Assembly (NCBI RefSeq): GCF_006345805.1
Contig: NC_042999.1
Location: forward strand, 71,796,001-71,860,000
Length of the DNA stretch: 64,000 nt
Direction of reading: 5' to 3'
Source of the DNA: Octopus sinensis
Taxonomy: Eukaryota
Positions 1 through 64,000 of the stretch are shown one piece after another (positions within the stretch are counted from its first letter, which is position 1; the number at the start of each line of letters is the position of its first letter). The notes beneath the pieces are model-generated. The model made no database searches, was not told the DNA's origin, and saw only the letters and a program-made list of their open reading frames with translations. Made by a program: the position numbers and the translations under genes.

Positions 1-689
1 TTTTTTTCTCTCCACACCGCGCAGGTACATCGGAATCTACTATAACAGGATTGTTTAAAACATATACAAGGTATGTGATAGTATTCAATGGGAAGCGACT
101 AACAAAGATTGGAAGCAAAATAGATTAGATTCTATTAGCAGCTATTCGGGAAACGCGTTTTAGTTTTCACTCGATGACTGTGAAACCATCGTGTCTCCCT
201 GTGCATGCCAAGGTATCAGAATTAAACGCATCGGCAACAGTCATTATTAGATAATAAGGTACAATCGTCACAGTTTCGATTTCAGACAGTTCTTTGATTG
301 TTTGTTGATTAAAGAAGCGTCTACTTCTCGAATATTACAAACCTCTACTTAACCTTTATAGTATGCTTGTTTTTATAGATTTTCGCCTAAAAGGTAAAAG
401 GTTAACTAAAAACAACTGCAATGGAACAAAACGAAACACTCACTTTCGGCCCAATGGCATCAGGAAAGACACAAGATAATCTGTTCTGGAGTGAATAGTG
501 GCTAACGTGTTCTGGTGGAATGTATAGTTACCCCCCCCCCCAACACAGCCTCTCTATAATTTCATCGGAAATGTAAAGCTTATGAAATGCACACGATGTC
601 AATTCATTAAGTCTATCAGTAATGTACCTATAATTGAGCAAACCTATCGGTAATGTATCTGTGATGACAACTGGAAACAGCTGCAAGCT

Positions 690-1480
690 GTTAACTCTGT
701 GGAGATAACACCGAAGATATCCCCCACATCATAAGCAGTTGTCCGAAAATGTCATCATGAGACATGACGTTGTAGCTAGGACATTATAATGTAATCCGTT
801 GCAAAGATAACCCCGAGGACAAAGAAATAAGAACCCACAGTCTTGTAGAAGCCATAACCACTCATAATGAAAGGGAGTACTGGTAGAATGGCCTAGTGAA
901 GATTTCAATAAAATGCAAGCACAACAGACCTGATATAATGATTTGGGATGGAGAAGAGAAACTGTGTACAGTTGTGGAAATTAGCTACCCAGCTGATGTT
1001 AACATAAAGCTGAAGATCCGTGAAAAGAGAACACTTATGCTGAACTATTGAGAAATCTACAGTTACTCTATCCAGATTACAAGTTCAGGCTTATACCTGT
1101 AATTATTGGGGCTCTGGGATATGTAACGCACTGCCGCCTAAATACCAATCTTAAGATATTAGCCTTTACAAAATCAAAAATGAGAAAGCTAATTCGAAGA
1201 CTATAGATTCAATTCATCATTGGAACTGTAAAAAATCTTTCCAGACGTTTATCATTTAAATATATATGAGCATGTCTAGATATGTAACTATATGCATGAG
1301 AATACATACAAAAAGCAAAACATACAAATCTGCAGATACATATATACATATTTACATACAAAGAAAAATACCCGGTTGTTGATGAAGAAATTCCAATGAA
1401 GGCGCCTTGAATCTAGTTTAGAAACCGGTTCTTTCTCTATTAGCAAGAAAGCTTGAAATAAAACTGAACAGTGAGATACA
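690..1480 (+). mobile_element. 3' remnant of an RLE-type (R2/R4/NeSL-like) non-LTR retrotransposon, frameshifted
   Basis: Manual translation gives LCGDNTEDIPHIISSC (zinc knuckle remnant), RHDVVA, NRPDIMIWD...VVEISYP (PD-(D/E)xK nuclease) and IPVIIGALG. The 3' UTR runs into (TACA)n. A homologous copy lies at 63600-63985 (-). Confidence 0.75.
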
Positions 1481-1530
1481 TACACACATACATGCATGCA
1501 TACATACATACATACATACATACATACAGA
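1480..1530. repeat. (TACA)n microsatellite at the 3' end of the RLE element
   Basis: Direct reading of tandem TACA units. Confidence 0.9.
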
Positions 1531-2171
1531 TAAGCAGGTCCTATCTTTTTTTTTACTGCCAGCCCAATTTTAAGCACCAATTCCAAAACTACAGCAATTC
1601 TTAGTTTTGAAGTGGCATACTAAATTATTGATCGGTAATTATGGAACAGATATTTGGTTGTTGCATCTATCTTTTAGTGAAGACTGTGTTAGCAACATGA
1701 CTTAGCTGCCCAAATAAGGACAATTAAAGAAGAAAAATCTCATAGCAATTCAAACTTCTTTAAAATATCTGGAGGGAAAGTGAATGATTACCATAAACCA
1801 ACGTGAACATATCCTACATATCAAAATATTTTTGCTTGAAAGACATTGGAAAAATAATTCGTTAAATGAAAACATTTTAAAGAATGTTTATATACATGAA
1901 GTTTGACTATTTTCAAAAATGTCTTATATGTACATTGTCTTTTGATGTTTCCCAATTTTCTTTCAATAATGCATATGCGATAGTTTCCCTTGAAACAAGA
2001 ATATTTATGTGGTTTAAAAATCAGGAACATTCTTTTATTCCTGACACAGCTTCTAAATATTTGATTTATCGTTCAAGATAAGAGACATTTATTTCTTTAA
2101 AGTTTTTGAATAGACGTAGCTGACATTTACAATTCAGATTACCGATATTAATTATCAAGCTTTTCCTACAG

Positions 2172-2279
2172 GCTGCCTGCCACACGAATTCCAGTGCAAT
2201 GAAACAAACTGTGTTGATTTGGTAAAAAGATGTGATACAGTGCAAGACTGTGATGCAGGGGAAGATGAAATTAACTGCG
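2172..2279 (+). CDS. Internal exon encoding an LDL-receptor class A (LDLa) module
   Basis: Acceptor ttttcctacAG, donor GTAAGT, 108 nt, phase 1-1. Translation GCLPHEFQCNETNCVDLVKRCDTVQDCDAGEDEINC has six Cys and the acidic DC-x-x-x-EDE-x-x-C motif. Confidence 0.93.
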
Positions 2280-2772
2280 GTAAGTGGAATCTTTTGTACT
2301 TCAAAGATTTATGTCGTTTCTCTGTATATTTATACACGCACGCAATGGCCAGCAAGGACGCACGGCAATACACACACATACGTACACATAAACGCCCTCA
2401 CACATACACATACATACATACGCGCGCGAGCATATATATGTACATATATATATATACACATACCTATATATATATATAATTATGCGCGTATAAATTTTAG
2501 ATATTATTTACATTATTTAAAGTAAAAGAAAATATAGATAGATTATATGTATTTTGATAAATAGGTATAAATTTCTGTGCATTATTCAGATATAACTGTG
2601 CACTTATACCCACTGTTTCTTTCCTTCATTCTCCACTCTTCAGTCACACGCGTGTACACATTCACATGCACTCACACAAGCATAGTGTAAGAGAGAAGAG
2701 AGGGAGAGAGAGAATACAATCATACATATATATATACACACATATATATGTATATGTATATATATATATATT

Positions 2773-2812
<40 letters not shown>

Positions 2813-3288
2813 CATATATATATACTTATACATACACAACACATACACACAAGCTCACAAAATGCAGGCCACCTTTTGTTTCGCTTCTATAATAGGTTTT
2901 TCCTGTTTTCTGTGTACAATTTTATTCTTAACATTCTAAGCAGGTTCATACGCAAAATATACTGGTCGCTGTTGTGTATGCCATAAAATAAATAACTTCT
3001 TTTTACGACCGAAAAATGTGTGCAACACGTCAGCTGACTACCACATACCATTCTGCGGCTCATGTCAAAACACCAGTGTACCGCCACTGAGGTGTGTTGA
3101 ACACACTTCCATCGTGAAAGTGAGATGTTACTCACATATGACATGCACTTTTAGCGACACTCTTTTTTGCGTTTGAACCCACTCAGACATGTTAATTATA
3201 AATATGCAAACAATCGCTCCAGATCTCGAAGTACACGGTACAAATAACGATATTCTAGTTGTAATGAAACATCGATGGAAATTGGCCT

Positions 3289-3466
3289 GGTGGCACGTAA
3301 AAACAGCACCCACTACACTCTCAGAGTGGTTGGCGTTAGGAAGGGCATCCAGCTGTAGAAACACTGCCAGATCAGACTGGAGCTAGTTGCAGCCTCCTGG
3401 CTTCCCAGGCCCCAGTCGAACCATTCAACCTATTCCAGCATGGAAAATGGACATTAAACAATGATG
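3289..3466 (+). mobile_element. RTE-tail-derived SINE-like/LINE 3' fragment
   Basis: Matches the reverse complement of 19490-19650 (gagtggttggcgttaggaagggcatccagctgtagaaacactgcc) and ends in ttaaacaatgatg. Confidence 0.75.
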
Positions 3467-3994
3467 CACTGGTCAAGTAGAAAAACGATGACTGATAAAA
3501 AATTGGCTTGTCTTTTGGTACCAAAAGAGTGAAGAAAGAGAGTAGAGAAGGTTAGGGAAGAGCAAGTAGGAAGAAAGATAGAGTGCTGAGAAATAAGGGA
3601 ATAAAAATAGACAGTAGGTAGTTGACAGAGATGGACAGAGGAAGAAATGGAAGGCAGTAAAGAGAGCAAAGCAGCAGATAGGTAGAGAGGTAGATAGATG
3701 GGAGAGGAGAAGGACAGAGAAATAGATAGGAAAGAGAGACAGTCTTGCACCAAATATTGAACATTGTATAGGGTACCACGGAGTGGGAACAGAAGTGTGT
3801 GACATTACATTGACTAACAGCCATAAAATGTTACAAAGAAAGTCAACACACGCACATATATAAGGATGAAGTAAATTGTTGTATACAGTGCTCAGGTGCA
3901 CTACAACTAAAAAGAAAAAAATGGCCATCAGGTGTACTGTTTGCGGATTTCAGGACACATGGAAATTTTTAAGGATGTTGTGTAGTTTTCGACC

Positions 3995-4135
3995 GACTTT
4001 CCAGGAAGTTAGGAAAATCTCGGAATTTCAATGAAATCCTCAGAACTTTCCAGGAACTTTCCCAGTAATTTTCCAGGAAGTTGGGAAATCCCCGGAACTT
4101 TCCATAAAATCTCGGAACTTTCCAGGAAGTTCCCT
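3995..4135. repeat. Degenerate ~10-11 bp minisatellite of GGAA(C/G/T)TTTCC-like units
   Basis: Repeated ggaactttcc, ggaagttccc, gggaaatcccc and cggaatttc motifs. Confidence 0.6.
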
Positions 4136-4539
4136 ATAAATGTTTTAGGAAGTAATGATAGTACTGCAGCCATTCTACAGGACCGCCTTAATGTATTTTC
4201 AATTAGGTTTTGTTGCTTCTTCACTGGAAGGTGGTCTACGATTGAGTTTTCTAGCAGCTGTTCTCCTCAGAATGTGTCATCCTTGAATGGTTGACTTCTA
4301 AGGTATCGTTAAGAGTTCATCTAATGAGGAGGGGTGTTTTAATGTTTCAGTAGATGTCTCTTTTATATTTCTTTTAATTTAGAATGGTAGTTGAACAGTT
4401 AAGGGAACTTTAAATGTCAGATTGTTACTATAGAGTATTTTAGCCCATTTCGAAGGTAGTATATTTGCAAGCTTAGAGTATATAAATGTTCGTGCATTAA
4501 AACTCTCTCCACTGCCGAAGTTTGGAACATGTCCCTCCA

Positions 4540-4827
4540 CAGTTCTATATTTTAGAGATGAGGAATTATATACCTTATTTACATTATTTATATTCGATGG
4601 ATATTTGTCCTCATCTTGTTTGTTGTTAACACAACGTTTCGGCTGATATACCCTCCAAGCCTTCTTCAGGTATCTTGGGGAAGTTTCGAATCTGTGTTCT
4701 CATTCCTAACATATTTTTCAATGTCATTATTGTTGTTGTTGTTAGTGTTCAGGTCACTGCTTGGAATCGAACTTGGAATCTTTGGGTTAGTAGCCCGCGC
4801 TCTTAGCCACTACGCCATATGTTCCCC
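4540..4827 (-). mobile_element. Non-autonomous element with a tRNA-like Pol III head followed by a hammerhead-containing PLE-like segment
   Basis: Minus strand: A-box TGGCGTAGTGG, anticodon-like arm ggg-ctactaa-ccc, B-box AGTTCGATTCC (4752-4827), an (AAC)n linker, then CTGAAGA..GAAAC. Confidence 0.7.
4628..4674 (-). ncRNA. Minimal type I hammerhead ribozyme motif (PLE-type)
   Basis: gauac-CUGAAGA-A-ggcu(13-nt loop)agcc-GAA-ACGU-U-guguu. Stem II is 4 bp, stem III is the palindrome ACGU, the triplet is GUU, and stem I is 5 bp with two wobbles. Confidence 0.7.
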
Positions 4828-5085
4828 AATGTCGTCCAGAGCGAGCTCTGGTAATAATAGCGACGAATGTGGGCTGGTAGCTGTGTACATTCGCCCCAAT
4901 GTCGCCCAGAGCGAGCTCTGGTCACCATAGCATCTCCACTAAATTTATTCTGTCCAGTTACGTATCTGTATAGTGGTCATTTGCAAACTCCAGAGGTGAC
5001 ACTTTCACTTCTCCTTGTCGACTGTGGGCTGGTAGCTGTGGACGGTGAAACCAACGTCGCCCAGAGCGGGCTCTGGCTTGTATGA
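4825..5085. repeat. Three dispersed copies of a ~25-bp hairpin motif
   Basis: aa(t/c)gtcg(t/c)ccagagcg(a/g)gctctgg at about 4828, 4898 and 5053. Two copies are preceded by tgtgggctggtagctgtg. Confidence 0.7.
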
Positions 5086-5402
5086 TGCTATAGCAGAAGA
5101 CACATGCCAAGTTACCACACAGTGGGACTGAACTAAGGACCAAATGTTTTGGAACCAAGTTTGTTACCACACAGCCACACCTGCACCTGTGTGTGTGGGT
5201 GGGTGTATCAGTATGTGTGTATGGGTGTGTATATGTATGCATGTATAGCTGTGTATATATATATGTGTACATGTTACATGTACATCTATATATACATCTA
5301 GACATACATGTTTACATATACATGTATATCTATAGAAATACATCTATACATGTACAGCTATACCTATACATAAGTATATATACATGTATTTATATATGTA
5401 TG

Positions 5403-5434
<32 letters not shown>

Positions 5435-5493
5435 CATGTATATATATTTTTTACATATATACACATATATATATGTATTTATATATATACATT

Positions 5494-5544
<51 letters not shown>

Positions 5545-5547
5545 CTA

Positions 5548-5729
5548 GTCGTCATGATAGATCGTTAGCCACTACACACATTTTTTTCTTTCCTTGTTTT
5601 TTCTGTGTCCCTTTCTGTAGAGGAGCGTAGGTTCGAAACGTAAAAGACTTTTCTATTCCTGATAGTTGTACTAATACATCTGATTTTTATAGACCACTTG
5701 TCTTCGTCTTTTGCTTTTTCGTAAGGTCT

Positions 5730-5735
<6 letters not shown>
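5548..5735 (+). mobile_element. PLE-terminal-like repeat fragment with a hammerhead-like motif
   Basis: Homologous to 30395-30660 and flanked by (AT)n. Contains cttt-CTGTAGA-G-gagc-gtag-gttc-GAAACGTA-aaag. Confidence 0.6.
5611..5646 (+). ncRNA. Hammerhead-like motif with a variant core (A6U)
   Basis: Stem I cuuu/aaag, stem II gagc/guuc, palindromic ACGU stem III, GUA triplet. The core reads CUGUAGA instead of CUGANGA. Confidence 0.4.
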
Positions 5736-5785
<50 letters not shown>

Positions 5786-5823
5786 TATATATATATTATA
5801 TATATATATATGTGTATATGTAT

Positions 5824-5881
<58 letters not shown>

Positions 5882-5895
5882 CATATATGTATATG

Positions 5896-5937
<42 letters not shown>

Positions 5938-6039
5938 TATATATATATGTATGTATATATATATGTATATGTATGTGTATATATATATATATGCATTTAT
6001 ATATATATGTATGTATATATATGTATTTATATATATCTG

Positions 6040-6086
<47 letters not shown>

Positions 6087-6097
6087 ATATATATAAC

Positions 6098-6149
<52 letters not shown>

Positions 6150-6150
6150 G
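5735..6150. repeat. Long interrupted (AT)n microsatellite
   Basis: Direct reading. It produces spurious IY-rich ORFs. Confidence 0.95.
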
Positions 6151-6367
6151 AGAGAGTGAGATATCTATATATCTATATGTTTCTATAGTAAAGAAAAATA
6201 AGTTGGCTAGCAGCAAGCTGTTTCGCCTCATACCGAAGGAATTAGAAATGGCAGTCAAAGACCGTTTTTTCCATTTCTATAAGTGGAGATTCCAAAAACG
6301 AAGGCCCTTGGGGCTCACATACACAAAACCGGAGTGGCAAATATACGAATTCAGTCACTTACCGTTA

Positions 6368-6439
6368 ATAGCGAACACGGTGTTTCTAGATCACAAACAT
6401 ATAAAAAAAGGGGAGTTTGAATTCCGTCATCAGCGCTAT
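6368..6439 (-). ncRNA. Type I hammerhead ribozyme fold, array copy 1
   Basis: AUAGCG-CUGAUGA-cggaauucaaac(16-nt loop)guuugugaucua-GAA-ACACCGUGU-U-CGCUAU. Predicted cleavage between + positions 6374 and 6373. Confidence 0.78.
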
Positions 6440-6921
6440 ATTCGACAGCTTTATCAATTGCCACCAGCCCTCACTTCTGACCCAGCGACATCAGATAGTG
6501 GGGGGAAGTGCGCAGATGTTAAAACCAAGTAACGACTGGGAACGTGAATTTTCCCTCCAAAATTCTGCCATGCGCGCCTTCTGGGTATCGTAATGGAATG
6601 AGGAATCCACATGGTAATACAATAAAAATGGTAAATAATTTTCCTGTGGTTTTTCATGTAACCAACAATTATTTACCGGTAAATTTCGGTATGTAAATAC
6701 GACAAAATAATTGTCAAGACCTTTGTAAGGTTCAGTATATAGTAAAGAAAAATAAGTTGGCTAGCAGCAAGCTGTTTCGCCTCATACCGAAGGAATTAGA
6801 AATGGCAGTCAAAGACCGTTTTTTCCATTTCTATAAGTGGAGATTCCAAAAACGAAGGCCCTTGGGGCTCACATACACAAAACCGGAGTGGCAAATATAC
6901 GAATTCAGTCACTTACCGTTA

Positions 6922-6993
6922 ATAGCGAACACGGTGTTTCTAGATCACAAACATATAAAAAAAGGGGAGTTTGAATTCCGTCATCAGCGCTAT
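6922..6993 (-). ncRNA. Type I hammerhead ribozyme fold, array copy 2
   Basis: Identical to copy 1. Confidence 0.78.
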
Positions 6994-7476
6994 ATTCGAC
7001 AGCTTTATCAATTGCCACCAGCCCTCACTTCTGACCCAGCGACATCAGATAGTGGGGGGAAGTGCGCAGATGTTAAAACCAAGTAACGACTGGGAACGTG
7101 AATTTTCCCTCCAAAATTCTGCCATGCGCGCCTTCTGGGTAATCGTAATGGAATGAGGAATCCACATGGTAATACAATAAAAATGGTAAATAATTTTCCT
7201 GTGGTTTTTCATGTAACCAACAATTATTTACCGGTAAATTTCGGTATGTAAATACGACAAAATAATTGTCAAGACCTTTGTAAGGTTCAGTATATAGTAA
7301 AGAAAAATAAGTTGGCTAGCAGCAAGCTGTTTCGCCTCATACCGAAGGAATTAGAAATGGCAGTCAAAGACCGTTTTTTCCATTTCTATAAGTGGAGATT
7401 CCAAAAACGAAGGCCCTTGGGGCTCACATACACAAAACCGGAGTGGCAAATATACGAATTCAGTCACTTACCGTTA

Positions 7477-7548
7477 ATAGCGAACACGGTGTTTCTGGAT
7501 CACAAACATATAAAAAAAGGGGAGTTTGAATTCCGTCATCAGCGCTAT
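7477..7548 (-). ncRNA. Type I hammerhead ribozyme fold, array copy 3
   Basis: As copy 1, but with G-C instead of G-U at the second position of stem II (tttctgga versus tttctaga on +). Confidence 0.8.
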
Positions 7549-8031
7549 ATTCGACAGCTTTATCAAATGCCACCAGCCCTCACTTCTGACCCAGCGACAT
7601 CAGATAGTGGGGGGAAGTGCGCAGATGTTAAAACCAAGTAACGACTGGGAACGTGAATTTTCCCTCCAAAATTCTGCCATGCGCGCCTTCTGGGTAATCG
7701 TAATGGAATGAGGAATCCACATGGTAATACAATAAAAATGGTAAATAATTTTCCTGTGGTTTTTCATGTAACCAACAATTACTTACCGGTAAATTTCGGT
7801 ATGTAAATACGACAAAATAATTGTCAAGACCTTTGTAAGGTTCAGTATATAGTAAAGAAAAATAAGTTGGCTAGCAGCAAGCTGTTTCGCCTCATACCGA
7901 AGGAATTAGAAATGGCAGTCAAAGACCGTTTTTTCCATTTCTATAAGTGGAGATTCCAAAAACGAAGGCCCTTGGGGCTCACATACACAAAACCGGAGTG
8001 GCAAATATACGAATTCAGTCACTTACCGTTA

Positions 8032-8103
8032 ATAGCGAACACGGTGTTTCTGGATCACAAACATATAAAAAAAGGGGAGTTTGAATTCCGTCATCAGCGC
8101 TAT
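8032..8103 (-). ncRNA. Type I hammerhead ribozyme fold, array copy 4 (5'-most on the minus strand)
   Basis: Same as copy 3. Array homology ends at 8110, 7 nt beyond stem I. Confidence 0.8.
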
Positions 8104-8149
8104 ATTCGACATATATACATACATATATATATATATACTTTGATTCTTT

Positions 8150-8263
8150 GATAGGGTTCGGCCATTATTGGCCCAGGCCATGTCTAACTTAATAGCACCA
8201 CCTGGTGCTTAATAGCACCACCTGGTGCTTAATAGCACCACCTGGTGACTTAATAGCACCACC
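8150..8263 (-). mobile_element. 3' UTR fragment of the CR1/L2-like LINE seen at 58030-60262, with a 20-bp unit repeated ~3.7 times
   Basis: ttggcccaggccatgtctaacttaatagcaccacctgg is shared with about 58063-58100. cttaatagcaccacctggtg starts at 8188, 8208 and 8228, with a partial copy at 8249. Confidence 0.75.
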
Positions 8264-8430
8264 GAATACTCCAAATCACATAGGCAAGTTTGAAGATTGC
8301 CTCACAAGAATTTAAAAAATCCTCATGAATCTAGAACACCACGTGACCATATTTCTCATGGGTGATTTCAACTTCCCCAACGTTAAATGGCCCGAAGGTC
8401 TCATACTCTCGGGAATGAATCATTGCAAGC
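8258..8430 (+). mobile_element. APE endonuclease fragment of a LINE ORF2
   Basis: Translation PPNT...KFEDCLTRI...IFLMGDFNFPNVKW matches the APE (YR)PP and GDFN motifs. Confidence 0.7.
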
Positions 8431-8959
8431 ATGTACAGGTGGAGTTCAAGTTATATCTTGATATCGCTACTGATAACAATACTTAAAATATATAACAGAC
8501 TCGAATTGTAGGCCCGTATCTTGCAATTTCGATCAATTGGATCTTGTCCTCCCTCTTGTATAGAAGTGTACGGCTACAGCAAAATTCATTTTTGGACTTT
8601 CTTCTATCGAAGGCATTTTAACAGAAATGCTTCCGTAATGACGGTGAAAATATTGTCAATTTCCCCAAACAGGGACACAATTCAATTTTTAAACAATAAC
8701 CAAAGCCCCTTCTCCGAAAGGGGCAGGGTTACAGTTCACAATTATTTAACAAATGCAACACAACAACGTTTACCTGACGAGGAACCAACAAACGTGATTA
8801 CAATAGTCAAACAGTAATAATAATAGCAACAAACCTTTTTAATTTATCACCATTTATGTGAAACTACTTATTCAAGTTCAAGTCATTGATGCAATTTTAT
8901 ACGAATTGCTAATACGCACACACATAATAAGGGTGAAAAATTGAATATTTATTTGATTA

Positions 8960-9340
8960 ATATGAATTGAAAACCAGTAGTGTAGCATATAAGACCATAG
9001 CGGATCTTCTAGCAAAATGAATGACCACTGTTAATGGTTCATCCCTGTTATATAATACTTTCACTTTAATAGTTTCAGTATTAAAGTGAATGTCTGCATT
9101 ACAATAGAGAGATGTTTTTGTTTCACTTTTAACACGTAATACTGAAATAGTGGAGAAGATATGATATTGCTGTGGGGTCGCCCTAGGGAAAAAGTTAAAT
9201 TTTTTTGCCGATGACACTCCCCGGATCTTAAGTAAGGCAAGTGTAAAATTTGAATGAAATTGGTTGTGTAGTTCTCAAGTTTTAGGGAAACACACAGACA
9301 GACAGACAGACACACATTCTCAGTTTTATATATAGAGAGA
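8960..9340 (-). mobile_element. Non-autonomous Helitron-like element, 5' portion
   Basis: The minus strand starts A|TCTCTCTATATATAAAACTGAG, then (TCTG)n, then aactacacaaccaatttcattcaaattt, typical of Helitron-like 5' ends. I did not find the 3' CTAG end, so the left boundary is approximate. Confidence 0.55.
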
Positions 9341-9613
9341 TTTCTTAAAAATAAATTATCCTCTAAATTATAATTGTCAATTAATTGTGATTTTTTTTCA
9401 ATTAGTCATCAATGAATTTTCGTCAGTTTTACGTTTTACTTTGTTAGGCTTTCTCATTGGATCACCCTATCTAATGCGTACAGGTTTAGTTTCATATAAT
9501 CTGTCGCTCTTACTCCATTCGTATATATGCTCTCTTTTCCTTTCAGCTCTGAATTTTCTCCTCTCTTTTTCTCTTTCTTCTCTCTCGCTCTTTCTCTCTC
9601 TCTTTCTCTCTAG

Positions 9614-9662
<49 letters not shown>

Positions 9663-10329
9663 GCACACACAGTATATGTATATGTATGTGTGCGTGTATT
9701 TGTGTCTACGTATGTGCTCGTCTGTGTGCGCACAAGTTTATGAGGGATTTCTGAATTTCTCTTTTTAACACGAATAATTTTCTAGCCGTTCCACTTTTCG
9801 ATTAGGAGAATTATATTTGTGTGAATGACTATTGACTATGATCGATATGAAAGTATAAAAAGATATAAAAAGGAAAACGAATATATGTACGAGAATCGAA
9901 ACTTCCAACAGGACCCCAGCTGACTGGAGCGAGATAATATATTACAGTCCATCTCTCAGAAGAAACCTTTAGGTGATGATTTTATGACATATTAAATGAA
10001 TTATATTACTAGAATCATTTACTGAGAAGGAACATAGAACTTGAAAACAAAGTATTTATTACAAAGAATATATCGCATAGTGTCTAAGTGCGAGTTGTAC
10101 AGAGAAATAATGGCCAAATTAATAATACTTACCTATGAATAATTGAGAAGTCTTATGTCAGAGAAGTGATAATTTTTGTGAAACGAGAAATGAAATCGTA
10201 AAATGGATTAGTGTATATAGTGGACAAGAGACATTTTCATAATGTAAAATATTATTTCCTTTCTGAATATTTTAGTATGACACGATTGTATTGCTTTCAA
10301 CTGTTAGCCCAAAACCAGCAATTTCAGAG

Positions 10330-10505
10330 GAGGGTGTACGTCGATTACATCAGCCTAAGTGCTCAAACGCTACTTAATTTAGGGACCCGGAAATTATGAA
10401 AGGTAAAGTCAGCCGCAGCGGAATTTGAACTCGAAACGTAAAGACGGACGAAATCACGCTAAGAATCTTGGCCGTCGTGCTAATGATTCTGCTAGTTCAC
10501 TGCCT
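10330..10505 (-). mobile_element. tRNA-derived SINE (family A)
   Basis: Minus-strand head ggcagtgaactagcagaatc...gagttcaaattcc. Related copies lie at about 14880, 17065, 39400, 40080, 40930 and 51440. Confidence 0.7.
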
Positions 10506-11009
10506 TATACGTCACAAGTATATTCTCACATAGAACGGGTATGTGTACTGTAGGCCATTAATATAATACCAGTACTGAAGTGATTTTTGACAAAGGTGGA
10601 AAGCCAAGAGATATTTTAAAAATATAATCTGAAGAATGTCTCGAACAACAGAAATATTTCTTGTAAATTTGATTATAACTATATGATTTTGTACGAAGGC
10701 GTGATACGTTTCTGACATCTTTAAAAATAGTGTAATTTCTTTTTTACATATGTAACAAATTCCATTGGTATGCCCTCAATCAGCGAATCACACGGTTCAA
10801 ATAGCGGATGATTTCTCGGAGAAATTATGCATTATAATTTCATAGGACTACAGTTTTATAGACTTAAGTCAAACTAACAAACCAATATTCAAGGGAGACA
10901 GTCCTCAAATCCCACTTAACCAGGTTCAAGGAATCATAATGTAATTTATCTATGCTTTTAATTAAAAAGCTTGTGTTCACTGCTATTCTTTCTGATGGCT
11001 CTCTCACAC

Positions 11010-11520
11010 ATGCTCTCAGCCATACAGTGAGCCACTCTCACCAGTTATGTCAATGATACTAAAGTATCTCAGGAGGCCAAAGACCCTGATAATATTCTAA
11101 GACTGCAAACATACCTGAATATAATATACAAATGGCCTGATGAAAACAACATGCAATTCAATTCTGAGAAGTTTCAATTACTCCACTCTCGGTCCACAAA
11201 CGGACTACAATCGGACTACACAGAGTCAGAGTTAGTGTGTGACCTGGGAATCCACATGAGCAACATTCTATGGGCCATATTACCAAGTTGGCACCACACT
11301 GCAAGCGAATAGCTGAATGGATTCTGATATCATTCAGAACCAGGTAAAAAGGATACCATGCTACTCCTATGGAGAACTATCATTCTCATTAGTCTGAATC
11401 ACTGCTCCCAATTGTGTTTACTGCAGAGTGTCAAGCTGGTGGCGGAGCAAGGAGCAATCCAGCGCCACTACACAAAGAAGCGGTGAAGCGGATGAGCTAC
11501 TAAAGCTCTACTGAAGCTCT
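11010..11520 (+). mobile_element. Highly decayed CR1/L2-like LINE RT C-terminal fragment
   Basis: NNMQFNSEKFQL, CDLGIHMS and WIL..FRT remnants are collinear with 61496-62308. Confidence 0.65.
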
Positions 11521-11631
11521 ACTCTCTAAAGAGTAGGTACGAAAGTTCTCAATTTTGGATCTGAAAGTTATACAAACCACCGAACGAGACAGCACTGCCT
11601 AGTACCAAAGATCCCGTCTTCTTCATATGGA

Positions 11632-11847
11632 CAGTGGTTCCCAACATGTGGTCCACGGAACCTTGGTGGTCTACAAAGGTAGTACTGGGTCCCTGAACTA
11701 AATCCAAAATTTCATATACACTCAAACACACATACACACACAAACATACACACATATATGGACAAGCATATTTAAAAGGGTCTGTGGGGTGGGGAAACTC
11801 ATTTAAACAAAAAAGGGTCTTGGTAGTGAAGAGGTTGGGAACCACTA
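11632..11847. mobile_element. hAT-like MITE
   Basis: 14-bp TIRs cagtggttcccaac / gttgggaaccacta (one mismatch). No matching 8-bp TSD was seen. Confidence 0.7.
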
Positions 11848-12179
11848 GCCTAGAATAAGGACCCAGTACTGTAAAAAGTTTTGTTTCAGGGTCCACAACT
11901 ATTCAGCATTGTATCAAACTTCCTCAGAGATTAGTGAGGTGTAGATGTAGAGGACGCCAGGAATTTGAAATACTAGATGAACCCGTAACGTGACGGGATG
12001 CATAAAGAAGAGCAGCTCCGCCCAGCTTGCTACTTTACTAGAAACAGTACAGAAAAGAAGATTCAATCACATTGAAAGACGGTACTCCAGCATAGTCACA
12101 GACTCTGACTGGAACCAATAAAAGACAATTCTTTAGTACAAGTGTTTATAAATACTCTAATTAGAGATTAATCCTCAAA

Positions 12180-13760
12180 TCACTAAATATATATTGTTGT
12201 AGTAGAAATAGTACTCCCTTTCCCACGTGGCAAAGTGGTATGAGTAGCACTATAAAGTCAGTGAGTCAGTTGTTGTAGGGAGTCAGCAGTAGTAGAGAAA
12301 AATTTGGTGAGTTGTATTATTTGCTTACGTTATATTGTTGTTTAATTGTTGTAGGGTTCCTTGAACACTTTTGTCAACTGCCTTGAAGCAGCTAGAATGA
12401 TGCTGTATGACGATCACGGCTATTTGAGGCTGTCTTCTTCGGAGGAGGAGCAGGTGAATGCAATTAAGAAGATAAACGAAAAAATAGACAAAACGAAGAG
12501 CTACTCAAGTGCCACAGAATCAGGACATAAAGAAGTCGAACTATTGAACTTACAGAATTACGGAAAACTGCTGCATAGAGTGGGTGGTGATGTAAAACTT
12601 TCACCACCCCAAGAAATTTTAGGAGGAATACAAGAGAAGACTATCATCTACAAGGTCTATTCCATACAGGAAAAGAAGGCAGAAGTAATGGCAATAGAAA
12701 AAATAGAAAAAAGCAGTGAGACTTATCTGGCAAGATATCACATATCTTGCCAGGGGAAACATATATGGCACGGTGGAGATTCGCCTCAGGGAGGCAACCA
12801 AGGCAAAGCAAATTTTGGCGACCTCGTTGAAAACAGAAAGTGTGGTGCTTCTATCCACGTACTGTAGAAGGAGGGCTACCAGGGTGAGGGTAGAAGGACT
12901 TCCACCTGAAATTGAAGTGGCCTGGGTAGTGATGGCTATTCTCCTTGGCAATGAGAACGAAATAGCAGTCTTCTAGGCCACTAAGACAGAAGTAATGAAG
13001 TTGTAGGGACAGATGTTGGAGTTAATATCCAAGCATCGACGGAGAACCTAGAAAAAATGCTAGAGACGAAAGCGGTCGGAGATGCGGTATTGAGAGTCAG
13101 GGTGGAGGACAGAATCCCGCGATGCTTCAAATGTGGCCTAAAGGGCCACATTAGAGCGGACTGACCTTCACCAACAGAGAACAACCAAGACAGAGCACAG
13201 GAAGTAACAGCAGAGAAGGCTGTACCAACAGAGGAGGCGAAAGAAGTTGACGTATCATAGAAAATTCTAGAGAATGGAAGAAAAAGAAAGAAAGCGAATC
13301 AAATAGAGGTAAAACCCAAACCCACCCCACCCACACCTTCTCAACCTCATCCCCGCTGCTGACACCAGAACCACCCATTCCCCTCCAACACAAAAGCAAA
13401 AAAAGAAAAACGTTGATACACAGGAACCCCCAAATTCACCTTCCCCCAGCCAAGGAAGAAAGTTGTGTTGCGTGTATGTTGATCGAAGGTGCAAGCAGTG
13501 TGTATGAAAGGCGCTGTGTTGGTTGATTTTAAGGGAGATGTGAACAGTAATTGGTGGCACTTGTGCGTGTTAATGACAGAACAAACAAAAGGAAAGACTG
13601 GAAAATATAATGGTGGATTTATGACGTGGAAGGTGAACATAAAAATAAGCAATTTGCCGGAGGCAATATTATACACGAATGTCATTAAAAAGTGCAAAAC
13701 AGACGTTCTAAAAGGAACAGTGTTCAAAGTAGAAGGAAGTAAGTGAAGTTGGAATGTGGA
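12180..13760 (+). mobile_element. Tx1/L1-like LINE 5' part: decayed ORF1 with a CCHC zinc knuckle
   Basis: RVEGLPPEIEVAWVVMAIL and RIPRCFKCGLKGHIRAD* (13123-13164). Paralogous to ORF1 at 31350-31830. Confidence 0.7.
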
Positions 13761-15762
13761 GTGTAACTTTGTTTTCATTTTTCGTTGTCATTGTCGTTAT
13801 GTTTTATCATACGCGTAATCTTTCTCTGTTGTTTTCTATCCCCACATGTCCTTGTATTGTCCTCTCTATGTTTGCCCCTTGAGAGAAATAAAAAATATCA
13901 GGTCAGTAGTAGTAGAGTCGTTGTACGAATTCTCAGCTGGAGTCAGTGTCAGTTACATGTTATATATGAGTTCGAGTTACCGTCAAGGTAAACGTTTTAA
14001 AGTCCTTGTCTTGCGGAGCTATCAGCAACTGCACGATAGACCAGTCAAAGATAATAGGACGTGGAATGCCACAACATAATAGTGACGACAAGAATATTAC
14101 AGTACCGACAACAATATGCAAGTGGACGAGGATCCACATTATAACAGACATGCAAGAAAAACACATTGTTAAGGAAATCTTATTTTATAGATATGCTACT
14201 TCATAAAGAGCAGGTGATTTGTTGAAAATAGCAACTAAATAGACAAAAGCATGTTGGTGGGTCTATGAAAGCTACAACGTTTTAAAGTTTTATTTTCGTT
14301 ACAAATCCGTATTAATTGGATAAAGATTCTTATAATTTAAAATGTTTTCCTCTGAAATGAGTAGTTGAGTAGGTATATATTTTATTAGCATCCGGGTCAA
14401 AAACACATGATAGCAATGTCGTTAAATTTTCGGCTCAAGTTTCTTTTGTGTGTTGACGCCGAAGGAAAAGCTGTTTTGCGACAGAATACAACCTGAAAAA
14501 ACGTTGAATTATCTGCCTGTTCCAGTATCTAGAAGGGAATTTTTGAAATTACTACCGACACAGCGGCAAAAGGAGAAGAGACGAGAGGAACGGTAGGGGA
14601 GAATATACAACCTTCGAATTCTGTACCGGTGAAGAAATTGTATGAGCTGGTGGTTTGGCATTTTGTCTAGGAATAATTCCGTAATGGCCAACTTAAGATA
14701 TAAGATGTTTCAGTATACGTGTAGCAGTATCAAAATACCTGACATGTAAACAGAAATTTAATGTGTGTCGCTCTTCAGTTTTACTGGCAGCCACAAAATA
14801 AATAGAGCAGCTGAAAACCTTCAAAAATATGAAGCCGTGTGTTTGGAATACAAATTTGACAATGTCATACAATTAAAGTGCGGCGGACTGGCCGACTCGC
14901 CGAAGAAAATGCGTAGCAGCATTTCTTCCAACAATATATATTCTGAGTTCAAAGCCGTCGAAGTCGACTTTGCTTTTCATTCTTTGTGGGTCGATAAATC
15001 AAGCACCAGCTGAAATCTGTTGTTGATATAATCAGCTTACACCACTCCCATGAAATTGCTGGCTTTGTGCCAAAATTTGAAACCAATATTACGCATGTAA
15101 GGTTGCAATGAAAGACTTTCTTAATTTTATATATTATATCTGCTGGTCTTTGGATTTCGTGTTGTGTCTTGTTTGTGTGTACAGTTATGTTCAAGTTATG
15201 TATAACACTCCTATATTTGTACTTTTGAAAAACAAAATTATAATGTTCTTATTGGAACAAGATTTTCCAAACATTCAAATACACAGTGTTTTGGCTGGAT
15301 GTACATGACATCTTGTTTTAGAACATGTTAATTAATATTTGTGAGGTAGTCACATTCACCTCAACTTTAAAAAGATGTGTTTTCTAAAGTTTAAATTGAA
15401 ATAGATTCTTCTATAACATGGTCATTTAGTAACTATTTCTATTGTCTAGCACATATAAGTTGACTTATTATCTTTATCCGACACTGTTTCTGTGATATCT
15501 TTTGTTCATACTATTATCGTATGGCAAACAATTAACAAATCAAATACATCTTTAATTTGATGCACTGAAAAATAGTTTTCACATGAACTTGATATCAATA
15601 ACTTTATCTCTGTATGCGGTATATAATGTAATATTCTGTGCCTAATTAAATATTTATTCCTTCCAATTACAAGCTTATAATTGGCGTAGTGATAGAAATA
15701 TGTTAATTAATCCTTGTCATATGTAAGTCATTGTTTATTTGTTTTTTTTTCTATTTTTACAG

Positions 15763-15879
15763 AATCTTATGTTTGCCCAGTACATCGTACAAAATGCAAG
15801 AACTATCTATGTGTACCAAGCACAGCCATGTGCAACTTCATTGATGACTGCGGAGATAACTCGGACGAGGAAAACTGCA
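15763..15879 (+). CDS. Internal exon encoding an LDLa module
   Basis: Acceptor ttttttctatttttacAG, donor GTAAGT, 117 nt, phase 1-1. Translation [39 protein letters not shown]. Confidence 0.95.
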
Positions 15880-16601
15880 GTAAGTATGAACCAGGTTATT
15901 TAGCCACTGAATTCGTTATTTTTTTTTCGAGCACAGTAGAACACAACCGACAATTCGGTTTCCATTTTATACGTGTACCTATTTCACACTGATAGCCATC
16001 TGAACACTTAAGATAAGCTTGAATTAAAGTTACTTGATAGCGGGCATATTAATTTTAAAGTGTCTAAACTATTGAATGCATGTTTTATTTTAAATATTAC
16101 ACAAAGGAATGTTGCTGAGATATTAATTACCACGCTTGTCTAATTTGCCTCCAATTTTATTTCTTTCTGATACATTTCCTTACATACACGAATCAGTAAT
16201 AAAGACGCTAATACTTAAGATATGGTACGATTTATGGATTTAGTAATAAATTAGGCAATTAAAGTGGAAGATGAAATGATTATATTTCTCCCTGACTGGT
16301 TCTGGAGTGCATTTAATGAACTATACGTTTCTATAAATAATATACGTAGGTAACCAATGATAATTACTAATTACCCAAGCAGAAATGTTATGGAAAGTAC
16401 AGAGGCACCGAGATACTTTACGATATTCGAATATTGGTACTGCACAAAGAAATACTTTGACTTTCACTATGGAAAACATGAAATGAAAAATAGCAATTTA
16501 TGAAGTCAAAGGTTATTCTCCTTCACTTTAAACAAGTAGCTATATGAAATAAATAAATAAATGTCTATATATGATACGAATCTACTTCTTTCTTCTTTCA
16601 G

Positions 16602-16718
16602 AGTATCGGTCTTGTTATCTTGCCGAATTTCGCTGCAATAATTCCGAGTGTATTCCTGAATCCCTCTTATGTGATGGCATACAAGACTGTGTCGATGGCA
16701 GTGATGAAACAGAATGTG
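16602..16718 (+). CDS. Internal exon encoding an LDLa module
   Basis: Acceptor cttctttcttctttcAG, donor GTAAGA, 117 nt, phase 1-1. Translation [38 protein letters not shown]. Confidence 0.95.
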
Positions 16719-17064
16719 GTAAGAGATGTACAGAATTTGTCATGGACATATGAACATGCATGAGTGTGTGCTTAAAAGATTTCGTTTCGCAACTATAGGA
16801 CCCTTGCTTGATTCCTTTGCCCAGCTCTATAGAAGATTGAAAATTTCTTCAACAAAAATTGACCAACACTTTGTAAGCTTAGTTTGGGTGACAGACACTG
16901 AACAGAAGATCAGTTTTATAATATATATATATATATATATATAATGTGTGTGCGTCTGTATCAGTTTATTGGGATCACGTAGAGTGGGGAATAGCTTTTT
17001 AGCGCCGAGCATACAACTGGTTAATGTAAAGCATTCAAAGGAATATTAATCAATTAATGAATAT

Positions 17065-17270
17065 TAGTTTCACATTTTGGTACAAGGTCAGCAGGTTCGA
17101 TTGCATCGACGCTAGTGCTTGACTGATACTTATTTTATCGACCCTCAAAAGAATGAAAGGCTAAGTTAACCTCGGCGGAATTTGAAATCAGTATATGAAG
17201 ACGGAAGAAAAACTGCTAAGCATTTCGCCCGGCATGCTAACAATTATGCAAGCTCGCCCCCTTCGTCGAT
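17065..17270 (-). mobile_element. tRNA-derived SINE (family A)
   Basis: Shares ttttatcgaccc...gaatgaaagg...cggcggaatttgaa...gctaagcattt with the other copies. Confidence 0.7.
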
Positions 17271-17511
17271 TTATAAATATGGATACATAAAATTTATTTT
17301 ATCTAACTACAGCATTTTCGAAAACTTTTCACAAGATGAGCGATACGGAAATCCAATTTCAGTAGTATGCAGTAATTGAACATATAAAATAACAAAAGAC
17401 AACAAGCACATTTCAGTGCAACCTATATTACTGCAATAAGATATCCCTCAATCATATGTATATTATTACACCATAGTATAAACACATATCCCTCCACATC
17501 AGAAACACGAC

Positions 17512-17928
17512 AGCCAGGTGTGCGTTGGCTGTGTGGTAAATAGCTTGTTTACCAACCACATGGTTCCGGGTTCAGTCCCACTGCGTGGCACCTTAGGCAA
17601 GTGTCTTCTACTATAGCCTCGGGCCGACCAAAGCCTTGTGAGTGGATTTGGTAGACGGAAACTGAAAGAAGCCCGTCGTATATATGTATATATATGTGTG
17701 TGTGTGTGTTTGTGTGTCTGTTTTTGTCCGCCTAGCATTGCTTGACAACCGATGGTGGTGTGTTTATGTCCCCGTAACTTAGCGGTTCGGCAAAAGGAGA
17801 CCGATAGAATAAGTACTGGGCTTACAAAAGAATAAGTCCCGGGGTCGAGTTGCTCGATTAAAGGCGGTGCTCCAGCATGGCCGTAGTCAAATGCCGACTG
17901 AAACAAATAAAAGAGTAAAGAGTAAAGA

Positions 17929-17929
<1 letters not shown>
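17512..17929 (+). mobile_element. Full-length tRNA-derived SINE (family B) with a LINE-like 3' tail
   Basis: A-box tggctgtgtggt, B-box ggttcagtccc, an internal (TG)n, tail ggcggtgctccagcatggcc...gaaac and a terminal (taaagag)n. Confidence 0.85.
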
Positions 17930-17966
<37 letters not shown>

Positions 17967-17997
17967 CATATATACATATATATATACATACATACAT

Positions 17998-18075
<78 letters not shown>

Positions 18076-18549
18076 ATATATACATATATGCATGCATGTA
18101 TTTGAATTTTTCTTGTTGTATATAACATTTAAACACAAGACATTTTTATTCTGATGTTTAATCTTATGTCTCACATTCTTTATTTGACATATACTTGATC
18201 TTATATCATTGATATATATATATTTACTAATTCATATTTATAATGTATAATTTATAAATTTTAATTCTTTATATTACAAAGTATAATTTTTATTCTTGCC
18301 TTTGAATTTGTAATTTTTAATCTTTAATGCATATTTGTATTACTTATTTTTAAAGGGATGTAAAATTAGATATAATATATTTTGAAATAGAACCTGAAGA
18401 TGTATTGGAATAATTGTAAATCTGACGATTGCATATATGTATTTATATATGTATATATATATATATATAGGTATACAGTTGTGCATATGTATATATACAC
18501 ACGCACACATATACACACACACACACACACACCACACACACACACACAC

Positions 18550-18726
18550 ATATTCATTAAATATGAAGGAAGTACACGTGTTTCAGTATTTGAAGATTAC
18601 AATATATATATATATATATATCATCATCATCAGCGGACTTTAAACGATGATGATGATGATGTATATATATATATTGTAATCTTCAAATACTGAAACACGT
18701 GTACTTCCTTCATATTTAATGAATAT
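18550..18726. repeat. Long inverted repeat (hairpin)
   Basis: 54-bp arms 18550-18603 and 18673-18726 are exact reverse complements, extended inward by (AT)n and (CAT)n/(ATG)n around a ~16-nt spacer. Confidence 0.9.
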
Positions 18727-19382
18727 AAGTATTAACTACAGTATGATATAGTTAATGAAGTATATTATATACCCAGCTGGTAATTTTAGTTATATCCGTT
18801 GTGCAAACTGGTACCATGAGTCTATTGTCAGATATACTCATTAGGTTATTTTGGTATTATCTGAAATAGAATACCTGCATATCGATTAATTCCCCGAAAA
18901 TTGAATATTTTATCGGAAATACTTTGTATATTTATAGATAAATATATAAATATACGATAAATTAGACCCCAAAGTACGATATGTAAATGCATATAACGCT
19001 GAAGGGTTGCACCTGATTGATTTGGAAGTTTGTTTTCCCAAATCTTATATATATATGACAATAATTAAAGGTTTAGCAACAAGTTGCTTCACCACATACC
19101 GAAAAATTAGAAATAGCAGCCAAAAGACCGCTATTTCGTTTTCCTACAAAATATGTCTCCACAGATAACATTATTTATAACTCACATAGGTAATAAGAAG
19201 AAAAATAATGAAATCAAACAGTCTTCGATTAATTATGGATCCGTTTCTGGCTTAGAATTATAAAAATTCATTTGTTAACATAATATTTCGAGAATTATAA
19301 ATTTGAAAATGCATTTCTGATCAAGCACCATCAGAACATGACACAAGGTAGTCAGCATATCCACTCGTCTATATAAGTCTGG

Positions 19383-19467
<85 letters not shown>

Positions 19468-19474
19468 CATCATC

Positions 19475-22100
19475 ATCATCATCATCATTTAACGTCCGCT
19501 TTCCATGCTAGCATGGGTTGGACGGTTCAACTGGGGTCTGGGGAGCCCGAAAGCTGCACCAGTCCAGTCAGATCTGGCAGTGTTTCTACAGCTGGATGCC
19601 CTTCCTAACGCCAACCACTCCGAGAGTGTAGTGGGTGATTTTATGTGCCACCGACACAGGTGCCAGACGAGGCTGGCAAACGGCCACGCTCGGATGGTGT
19701 TTTTATGTGCCACCGACACAGGTGCCAGACGAGGCTGGCAGACGGCCACGCTCGGATGGTGTTTTTATGTGCCACCGACACAGGTGCCAGACGAGGCTGG
19801 CAGACGGCCACGCTCGGATGGTGTTTTTATGTGCCACCGACACAGGTGCCAGACGAGGCTGGCAGACGGCCACGCTCGGATGGTGTTTTTATGTGCCACC
19901 GACACAGGTGCCAGATGAGGCTGGCAAACGGCCACGATCGGATGGTGCTTGTTACGTGCCCACAGCACGGAGGCCAGTCGATGCGGTACTGGCTACGGCC
20001 ACGTTCGGATGGTTTTCTTATGTGCCACGTGCCACCGGCACTGGTACCACAAAGATACAAATCCCATTGATGTTCATCTATTTTGATTTGTTTTGATTTG
20101 ATTTTGATTTTGATTTTCACTTGCCTCAACAGGTCTTCACAAGTGTCACAAGAAGGAAGGTATGCACAGGTGGACTGACTACGTCCCAGGTAGAGGCCAT
20201 GGGTTATGGCCTGACTAGTCTTGCCGGGTCTTCGGATGGTGTTTTTATGTGCCACCGACACAGGTGCTAGATGAGGCTGGCGAACGGCCACGATCGGATG
20301 GTGTTTGTCATGTGCCCACCGCACTGACTACGGCACTGATGGATTCTTGTGTGCCACAGGCACTGGTACCACAAGATACAAATTCCATTGATGTTCATCT
20401 ATTTTGTCTATTTTGATTTGATTTGATTTGATTTTCACTTGCCTCAACCGGTCTTCACAAGTGTCACAAGAAGGAAGGTATGCACAGGTGGACTGACTAG
20501 TCTTGCCGGGTCTTCGGAAGGTGTTTTTATGTGCCACCGACACAGGTGCCAGATGAGGCTGGCGAACGGCCATGATCGGATGGTGTTTGTTACGTGCCCA
20601 CAGCACGGAGGCCGGTCGATGCGGAACTGGCTACGGCCACGTTCGGATGGTTCTCATGTGTGCCACCGGCACTGGTACCACAAAGTGTGTGCCACCGGCA
20701 CTGGTACCACAAAGATACAGATTCCATTGATGTTCATCTATTTTGATTTGTTTTGATTTGATTTGATTTTCACTTGCCTCAACAGGTCTTCACAAGTGTC
20801 ACAAGAAGGAAGGTATGCACAGGTGGACTGACTACGTCCCAGGTAGGGGCCATGGGTTATGGCCTGACTAGTCTTGCCGGGTCTTCGGATGGTGTTTTTA
20901 TGTGCCACCGACACAGGTGCTAGATGAGGCTGGCGAACGGCCACGATCGGATGGTGTTTGTCATGTGCCCACAGAACGGAGGCCAGTCGATGCGGTACTG
21001 GCTACGGCCACTTTCGGATGGTTTTCTCTTGTGTGCCACCGGCACTGGTACCACAAAGATACAGATTCCATTGATGTTCATCTATTTTGATTTGTTTTGA
21101 TTTGATTTTGATTTTGATTTTCACTTGCCTCAACAGGCCTTTGATTTTGATTTTCACTTGCCTCAACAGGCCTTCACAAGTATCACAAGGAGGAAGGTAT
21201 GCACAGGTGGACTGACTACGTCCCAGGTAGGGGCCATGGTTTATGGCCTGACTAGTCTTGCCGGGTCTTCGGAAGGTGTTTTTATGTGCCACCGACACAG
21301 GTGCTAGATGAGGCTGGCGAACGGCCACGACCGGATGGTGTTTGTTATGTGCCCACAGCACGATGGCCAGTGATGCGGTACTGACTACGGCCACGTTCGG
21401 ATGGATTCTTGTGTGCCACCGGCACTGGTACCACAAGCGGTACTGACTACGGCCAAGCGGTACTGACTACGGCCACGTTCGGATGGATTCTTGTGTGCCA
21501 CTGGCACTGGTACCACAAGGATACAAATTCCATTGATGTTCATCTATTTTGATTTGTTTTGATTTGATTTGATTTGATTTTCACTTGCCTCAGCAGGTCT
21601 TCACAAGTCGGAAGGTATGTACAGGTGGACTGACTACGTCCCAGGTAGGGCCCACGGGTTATGACCTGACTAGTCTTGCCGGGTCTTCGGATGGTGTTTT
21701 TATGTGCCACCATGTTCCCACAGCACGGAGGCCAGTCGATGCGGTACTGGCTACGGCCACGTTCGGATGGTTTTCTTGTGTGCCACAGGCACTGGTACCA
21801 CAAAGATACAAATTCCATTGATGTTCATCTATTTTGATTGATTTTCACTTGCCTCAGCAGGTCTTCACAAGTGTCACAAGAAGGAAGGTATGCACAGGTG
21901 GATCGACTACGTCCCAGGTAGGGGCCACGGGATATGGCCTGACTAGTCCTGCCGGGTCCTCTCATGCACAGCACACTTCCATAGGACTCGGTCTTCAGTC
22001 ATTTCCTTGGTGAGACCTAAAGTTCGAAGGTCGTGCTTCACCACCTCGTCCCAGGTTTTCCTGGGTCTACCTCTTCCACAGGTTCCCTCAACTGCTAGGG
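19475..22100 (-). mobile_element. 5'-truncated RTE LINE with a 3' UTR expanded by nested tandem repeats
   Basis: The minus strand near 22100-21960 encodes AVEGTCGRGRPRKTWDEVVKHDLRTLGLT (RTE C-terminus), and the element ends in a (GAT)n tail at about 19480. Five 62-bp units (19644, 19706, 19768, 19830, 19892) are followed by larger repeats containing (TTGAT)n. Confidence 0.85.
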
Positions 22101-22101
22101 T

Positions 22102-22257
<156 letters not shown>

Positions 22258-22384
22258 TTATATATAATATATATATATTGTATGTATATATATGTATGTA
22301 TATATATATGTATGTATATATATATATGTATGTATATATATATATATATATAATTATATATATATATATATATATGTGTATATA

Positions 22385-22456
<72 letters not shown>

Positions 22457-22815
22457 TACACTAGCAGTATAGCCCGGCTTTGCTCGGGATTAAGTTAGGA
22501 TCATTAAGCTAATCAAGCTTTTTATTTCAAAGCAAACTAAGTAACATCGACGTCAAATTTAAAGGAAATCCATTGAAATTGGTAAACTTTTGGCTACAAT
22601 TTTGCAGACAATTTGATTGGGAAATCTCAAGGGGAATCGGTTTCTCGATTTTTTCCACTCATCGATTGTTTTTTTCTTTTTTTTTTCATGTAACCCCACT
22701 TCGCCCATGGGTTGAGAAACCTTCCAGCAAAGAAAATAGAACGCCCAAAAGGGGCCCCCGATCCATTATGTGAGAAGCGGTTATGTTCAGATCACAACTA
22801 AGTATATATATATAT

Positions 22816-22847
<32 letters not shown>

Positions 22848-22959
22848 GTATATATATATATGGGAAAAAACACACACATATATACGTACATACACCTATT
22901 GCATACATGTCTTTGCACTCCTTTGCGCCTACCACTGTCCCACCACCACCTCCTACCCG

Positions 22960-23290
22960 AGTAATACCATCGATTGAAGCAAATTTGGCACCCGGAAGTA
23001 AGTTTTGTAACAGGAACAGAGAAGCTTACCTTCTCCCGCAGAGATGTGAAAGTCATATCTTTCCTTTCGAAAACATGAACAGTTTCAAAACATTGTCTAC
23101 AAAATAATTGCTGATCGTTTGCGAAGGAGCGTGTCTACAGTCAACACGTAGGTCTTTTGCTCTGGTAACATCTGCTCTCTCCCATGTTCACGCACGACCA
23201 GCTATATATTGTTATCAGTAGAGCAACGGATTCAGCTAATTTGGAAATTAGTCGTGGAGAAACGGAGAATATCGATAATGTTGCCCGTAT
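22960..23290 (+). pseudogene. Decayed Pif1/Helitron helicase C-terminal fragment
   Basis: IEANLAPGSKF..AYLLP..FPFE, HVGLLL and PMFTHDQLYIVISRA resemble the FSHGQLYVALSR motif VI region. Confidence 0.65.
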
Positions 23291-23410
23291 ATATATACGG
23301 GTAACACACACACACACACACACACATATTGCATGCATGTGTATTTTACGCATACATGCTCGTGTGTGTGTATGTGTGACTCAAGCCATTCACACAAACA
23401 CACATACATA

Positions 23411-23645
23411 GAGGCGCAATGGCCTAGTGGTTAGGGCAGCGGACTCGCGGTCGCAGGATCGCGGTTTCGATTCTCAGACTGGGCGTTGTGTGTGTTTATT
23501 GAGCGAAAACACCTAAAAGCTCTACGAGGCTCCGGCAGGGGGTGGTGATTCCTGCTGTACTCTTTCACCACAATGGCGGTGCCCCAGCATAGCCACAGCT
23601 CAAGAGCTGAAACTGGAAAAACAAAAAACAAAAACAAACAAAAAA
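23411..23645 (+). mobile_element. tRNA-derived SINE (family C)
   Basis: A-box tggcctagtgg, B-box ggtttcgattc, tail ggcggtgccccagcatagcc-agctcaagagct-gaaac and an A-rich end. Confidence 0.85.
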
Positions 23646-23997
23646 AACATACATAACAACACCTGTCTCTGTTATTGCCAGTAAAATGACGAAATTTTAA
23701 AAATCGGGTATCTCTTTCTCTCTCGCTCGCTCTCTCCCTCCCTCGCTTTACACCGTCGCTAGGAGGAGACTTAACTCATGTTTGCTTTGTAAATAATGGT
23801 AGGTTTCGCCGCCGTAAAAATTTAGAAATTATAGCTCAAAAATATTACCGCTATTCGCGGGTGCCTCAGGAGAAAATATTTGACGAAAATATAGCTAGGT
23901 TCGTGACGAATGTCCTCCTAAAATTTGAGCGACATGCGTGCTAATTTCTGGATGTGCCAAAACTACAATTACGTACACATACACACACATCCTGCCT

Positions 23998-24055
<58 letters not shown>

Positions 24056-24187
24056 TATATGCTTGTGTAAGTTTGAGTGAATGGATGCGTGTACAGACAC
24101 AACACACAAACATACAAACATACACATATTACCGCTTCGTCTTGTTTTTTTGTTAATTTTCTCTATACACACCACACCACCACACAC

Positions 24188-24256
<69 letters not shown>

Positions 24257-24829
24257 TTATGTTGGTACAGGACGTCTTGAAAAAACGTGTACAACAAAGT
24301 ACGAAGCAAGAGTACATGGAACATGAATTATTCTTTCGAACAACGAAAGACATAAATGGAAAACAAAACAAACGACATAAAGAAAGACCCTTCATCAGTT
24401 GTTGGTAGTTTTTCGACACTCGTATTTCGAGCATTTAACAACAATATGCGCTTTCGATAAAACAGTTGCTCCCGCAAAGCAAATTAAGTAAAATTTGTGA
24501 TTTTGAGGTAAGTAAAAATAGGTAACGCAAACAGGGCAGTAAAACCCAGCTGGAAGGGCTGCTCAGCCTAAACAAGGTTGTGGTGGCGAACCCGTAAATC
24601 AAGCTAGGACAGGAGACAAACAAGAATACGTCGTCCTTGTTTCAGCTACAACGGAAAGAAAGAAAGAATAAAAGAAAGAAAGAAAGGGGACCGATGGTCA
24701 CGTGGAAGCCACGTGAGAAAGTGAGGAGGAGTGAGGGAGAGAGAGTGACAGGTTAATTAGGATAGAATAGTGGGTGAAGAGGAAGTAAAATAACAGACAA
24801 AAACGAAAGAGTAAAAACATCGTAGTGAG

Positions 24830-25332
24830 CACTGCATCGACAACAGATTGCATTCCCAGAATAGAGAATTATACCTTATAGTGAGCACATTGAGAAATGC
24901 GCAAAGCAACTACTACCACAATTTTTAATCTTTCCATTTTACCAATGTGCTATCGGATCATCAACACAAATTAGACTAAACAAGGAAACATTCTTCATTG
25001 AAAAGTACAAGCCCAGACTTAACCATGCCAACATACTGATATGTAAGGGAAAGGAAAAAAAAATTTAAGCGATTATCTCCCTTACACCGGAAGAAATTAC
25101 TCATTACCTCCCCTTATTTAGAACTCTTTTAAACATAAACATAACGATAACTCTATTCAACATAAACATAACGTCGTAAGAAATTTGAAAAGCTAGACGC
25201 GAAACCGGTCTTTCTTCTAAACTATGTCATTGTAAGGAAAAACATTTTTTAATATTCTTCAGACATATTGACGCAAATATATATATTTTTTAACCTTTAA
25301 GCCTTCTGTAGTTTTTTTCACTTTTTACTATT

Positions 25333-25335
<3 letters not shown>
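24830..25335 (+). mobile_element. Penelope-like element 3' fragment (end of GIY-YIG ORF plus 3' UTR)
   Basis: Collinear with 34315-34870 (LHRQQIAFPE..IP.SEHIEKC). Confidence 0.85.
25178..25216 (+). ncRNA. Hammerhead-like motif with a U3-A8 core, GUC triplet
   Basis: aagaaau-UUGAAAA-gc(uagac)gc-GAA-ACCGGU-C-uuucuu. One stem I nucleotide is lost relative to the 34691 copy. Confidence 0.5.
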
Positions 25336-25366
<31 letters not shown>

Positions 25367-26051
25367 ATTACATACATATGTGTATATATGTTTGTATGTA
25401 TATATTGTATATACACATATACGTATATATATATATATATACTTATATACACATACACATATACGAATATATATACCTATATATATATATGTATATATAT
25501 ATTATATATATATATATTTATATATATATATAATATAACATATATATGCATGTGTGTATTAGAAGAACAGAGAGAAAGAGACAAGCATACGTACATACGT
25601 TTATACCTCTTAATTTATTATAGCTTGTCACTCTATTACAGCTTAGCATCATTATAAAAGTGAGCATAAGTTGAATTCCTTATTACTTCTCTCAAAATGC
25701 ATTTAACTTTTCTGGCAGCAAAACTACTTACCAAGCATCATCTTCCACGTAATATACGATTTTCGAAGTAGGCATATTATAATTTGAAAGAAAGATAGGT
25801 TCTAAGAAATATTGGTGAAAAGGCATTTTTGACTTAAAAAAGATATATTTAAATGAATTTGGTTATTGTTAATTCTAATTACGTATTTACCCTTTTCATC
25901 TGCTATCTCCCAAAGTTAATGCGACGTTTCACAGTTTAGTGGAAATTATTGAAGTTACTTCTGAGTTTTGCAGTTGCATTTTACTACATCTTTCTCACCT
26001 TCAGATTTTGTGTTTTTCACTCACTTTATTTCCTCTTCCTCTTTCGCTTTG

Positions 26052-26097
<46 letters not shown>

Positions 26098-26240
26098 TAT
26101 ATGTATGTGTGCGCGGTTGTTTCTGTGTATGTGAATGTGGGTATGTGTATGTCTGTGCGTGTGTACATGCTTGTGTGTATTAAGGTATACACAGACAAAC
26201 ATCCACGTTCTCCATACACGCACACAACACACACACACAC

Positions 26241-26298
<58 letters not shown>

Positions 26299-26997
26299 GT
26301 AAGACATGCGGTACTCGGTGCACCTATACAGGTAATGTTGATTTAATAGCGGGAGTGAGCTTATATGTACTCAAACATTTGATCACTATACACAAATCAT
26401 CTGGGTGTGGTTGTTCGGCAAGAAATTCTTTTCTTTATTAGCCACTAAAGGCCTGATATAGAGGGACGATAGAAGACATACGGGTGGGGGTCATACAGAC
26501 ATGCATGTACAGATTTCGAACAATGGCGAAAGCTAAAAATGGCAGGTGTAAACATATAAACTGTAGTGCACAAAAGGGACAGTATTTTGAGTTGGCCGTG
26601 GAGTAGAATTTGGGTGGATCGATTTTATAATCGGTGGCACTGTTCTTAGGTGGGAATCTGAATAAATCTCACCGTTTAACACCTGGTCCTTGGGTACCTG
26701 TAACAGAGACCACTTTGTTTCCAGAATTCACGCCAAGTCTCTCGCCTGAGAATAACTTCTAGTCTTTCTTCCTACCAGTCTCAAAGGCACCAATAATGGT
26801 CATGGATGTTACCTTTGTATTCAATTAGGCCAACAAAATCATTGTCAAACTTACACAAAGAATCTTTACAGTAGATTATGTCTAAAAACTTTCTCTAAAA
26901 TCCTTGTGTGACACCTTAGGCCAGTGTCTTCTACTATAGCCTCATACCTTGTGGGTGGATTTGGTAGACAGACACTAAAAGCGCATCATGTTTAATT

Positions 26998-27052
<55 letters not shown>

Positions 27053-27149
27053 GAGGGGGGACGAGCAATAAGAAAATGGAGGAGATCAATAGGTGGTATT
27101 CATCAGCTTTTAGACATATTATGTCAATCTATTTATTTACTAAAAGGAC

Positions 27150-27480
27150 AATTATAACAGTATACGACAAACTTATCTCTAGGGCGAAAGCCCGGAAGTT
27201 TAAGCTCAAGTTAGACCCATTGGTTCGAACCATTCCTGCAACTTTCACTCTTCCTTCCTCAAACTTGCACGAGGGCAGCTCCTCCCTCTCCAGTCTCAGT
27301 TTTCTTTTCAAGTGATACCTGGTATGGTTAATTAAACCCTTGCTGTAGAATGAGGTGCCCGTCCTCAAACCTTTCAACCGGGACAGCCACACAACCTTTT
27401 TTGCACGTCCTAATCCAGCGACCTGAAGTCGTTGAGAAAGAGTTCTTGCTTCCAAAGCGATCCCAGGCCACGCACATTTA
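27150..27480 (-). mobile_element. Tx1/L1-like ORF2 C-terminal remnant
   Basis: ORF 27129-27494 contains VVWLSRLKGLRT...YHLKRKLRLEREEL..KF. Family assignment is by pattern recognition only. Confidence 0.5.
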
Positions 27481-27607
27481 AATGATCTTCGCAATATAAA
27501 AAGTGCGATATATTATAAAAATATAAAAAATGCGAAAGAAACAGCCGTATTGAATTGACATTTACCCATAGTCTGTTACTTTTTATTTGCTGTACGTGTG
27601 TGTGTGT

Positions 27608-27647
<40 letters not shown>

Positions 27648-27739
27648 TGTTCTACTGTACTGTTGAATATATCGCTTCGTCACCAAGTTTATCTTTTATC
27701 CGAAAATTTAGTCTCTTTCTTACTGAATGCCTCCGTTAA

Positions 27740-28060
27740 GGTGATGGCGCTGATGATTGAATAGACCAATTTTTGCATGGAAGAGTCGATGGCATTCAAT
27801 GTGGTAAGAAAGAGATTGATTTTGTCGAACCTTTATCATCTGTCGTTTGATTTGTTCCTCTTCTCTTCTGGTGGCTTCTAAGATTTTGGTTCTGATGTTG
27901 ATGAAACACCGCTAGTTGGTACCGTCTCGGACTTGTGTCTCAAGCAATTTAAACTCAAGTCCAGTGGTTTTGAGAGTTGTTTTGAGTTAGTCTTTGTATC
28001 TTCGATGAGAGCAGCCCCGTGGTCTTTCCTCTGAAGTGAGCTCGCTGAATAAGACTTGAC
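27740..28060 (-). mobile_element. RTE-BovB-like LINE 3' remnant
   Basis: The minus strand gives ELTSEERPRGCSHRRYKD*LKTTLK...ECHRLFHAKIGLFNHQRHH, matching the BovB-type C-terminal G.R..G...RYKD.LK and C2H2-like motif. Confidence 0.65.
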
Positions 28061-29300
28061 GTGCTACATTTCTTGATCATCGAAGACAGTTTTTCATGCT
28101 TAGCGAATCGATAGTATTTTCATTTTCTTTTTAGAGAGCACTATGCAGAGAGATCTAAATTCTTTATCTTATGTACAATATCTTGAATATAAAATTGAAG
28201 GATCCACCTAGTTTGTTTCAGTCTTTTGTACCATATTCGATTGTCCACAGAGACGCAGTGTAAGAACCGACAAATACCTAAGTGCTTAGATAAATTTGAC
28301 ACATTAGTTTGTACATATAAAGGCAGTGGATTAATAATATAACTGGTGTGTCATAATTGATTTATTACAATGCAATACTATGCACTGAATGTAACATTTA
28401 GTTTGTTATATTAATATATTGATATATTGATTATAGAGTATCTCCGTGGCCAGAAAAAGAGGGATCAGTTGGAATAATTTCAATGCTGGGTTGGAAAATC
28501 ATTCTTGAATGGGACCCATCTTTAAGAAGTTCATTTTATCTAAAAGCTCAATAAATAAATAGAAAATCTGATAATTAAGTAAACGGTGTGTTGAGATGTT
28601 TAATGTAAATGCAATACGTTACAACAGAATATAACAATAGATATTTTAACCAGCACGGTAGGGTATAAACACAGGCAATTTATTAATCGAACAAGCTGCC
28701 AATAGTGAAGCACAACACGGATTATTGTAACCCATTTAATTAAGCCATTAGTGTCTGCAATTAACGTTTCCTTTGGCAATTAAAGATGCATTCAGTTGCA
28801 AATGAAATCGTTACTCACTATTGTATCTCGCCCTGCCGATACGTGTATTTCTATACACTAGGGTAGTATATATAAACTGGTGAGTTCATATTTGTCTACA
28901 GGCCATTGGATAAAATATTTAGATACATATATTATATAGTGCAGTTAAATTATTGAAACAAAACGGACTTTAATTTTAGGTAAATATCTATTCATCTAGT
29001 TATGTTTCTAGCACTCTTCTCTCCTTAGTAACCAATTAATGTCATCCTCACCTTTCAACACGGTTAAGCGCAAAGCAAAACACAAACACAACATTATCTG
29101 TGATACAAATCTCATATTTTTATCTGAGATTAGTATTTTTTTAAATATTGGTTTCACAGTCTATGAGTCATCTTTAACTGCAGAGGTACGTTACACGTCA
29201 TACACACATACACACATACATACACACATATGATATATGTTTATGTAAACAGACTGATAAATAAACAGATAGACTGGTAGATAAATATAAGTATATACAT

Positions 29301-29344
<44 letters not shown>

Positions 29345-29347
<3 letters not shown>

Positions 29348-29910
29348 GGGTGTGATGAATATATTCTCGTCTAAATTTATTCAATAAAATTGCCATTTGC
29401 TTCCACACAACTTCGGAATTTCCTGCAACTCTTATGGAGTTCTCGTCTAAATTATGCAAGAATGAAAATAACACTGACATTTCATTTTAAACAGATATAT
29501 CTACCAAAACTACCAAAAATATCTTGAAATACTAAAGAGTAAATTTATTCAATAAAATTGCCATTTGCTTCCACACAACTTCGGAATTTCCTGCAACTCT
29601 TATGGAGTTCTTGTTTAAGTTATTGAATGCTGCCATAATCCTTGCCTTCAGTCCATCTTTGTTGCTACAAGGAGTTCTGTTGGTCTCGCTCGACTGTGTC
29701 CCGCACATAATAGTCAAAGGGGTTGCAGTCTGGGAGTGTTAGGAGGCCAGATATCAGGATGATGTGGTCGCAGAATTGTTTGACATCTATGACTGGGTTC
29801 TGCTTGTGTAGCATGGTGCAAAGTATGGCTGCAAGACATAGGGTCTTCCAGCAGCCGCTGTGGTGAGTCTGAGGCTGTGCGGGAAGATGAATGGAGGCAT
29901 AGCGTCAACA
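29345..29910 (-). mobile_element. Tc1/mariner (DD37D/maT-like) transposase C-terminal remnant with a duplicated end
   Basis: DIWPPNTPRLQPL and ETNRTPCSNKDGLKARIMAAF. TIR-like CAGGGTG at 29345. About 70 bp near 29372 duplicates the segment near 29541. Confidence 0.7.
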
Positions 29911-29944
29911 TTATATATATGTATATATATTATACATATATTAT

Positions 29945-29990
<46 letters not shown>

Positions 29991-29991
29991 C

Positions 29992-30041
<50 letters not shown>

Positions 30042-30050
30042 CATACATAC

Positions 30051-30097
<47 letters not shown>

Positions 30098-30110
30098 CAT
30101 ATATATATAC

Positions 30111-30145
<35 letters not shown>

Positions 30146-30330
30146 TTAATATCTTATTTTTCTTATTTTTCATATAGTGTTATCATAATAATAGTAGGAT
30201 GCTTTTGAGTATACACATATTCGCATAACATAAATTCTCCATTGGATGAACGGTAGAAAGGTCTTCTTGAAATTTGAACCCTTACACCTCTAATGACTTC
30301 TTCCAGTTTTATATATACTTGTATATATAT

Positions 30331-30390
<60 letters not shown>

Positions 30391-30394
30391 CTAT

Positions 30395-30660
30395 TTTCGC
30401 TCTTGCGTCTCACGTTTGATCTCTGACTTCTGGCCAGAATCAGATCGCCATGTTGATCGCTAGCTTCTCTGCACGCATTTTTTTCTCTCCTTGTTTCTCT
30501 CCGTGTTTTCTTTCTGTGTATCTTTCTGTTGAAGAGCGTAGGCTCGAAACGTAAAAGACTTGTTTTATTTATATTCCTGAGCGCCATACTAATACAATTG
30601 TTTGTTTGTACTCCACCTGCCTTCGTCTTTTGTTTATTTTCATAAAGCTTCCCGTTATAT
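30395..30660 (+). mobile_element. PLE-terminal-like repeat (same family as 5548-5735)
   Basis: Shares gagcgtaggctcgaaacgtaaaagact...ttcctga...actaatac. Confidence 0.65.
30521..30558 (+). ncRNA. Hammerhead-like motif with a variant core (A6U)
   Basis: ucuuu-CUGUUGA-A-gagc(guag)gcuc-GAA-ACGU-A-aaaga: 5-bp stem I, perfect 4-bp stem II, palindromic stem III. Confidence 0.45.
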
Positions 30661-30849
30661 ATATATACAACTATAAAAGGCAAAAATTTAATTACTTTAA
30701 TTTCCTGCATTTATGGATCACATATTGATTTTTATCGTGCAGTTGGTAAGCTAGAGTTTGATTTATTGGTTAAATTTGTTTTTAAAATTTGTTATTCTGC
30801 TTTGCGGCAATTGTTAACATTGTTAGGTTATTGCTATAAAGTGTGTATT

Positions 30850-32910
30850 GCTTGTTAAAAGCATTTGTTATTCATTCTCTCATTGGGGGGAATAATAATT
30901 ACAATTATTGTGGTCGGAAAAATAGAAATGTCACGTGGCGATAAGCCAAAACGAAATATGTTTGAAGAGGTTTCAAGTAAAACTGAAGGATCTACTTCAG
31001 ATACAGAGGCAGAATTAATTCCAAGTTTGCCGTCTGGCAGTACAAAAGAAAAGTCAAAGATAGTGTCAAAAGTATAATTGACGTACCGAGTGTGCAAAAA
31101 GAAAATAATAATGAAGAGAAAGACATTTTTGCATTAGCAGCCGGTGGGTAGAACCCGGCAACTCTCAACAAATAAAAATGATATAAGGAAGTACAATAAA
31201 ATAATAGAAAAAGATGGAAACGTGGCAAAAGTGCAACCCCCTGAAAGACTACTACAACAAGAAAAGAAAAAGGAAATACTTTACAAACCCTATAATTTAA
31301 AAAGTCGTAAAATTGATAAAATGTCCGAAGGGACAGCAGAAAAAATATTTGAAAGTCATCTGGAGTGATATTAATTACATCACAAGAGGAAATAAATTTG
31401 GAACGGTACAGGTGAGGATGAGAAATGCGCAGCAACACTCAGTGGAAACGCTGAAGACAAGATGCGGGGCTTATCCCCATGTACATGGGGATGAGGACAT
31501 CAAGAATAAGAATTAGGAGGATTCCTCAAGAGATTGATCCTATGTGGGTGGTGACGGCTGTGGTAATGAACCAGGAGGAGAAAATTACGCTCCCCTACGC
31601 TTCAGCCCCGAAGCATGGGGTAGCGAGTTGTCCAGAAAGCGAACTGGACTGGACAACATTTTAATACAAGCGGAGCCCAAACTCCTAGAAGATATTTCAG
31701 AGAAAATTGAAATAGAAGAGGAGGTCCTCATAGTCTTTGTGGAGGGCCGAAAACCCCGATGTTTTCAATGTGGCGAGTTAGGCCACATTCGGAATGAATA
31801 TAAAGCAGAAAAGGAAGAGGAGGAGGAGAAAGAAGTGGAAGAGAAGAAGGAGAAACAGACAACTAACAAACGAAAAGTTCAGCCGACTACACAACCGAAA
31901 GCAACGACGTCAGAACCGAGGCTAAAAAACACAGCAAAAATGGAAAGAGATGAACGAGGTTTGGTGGCAGTCAACACAGACGACGTGGATCTAATGAGAT
32001 AGCAAAAACTCATAAAATCAGCGATACGCAACGATGAGATCTCTGACAAGTATAAGAACCATGATATTTTACGAAATCTGCGAAAAAACACATAATATCT
32101 TGGCGAACAAATATAGAAAGACTGTTGATCCAATGAGGCTGGTTTTTCATTCCTCTATCTTTGAAGAACTACCGGCTCCGATCTCACGAGATAAAAAAGA
32201 AGGGGTGGAATCTCCTCCTCCTACTGAAAACAAAGAAAAGTAATTTAAGGCAAAATTTTTATGGCGATTCACATTTGTTTAAATGTACACGGCCTGATGT
32301 CGAGCTGGAAGCAAGGACAGTTCCTAAATGACATCAGGTCGCGGGATTTGAATGTAATTGTTGCTGCAGAAACCCGGTTGAACGGGCCAAGAGATCTGCT
32401 CTCTCTGCTGAATAGCTACGAGAAATACGTTTCTCCGTGTCGAGCGACAGGTGGGGGTGGTTTGTTGGTCCTATTAAAAAGAAACCGAGTTTCCGAGAAA
32501 AAGTTGATTTCTTTCTGATCCAGGAGGCAGCTTGGTCGTTCTGGATTTGACTTTCAGTTGCGGTAAGAGGATCAGGCTGGTTGCGATTTATGCACCCAAT
32601 CAGGATGGTCCAAAAAGTAAATATTTCCGTGATGTAGGGAAATTTTTAGTCGCGAAACATTCTTTAGTTTTGCTAGAAGACTTTAACACATTCTACGATA
32701 TGCGCACTGATTGTGTTGGCTCAAAACCAGATAGAACATGTAACTATGGCTTTCGGGATCTACTAGGCCATTTTCAGCTAGCAGACCCATATAGGCTGGA
32801 ACACCCGCACGCTCCACTGTGGACGTGGTCAAATAGCGACGGATCTTCCCGATTATATATAGATAGAATCTTGATTAGAAAGGAGACTGGTTACTGCCTT
32901 TCGATTTAAC
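30850..32910 (+). mobile_element. Tx1/L1-like LINE: decayed ORF1 (CCHC) plus APE domain, 3'-truncated
   Basis: KPRCFQCGELGHIR, MAIHICLNVHGL...VAAETR, AIYAPN...LLEDFN, WTWSN...YIDRIL. Confidence 0.85.
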
Positions 32911-33321
32911 CTTTTTTCAACATTATTATCTCATACGTTGACATGGATAACGATACATTTAAATAGTAGCTGTAAAAGCAGAAAGAAAATGCATGATTTG
33001 ATAGTTAACGAAAAACAATGTTTTAAAGACAATAACTAGAAACCTAGCCTGAAGAAATAAAGTGAGCTGTTGTAAACACATAAAAATGCTTAAGCTGTAT
33101 TAGTATCTGGCTGCAAATAATGAATCGGTGTGATAGCAAACACATAAACCACACGTTTGATGGCGGATTTTTACATCTGAAGGATCTCACAATTCTGCAA
33201 AAAATTATTTAAAAAAAACAAACGTTAAGTTAAAAACTCAGTTTACAGATATTTTGAAGTTGGTTTCATGTAAATTAACTTAATTCATTTTCTCTCTCTG
33301 TTCTCTTCTTTTCTCTCTATC

Positions 33322-33364
<43 letters not shown>

Positions 33365-33716
33365 ATGTATCTATTCTATAAGTGGTTGTTAATAAGCTAG
33401 TTTCCCAACCACATCGTTCCGGATTCAGAATTCAACTACGTTGCACCCTACGCGTGTGTCTTCTACTCTAGCCAATGCATTTGGTAAACGGAAGCTGAAA
33501 GAAGCCCGTCGTGTATATATATATATATATATTATATAGATAAGAAAGTTTGTTTGGTAAAGCACGTGGGTGAATATATAAGAAAATAGTAAAGTGTGAA
33601 AAAACGACAGAAGGCTTAAATGTTAAAAAATATATATATTTGTGTCAAAATGTCTGGAGAATATTGGAAAAATTTTTTTTCCTTTCCTTAAAATGACATA
33701 ATTTAAAAAATTTTTA

Positions 33717-33756
33717 AAGAAATTACCGGTTTCGCGTGTAGCTTTTCAAATTTCTT
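33717..33756 (-). ncRNA. Hammerhead-like motif with a U3-A8 core (inverted arm copy)
   Basis: Exact reverse complement of 34691-34730. Confidence 0.55.
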
Positions 33757-34548
33757 GTGACGTTATGTTTATATTGCATGGAATTATCGTTGTTTTTATT
33801 TCCAGGAGATTTCTAAATAAGGGGAGGTAGTGAGTGATTTTTTCCGGTGTAGGGGAGATAATCGCTTAAAATCTTTAAGAAAAGTTCAACACAACAACAC
33901 ACCTTCCCCGAAAATACTACCTTACATATCTACATACAACCCCAGAAACAAAGAAGCCTTCACCATCATCACCCAGAATTTACCAATACTTCATAAAAAC
34001 CCAAAATTAAAGGAAATTCTAAACATACACCATTAAAAGCTACAAACAGCCTAAATCACTTAAAAAGATTCTCACAAAGGCAAAATTGTCTTCTAAAATT
34101 ACGGATGCAAAAGTAAAAAAATGTGGTAGATCGAACTGTGCAACATGTCCTAACCTATTGGAAGGATCAGAATTCTTCTTTAAAGAGGGACAGAAATTTA
34201 AGATCAAATCTAACTTTACTTGTGCCTCTGAAAACATAATTTATGTTATTAAATGCTCGGGCTGCCACCAAGACTACGTGGGTTCCACGGGACTATCACT
34301 CAGGCGCAGATGCACACTGCATCGACAACAGATTGCATTCCCAGAATATAGAATGATACCTTTTAGTGAGCACATTGAGAAATGCGCAAAGCAACTACTG
34401 CCACAATTTTTATCTTCCCATTTTACCAATGTGCTTTCGGATCATCAACACAAATGAGACTGAACAAGGAACATTCTTCATTGAAAAGTACAAACCCAGA
34501 CTCAACCATCCGAACATACTGACACAGAGAAATTAACAAGGAAATGGG

Positions 34549-34581
<33 letters not shown>

Positions 34582-34690
34582 GCGATTATCTCCCCTACAC
34601 CGGAAAAAATCACTCACTACCTCCCCTTATTTAGAAATCTCCTGGAAATAAAAACAACGATAATTCCATGCAATATAAACATAACGTCAC

Positions 34691-34730
34691 AAGAAATTTG
34701 AAAAGCTACACGCGAAACCGGTAATTTCTT
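34691..34730 (+). ncRNA. Hammerhead-like motif with a U3-A8 core in the PLE 3' UTR
   Basis: aagaaau-UUGAAAA-gc(uacac)gc-GAA-ACCGGU-A-auuucuu: 7-bp stem I, palindromic ACCGGU stem III, GUA triplet. Confidence 0.6.
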
Positions 34731-34876
34731 TAAAAATTTTAAAATTATGTCATTTTAAGGAAAGGAAAAAAAATTTTTCCAATATTCTCCAGACATTTTG
34801 ACACAAATATATATATTTTTTAACATTTAAGCCTTCTGTCGTTTTTTCACACTTTACTATTTTCTTATATATATAT

Positions 34877-34920
<44 letters not shown>

Positions 34921-34928
34921 TATATATA

Positions 34929-35076
<148 letters not shown>

Positions 35077-35104
35077 TATAATATATATTATATATTATAT
35101 TATA

Positions 35105-35186
35105 TATATAGAAGGAGCTTGTACAGGACTAGAACTGTTTCATTCAAAAGAAACAGTTCTAGGCCTGTAGAAGCTCCTTCTATATA
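35105..35186. repeat. Short hairpin with 37-bp arms and an 8-nt loop
   Basis: tatatagaaggagcttgtacaggactagaactgtttc-attcaaaa-gaaacagttctaggcctgtagaagctccttctatata, two mismatches. Confidence 0.85.
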
Positions 35187-35282
35187 ATAAATTAATTTAC
35201 TCTGCTATGTATTGAGTACCTTATTTACTGTGGTTAACCCCGACTCAACCCGGGACCTACATATATATATTATATATATATA

Positions 35283-35367
<85 letters not shown>

Positions 35368-36733
35368 GCACACACATATACATACATATATATATATATG
35401 TGTGTGTGTGTGCGTGCGCGCGCGCGTGTTTGTGTTTTTACGTCCCTGTAACTTAACACTTCGACAAAAGCACTCGACAGAATAAGAACCATGCTCGAAA
35501 TGTACTGGGGTCAATTCATTTGAACAAAAATGATTCAAGGCATGGCTGTAGTCTAATGACTGTAGCATGTAAATGATATAAGATAGATTTGTATGTATGT
35601 ATGTATGCGATCACTTCGATCGTCTGACATGTGGCACATGATGCACCTGCACAAGCAAATGTCGATTTATTGGAAGGAGTGAACTTATGTTCACGCAAAC
35701 ATTTGATCACTATAAATAAATCATCTGTATGGTTGTTCTGGAAGAAATTGCCGAACTCTCATACGTCGTCCAACGACAGGAGAGTGCATGCTATGTACAT
35801 ATACGGATATTCTCTTTATGTTTTTGTAAACTTTTCCGTTTGTTGTGTTTTTGTTAAATTTTTGAAATATCATTTATGTAACGTTAAGCACTCATGAGTG
35901 TTTTTTTACACATTTGTAAAAAAAGCAGTTGGAATACTTTTAGCGCGACGTCCATTTCTGTCTCTCTCCTTAATACTTTACTTCGTTCTCTGTTCTGACT
36001 TTCTATATGTTTCCAGTTCTACAGGAAACTTTCATTTTCCTTTGCATAACATAATAAGTCCCTGTCTTAGCCTTCGTTTTTGTTGTATATGTATATTTTA
36101 TGTTTTCATGATTGTTTTCGTCATTGTTCTGTACGTTCATTAGCTATTCTAAGTGTCTTCTTACAACGGACGCCACCAAAAGTGAACAATATCGACGTTG
36201 AAGCACAAAAGTGTAAGGATCTTTTTAACGTTGATAGATGAAGTAGCTATGAATTTTTTGTTTGTTATGCTCTCGTAAAGTGTTCTGTTTGTTGTGTTTT
36301 TGTTAAATTTTTGAAACACACACACATATAACTTGTTTAACTAAAGAAATATGCAATTCACTGAAGTCTGCTTACCTAGAGACTTCGAAATAACCGTGAG
36401 ATATACGTGGGAATAAGCACTAATCTGCACATGCATTCTTAAATAAATACATACATACATACACGAAAGACATTTCCTCTTTCTCCAATATAACATGGTG
36501 ATGCCGGTACTTCAAGTAATGACTGTGCATGATGCATTTTACAATAAGGAAAGGCCTTACACGCAACAAACATCACGCTCTAAACAACGATGATGCCAGA
36601 TACCCCAGAAAGAAGTTGTCAGCATCATTGGCTACCATCGTGTCGTAGGATTCATATTAGACATTGTCTTCTCCTCCATTGATTTTCTGACAAGGACTAA
36701 GAATCACTCATTACACACACGCACACACACACA

Positions 36734-36803
<70 letters not shown>

Positions 36804-36835
36804 ACACATATAATTAAGATCCAGTTGAATTAGGT

Positions 36836-37930
36836 CCATTTAATCGAACAATGCAAGCATTACATCAATTTGAAATACACCGCCTTCTTCGGATGTATAA
36901 AACCATATAGGTTTTCAACATACAAAATACATCGTTATACTTTTTAGCAAATATTTCATCAGAGCTAGAGAATAACAGAATTACATGTTTGCTGCTATTA
37001 TTGAAGAATGAACCTAGGGAGAAAATACCCCAGCTATAATTTGGAGTGGTAGAAGAAAATAACAATGGGAGTCATGAGATGGTAATATAGCTACAAATTT
37101 TATCTATCGCCTTATCACTATCAGTAGATCTAATGCAGTTAGTATACTACGTCCACTAAGAATTAAAACCCCTGAGAATTGATAGTTAAGATTTAGCTGC
37201 AGATAATAAATTAATTACGTTTCTATGGCTATGAATTCACTATGACCATATAAAGAAACAAATCTCAGAAGGAGTCAGTAAGATAGTGGTAAAGAGACAG
37301 GGTAGAGGTGACATAAATTATTTTATTATTATCAATTAAAGGGGCCTAAAATAGAAAACAAAGGACGTCACAATGAGATCCAAATGGACATTAAGGGTAC
37401 AGCGGGAAAAATATAACGAAACATTTAGCAAAATTATTTTATTGTATTTTTTATAGTAAAAGTAAAATTTTAAAAATTGAGGAAGGTGTGTAAGGACCAA
37501 GTAAGAGAAGAAGGATATATAAACCAATATAAGCCCTAAAAGGTAGAGTACTTTTATATGAAATAGAAGCTTCATAATACGTTATCCTAGCAAAATTTGA
37601 GGTGGTCATGATAAAACCATTCAAGCAATGAACCCAAATTACATTCAGATTTTATCCGAGAAAGAGGGCCGCATTTTCTATTGAAGGGTTAAAGGCAAAG
37701 AAGTGAGATAATTGGTTCTATAACACATACTTATTTAAAAAATATAATTATATAAAAAATTCCAACATTATAAAAAAAAATCTTAAGGAATGAAAGGATA
37801 TAAGAAAGGTATAATGGAGTTCCCTGTATGTTGAAAACCTATAGGGTCATATGCATCCGAAGAAGGCGGTGTGTTTCAAATTAATGTAATGCTGCATTGT
37901 TCTATTAAATGGAACCGCCTGAAACGGCAG
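36836..37930. mobile_element. Unclassified element with ~88-bp imperfect inverted repeats
   Basis: 36836-36924 versus 37825-37912. The shared core is tttgaaa(t/c)acaccgccttcttcggatg...taggttttcaacataca. Confidence 0.6.
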
Positions 37931-37949
37931 TTCCATTCTGACTTACTTG

Positions 37950-38058
<109 letters not shown>

Positions 38059-38144
38059 GAAAGTGTGTGAGAAAGAGAGGGATTAGATTTTTCGATAGAT
38101 AGATAAAAATATACCTGCAAATGAACCTGAATCTCTCTCTCTCA

Positions 38145-38188
<44 letters not shown>

Positions 38189-39399
38189 CGTATGGTCTGT
38201 ATTTCATAACTAGTAACAATACCAATACAGTACTATTCTAATTTAACTGCACACAGAAGATTTATATACATATAAATGTGTGTGCGCGTGTGTGTGTGTT
38301 CGTGTGTGTGTATGCATATACGACAGTAATACACTATATCTGTCATATACAGGCTGAATATTAAATGTAAGTGATATTTCTGCCGTGAACCCCTGATGTA
38401 CGAGTTGAAATACGAAACATCAAATTCATATATTTTTGAATGCATTCACTCGTACCTACTTATATCATCTAATTATATCTAGATAGATTCAACTATGATG
38501 GTAATATTGACTCTTCATCCAGTAGGCCAGCAACCAAATTGACTACAGAAGAGACCAAATAAGAAAATAAAAACACGCACTCACTCATATTTACATGAAG
38601 CAAAAATACAGAAAACACACAATAATGCACACACAGGCACTCACAAACAGACACACAAACACACACATATATATGATTTAATAGAAAATGTGCAGCAAAC
38701 TATAATGACCAAGTTGTTAACATTTCTGTTTTTACTTCCTTCCTAGAATGAAATTAGATATTATTTTAATCTCTAGTATTTATTGCTTTCAATTCCGTAC
38801 TTTTTTTATCTGTGTTCTTTCCTCTAGCCGTCTGCTCAAAATATTATTTTTTTAATCTCCAGAGTATGTTCTTCTAAAATTAATTATTTTGAACCATCCA
38901 CTTGAAGCTACGCCAGCCTTCCTCTCTACGTTACAGAAAAAAAATTATGTTCTATTTTGCAGTAAGAAGGGATATTTTTTCTAGTGGGACAATAATGTTA
39001 TATTCAAGAGAAGCAATTTTCAGTATAATGCTGCTACTCAATTTATTAAACTATGAAGGGTGGGAGGCAAGAATAGGAAGCAAGGTTACTTCCCATCCCA
39101 CGCAGGATTATTTAGGAGGTGACGTCGCTAAATACCGTAGGGTCTTTATCTTGAACTCTAAGGATAAGACTACGCCTAACATCAATTCGTAGTATAAGTA
39201 CGAACAAGGAATGTATTTGTGTTTCTTAAAGATCAGGGTAGATCGATCTCATTAATTGACTGGTACATATATTATCGACCCTGGAAAGAAGAAAACGCGA
39301 AAATGCAGAATGTAAATATATTTATACTAGTTACTATAACGATTCTGCTTTTTTTTCAAAAATTAATAATGCTCCTATCTGTTATAGGCACAAGGCTTG

Positions 39400-39612
39400 A
39401 GATTTTGAGATAGGCAACTAGTCGATCACATCAACCAACAATACATGATTGATACTTATTTTATCGACCACGAAAAGACGAAATGAAAGTCGACCACGAA
39501 AAGACGAAATGAAAGTCGACCACGGCGGAATTTTAGACTTAAAATATATATAGACAAAAGAAATACTGCTAAGCATTTTGCCCGGTGTGCTAACGATTTT
39601 GCCAGCTGATCG
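39400..39612 (-). mobile_element. tRNA-derived SINE (family A) with an internal ~28-bp duplication
   Basis: tcgaccacgaaaagacgaaatgaaag is repeated, and the body is shared with other family A copies. Confidence 0.65.
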
Positions 39613-39614
39613 CT

Positions 39615-39695
39615 TAAATAATAATAATAATGATAATAATAATACTAATAATAATAATAGTAGTAGTAGTAGTAGTAGTAGCAGCAGCAGCAGTA

Positions 39696-39749
<54 letters not shown>

Positions 39750-39750
39750 T
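39615..39750. repeat. (AAT)n/(AGT)n/(AGC)n compound microsatellite
   Basis: Direct reading. Confidence 0.95.
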
Positions 39751-40045
39751 ACTTAAGTACGAAGTAACCTAGCTATGGAAATGAAGAAGGTGAACGTAGT
39801 GCCAATTATTGTTAGGTCATTGGGAATAGTATCAGAAGGCACCAAGAAGAATATAAAGGAAATTGGAATAGAGTGCCCAGTAGAACTGTTACAAAACATT
39901 TGCCTCCTTGGCACAGCCAGAATAATCAGAAAAGTATTAGATCGCAGAAAAGAATGGAAACCATGGTTTCCGTAGGCTGTAGGTAGTAAGCCCACTACGC
40001 ATGCAAGACTTCAGGAGATCCAACAAAAGCTGTGATAAAGAGAAA
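39750..40045 (+). mobile_element. 5'-truncated R4/Dong-like RLE LINE 3' end
   Basis: LKYEVT*LWKMKKVNVVPIIVRSLGIVS...LLQNICLLGTARIIRKVLD, with (TAA)n upstream and TAA-rich sequence downstream. Confidence 0.8.
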
Positions 40046-40079
40046 ATAACAATACTAATAATGACAATGGTTTCAAATT

Positions 40080-40270
40080 TTGACACGAGGCCAGCATTTT
40101 AGGGGAGATAATAAGATGATAACTTCGACCCTAGTACTCAACTGATACTTATTTCATCGAGCCCAAAAAGGAGAAAGTCGAATTCCACTTCTGCGGAATT
40201 TCAACTCAGAACGTAAATACGGACGAAATGCCGCTAAGCCTTTTTGCCCGACGTGCTAACGATTCTGCCA
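40080..40270 (-). mobile_element. tRNA-derived SINE (family A)
   Basis: gcggaatttcaactcagaacgtaaatacggacgaaatgccgctaagc...gtgctaacgattctgcca. Confidence 0.7.
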
Positions 40271-40470
40271 TAATAATAATGATAATAATTATAATGATGA
40301 TGATAATAATAATGATAAGAAGAAGAAGAAGGAGAAGGAGAAGAAGAAGAAGAAGAAGAAGAAGAAAAGAAGAAGAAGAAGAAGAAGAAGAAGAAGAAGA
40401 AGAAGAAGAAAAGAGAAGAAGAAGAAGAAGAAGAAGAAGAAGAAGAAGAAGAAGAAGAAGAAGAAGAAAA
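40270..40470. repeat. (AAT)n + (AAG)n microsatellite
   Basis: Direct reading. Confidence 0.95.
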
Positions 40471-40680
40471 ATGCCATAAGAGGATTCTTTACCACGACTA
40501 ATACAATCATAGCCAAGAATGCCAAGATGGCTATCAATGGGTACGGATAAATCATTACTATTCTCAAGATACGCTGGATCACAAAAAGAGAGTAGCGCTA
40601 TGATTATCAAACGACAAGGAGACAGAGGACATAATTGGGCAAAATATGGATATGAACTTATTTAGAAGCTTCTTCCAGCC
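40470..40680 (-). mobile_element. LINE APE N-terminal remnant
   Basis: AYLENSNDLSVPIDSHLGILGYDCISRGK resembles the ETWL...GY..I.R.R APE segment. Confidence 0.45.
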
Positions 40681-40685
40681 AGCCA

Positions 40686-40739
<54 letters not shown>

Positions 40740-40929
40740 ATATTCGTGTGTGTGTCTGTGTGTGTAAAGGTATTCAACATCACAGCAGTGCTAGAATACA
40801 CTGTAACAGAAAAGCTAGAATTTGACGCTGTTAAGCGTGTCTTTAAATTGAAATGGGATGAGGTAAATGGGTAAAATTATTGTAGTAGCGTTAATAATTA
40901 TAATAAAACTATATTAGTTTAAAATGTTG

Positions 40930-41120
40930 ACAAAATGCCAGCAATTTCGGGGTATGAAACAAGTCGATTACACTGACTACAATGCTCAACTGGTATTTAT
41001 TTTATCGACCCTGAAAAGATGAAATGCAAAGTCGATTTCGGTGGCATTTGAACTCAGAACGTAAAGAACAGCGAAAACATTTTGCCCGGCGTGCAAACGA
41101 TCCTGCCAGCTCGCTTCCTT
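40930..41120 (-). mobile_element. tRNA-derived SINE (family A)
   Basis: Shared body with the copies at 10330, 17065, 39400 and 40080. Confidence 0.7.
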
Positions 41121-43599
41121 AATAATAATACATTAATGGTAATTCTAATGGTGGTAGTAATATTATTAACGCTGTTAAATATATTAAGTACAATGTTTAT
41201 AGACACTATAACATCTGTTCACTGTGATACACCAGTTATTGTAATTGTACCTCTGCGCTCTCGATGGATCTGCTGAAGAACTGCTTTACGAAACTTCTAT
41301 CAACAACTTGCTAAAATACGTACATCAGTCTGTAATTCCAATCTGTTGGAGATACACAATTGAAAGTAACATAAAATTTATAAATATGTGGAATTACTCT
41401 AAACAAACTAATGTCATGCTCGAGGTTATAAACATAATCCAACTAAAGTAAATTAAAACTGCAAGAACGGCACAAAAGGAAGGGAGATAACAAATCCCAA
41501 CATTACGATACTCAATTCCGTTACTCAATTAATCAGTATCCTACAGGCTTACATCATCACAATAAACTCTGGAAGAATAAATAAGCAACTAGTTATTACA
41601 ATAAAACAAAAGTCACAAATCTACAATGGATAACTGGAAGAAAACATTAAAGTATTCTATGTAGCAATTTAAGTATGTAGCAAAATGCAGATACCAGCAT
41701 ATAATTCTTAAAGGAAAATTAGCAATTCGAACTCTGTGAGTTAAATAAACCATGTAAATGCTTCATAAAGATCTAATAAACACAACTCAAATGCTTAAAA
41801 CAAACAACTACACAATCAACTTTAAAAAGATTCATATGGTTTGATATTCGAGATGATAAATATAAGCCTAATTCCGAAAACTAAAAAAGGTAAAGAATCT
41901 AAAGGTGCAACAACAGAAATTAATAGTATACATATGGAAATCCATTTTGAAAACGATTCTAACCATCTCTTTCTTCACGTAATTACAATATTTCATTTGA
42001 GGTATTCTTTAAACAGCTTCAGAAAAACTCTTTGTCTTTGCTGTTTATATCAAACCATGGAGCCTTGAATTCCGTTCCTGATGAGAAATTCAAACCAAGT
42101 ACTTAAATCAATCCTTACTAGTAGATAGCTCCTTATCCAAAATAAAGACCAACAGATGACCTATCTCCTGTCATCCAATCAGTTGTCTGTTGGTAATTTT
42201 TCTAAAATACTATCCATAATAATAATACATATACAAAAATGGAAAAAATTATGTAAATATTTTGCAGAAGGTGGTACATACCTAAGTTCATCATTATAAT
42301 CTGCTACCAGCCCCTTGTTAATAATACGATAGTGGGGATTTTCTTATCTAGCTTTGCCAACACGAAAAGTCGTGGAAATATCAATCCCTTGTTAAAAATA
42401 GAGAAAGCGAACCTGTTATGGCCTTTGATCTGCTAAAGGATGACTTTTCATTCGGCATTTTATGACAGCTGCATCAAAGTATTGGAATTACTTTAATTTG
42501 ATTCAACCAGTGAAAAAGTGGCAGGTTGATTTAAAGCTGATTAAAGCAAAATGCCTGTAATTTCTAGCGTCACAAGAACGTTTACCAGATTATATTTCAA
42601 ACGAACAATACTTCTGGTATTTATTTCCCCATATGCCTGTAGCAATTGAGTACAAAAATATTAGGGATCACTTAAAATATATGCTGCAAACTGCCTTCAG
42701 TTTGAGAACGCTCCCAGTAGTGCCAATAAAATTTGCAGTGATAATAAAATATAGAAGCATGCAAAGAAATGACAATAAAGTGAGACGATTAGTGGAGTAA
42801 ATAATTTCGGGACTCCAGGCTGTGGATATATTCACTCTCTATAAGGAAGTGACTGATTACCACGAAGTACTTCGGCACATAATCCTTTTTGCACAAGAAC
42901 TATATATCTTTCATTTGTGCAAATATTTGTGCGGGGTGATAGCAAAATTGTATGTATAAAAAGTGCATGAATGGGTTAAGAAAATGAAACATTTTGACAA
43001 AGCCAAAAACATAAAAATCACAACACAATAGCAAATGCTAGCTGCCACCACTGTCAGCTATAACATAGGTGCTTGTGGTATTGTATCACCACACACTACA
43101 CAATAAGTCTGACACCCAATGACTGTACCTTCCTAAAAAAAGACTGTAGTGCGGGGACAATTGAGCTTTTGAAAGTCACGATATGATATAAGAAAGCAGT
43201 CATCAATGCTGCGTGCTACCTATCTAAATTTTAAGAAAGCTGATACTTGACTTGAGGTTAGTGAAAAACAAAGGACTGCGAATCGTATGCATGTGTAGCA
43301 ACAAAATGATAGCAAAACTTAGCTTAAAATTCGAATTGCAAATGTACAAAATTAAAGTGGTATCAAAACAGACATATCTATGGCACTCATGGTAAGCGAT
43401 TATGAGTACATAAATATCGATAATGTTTTCACGAATTGGATGTTCCATATATAAAGTGGATTGAAATAGAAATGGTTTTCAATGTAGAAGCTACGATAAT
43501 CGGGATACAGGAATAAACCATAATCATAGAAGCACAAATTTGCTTCGACTCGTGTAGAATGCGCCCGTCCCGACTCCTCAAAAACCGAATTGTAGTTTT

Positions 43600-45010
43600 A
43601 TTACCACGTTGCGCCTGGCCAGTCGAGCCCATCGAACGGCTTTCGTTTCCTCCTATTTTAGTGTACGCGCCTTAGATCTGAGAATGTAACCTTCATGCTC
43701 AGTGTTGAAGAATTGATTCAGAACCAGTCTCGCTGCCAGCACGTCGGTTGCTATGCCGTTACTGAGTGCCTCTTCTAATTTCCTAACTAGATCTCCCTCT
43801 ACTCAAGTCTTCTCTATCGTTAGTTCTCTGCTAAATTCTACAGTTTCTACTCTAATCGCCCGTGTTAGGACTCCCCGCCATCGGTTGTTAACGACTGCCC
43901 CTGTCAACTTTCGATAGATTAACTTGCTAAGCCGGTCTCTGAAAGCTTGACACGCCTGGAAGGACGCGTTCAGCTTCGAGTATCCAGGTCCCTGCTTATG
44001 GAGCTTATCTAGGTCAACCGTAGAGATGACAAATTTGTGGTATGTATAGTTGATGAAATAAAATTTTGGACAACCTATACTTTTCCTATCTAGTGGTCTA
44101 CAAAATACACTATCTAGATAACATCTGGATGACCCGACATTTTTGCCCATGTCAATACTGGAGTGTTCGGGAAATCCAGTCTGAACCTGTCCACCAGCTG
44201 GAAACAACTGAGCAGGTTTGCGAGCCTTGCGCACCCGCCTTTCCTATCTGTTAGCCCCACCCAATCCACTCATGCATCCGAAATGGTGTTCCAATCGCCC
44301 ACTAACACTAAAGAGCAAGATGTCTCTAGAAAATCCTTCAGGTGTCTGAAGAACTTCGGTTGTCCCGCTCCAGTCGGTGCATACACTGCGACCAGTCTAA
44401 AAGCACTGCCTTCGTTATCGTTCACGTCCAAGACCACCGACTTACCTTCCAGGTCTAGGAAGACCAACCGTATCTCGAGATCCAGGCCTTTTCTGAACAA
44501 CACTTCCCGCTTCCTATTCCCGTTCGACTAACAGATGCGAAAATCTCAAAGTAATCGAAATAGGAACCAAGGCCCGTGTAACCCCGATCCTGGTTTCACT
44601 GACGGCTATAACATCCAGACTTAGCCGCCTTAGGTCGTTGCACAAGCGCCCTTGCTTCCATGACGACCCCCGACCACAGACATTTATGCAGCCTTTAAGA
44701 AACGCCATGCTAGTTAGGGAGTAAGGAAAGGAAAAGTGAGTGTCACTTACCCTACTGGTGCTGTTTGTGGTCGAGTGGTTTTCCTACCCTGTTTATTTTG
44801 TTGGCTTCCTCTGGAAACCCCTTAAAAACAATCCGATTGCCGTTACACTGGGAGATCTAATGTTAAACGGGTAGCTCCGCTTAATATTCATAAAAGTCTC
44901 TAATATTATTGACGCCATCATTAGGCTCTCCAGTACTCTAAAATTGTTGGGACTGAAGATCACCCTCTGTGTTTCAATGTTCTCGTTTTGTGGTATGAGA
45001 GCCACTCCTC
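43600..45010 (-). mobile_element. Tx1/L1-like LINE: ORF1 end, APE and post-APE linker, frameshifted
   Basis: CINVCGRGSSWKQG...DVIAVSETR, FRLVAVYAPTG...LVGDWN, GPGYSKLNAS. Paralogous to 32261-32909. Confidence 0.85.
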
Positions 45011-45989
45011 ATAGCACTAAATTTTGCTGCTGCGCAACAATAACAATAACAATACTATCTACAGAAACAGATAAACGAATTAGATGAAATACACCTAAAT
45101 GCTATGGAATTAATTGAATAAAGAGAGCACAAACGACTTGGCTGTTATAGAAATATTAGATTGTATTATTACTTAACACTAAGCTAAATGCCAAAAATAA
45201 GTTAATAAGTATCTATCATTACTTTAGCTGTTCCAACAATAAATTATACTCTCAAGAGAACGCAAAGTGAATTAGCAAGACTAGACATGGAAATAAGGAA
45301 AGTAAAGACAGCATTCAAAATACATGTAAAAATACAAACGCAGAATAGTTATATTTACCGTGAACAGAAAGCAGTTAGAGTCTTTTGCGGCGTGAATATA
45401 ATTATAAAATATTTTACTGGAAGGCTGCAAAAATATCAAATGAAAATATAGAGAATATATTTCCAATACAAAAAAAAAAAAGAAAGAAAAACTTCAATGG
45501 AATCAATAAATAGCTCGCAAAACGCAAAGTAACGATGTGATCGAGACGAGGCAGCAACTGCAGAAAGCATTTCAGAATAAAAATAGAATTACGGAATGTC
45601 ATGCTGGTTTGTTGGAATATATATATATATATTTAAAGCCAAAAAAGAGAGAACAAATTGCAAAGGTCAGTGTTCATATTCACTCAGTATATCTCAAAGC
45701 ATCGGAATACTTCACAGTATACATAGGTGCACTCATATATACATGATTTAATATAAAAAAATATATAAATATATAAATACAAAGTTGTACTTGCGAAGTT
45801 GTATGTCCGCATTAAAATATACACATGGTGAATGTATAGCGGTAATCCAAATAGATGAGAATGTTGGTATAAAATGGTTTTAAGAAGGATCTTTAGCAGG
45901 TACCACGTCTGACGGCTGTTTCGAGAAAATATAGGTTGGTATGGACGAGTTAATTCCAACCGTAACGATCATCTACATTTCTATCATTA

Positions 45990-47200
45990 GAGTTTATCTA
46001 AAAGGATTTATAAAAGAGTTATCTTTTATTGGCTCTATATTCCTGATGCTCTATCAGCGCTAATTAGTTTGCCATTTCAGAGGTAGCTTGTCCAGCCCGG
46101 AACTATAAATGCCTGGCAATCAAGAGTCAATAAAATCTTGGAAGGCCTGTTTAACAGCATCGTTGGAATTAATTTTTTTCCTATGAAAATGTTATCCAAA
46201 TTCTGGAAGGAGTGATAGTCAGTAGGGGCAAGACCAAGTGAATATGGTGGATGATGGAGAATTTCCAACTCCGACTCTGGTAGTTTCGCCAATGTCATTT
46301 TTCCGATGTGTAGTCTGGTATTTGTCTTGAAATAAAATAGGGGTGGATCTGTTGACCAATCTAGACTGTTTTTTGTAAGTTTCTGCATCTTTTGGTCCAG
46401 TTGGCTGCAGTATACTTCGGTGGTGATTGATGAGCCAGGTTTAATGAAATCATAGTGGATCACACCTGCGCCAGACCACCAATCAAACACCATCGGCTTC
46501 TTTTGTTGAATTTTGCTTTTTGGGCAGTGTTTTGGTGATTCATTTTTGTCCACCCATTGTGGTGAACGTTTACAGTTGTATTGAATCCATTTCTCATTAT
46601 ATGTTACAATTCGATTCAAAAATTATTCATTTTTGTGACGAGAAAGTAGCATAATGCAGGCTTCCAAACCGTGCTGTTTCTGATGTTCATTGAGTTCATG
46701 TGAAACCCAATTATCCAGTTTTTTCACTTTACCGATTTGAACTAGGTGAGTCAATATTGTTTGCTTGCTAATACCAAACAACAACAATAATTCACGGACA
46801 CATTGAGATGGATCTGACTCAACGGTGGCTTTCAGTTCGTCATTATCCACCTTTGTTCCTGGCCGACCGCGTTGCTCATTTGAGAGGTCAAAGTTACCAG
46901 AACGAAATTTTGCAAACCAATTTCATGCTGTCTGCTGTGTAATAACATTAGAATGAAATACTCCATTAATATTCCCGAGCTGTCTGGGATGCTGTATTTC
47001 CAAGAAAGAACTTATATTTCAAAGCTGTACGAATTTCCGACTTATTCATCTCTAAACAAAAATAACCAAAAACGATTTATAAATACTTTATAAAGTGCAA
47101 AATGAGTTAGAATAAAGAAATAGATGTATCAGCTTTCTAACAATAAATAAAGATTGTCAAAATATAATAATGGCGCAAAATAAGTAGCTGTCAAATTTTA
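45990..47200 (-). mobile_element. Decayed mariner (DD34D) transposon
   Basis: DNDELKATVESDPSQ...GKVKKLDNWVSHEL, RIVTYNEKWIQY, and HPPYSLGLAPTDYH (YSPDL motif). Frameshifts are present, and TIRs were not confidently located. Confidence 0.9.
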
Positions 47201-47379
47201 CCATATACCTTACTACAAATTTCATACTTGACGAACTAATAAATAATGTAGGCAGCGGTTTAGTAATATGTCGCTATATATATGAACAGAGTGAGAGAGG
47301 GAGAGAGAGGGGGAGGGAGGGATGGGGGAGTAGCATTGAGCACCACTGAGACTTGAGTTAAGGTTGGATAAATTAAAAC

Positions 47380-47640
47380 AGAAGTTAAACACAATCAAAA
47401 TAATAATATCGTCTAGAAGATCGAAAAGATTATGAAAAAAAGCAAAGGATATCGAAAATAAAATAAACAGCGTATGCAGCCTGGAATTGAAAAGAGTGCC
47501 AGTAATACCTGTATCACAGCAATAGCCATGATATGGTAGAACTTGAGGGAAACTTAGAAACCAAAGCATGCAGTCTAAGCAAAGTCAAACATAATCCTGT
47601 TAGGCACAGTACGAATCCTGCGCGAGAAACTTACAATTTA
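47380..47640 (+). mobile_element. Very decayed RLE (R4-like) LINE 3' end
   Basis: LELKRVPVI and ILLGTVRILREKL remnants. Confidence 0.5.
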
Positions 47641-49249
47641 ATAACACAAGTCACACTGTGCAGTTCGTGCATAACGCGCGTTATACATAATCGACACCCG
47701 ACACTATAACACACCCAACATACCACCAACAACCCGTGTAACTCATATTCTACTCAGTTATCACCGAGTACGATAGCATGATCCATACAGAATTGGCTGG
47801 AACATTTTCTATTTAAATGCCACTCGACACTGCAATACAAACAACACAACAAAACTACCCATCAAAGCAACACGACTCACAATGCATATGATCAGACAGA
47901 TAAAGCTTCTATTGAATTACTTAATATGCTAAAAATAGGAGCGAAGTCTTCTCTTTCAACTCTCTTGTAATAACTTTAATGGCATTTTATATACAAAAAT
48001 ACGAGACTGTTCCAACTGGACGGCTATCATTATAAGTAGGAAATAAACAGCAACAAAAACAATAACAAGAACAACTGCAATGACAAATCAACAACTACAA
48101 CTGTAAATAGATGCCCTTAACGGAGCCAATTTTGCATACTGAATACTTGACATATAAAGATATAACTAACTCCGGCTTGACTATAAATCAGGCTTGACTG
48201 GGTCTGCAAATGGAACAGCATTACCAGTGCTAGAGTAGAACAGAATCTGCCATATCGAGAGATATATCAAGAATATCTACATTATTCTTGCAAAACAAAG
48301 TGTAGTGTATTTTGGAGGAAACTATCTAATTAAAAACAAACAAAAAGGAAACGTATTGTCTTAGATAATAGCAATATAACTGAACATAGAAGTTTAATAA
48401 TCAGACAAAGCACCAGAATGCATATAAAGAGCTTGAAATAATCCTGTAGTCCAAACGCAGCAATGATATATTAATAAGAAGACTAACTGCAATCACGAAT
48501 GATTATAATACACAAAAGTGAGCTGAAAAGGAATTACATTGATTGAACTAATTAAACATATTAAGGCTAATTAATTTCCTATGACGAGTTATTGCAAATA
48601 GGATTATAATCTTTTGGACCATTTATCTCCCCTTTAAAGATAATATTCTATATTTTTAATAATGTTAAAGATAATGAAGACTGTTCATTGTTTACGTCTA
48701 CATACATATTTCGATCTCTCACCCTCATCTGATGTCTTATTTGTAGATGTGTACATAGTACCAGTCTATAACTGAATAACGAAAACTATTTCTAAATTAA
48801 AGGTAATGGCGTTTATAACCACTAAGCCGTTCACGCATAAAGAATCAATATTTATATCGTCGGTCATTATATTTATCAGGTTGATAACATAGTCATACTG
48901 AGTTGATCGGCTTATATGTAAGTCTTAATCATAAATAGCTTCTTTGATTTTTTTTCTAGTTCCACTACTTTATCTACCATTTAAAGATATTTCATTTCAT
49001 AGCTGTATATAATTACCTTCCTTACTTGGGATGCGTTACACCAGTCCAAGTTTAGATATTTCTTGTTTTTCGACGTTTCTCTCTTTAATGATTTCCCCCT
49101 CTTTAACACTTTTCACAAAGGTATAGTATAGTATATAATGGATACGTCAAAAGGCATATAATAGATACATACATATTAGTACTCTGGATCAAGTACCTAA
49201 AATCCAAAGTCTAATGACGTAAGACAGAATCCAGGTAAGCCGATGAATG

Positions 49250-49545
49250 AAGCAACGTGGCTTAGTGGTTTGAGTATACCGTTCATGATCGTAAGGTCGT
49301 GAGTGCGATTCCTTAATGAAGACACTTTATTTCGCGTTGATCCAGTCCACTCAGCTGGAAAATATGAGTAGTACTTACATTTCAAAGGGTAAACTTTGTC
49401 ACATTCTGCATCACGCTGCATCTCTATTAGAACTACGTCATAGTTACGCGTGTCTGTAGAGTGCTCAGCTACTTGCACGTTAATTTCACGAGTATGATGA
49501 TCCGTTAATTAGATCAACGCTAAGTCCCGTAGCTGTAACAGACGG
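49250..49545 (+). mobile_element. tRNA-derived SINE (family D)
   Basis: A-box gtggcttagtgg, B-box-like gtgagtgcgattcc and a SINE-like body. Confidence 0.65.
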
Positions 49546-51628
49546 AATGACAGTATAATTCGACGGCGGCGTAGGTGAAACTATAAATTAAATTTTTTAT
49601 TGAATATACATTTCCCAACAATAAATTTCGTCATGTATATGTATGCATTCTACACACTACTGCGCTTACTGATCAGCTAACCTCAGAAACAGCTGTAAAT
49701 ATAACCGAATTATCCTCTCTCGTATTTGTGCATTAGATTATGCATTCTCCTTACCTATTTATGAAGAATTTCTATGAAAGATTACATAGTTTCTCCTCAT
49801 TTTCATCTGTGATATTACAGATGAACTTTCCGGATAGATGCTTATCTCCAATGTTACATATACAGTTCATATGTTCTAACGCCAATTGTACGCGTAAACT
49901 TCAAAAAAGCAATCTACTGAGTTTTCTGTTGCGTTTGAACGATGTTTTGATATGATGAAATATCTATTTCTTGTTTAGATAAATACATGCAGAAAGGTAT
50001 AGACAGAGTAGGATTTGATATAATCTGTCCTTTGTGCTTTAAAATGGCCGTGAAAATAGAACGAATGAATAATAAACAGGATGTTTGTTATTTAGGAATG
50101 TATTATACAGTGAATTAATTTCTTTTATGCTGAATGAATCAAATTAATAGTGAAGTGTTTTCCCGATGTTGTCAGACTTCTCTATTTTCTCATTTTCCTT
50201 ATCTATCGCGAGAGTAGATTTGATTTTCCATTCACAGTTCTTCCACTATCTTCTGTCCATCGTAATAACAGTACTTTAATGAAATGAATTTAATAATTGT
50301 TTTTTTATATCTTTTCTGGTATAAAGTAGAATAACAGAACAGTTGTGTGGTTGACATGACATTTAGTGCTATCAGAGTGTACGTCGGCATCATTCACATA
50401 TTTCAGAGGATTTCAGTTGTATGTTCACATGCTAAGTGAATGAAATTCACTATGTAGAGATATCATTTGTAGAATATCAATACAGAATGGACTGTATATC
50501 TTATTTAATGTAGATATGCAGTAAGAATGCCAAAATACTGCAATATTCGTGTTGAGAAAGCACCTCGTATTGGCATATAGTGTTATAAACCACAGAAGTA
50601 TCAGCAGATGATGAAAAGTTTCAGCAGTGGTGGTGGAGTAGTTAGATCCGGGATTTCTGCGCATTTGCGCGTCATCGGTAGCAAGTATCCACAGTCAAAT
50701 TTCATGCTTAGACAAATACTCATATCTATTTTTAGCTTTGCTATGAAACCAGGCTTACGAAGCCTTATAAGCAGCTTATTACGAGATTCTAATTAACGTA
50801 TTTCGTTCCTATTCTTCAATTTATTAGCTTTCGTTCACCACCCTTTACAAACTACAAATAATTACCAGGAGGTTTCTTATTAAAATACAAATCAAATCTT
50901 AGACACAACTCATTCTAAGTGTAATGTATACACGGAGATGATAATAATTACTAATGATACTGATGACGAAAAAAACTATTTTCCCACCCGTTGGCAAATT
51001 TCACTTTTGATTTGCAAGTTGACTGGTTTTAATTAGTATCAATACATCCATAATATCATTAGGTATTTTGTGTGTTCAACGAGGATACGTTATAGTTCTA
51101 ATGACCCTGACAACTGATAATTACTATACGACTATTAGCAGTAATAACGTCTGATACAACGGCAATTATGCGCTATGCTGTCACATCACGACAACGCGTG
51201 CATGTTTATTTCGAAGGAAGTCTTGCATGTATTGATGCAATTAAGCAAAAAGCAACATGTTCATGTACATGCTTATCACACATTAAACGCACACACACAC
51301 ATACACAGATACACACATACACAGATGTGTGTGCGTGTGTGTGTGCTTTGACATCTATGCCTTTGTATGTACACATGTGCGTGTGTTGGTGTTTGCGTAT
51401 AAAGGGAGCCAGTTTGCTGCGTCTTTAGAATGTCGAATAGATTGCTTTCTGCAAACTGTTCAGGTGAGGTGCACTGTGAGTTCAAATCGCACCGAGGTCA
51501 GCTTTGTTTCTTATGCTTACTGGACTCAATACATTAACAACCTTACACTGGAGTCCATTCTCCTTTTCTGTCAATCTTTCTTTGTCTGTCTGTCTGTCTG
51601 TCTGTCTCTGTCTGTCTCTATCTCTCAC

Positions 51629-51663
<35 letters not shown>

Positions 51664-51789
51664 TTATAGAAGAAATCGGTTTTGGTCCAACTGGAGAAGC
51701 ATAAGTTCAGCCAGGTCTGAAAAATGCCCGACAAAGCCTACCGAACGACAGAGTCTTACTACTTCATCATATGAGGGCCAGGGGCAATA

Positions 51790-51859
<70 letters not shown>

Positions 51860-52074
51860 TGTGTCTGGTAGTTGAGTTTGATGGTTTGAGTTGACGCATT
51901 TTAATGAAAAGTACGTATCGGTTGGTGATATCAAAGAATATGTCTAGGATTTGTGCCCAAGAGGGTGATACATCTGTGAGACGCCACTTCACTAATAAAG
52001 ATGCCAGCTCGCTTCCAGATTAACTTTGGTATTGTTTGTTTCGTGGAATTATGCTACAATTTAGCAGTAGGAGC

Positions 52075-52081
52075 AGTGTCG

Positions 52082-52143
<62 letters not shown>

Positions 52144-52380
52144 TCAGCAGTAGTAGTATCAGCAGTAGTAGCAGCAGCAGCAGCAGCAGTAGTAGCAGCA
52201 GCAGCAGGAGCAGTAGTAGTAGTATCAGTAGTAGTAGTAGTAGTAATTGTAGTAGTAGTAGTAATAGTAGTAGTAGTAGTAGTAGCAGTAGTAGCAGCAG
52301 CAGCAACAGCAGCAGCAACAGCAGCATCAGTAGTAGTAGTAGTAGTAACAGCAGCAGTAGTAGTGATTGTTGTTGTTGTT
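52075..52380. repeat. (AGT)n/(AGC)n trinucleotide array
   Basis: Direct reading. It produces spurious poly-V and poly-L ORFs. Confidence 0.95.
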
Positions 52381-53478
52381 TTATAGCCCTAGATCAGGCG
52401 TAATCATCACGTCTTTTCCCTAGATAGAGGAAATTGGGGATCTCATTGTCCAATGCCTCGATTCCTAAGACAATCGGGAGTAAGTTTATTGAATTCTCGG
52501 TTCCTATTTCTAGTGACTACTCTTATGCTCCACCGGTGGTTTCGTGGTACGAATAGCTGTACTTGTTGATCGTAGATGTCACGAATTTTTGGCACGGTGT
52601 GAAAGATTGGGTTGTGGATTTTTCTATTTCTGATTTATTCATTTTTTTATATTTCAATTGTTTATTTACTATTTTGTTTTCGATAGAGAAAAGGAATGAA
52701 TACAAGTTCTCTGTAGATTGTTGGTTTGTACTTTGCATGTAACAGTCCATTAATATGCTTCTTGAAAGCAATTTTTCAAAACTATTTGACAGATTTCTCT
52801 ACCTCCTGTTGAAGAGTGCTCACATTATCTGATATTGTGATGTGGCCATTGCTAGAGTTGTTGACGTTACTAATTATTTTCTATAGTGTTTCGCTTTTTA
52901 CAGGATTATACTGCATGCAAATGTTTGCTAAGTTTCTGTTCATGACAATGGTTTATTTTATTGAATCAATATTTATTTGTTTGATGCTTAGTTTTATTGC
53001 TTTTTGCAAGAATTGTTTATGTTGTGTTTAAGGCAATAATTAGCTTTAGCTAGTCGCGTATTTAACTCTTGTATTTGGTATATTTATGTTACCTTATGGG
53101 ACATGTTTGGGGGCATGCTACATATAAGACCGTATTATTCAGAAGTTTCCAGTTTTGCTTGTAATTAGGAAATTTCGATGATTGCCAATATGTCTTCGTA
53201 GTGGTATCACGACTTAGTGCCAGGGGTGAGATTACAAAAATGTTTCTTCCGTTATCTGGAGTTAGCGTGGATATATGTATGTCGGACTTTTGTGTGTGGG
53301 TATATGCGTGTAAAACCAGTGACTGCATTATACGAGAGCTTTCTATTGACAAAGCTCTCTTGTTTGAAAATGGGCAGCTAAAAAACCCAAGAGTAGACAT
53401 TTTGTTACCGGTCATATGACAGATTATATGTGTACATATATACATTTGCGTGTGTGTGTGTGTGCGAGCACGTATGTG

Positions 53479-53512
<34 letters not shown>

Positions 53513-54989
53513 CATACATATAAGATATATGTTCTGAAAAGCACAGCACGTAGCCAAATGTCAGGGCTCAATATTACATTCGACATTCCACTCCTGCATC
53601 TATTGCGGTTAGCCAGTGACATGAAACCACATGATAAGATATTGCGCAAAGTACGAGACACAAGAAGCTATTATGAAATATAGGAAACATATTTGATAAT
53701 CTAAGATTTATGAAACAGGACTTTCACTAAAACAACTGGTAGGATTATAGATTCCTCTGCTTAGGCACTCGTTCACTGACTTGAAATTCATGTACGCGAT
53801 TTTACTTGCTGAATATATCCTTAATTTGGGAATTCGTATGATTACCTGTAAATTGAAATAATCGATACTGGGACAAACCAGACCGCACCTAGAGGCATAC
53901 TCCTTGCAAGTTATGTACGAGAGAACGGGAACCGGAGATTGTTTTTGCTAACAATAGACAGGCATTCTTAATGATCGTAGTGAACTGAGAATTTGCTGCA
54001 CACACTGTAAGAGTAGAACTATCAGGCTGCGAAATACCTTACCTACAATTCTTGGTAGGGAAGAAGAAGAAGAAAAAGAAGAAGAAGAAGAAGAAGAAGA
54101 AGAAGAAGAAGAAGAAGAAGAAGAAGAAGAAGAAGAAGGAGAAAGAGAAGGGAGAATAAGAAGGAACGTAGGCAGTATGATAGTAGTAGGATGTTAAATG
54201 GTCAAGTGAACTACAAGTGAATCGTTATGGATCATAATAGTGATTGGGATTGTTTCATAATGAATTCTTGGGAATCTCTTAAGTGTATCATTTTAAATAT
54301 TTGCGTGCGTGTTTGTGTTATTCTAAGGCCGTGGCGGATATGTCGTTTGTTGTAGCTGCGTTCAAAAGGGGTCTGTATTTTGTAATAAAGAGAGTATCTT
54401 TACTAATTCGTTGGCTACAGGTTGCATCGTCCCTGAATTGATAGAGGGAAAATTCTGAAGCTTGGATTTTTGTTATTGGCGTCGATGTGTTGGCTGAATG
54501 CTATTTTTCTCTTTTGGGGAATTTTGATCTGGGATCTGGGCCATTCTTTTACGTAGACTGTTTTTTTGTTTGGCCTATGTATTGTTCTTGATACCCAGAG
54601 CAGGTTAGTGCATCTATGAGGTTCTCCGAAGCACATGTGACACATTTACTTAAGCACATATACACGTGTGTAAACAAACATAGCATTCACATATACAGGA
54701 GCGAATCTTGATATATGCGCATAATCATATATGGAAAGCCAAGCATTGAAGGAACGCTAAAAATTTAAAAGTGTCGTTAAGGAAACATACTTCATAAGGT
54801 GAGAGAAGAAGACAAGGTATAGAAAGAGAAAAACAAGGTAAAATGGGAGACAGAGAAAGGGGAGAGAGAGAGAGAGGAGAGAGTAACAGGCAAAATTGTA
54901 TAGATAAAAGAAGGGAAAGAAAAGGGGGAAGAATAAATGTTATGGGAAGTGAGATAGAAGAATAAAGGAAAGATAATTTGCAGAAAATT

Positions 54990-56720
54990 ATTATTAGACA
55001 ATGGGTAGATACAATTTGAAAAACCGAAGGAATGTTTTTTTCTAGTGTGTACATCTGTAAGCTCTCTCGGGAAATCTGTTTACCAGTTTATGTTTGAAAA
55101 AGAGAATAAAAAATTACTCTTCCGTACAAAGAGGACAAAAAGATTTCCCTTTATCACAGGGAAAAGATCTAGATAAAATTTTCCATTCTAAAAAAAAATT
55201 GTTTGAGTCTGTAAGGTGCCAGATTAGTTTACTAACTGCAGTGGAGTTACATTTTCGATTGCATTTGAAGGTAGAAAAATGGTTAGCCAGTCTGGATTTC
55301 AAAAATGTAGAGAAATACCTATACAAGAAAATTCCTTGTTACCAGAGGTAACAGCATTGGTATACGGCATTTTTAATTCAGCAGTTTCCAGTTAGGACAC
55401 AGGTTTTATTAGGACCATATTTGCAAATGTTGGTTACATTGAGGTTATCATTTAAGGAGAGATTTTCGTTAATATTATTGTTAGTTTTAATAAGGTTACT
55501 AGAAATATTAGGAGAGAAATTGTAACCTCTTAGGATATAGCTGTTAGGTGAAGGTATAATTTGCAAGACGTTGCTGGTGTTAGAGAAACCTACTCCCATA
55601 CGGTGTGTGTTGAAAATCGAGTGGTACCTCGAATTAATAGGGACGTTTCTTTCTATTGCTTGACGAAATAATAGTTGAAGGTTACTTTTTACTTGTTTAC
55701 CGTATGGAATAATCAGCCAAATATTTTTATTAGGGTTGTGTGATTGCGAGATTCATTATTAAAAAACCTAGTGTTATTATTGTAGCTTAAAAAAGAAGAC
55801 GAACATGGTTATTTCCCTTTGACTGATTACTTTTAGGATTACGAGGGTAAGGTTATTTAGATGGAACTGGGTATTATTTTGAATATTGATAATCGTAGAA
55901 TCAAGCTAAAACTCTTGTTGTTATTGTATCCGTTACTATCATTATTGTTATTACGACTGTTATTGTTATTATTATAGTTGGGGCCAACGTGGTTATAATA
56001 TTTAATCTGTTCCTTATATCCTACATTAGATAAAGCTGAGTTATAAAACTCAGCGTTAATATTGAAAACAGTTTCGTTGGCGGATAATATAGAAATTCTA
56101 AGTGATATGTTTTAACTAAGATTTTGTTATATTGTTATGGTGATTACTAAAGACACTGATGTATTTCATGTTAGTAGAAGGTTTATGGTATGGGAAATAC
56201 AAAGCCGTATTTAAGTTTAGAGTAAGATCGATGAAGTTAATTTCATCAAAGGAAATACTTAGGCCATATTATTAAAGAATTTAACTAAATCACGTTTAAC
56301 TTTTTGTCGTTTGATTAGAGGTATTTTGTGGGTAAAATAGGCAATCATCACGATGTAAACCACCGTATATAAGGGAATTGTTCTTCAATTGCAGATAGAA
56401 TATAAATTCCGACCAAATCCGAGGCTTGAGCGGAGTCAGAACTTCCCATCGGAATATCGGAGCAATCAGGTCGACCTTTTCGAATTCATAGCTTATTATC
56501 AAATTGGATGATAGATGTTCTTGACGCTAGGACAACATTAATGTCGTCACGGGTTAGGCTGGCCTTATTATGTGCGAACCATAGAGCTTTATGATAGGAT
56601 TGATAGAGGAATAATAGCTACAGATGTCGAACTGGATGAATTTAGTGTTTAGTTTATTTTCTATTGAATTGAACCAGTCCACAATCTGGAAAGAGTTAGA
56701 CCAAAGATGAATAGTTATTT
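54990..56720 (-). mobile_element. Decayed Penelope-like element of a second family (RT + GIY-YIG)
   Basis: KFIQFDICSYYSSI (RT motif), GGLHRDDCL (YRDD-type), CVLTGNC, and FKSRLANHFSTF...STAVSKLIW.L...WKIL...CPLC. Confidence 0.8.
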
Positions 56721-57979
56721 TCGTTAATGAGGGAATGTACTTATCCAGAATATTTTTGTTAAGTATGCCGATATCCAATCTAGAAGGATGTACATACATA
56801 CATATATATTTGTGTGTGTGTGTATGCGTGTGTATGTGCGTGTATGTGTGTGTGCGCGTGTGTGTTCGTATGCATGCATGCATTGATAAATTCTATACAG
56901 TATATATGCATGCATTCACACACACACACACACAGTCACACATACATTTACATATGCATAAAGTGGGAGAGAGACATGGGTGAGAGGGACTAGAAAAGAA
57001 TTTGACAAATAATATAAATTACTTTTACTAAAAGTACCAAATTTATTATATTAAAATCACCTGTCCAAATAGATTGCCAATTCTTTTTTGGTATTAATTG
57101 GCAAGCTTTAAGACATAGATCGTTTGGCAAATGATGAAAACGCAAGAAATAAAAATGGTAGATAAACAAATGAATAGATAAATAATCTAACAAGAAAGTG
57201 GACAGTTGGAACGCTTTTGATTAATATAACTGATCTGGGACTAAACATCGATAACACACACAACTGCATTACTTAAGGGCACATTAAAAAACCACCATCG
57301 AGGGAGGTGGTACATGAACAGTCCAGGAATAAATATAGCAGCCAATCTTTCTTGAGAGGAAAGACACATTCAATATTAAAGCTATCGACACATTTTTGAC
57401 TGAAGGACATGGTAACTCCATTTTGGTCAGCACCATTTCATAATATTCCAGTATAACTGTGCATAAAAAGCAGAATGGCTGATTGTTTCTTTGGGATTGG
57501 TCAAGTGATGAAGACATCCCTGATATCCCCGATAGAAAATCGATGAAAGTTGTAGTTAAATTTGACATGGTTGTATGTTTACGATGTAGGTTTACCTACA
57601 CACCTACATACGTACGTACATACCTACCTAACCTACCTACCTACTTACCTACCTACCTACCCACTTACCTACCTACCTAGCTACCTTCCTACCAACCTAC
57701 CTACCTACCTACCTACCTATATACATACATACATATATACAGACGTATATATACATACCTGCATATATATATACATGTATATAGATAGGTATATATATGT
57801 ATGTTTGCCATTATTCGGTTTTATTTCAAAATTTCTCGCCAATAGAGAAAGAGACGGTCGTAACATAGATCCAAAGATTCTTTATTGAATTTTCAACATC
57901 AAGATATTTTTGTATGTATATATATATATATATATATAATATATAGATATGTATGTATGTATGTACGTATGTATGTATG

Positions 57980-58010
<31 letters not shown>

Positions 58011-58029
58011 TATATTATATATATATATA

Positions 58030-60261
58030 ACTTAGAATAACTTAGAAAGGTTTTGGCCAGTATTGGCCCAGGCCATGTCTAACTTAATAGCACCACCTGG
58101 CGAAGTCTTTCAGTTCAGGATTTGGGCACCAAGGCCCATTCGAGCAGAGAGTTATTGTTTGCGGAGACATATCCGGCTGTGGGTGGTTTGTCCGGTACTG
58201 TTTGAAGGAATTTGTCCAAAGACTTCTTGAATTTTGTGTGGTCAGTTTCTTTTTTGACGTGTCCTGGTGTAATGTTGAAGAGAGCGGGTCCAATTGAGGT
58301 GAAATAGTTGTGCCGTATTGTCGTTATGTGATGCGATTTAGATTTTTTTTGTGGACGGATGGCACGTGGTCCAAGTCTTGGATGCATTTTGAAGGTGATG
58401 CCAACATCATTCGGACAGTGCTGATGGAATATTTTCCACATCATACAGATAATGTAGCGTTCACGTCGTCGTTGGAGTGAATACAATTTCAGCTTCTCTA
58501 GTCTACCCCAGTAGTCAAGGTCTGACATGCCATCTATCTTTTTTGTGATTGACCTTTGGGGAGCTTCAATTCTCATAATATTTTACTTTGTGTAGGGAGA
58601 CCACAGTGGACAGCAGTATTCAAGGTGGGGTCGGGCAAAAGTGGAGAAGAGAAGGATAATAGCGTGGGAATCTCTCGACTGGAAGGTTCTGAGAATCCAG
58701 GAACACATTCTGCGGGCCATGTCAACTTTGCTACTTATATCTGTAGCCCAGCTTATGTTGTTGTCCACTGTTACTCCCAGGTCTCTGATGTTGTTGGATG
58801 CCATGAGAATTTCTCCAGAAGGAAGAGAGTATGGGAGTTTCAGAGCGTCCTCCCTTCCAAAGTGGATCAGTTCGAATTTGTCTTCATTTAGCAACATGTT
58901 ATTCTTTTCCGCCCATTGGACAACAACCAGTAGGTCTGACTGAAGGTTTATTCGGTCATCTACGCCATTGATGACCTTCTGGAGCTTGGAATCATCAGCG
59001 AAGGTTCTGATGTTACTGTGTTTGATGGTGTCAGTAATATCATTTATGTAGATGATGAAGAGAAGTGGGCCCAATACAGTGCCTTGTGGGACACCACTGC
59101 TGACTTTGGCTGGGCTGGATTTGACTCCTTCGACTACAACATGTTGGGTTCTGTTAGCCAGGAAGCACTTGATCCACTGCAGCAGCTTTCCAGTGACACC
59201 AATATTGGACAGCTTTCTCAGAAGGATCTTATGATCAACCCTGTCAAAGGCCTTGCTGAAATCAAGGTAGATGACATCAGTGTTGGAACCCTCTCCCAAG
59301 GCTCTCAAAATGTCATCAAAATGATGCAGTAGCTGCGTCAAGCAATCTCTCCCATTACGGAATCCATGCTGGTTGGGGTTTAGCATATTATGACTCTCAA
59401 GGAAGTGAGTCATACGCGATCTCAGTACCCTCTCAAATACCTTGATGATATGAGAGGTGAGTGAGATTGGACGGTAATTCACGGCAAGCGATTTGTTTCC
59501 TTTTTTGAAAACTGGGACAACAGACTGGGATAGAAGGTCTTCTGGTATATATCCAGCATCCAGTGAGTTCCGCCACAGATTGGCTAGAGGGGGTGCAAGT
59601 TGGTTTTGACACATCTTCAAGACACAAGCAGGGAACCTATCGGGACCTACTGCTGAATTATGCTTCATTTCCTTTATTGCTGCTAAGACATCAGGAGCGC
59701 CAAATGTTATGTCCGATAAAGTGTATTGGGGAGTAACATCACTGATACAGCCCAGATCAGTCATATCAGGATTGCTGAAAACAGAGAAATATTGTTTCTG
59801 CAATATCTCTCCCATGGTTTTGGCATTGTCTTGAAGAGTACCATTTTCATCAATCAGAGGGCCAACAGTAGAACCAGTGACTCTGTGTTTTTTTGCAAAT
59901 GAAAAGAACACTTTGGGATTGAGTTTGATCTTCTCAATGGCCCAGGCCTCTTAAGCTCTTCGCTGACTATTGATGATAGACATCATGTTGTTTTGGAGTT
60001 TATGTTTTTTAATCTCTAGCGACGAGATGGCAGTCAGGTTGGTGTGTTGCTGTTGACAGTATTTCAGCATGTTGATCTTTTTGTTGATTCTTTTAATTTT
60101 CCTTATGAGAGATTTTCTATTTCTAGGGATTCGACACTTAGATTTGTTTGCATATGTTAATGGGGTGTGTCTTGCACATATGTTCGTGATGGTGTCTACA
60201 AGTGACTGCCAGGGCTTTTTGATGTTAGTGGGTGTGTATGTGTGCGTGAAGGACCAATCGA

Positions 60262-60262
<1 letters not shown>
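58030..60262 (-). mobile_element. 5'-truncated CR1/L2-group LINE ORF2 (RT) plus 3' UTR
   Basis: ORF segments 59951-60262, 58583-59911 and 58115-58576 share one frame, broken only by two TAA codons. Motifs NYRPISLTS, QHGFR, YLDFSKAFD, GVPQGTVLGPLLF, FADD. Confidence 0.95.
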
Positions 60263-61464
<1,202 letters not shown>

Positions 61465-62380
61465 ACACAATATACAGTGGGCTGAGGACAACAACATGCA
61501 GTTTATTGCAGGTAAGTTCCAGGCCCTGCGCTACTGGCACACAAAGGTAAATGACGTGAAGACTGGATACACTGGCCCAGGAAGAATTGCAATCCCTGAG
61601 TCAAAATCAGTGCGTGACCTGGGCATTGAAATGAGCAATGATGCATCTTTCCAAATGCATATTGCTAATCTGGTGATAAAATGCAGACGGCTAGCTGGAT
61701 GGATTCTCCGAACTTTCAGAACAAGAGAGAAGGAGACACTGATGGTCCTATGGAAAACATTTGTCCTCAGCCGCTTGTACTACTGCTCCCAACTTTGGTC
61801 ACCACACAATATAAAACAAACAGCAGAACTCGAAGCAACTCAGAGAAGCTACACAAAGAAAATCGTCTCAATGCAAAATGTCAGCTACTGGGAAAGACTG
61901 AAGGTATTAAACCTCTTCTCCCTGGAGCGGAGGCGGGAGAGATATGCAGTGATATACATCTGGAAAATCCTGGAGGGTCTTGTCCCAAACTTTGGCATTC
62001 AAAGTTACTCCAACCGCAGAACGGGGCGCCGCTGCGTGGTGCCAAGGATTCCAACATCACCATCAAAATACAGGTCCAGATACTGCAACAGCTTGGGTTT
62101 CAGAGGACCACAGCTCTTTAATATCCTCCCTAAATGCCTGAGAGATTTACATGGTGTGGATGTGGGTTCCTTTAAAACTAAACTGGATCTCTTCTTGTTG
62201 GGAGTCCCAGATGAACCTACCTCACGACAGGAGACACGGATGCGCGCAGCAGCATCGAACTCCCTTGTTGATCAAGTGCCACGTATCAGAGGTGGATTCA
62301 CAAACTAGTGTAGCTCATTCAGCGGTGGTGCCCCAGCATGGCCGCGGCCTTCGGGCTAAAACATTTTAAAGGATTTAATG
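61465..62380 (+). mobile_element. 5'-truncated CR1/L2-group LINE 3' end (second family)
   Basis: 270-aa open frame with [21 protein letters not shown] and LERRRER, followed by the tail ggtggtgccccagcatggcc. Confidence 0.92.
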
Positions 62381-62443
<63 letters not shown>

Positions 62444-62548
62444 TATATATATATATATATCTATATATATATATATATATATATATATTACTTATTAGGA
62501 ATAAAAATTCCGGCATCACAGGGGTTCAAATTATTCTCAATGAGGAAA

Positions 62549-63472
62549 TATATATGTTATTTAGAGATAGTAGTCCCCTCTATCACACCATATAAAAGAC
62601 TTTTAATTTAATTTAATACTTACTACTCATTTCTCAAATACACGTGTTTCTTCAGGTTTTTTACGGTTCCTTAAGCACTCAGTGTTTTACAGGAACCTTT
62701 CTTAAAATGTAACCCCAATCATCAGGCCTCTAAATAGCTTTATCATAGTTCGGTACCAAATACTATATTTTAATTTTAACATATATGTATGTGTATGTGT
62801 AAATAGATTTGCCGGACCTCACTGTGCGAGCCATAATTTAATTCAAATAAACTTAATAAAAAGAAAAAAGAAAAAAGAAAAGATAAAAAATAAGAAAATA
62901 AAAAATACGAATAAAAATAAAAATTTACAAAAACTAAATTCTCACGTAACGTATGTCTTTAAGCATTCATAGAAAATTAATAATACGTAGGGATAAAAAT
63001 AAAATATATACTTATGATGGTATAATAATGAAAGCAATGACAAATAAATGTGTTCGAATAAAAATGAAAGCAATGACAAATAAATATATTCGAATAAAAA
63101 CTATGGTACGAATGACAAACTGCAAAAAGAAAATTTACAAATAATACGAATGATAAAAATTAAAAATTTACAAAGTAAACATAACTTAAGGGTAACGCAA
63201 AAGAAATGTCATAAAATATATGTACAAACTACCGACCATTGTCCTACTACGTATTAATTTCGGCTTAACGTCGCAAGGCTCTGCGAACATCTACACTCCC
63301 ACCTACGTCCTGCTTCTTTTAAACTATTACTTAATTAGCATAATAACTTAATAGTAACAAAGGTCCAGGAAATAAAAAAATGCATCATGGGAGCTGAGAA
63401 GTGAGTAGTATGTATCGAATTAAATTTAAATTATTTTATATGGTGGGGTGAAGGAAACTACTATCTGTAAAT

Positions 63473-63516
<44 letters not shown>

Positions 63517-63546
63517 ATTTAGAGATAGTAGTTTCCTTCACCCCAC
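62549..63546. repeat. Inverted-repeat structure: ~60-bp diverged arms ~870 bp apart plus a terminal AT-centred hairpin
   Basis: 62549-62610 versus 63421-63480 are inverted. 63443-63478 versus 63511-63546 differ at 1 of 36 positions. Confidence 0.7.
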
Positions 63547-63552
63547 AATATA

Positions 63553-63599
<47 letters not shown>

Positions 63600-63601
<2 letters not shown>

Positions 63602-63985
63602 TATGTACGTATATACATGTGTATGTATGTATACGTGCAGATTTCTATATTTTGTTTTATGTATGTATTCTCAAGCATATAGTTGCATGTCTAGAGATGC
63701 TCATATATCATTCTGGAAAGTTTTATAGATATTTACACTTCCAGTGATGGCTTGGATCTGTAGTCTTCGAATGAGATTTCTTCCTTCTGGTTTGGGAAAG
63801 CCTAATTTCTCAAGACTAGTATTTAGGCAGTGTGTTACATTTCGCAGTGCCACAATAATTATAGGTATAAACCTGAACTTTTAATCTCGATAGAGTAACT
63901 GTAGATTTCTCAATAATCCAGCGTAGGTGTCCTCTTTAGATTTATTTTAACATCCACCTGGCAACTAATTTCTACAACTGTATAT
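63600..63985 (-). mobile_element. 5'-truncated RLE LINE 3' end, same family as 690-1480
   Basis: The reverse complement aligns with about 965-1340 (ttattgagaaatctacagttactctat...tatatgagcat.tctaga). Confidence 0.8.
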
Positions 63986-64000
63986 ATGTATGTATGTATA

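What the first reader, a model, noticed from the sequence alone, without database searches (positions are those of the whole stretch)
6184..8110. Tandem 555-bp array in which every unit carries a hammerhead ribozyme: candidate retrozyme-like circRNA element
Seen: four copies on the minus strand of AUAGCG-CUGAUGA-[stem II]-GAA-ACACCGUGU-U-CGCUAU, spaced 555, 555 and 554 nt. They have an intact CUGANGA/GAAA core, a perfect 6-bp stem I, a GUU cleavage triplet and a near-palindromic stem III (ACAC-C-GUGU) that cannot close as a monomer. Known: metazoan non-LTR retrozymes are tandem non-coding units with type I hammerheads and palindromic helix III; they self-cleave as dimers, give monomeric circular RNAs and are thought to be mobilised by Penelope-like elements. 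Inferred: a multimeric transcript would be cut into ~555-nt monomers (cuts at 8038/8037, 7483/7482, 6928/6927, 6374/6373). I do not know of a described family with this sequence in cephalopods, but I could not search.
Basis: partly seen in the sequence, partly recalled or inferred. Interest (0 to 1): 0.95.

Follow-up and report, generated by a model that had tools for sequence, protein, structure and literature searches.

The report
Hammerhead-bearing tandem repeat, retrozyme-like, in cephalopod DNA
A young 3.5-copy tandem repeat of a 555-base non-coding unit carries one slightly off-consensus hammerhead self-cleaving RNA motif per unit and looks like a cephalopod member of the known animal "retrozyme" mobile elements, but cleavage and circular RNA remain untested.

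Summary
Minus strand 8111..6184 is a head-to-tail array of 3.47 units of 555 nt, 99.5-100% identical. Four identical-core hammerhead motifs predict cuts at 8038/8037, 7483/7482, 6928/6927 and 6374/6373.

The motif is rarer than chance: about 0.001 per shuffled 64-kb window. The sense-strand unit is unusually structured as a circle (z = -4.5). Two hammerhead domains co-fold into a double hammerhead.

A second, old copy (18971-19335, about 70% identical) also lies near a (TA)n tract. It keeps extended stem I through three compensatory pair changes, so the fold was under selection.

- Helix II starts with a C.A apposition at 10.1/11.1, which is a rejection criterion in canonical hammerhead searches.
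- Two of the four copies weaken the next pair to G.U.
- Rfam hammerhead models give no match at any threshold.

The array lies inside a (TA)n microsatellite. A Penelope-like endonuclease remnant lies 26 kb away.

Best reading (confidence about 0.55): a non-autonomous element of the non-LTR retrozyme kind, a new member of a known kind. Main rival (0.28): the same element with a dead or relic ribozyme. Catalysis, circular RNA and genome-wide copy number could not be tested.

The parts
6184..8111 (-). Tandem array: 74 nt (unit positions 482-555), three full units (8037..7483, 7482..6928, 6927..6374), then 190 nt (unit positions 1-190). Units are numbered from the predicted cleavage site.
   Evidence: Only 4 variable sites in the whole array.
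8032..8103 (-). Hammerhead-like motif 1, with predicted cut between 8038 and 8037. The helix II pair next to the C.A apposition is G-C.
7477..7548 (-). Hammerhead-like motif 2, with predicted cut 7483/7482. Layout: AUAGCG 7548-7543, CUGAUGA 7542-7536, helix II 7535-7496, GAA 7495-7493, ACACCGUGU 7492-7484, U17 7483, CGCUAU 7482-7477.
6922..6993 (-). Hammerhead-like motif 3, with predicted cut 6928/6927. The helix II pair is weakened to G.U (C to T at unit position 541).
6368..6439 (-). Hammerhead-like motif 4, with predicted cut 6374/6373. It carries the same G.U variant.
7318..7387 (-). Best-conserved block of the unit (positions 96-165 after the cut). It folds into two hairpins and is a candidate recognition or initiation module for a reverse transcriptase. 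Equivalent copies lie at 7873-7942, 6763-6832 and 6209-6278.
   Evidence: 80% identity to the old copy over 71 nt, E=6e-11. An exact shared pattern occurs 5 times in the window, 0 expected. Both copies fold into the same two-hairpin shape, z=-2.8 and -4.0. The functional role is inferred by analogy with PMC11167929.
5733..6146 (.). (TA)n microsatellite flanking the 3' end of the array (sense orientation).
6147..6183 (-). 37-nt non-unit spacer (GAAACATATAGATATATAGATATCTCACTCTCTCTCG) between the array end and the pure (TA)n. It is either degenerate target sequence or a PLE-type 'tail'; this is undecided.
   Evidence: The tail idea comes from PMC8557442 and PMC11167929 and was not tested.
8112..8145 (.). 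TA-rich microsatellite remnant flanking the 5' end of the array.
18971..19335 (-). Old, diverged copy of the same family. It covers unit positions 434-555 then 1-247, about 70% identical. The relic hammerhead lies at 19284..19232: stem I AUUAUG/CAUAAU; GAA, A15.1, U16.1 and C17 are kept; CUGAUGA has decayed to UUAACAA.
19383..19467 (.). (TA)n microsatellite about 50 nt upstream of the old copy.
33877..34570 (+). Context, not part of the array: the 3' fragment of a canonical Penelope-like element ORF (GIY-YIG endonuclease part, ORF 34086-34457), ending in poly(A).
   Evidence: 2877 homologues. The long ones (about 745 aa) carry RVT_1 plus a C-terminal GIY-YIG domain. The fragment's own Pfam GIY-YIG match is sub-threshold, E=0.015.

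Best explanation
The array is a recently inserted or amplified copy of a non-autonomous, non-coding retroelement of the animal non-LTR retrozyme kind.

Shown by computation:
- Each 555-nt unit carries a type I hammerhead domain on the minus strand.
- Stem I is 6 bp, then a UAA/UAA internal loop, then 4-5 bp.
- The core is CUGAUGA...GAA.
- Helix II spans 40 nt. Its first layer is a C.A apposition, followed by 3 bp, an internal loop and 5 bp.
- Helix III is weak and near-palindromic.

Inferred life cycle:
- A minus-strand transcript runs through several units.
- Neighbouring hammerheads pair through ACACCGUGU into a double hammerhead and cut after GUU.
- This releases 555-nt monomers with 5'-OH and 2',3'-cyclic phosphate ends.
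- A host RtcB-type tRNA ligase could circularise the monomers.
- Monomeric, circular or multimeric RNA is copied by the reverse transcriptase of a resident Penelope-like element.
- The copy is inserted at (TA)n DNA nicked by that element's GIY-YIG endonuclease.

The 3' end of the array (unit position 190) lies in the unit's only UAUAUA. It sits just downstream of the conserved two-hairpin block. I take that block to be the RT recognition or initiation region.
For: - Exact array and motif.
- Motif frequency in shuffles is about 0.001 per window.
- As a circle, the sense strand folds to -149.8 kcal/mol against -124.3 +/- 5.6 for shuffles, z=-4.5. The antisense strand gives only z=-2.6.
- The hammerhead fold lies within about 2-3 kcal/mol of the 81-nt MFE (-10.0 constrained fold; -9.1 for the exact hand-drawn structure; MFE -12.0).
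- Two hammerhead domains co-fold at -31.6 kcal/mol into the domain-swapped double hammerhead, against 2 x -12.0 for monomers. Helix III alone costs +2.1.
- No coding capacity. The longest ORF is 109 aa, on the antisense strand, with no homologue among 5.8 billion proteins. There is no tRNA-like part.
- The family is dispersed. A second copy, about 70% identical, lies at 18971-19335, about 50 nt from a (TA)n tract.
- In that copy, 3 of the 6 stem I pairs changed on both sides and all 6 still pair. The probability is at most 1.3e-3 under independent mutation.
- The UAA/UAA internal loop and an outer 4-5-bp helix are also kept, with an added A-U pair.
- GAA, A15.1, U16.1 and H17 are kept.
- Both flanks of the array are TA microsatellite.
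- A remnant of a canonical PLE ORF lies in the window.

Literature:
- Metazoan retrozymes are low-GC tandem repeats with type I hammerheads and weak palindromic helix III, and some cleave as dimers. The axolotl Amex2 motif has a U.U mismatch at the base of helix II and still cleaves (PMC7229834).
- Unit lengths range from 51 to 972 bp, and 75% of families have at most 7 repeats (bioRxiv 10.64898/2026.07.22.740005).
- (TA)n is a preferred insertion target of Naiad PLEs, with a similar bias proposed for Neptune PLEs. PLEs also form partial tandems (PMC8557442).
- A PLE RT initiates internally about 85-92 nt 3' of the hammerhead cut and prefers AT-rich targets (PMC11167929).
Against: - No Rfam hammerhead match at any threshold.
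- The motif fails a descriptor that requires a 10.1-11.1 pair. [quoted passage not shown] They also note that U.U, not C.A, is the best-tolerated mismatch (PMC3088659).
- Two of the four copies weaken the adjacent pair to G.U.
- GUU is a permitted but less favoured triplet (general hammerhead enzymology, from my own knowledge).
- The old copy has lost CUGAUGA, and helices II and III are not conserved in it. Covariation therefore supports stem I only.
- Only two loci are available. The host genome could not be searched.
- The array's 5' end lies 74 nt upstream of a cut site, not at one.
- The derived T at unit position 541 is shared by two adjacent units. This needs a heterogeneous template or a later DNA-level duplication.
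- No homology was found between the unit and three PLE contigs related to the window's remnant.
- There are no expression data.
Confidence: 0.55

Rival explanations
1. Relic ribozyme. The repeat descends from a hammerhead-bearing PLE or retrozyme lineage and is (or was) mobilised by a PLE. The present hammerhead (C.A at 10.1/11.1, G.U next to it, GUU) is catalytically dead or irrelevant. The array arose by PLE-style tandem insertion of an unprocessed multimeric RNA, or by DNA-level duplication. No monomeric circular RNA is made.
For: - Canonical descriptor and Rfam both fail.
- A mispair at 10.1/11.1 is a rejection criterion, and such hits are common in repeats (PMC3088659).
- In vitro, hammerhead mutants did not affect insertion by a PLE, and no RNA-seq reads ended at its cut site (PMC11167929).
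- PLE hammerheads show low activity in vitro (PMC4209133).
- The array's 5' end is not at a cut site.
- The variant shared between adjacent units fits DNA-level duplication.
Against: - All 13 invariant core letters are intact in four copies of a very young array.
- Stem I was maintained by compensatory change during family divergence.
- The double hammerhead is the predicted dimer MFE.
- A natural retrozyme hammerhead with a mismatch at the base of helix II does cleave (PMC7229834).
Confidence: 0.28
2. Ordinary minisatellite or tandem duplication, in which a hammerhead-like string occurs by chance and was simply copied with the unit.
For: - The four motifs are one event.
- At about 0.001 hits per 64 kb, a genome of a few Gb (size assumed, not known) would hold some tens of chance hits, so a wide scan could meet one.
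- There is no Rfam support.
- One weak, unrelated descriptor hit exists at 27750.
Against: - The motif sits on the more structured strand.
- An independent, about 70%-identical copy keeps stem I through 3 double changes, plus the internal loop, the outer helix, GAA and UH.
- Both copies lie in or near (TA)n.
- The helix geometry matches canonical type I motifs as described in PMC4209133: 6 layers before the internal loop of helix I and 4 before that of helix II.
Confidence: 0.07
3. Assembly artefact. The copy number, or the tandem arrangement itself, is produced by mis-assembly of a dispersed repeat next to microsatellites. This overlaps the other readings rather than excluding them, so the confidences are not meant to sum to 1.
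For: PLE-type tandem or inverted structures and microsatellites are known to trouble assemblies (PMC8557442). The units are nearly identical.
Against: The units carry 4 distinguishing variants in a consistent order, and one unit has a 1-nt deletion. A collapsed or duplicated consensus would not show these. Both junctions with the flanks are unique sequence.
Confidence: 0.05

Closest known systems
Metazoan non-LTR retrozymes (Cervera & de la Pena 2020, PMC7229834; review PMC7761336; vertebrate survey bioRxiv 10.64898/2026.07.22.740005)
   Same: Head-to-tail repeats of a short non-coding unit; one type I hammerhead per unit; GC below 50%; no LTR, PBS or PPT; highly self-paired predicted RNA; weak palindromic helix III with dimer potential; few repeats per locus; co-occurrence with PLEs.
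   Different: The 555-nt unit exceeds the 150-450 nt first described, though it is inside the 51-972 bp range of the 2026 survey. Helix II spans 40 nt with an internal loop and starts with a C.A apposition. There is no Rfam match. Cleavage and circular RNA are not shown. I found no paper describing such elements in cephalopods.
Axolotl HHR_Amex2 and newt satellite 2 hammerheads
   Same: Weak helix III; activity expected mainly as a double hammerhead in tandem transcripts. Amex2 has a mismatch (U.U) at the base of helix II (PMC7229834).
   Different: The mismatch here is C.A, which is expected to be tolerated less well than U.U (PMC3088659). Helix II is far longer. The unit sequence is unrelated.
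[quoted passage not shown]
   Same: Type I topology; an unpaired nucleotide right after A9 is a PLE hallmark, and the C here can be read that way; long helix II; palindromic helix III; dimer dependence; AT-rich or (TA)n insertion sites; insertions that end a fixed distance 3' of the hammerhead.
   Different: There is no RT-EN ORF between successive hammerheads (555-nt spacing, non-coding). Helix I is the canonical 6 bp with an internal loop, not 4-5 bp. There is an additional unpaired A before G12. No homology to the PLE contigs I could fetch.
Plant LTR retrozymes (PMC4918200)
   Same: Non-autonomous retroelements whose hammerheads excise a monomer that becomes a circular RNA; comparable size (600-1000 nt).
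   Different: Plant elements have type III hammerheads inside LTRs, PBS and PPT, 4-bp target-site duplications and GC above 55%. None of these is present here.
Schistosome Sm-alpha / W-element and cave-cricket pDo500 hammerhead satellites
   Same: Repetitive, transcribed, non-coding units of a few hundred nt, each with a type I hammerhead.
   Different: Those motifs fit the canonical consensus (G10.1-C11.1, short helix II) and are detected by Rfam. Sm-alpha is SINE-like, whereas no tRNA-like part is found here.

Membership tests
Metazoan non-LTR retrozyme | Head-to-tail tandem repeats of a short unit (150-450 bp classically; 51-972 bp in the 2026 survey) | tested here: met
   3.47 units of 555/555/554 nt.
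Metazoan non-LTR retrozyme | One type I hammerhead per unit with the invariant core letters (C3 U4 G5 A6 N7 G8 A9, G12 A13 A14, A15.1-U16.1, H17) and an open helix I | tested here: met
   The exact string is present in all four copies.
Metazoan non-LTR retrozyme | Canonical helices next to the core, in particular a 10.1-11.1 base pair | tested here: not met
   C opposite A at 10.1/11.1. The motif is not found when that pair is required. This is a rejection criterion in PMC3088659, but a U.U precedent exists in an active retrozyme hammerhead (PMC7229834).
Metazoan non-LTR retrozyme | Match to curated hammerhead covariance models (Rfam hammerhead families) | tested here: not met
   No hammerhead family matched at gathering score or at E<=10, even on 99 nt.
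Metazoan non-LTR retrozyme | Non-coding, GC below 50%, no LTR/PBS/PPT | tested here: met
   GC is 0.40. The longest ORF is 109 aa, antisense, without homologues. The flanks are microsatellite, not LTRs.
Metazoan non-LTR retrozyme | Monomer RNA predicted to be stable and highly self-paired | tested here: met
   Circular MFE -149.8 kcal/mol, z=-4.5 against shuffles; antisense z=-2.6.
Metazoan non-LTR retrozyme | Dispersed copies at independent sites in the genome | tested here: inconclusive
   One further old copy in the 64-kb window. The genome itself cannot be searched with these tools, and the collection scans were negative or irrelevant.
Metazoan non-LTR retrozyme | Structure conserved by covariation among family members | tested here: inconclusive
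   Stem I: 3 of 6 pairs are compensatory and the outer helix and loop are kept. Helices II and III and the CUGAUGA box are not kept in the one diverged copy available.
Metazoan non-LTR retrozyme | Self-cleavage of transcripts at the predicted site | not testable with these tools
   Only thermodynamic support exists: the double hammerhead is the dimer MFE.
Metazoan non-LTR retrozyme | Monomeric linear and circular RNA in tissues | not testable with these tools
   No transcriptome access.
Metazoan non-LTR retrozyme | Co-occurrence with Penelope-like elements in the genome | tested here: met
   The ORF 34086-34457 is homologous to the C-terminal GIY-YIG part of about 745-aa RT+EN proteins. It is only a poly(A)-ended fragment.
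Metazoan non-LTR retrozyme | Sequence relatedness of the unit to the pseudo-LTR of a resident PLE | tested here: inconclusive
   No similarity to three PLE contigs related to the remnant. No full PLE of the host was available.
PLE pseudo-LTR hammerhead (autonomous Penelope-like element) | Hammerheads flank an RT plus GIY-YIG ORF (spacing about 3 kb) | tested here: not met
   Spacing is 555 nt with no ORF.
Plant LTR retrozyme | Type III hammerheads inside LTRs, with PBS and PPT | tested here: not met
   Helix I is the open helix (type I). There are no terminal repeats other than the units themselves.

The most novel reading that the evidence does not exclude
A cephalopod-specific retrozyme family whose hammerhead naturally carries a non-Watson-Crick C.A layer at 10.1/11.1 and a long, interrupted helix II. 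It would be active only as a double hammerhead or with help from a PLE protein. It would yield abundant circular RNAs of about 555 nt, larger than typical animal retrozyme circles, in cephalopod tissues. Its two-hairpin block at +96..+165 would be the RT recognition and initiation signal that targets insertion to (TA)n.
Probability: 0.2. Interest if true: 0.55.

Novelty: new member of a known kind. Interest (0 to 1): 0.4.

Why it matters
If the motif cleaves, several things follow.
- Retrozymes, and their small circular RNAs, would extend to cephalopods. The papers I could search describe none there.
- It would add a natural hammerhead with a C.A layer at the most conserved helix II position. 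That is useful for defining what the ribozyme tolerates and why standard models miss such copies.
- The locus is a clean, very young insertion inside a (TA)n tract with defined ends. It could help test how Penelope-like elements mobilise non-autonomous RNAs: internal initiation, the role of the conserved hairpins, and tandem formation.

If it does not cleave, it is a typical 'cryptic' hammerhead in a repeat, of interest only for annotation.

Tried and rejected
- Rfam on the whole window at gathering score, on 3.5 kb at E<=10 and on 99 nt at E<=10. No hammerhead matched; only microsatellite 'miRNA' noise appeared.
- TRF missed the array because its longest period is 500.
- Fishing for other copies with the 109-aa antisense ORF as a protein query found nothing.
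- Exact-pattern scans:
  - The conserved-block pattern gave 0 matches in metagenome contigs and 0 in viral contigs.
  - The hammerhead pattern gave 7 metagenome matches. They show no stem I complementarity, five fall into two groups of near-identical sequence, and they look like chance hits in unrelated, probably bacterial, contigs.
- The descriptor hit at 27750 (+) shares GCGCTGATGA..GAAT with the unit. Its surroundings are not homologous and its helices are GU-rich, so I treated it as chance.
- nhmmer with the unit found no third copy in the window.
- SINE-like origin: no tRNA-like sequence. T5-T7 runs in the sense strand argue against Pol III transcription through the array (inference).
- An inverted 5'-truncated copy next to the array, typical of PLEs, was not seen; only microsatellite self-complementarity appeared.
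- RNAalifold on the conserved block was uninformative because of an alignment shift. Single-sequence folds were used instead.
- The GIY-YIG ORF gave nothing in Pfam at the default threshold or in the word-indexed protein search. It was resolved only by the exhaustive HMMER search.
- The PLE contigs L008-L010 show no homology to the unit and no Rfam hammerhead.
- Lunse et al. 2017 (PLE hammerhead dimers) is not held in the library.
Full report
**1. What is there**

On the minus strand, 8111..6184 is a head-to-tail array. It runs 74 nt (unit positions 482-555, numbered from the predicted cleavage site), three full units (8037..7483, 7482..6928, 6927..6374; 555, 555 and 554 nt), and a final 190 nt (positions 1-190). 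TRF did not list it only because its longest period is 500.

Only four sites vary:
- position 256 is G in the first unit and A in the next two;
- the third unit has a 1-nt deletion at position 341;
- position 471 is T, then A, A;
- position 541 is C, C, then T, T.

The 72-nt string AUAGCG-CUGAUGA-(40 nt)-GAA-ACACCGUGU-U-CGCUAU occurs at 8103..8032, 7548..7477, 6993..6922 and 6439..6368. My own descriptor puts the cuts after 8038, 7483, 6928 and 6374.

**2. Anatomy of the motif**

The 13 invariant hammerhead letters are present: C3-A9, G12-A14, A15.1, U16.1, H17.

It has 6 perfect pairs, a symmetric UAA/UAA internal loop, then 5 more pairs (G-C, C-G, U.G, G.U, U-A).

Helix II spans 40 nt:
- a C opposite an A directly next to the core;
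- then G-C, G-C, A-U;
- a 3x3 internal loop;
- five pairs (CAAAC/GUUUG);
- a 16-nt U-rich loop.

Helix II alone folds at -6.3 kcal/mol, or -3.9 in the two copies where position 541 turns the first G-C into G.U.

Helix III (ACACCGUGU) can close as 3 bp plus a triloop, but at +2.1 kcal/mol. It is weak rather than impossible.

If the C.A is counted as the 10.1/11.1 layer, four layers precede the internal loop of helix II and six precede that of helix I. This matches the 4-bp and 6-bp geometry described for canonical metazoan type I motifs (PMC4209133). That is an observation from the sequence; its meaning is inferred. The C can also be read as the unpaired nucleotide after A9 that is typical of PLE hammerheads (PMC4209133). 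An unpaired A before G12 would then remain.

**3.

- Rfam's hammerhead models give no match at gathering score on the window, at E<=10 on 3.5 kb, or at E<=10 on a 99-nt slice.
- With a descriptor that demands a 10.1-11.1 pair, the motif is not found.
- Perreault et al. treated any mispair next to the core as grounds for rejection. They remarked that the rejected hits were mainly cryptic mutant hammerheads in repeats, and that U.U is the best-tolerated mismatch at this position (PMC3088659).
- Against that, an axolotl retrozyme hammerhead with a U.U mismatch at the base of helix II does cleave, better as a dimer (PMC7229834).
- A PLE hammerhead was active only with its protein present (PMC11167929).

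Activity of this motif is therefore open.

**4. Chance**

In 3000 dinucleotide-preserving shuffles of the window, the strict descriptor (stem I >=6, II >=3 after an allowed apposition, III >=3) hit 3 times, about 0.001 per 64 kb. The loose descriptor hit 34 times (first run).

The four copies are one event. At this rate a genome of a few Gb (size assumed, not known) would hold some tens of chance hits, so the motif alone does not settle the matter.

**5. RNA structure**

- As a circle, the sense-strand unit folds to -149.8 kcal/mol against -124.3 +/- 5.6 for shuffles (z=-4.5). The antisense strand gives z=-2.6.
- The hammerhead fold of an 81-nt slice lies within about 2-3 kcal/mol of its MFE: -10.0 for the constrained fold and -9.1 for the exact hand-drawn structure, against -12.0.
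- Two hammerhead domains co-fold at -31.6 kcal/mol into the domain-swapped double hammerhead, with an intermolecular helix III (a central C.C) and stems I formed in trans. Two monomers give 2 x -12.0.

**6. A second family member**

BLAST, nhmmer and local alignment find one more copy at 18971-19335 on the minus strand. It covers unit positions 434-555 then 1-247 at about 70% identity.

Its hammerhead region is well anchored on both sides.
- Stem I is AUUAUG/CAUAAU instead of AUAGCG/CGCUAU. Three of six pairs changed on both sides and all six still pair. The probability is at most 1.3e-3 for any per-site divergence from 0.2 to 0.5.
- The UAA/UAA internal loop is identical. The outer helix is kept, with an added A-U pair and a U.G to U-A change.
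- GAA, A15.1, U16.1 and position 17 (C) are kept.
- CUGAUGA reads UUAACAA (four transitions). Helices II and III are not kept.

My reading is that this is an old insertion of a sister subfamily, whose closing helix was under selection while the family was active and whose core has since decayed. It argues strongly against a chance motif. It cannot show conservation of the catalytic core.

**7. Conserved block and ends**

The best-conserved part of the unit is positions 96-165 (80% over 71 nt, E=6e-11). A 24-nt degenerate pattern from it occurs five times in the window and never in shuffles. In both copies it folds into the same two hairpins (z=-2.8 and -4.0).

The array ends at unit position 190, inside the unit's only TATATA. 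It is followed by a 37-nt spacer and 414 bp of (TA)n. The 5' end abuts a TA-rich tract at 8112-8145. The old copy lies about 50 nt from another (TA)n.

Relevant properties of PLEs from the literature:
- They form partial tandems. (TA)n is a preferred insertion target of Naiads, with a similar bias proposed for Neptune PLEs. A 30-40-bp tail is often present (PMC8557442).
- A purified PLE nicks AT-rich DNA and starts reverse transcription internally, about 85-92 nt 3' of its hammerhead cut, in a stem-loop region that also holds the protein-binding signal (PMC11167929).

By analogy, I infer that the two-hairpin block is the RT recognition or initiation module and that position 190 marks the start of cDNA synthesis. 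This was not tested.

**8. PLE in the neighbourhood**

The ORF 34086-34457 had no Pfam match at the default threshold and no word-index homologue. The exhaustive search found 2877 homologues. Many are about 745 aa, with the match at their C-terminus. [quoted passage not shown] This is the canonical PLE architecture.

The window fragment (33877-34570) ends in poly(A). It sits at the centre of a 300-nt-arm inverted repeat. It shows that PLEs were expressed in this lineage; it is not the partner of the array.

Three PLE contigs related to it share no sequence with the unit.

The best named relative of a LINE RT in the window is from Argonauta hians (58% identity). That is consistent with a cephalopod host, but I could not name the species.

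**9. How the array formed**

Positions 256 and 471 could be single mutations in one unit. The derived T at position 541 (the old copy has C) is shared by two adjacent units and is not at a CpG. A single rolling-circle copy of one circular RNA followed by independent mutation does not explain it. Possible explanations:
- the template was a heterogeneous multimer;
- the RT switched templates;
- a unit was duplicated later at the DNA level.

The 5' end lies 74 nt upstream of a cut site, so the template's 5' end was not made by the ribozyme.

**10. Comparison and verdict**

The locus meets the genomic criteria of animal non-LTR retrozymes: tandem short non-coding units, one type I hammerhead core per unit, low GC, no LTR/PBS/PPT, a structured RNA, and PLE co-occurrence. 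Its size and repeat number fall inside the range of the 2026 survey (bioRxiv 10.64898/2026.07.22.740005).

It fails two formal hammerhead tests: the 10.1-11.1 pair and the Rfam models. The functional criteria (cleavage, circular RNA) cannot be tested here.

Confidences:

| Reading | Confidence |
|---|---|
| Retrozyme-type element with a working, dimer-dependent hammerhead | 0.55 |
| Same element with a relic ribozyme | 0.28 |
| Chance motif in an ordinary repeat | 0.07 |
| Assembly artefact (overlaps the others, so the figures do not sum to 1) | 0.05 |

I found no paper describing such elements in cephalopods. However, type I hammerhead repeats are reported from molluscs to arthropods (PMC7229834). 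This is therefore a new member of a known kind, of moderate interest.

Noticed in passing
window 33574-34872: A 694-nt 3' fragment of a canonical Penelope-like element ORF (GIY-YIG part, ORF 34086-34457), ending in a poly(A) run of about 27 nt. It sits exactly at the centre of an inverted repeat with arms of about 300 nt (33574-33876 and 34571-34872, 98-99% complementary). The junctions read ...CGCTTAAAA | insert | TTTTAAGCG.... It looks like a LINE-mediated retrocopy of a PLE transcript inserted into the middle of a foldback element.
   Followed up: partly
L009:1231-1270 (ENA metagenome contig; its PLE part aligns with the window's PLE remnant, and its EN protein is 74% identical to the remnant's ORF): About 270 nt downstream of the PLE ORF end, and between two TA tracts, lies CGCUAA-CUGACGA-AAACAUUUUG-GAA-A-CCGG-U-U-UUAGCG. 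It has a perfect 6-bp stem I, an intact core, a palindromic CCGG helix III and U17, but only an AAA/UUU helix II with an unpaired G before G12. The extra nucleotide sits at the same place as in the array's motif. There is no sequence homology to the 555-nt unit.
   Followed up: partly
L008:2569-2587: A Logan contig with a full 745-aa PLE ORF ends in ...ACCTGATGAGCCG, which looks like the start of a hammerhead box cut off by the contig end.
   Followed up: no
window 8188-8263: A 20-nt tandem repeat (CTTAATAGCACCACCTGGTG, 3.8 copies, 98% matches) lies about 45 nt beyond the TA tract that flanks the 5' end of the array. Its relation to the array is unknown.
   Followed up: no
window 27750-27830 (+): A loose hammerhead-descriptor hit (stem I 5 bp, largely G.U; helix II 3 bp; helix III 2 bp). 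It shares GCGCTGATGA..GAAT with the array motif but is not otherwise homologous to the unit. It is probably chance.
   Followed up: yes
window 18550-18726: A near-perfect inverted repeat (68-nt arms, 99% complementary, 41 nt apart) with (CAT)n/(ATG)n at its centre. A related ...AGCGGACGTTAAATGATGATG... end occurs at 19470-19520 next to the (TA)n of the old copy. It may be a SINE-like element with an (ATG)n tail.
   Followed up: no
window 19634-21475: A GC-rich (about 50%) block with a 62-nt tandem repeat (6.3 copies, 19634-20028) and further 20-33-nt repeats. It stands out from the window's 31-38% GC background.
   Followed up: no
window 58115-62308: LINE reverse-transcriptase remnants on opposite strands (58583-59911 minus, RVT_1 E=2e-31, best named relative Argonauta hians at 58%; 61496-62308 plus). 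They are separated by a 1.2-kb (AT)n tract (60261-61462).
   Followed up: partly
window 31544-32909 and 46077-46619: A LINE ORF1-like zinc-knuckle ORF plus an AP-endonuclease-like ORF (no Pfam match for the latter), and a mariner-type transposase remnant (PF01359, E=3e-20). The window is a transposon- and microsatellite-rich region without an obvious host gene.
   Followed up: partly
window 7048-7067 (unit positions 434-453) and 19316-19335: Both family copies keep a small hairpin: UCUGA...UCAGA in the young copy and UCUGAU...AUCAGA in the old one. It contains CUGAUG followed by GAA(G/A). It resembles half a hammerhead box but lacks A9 and a proper GAAA context.
   Followed up: partly
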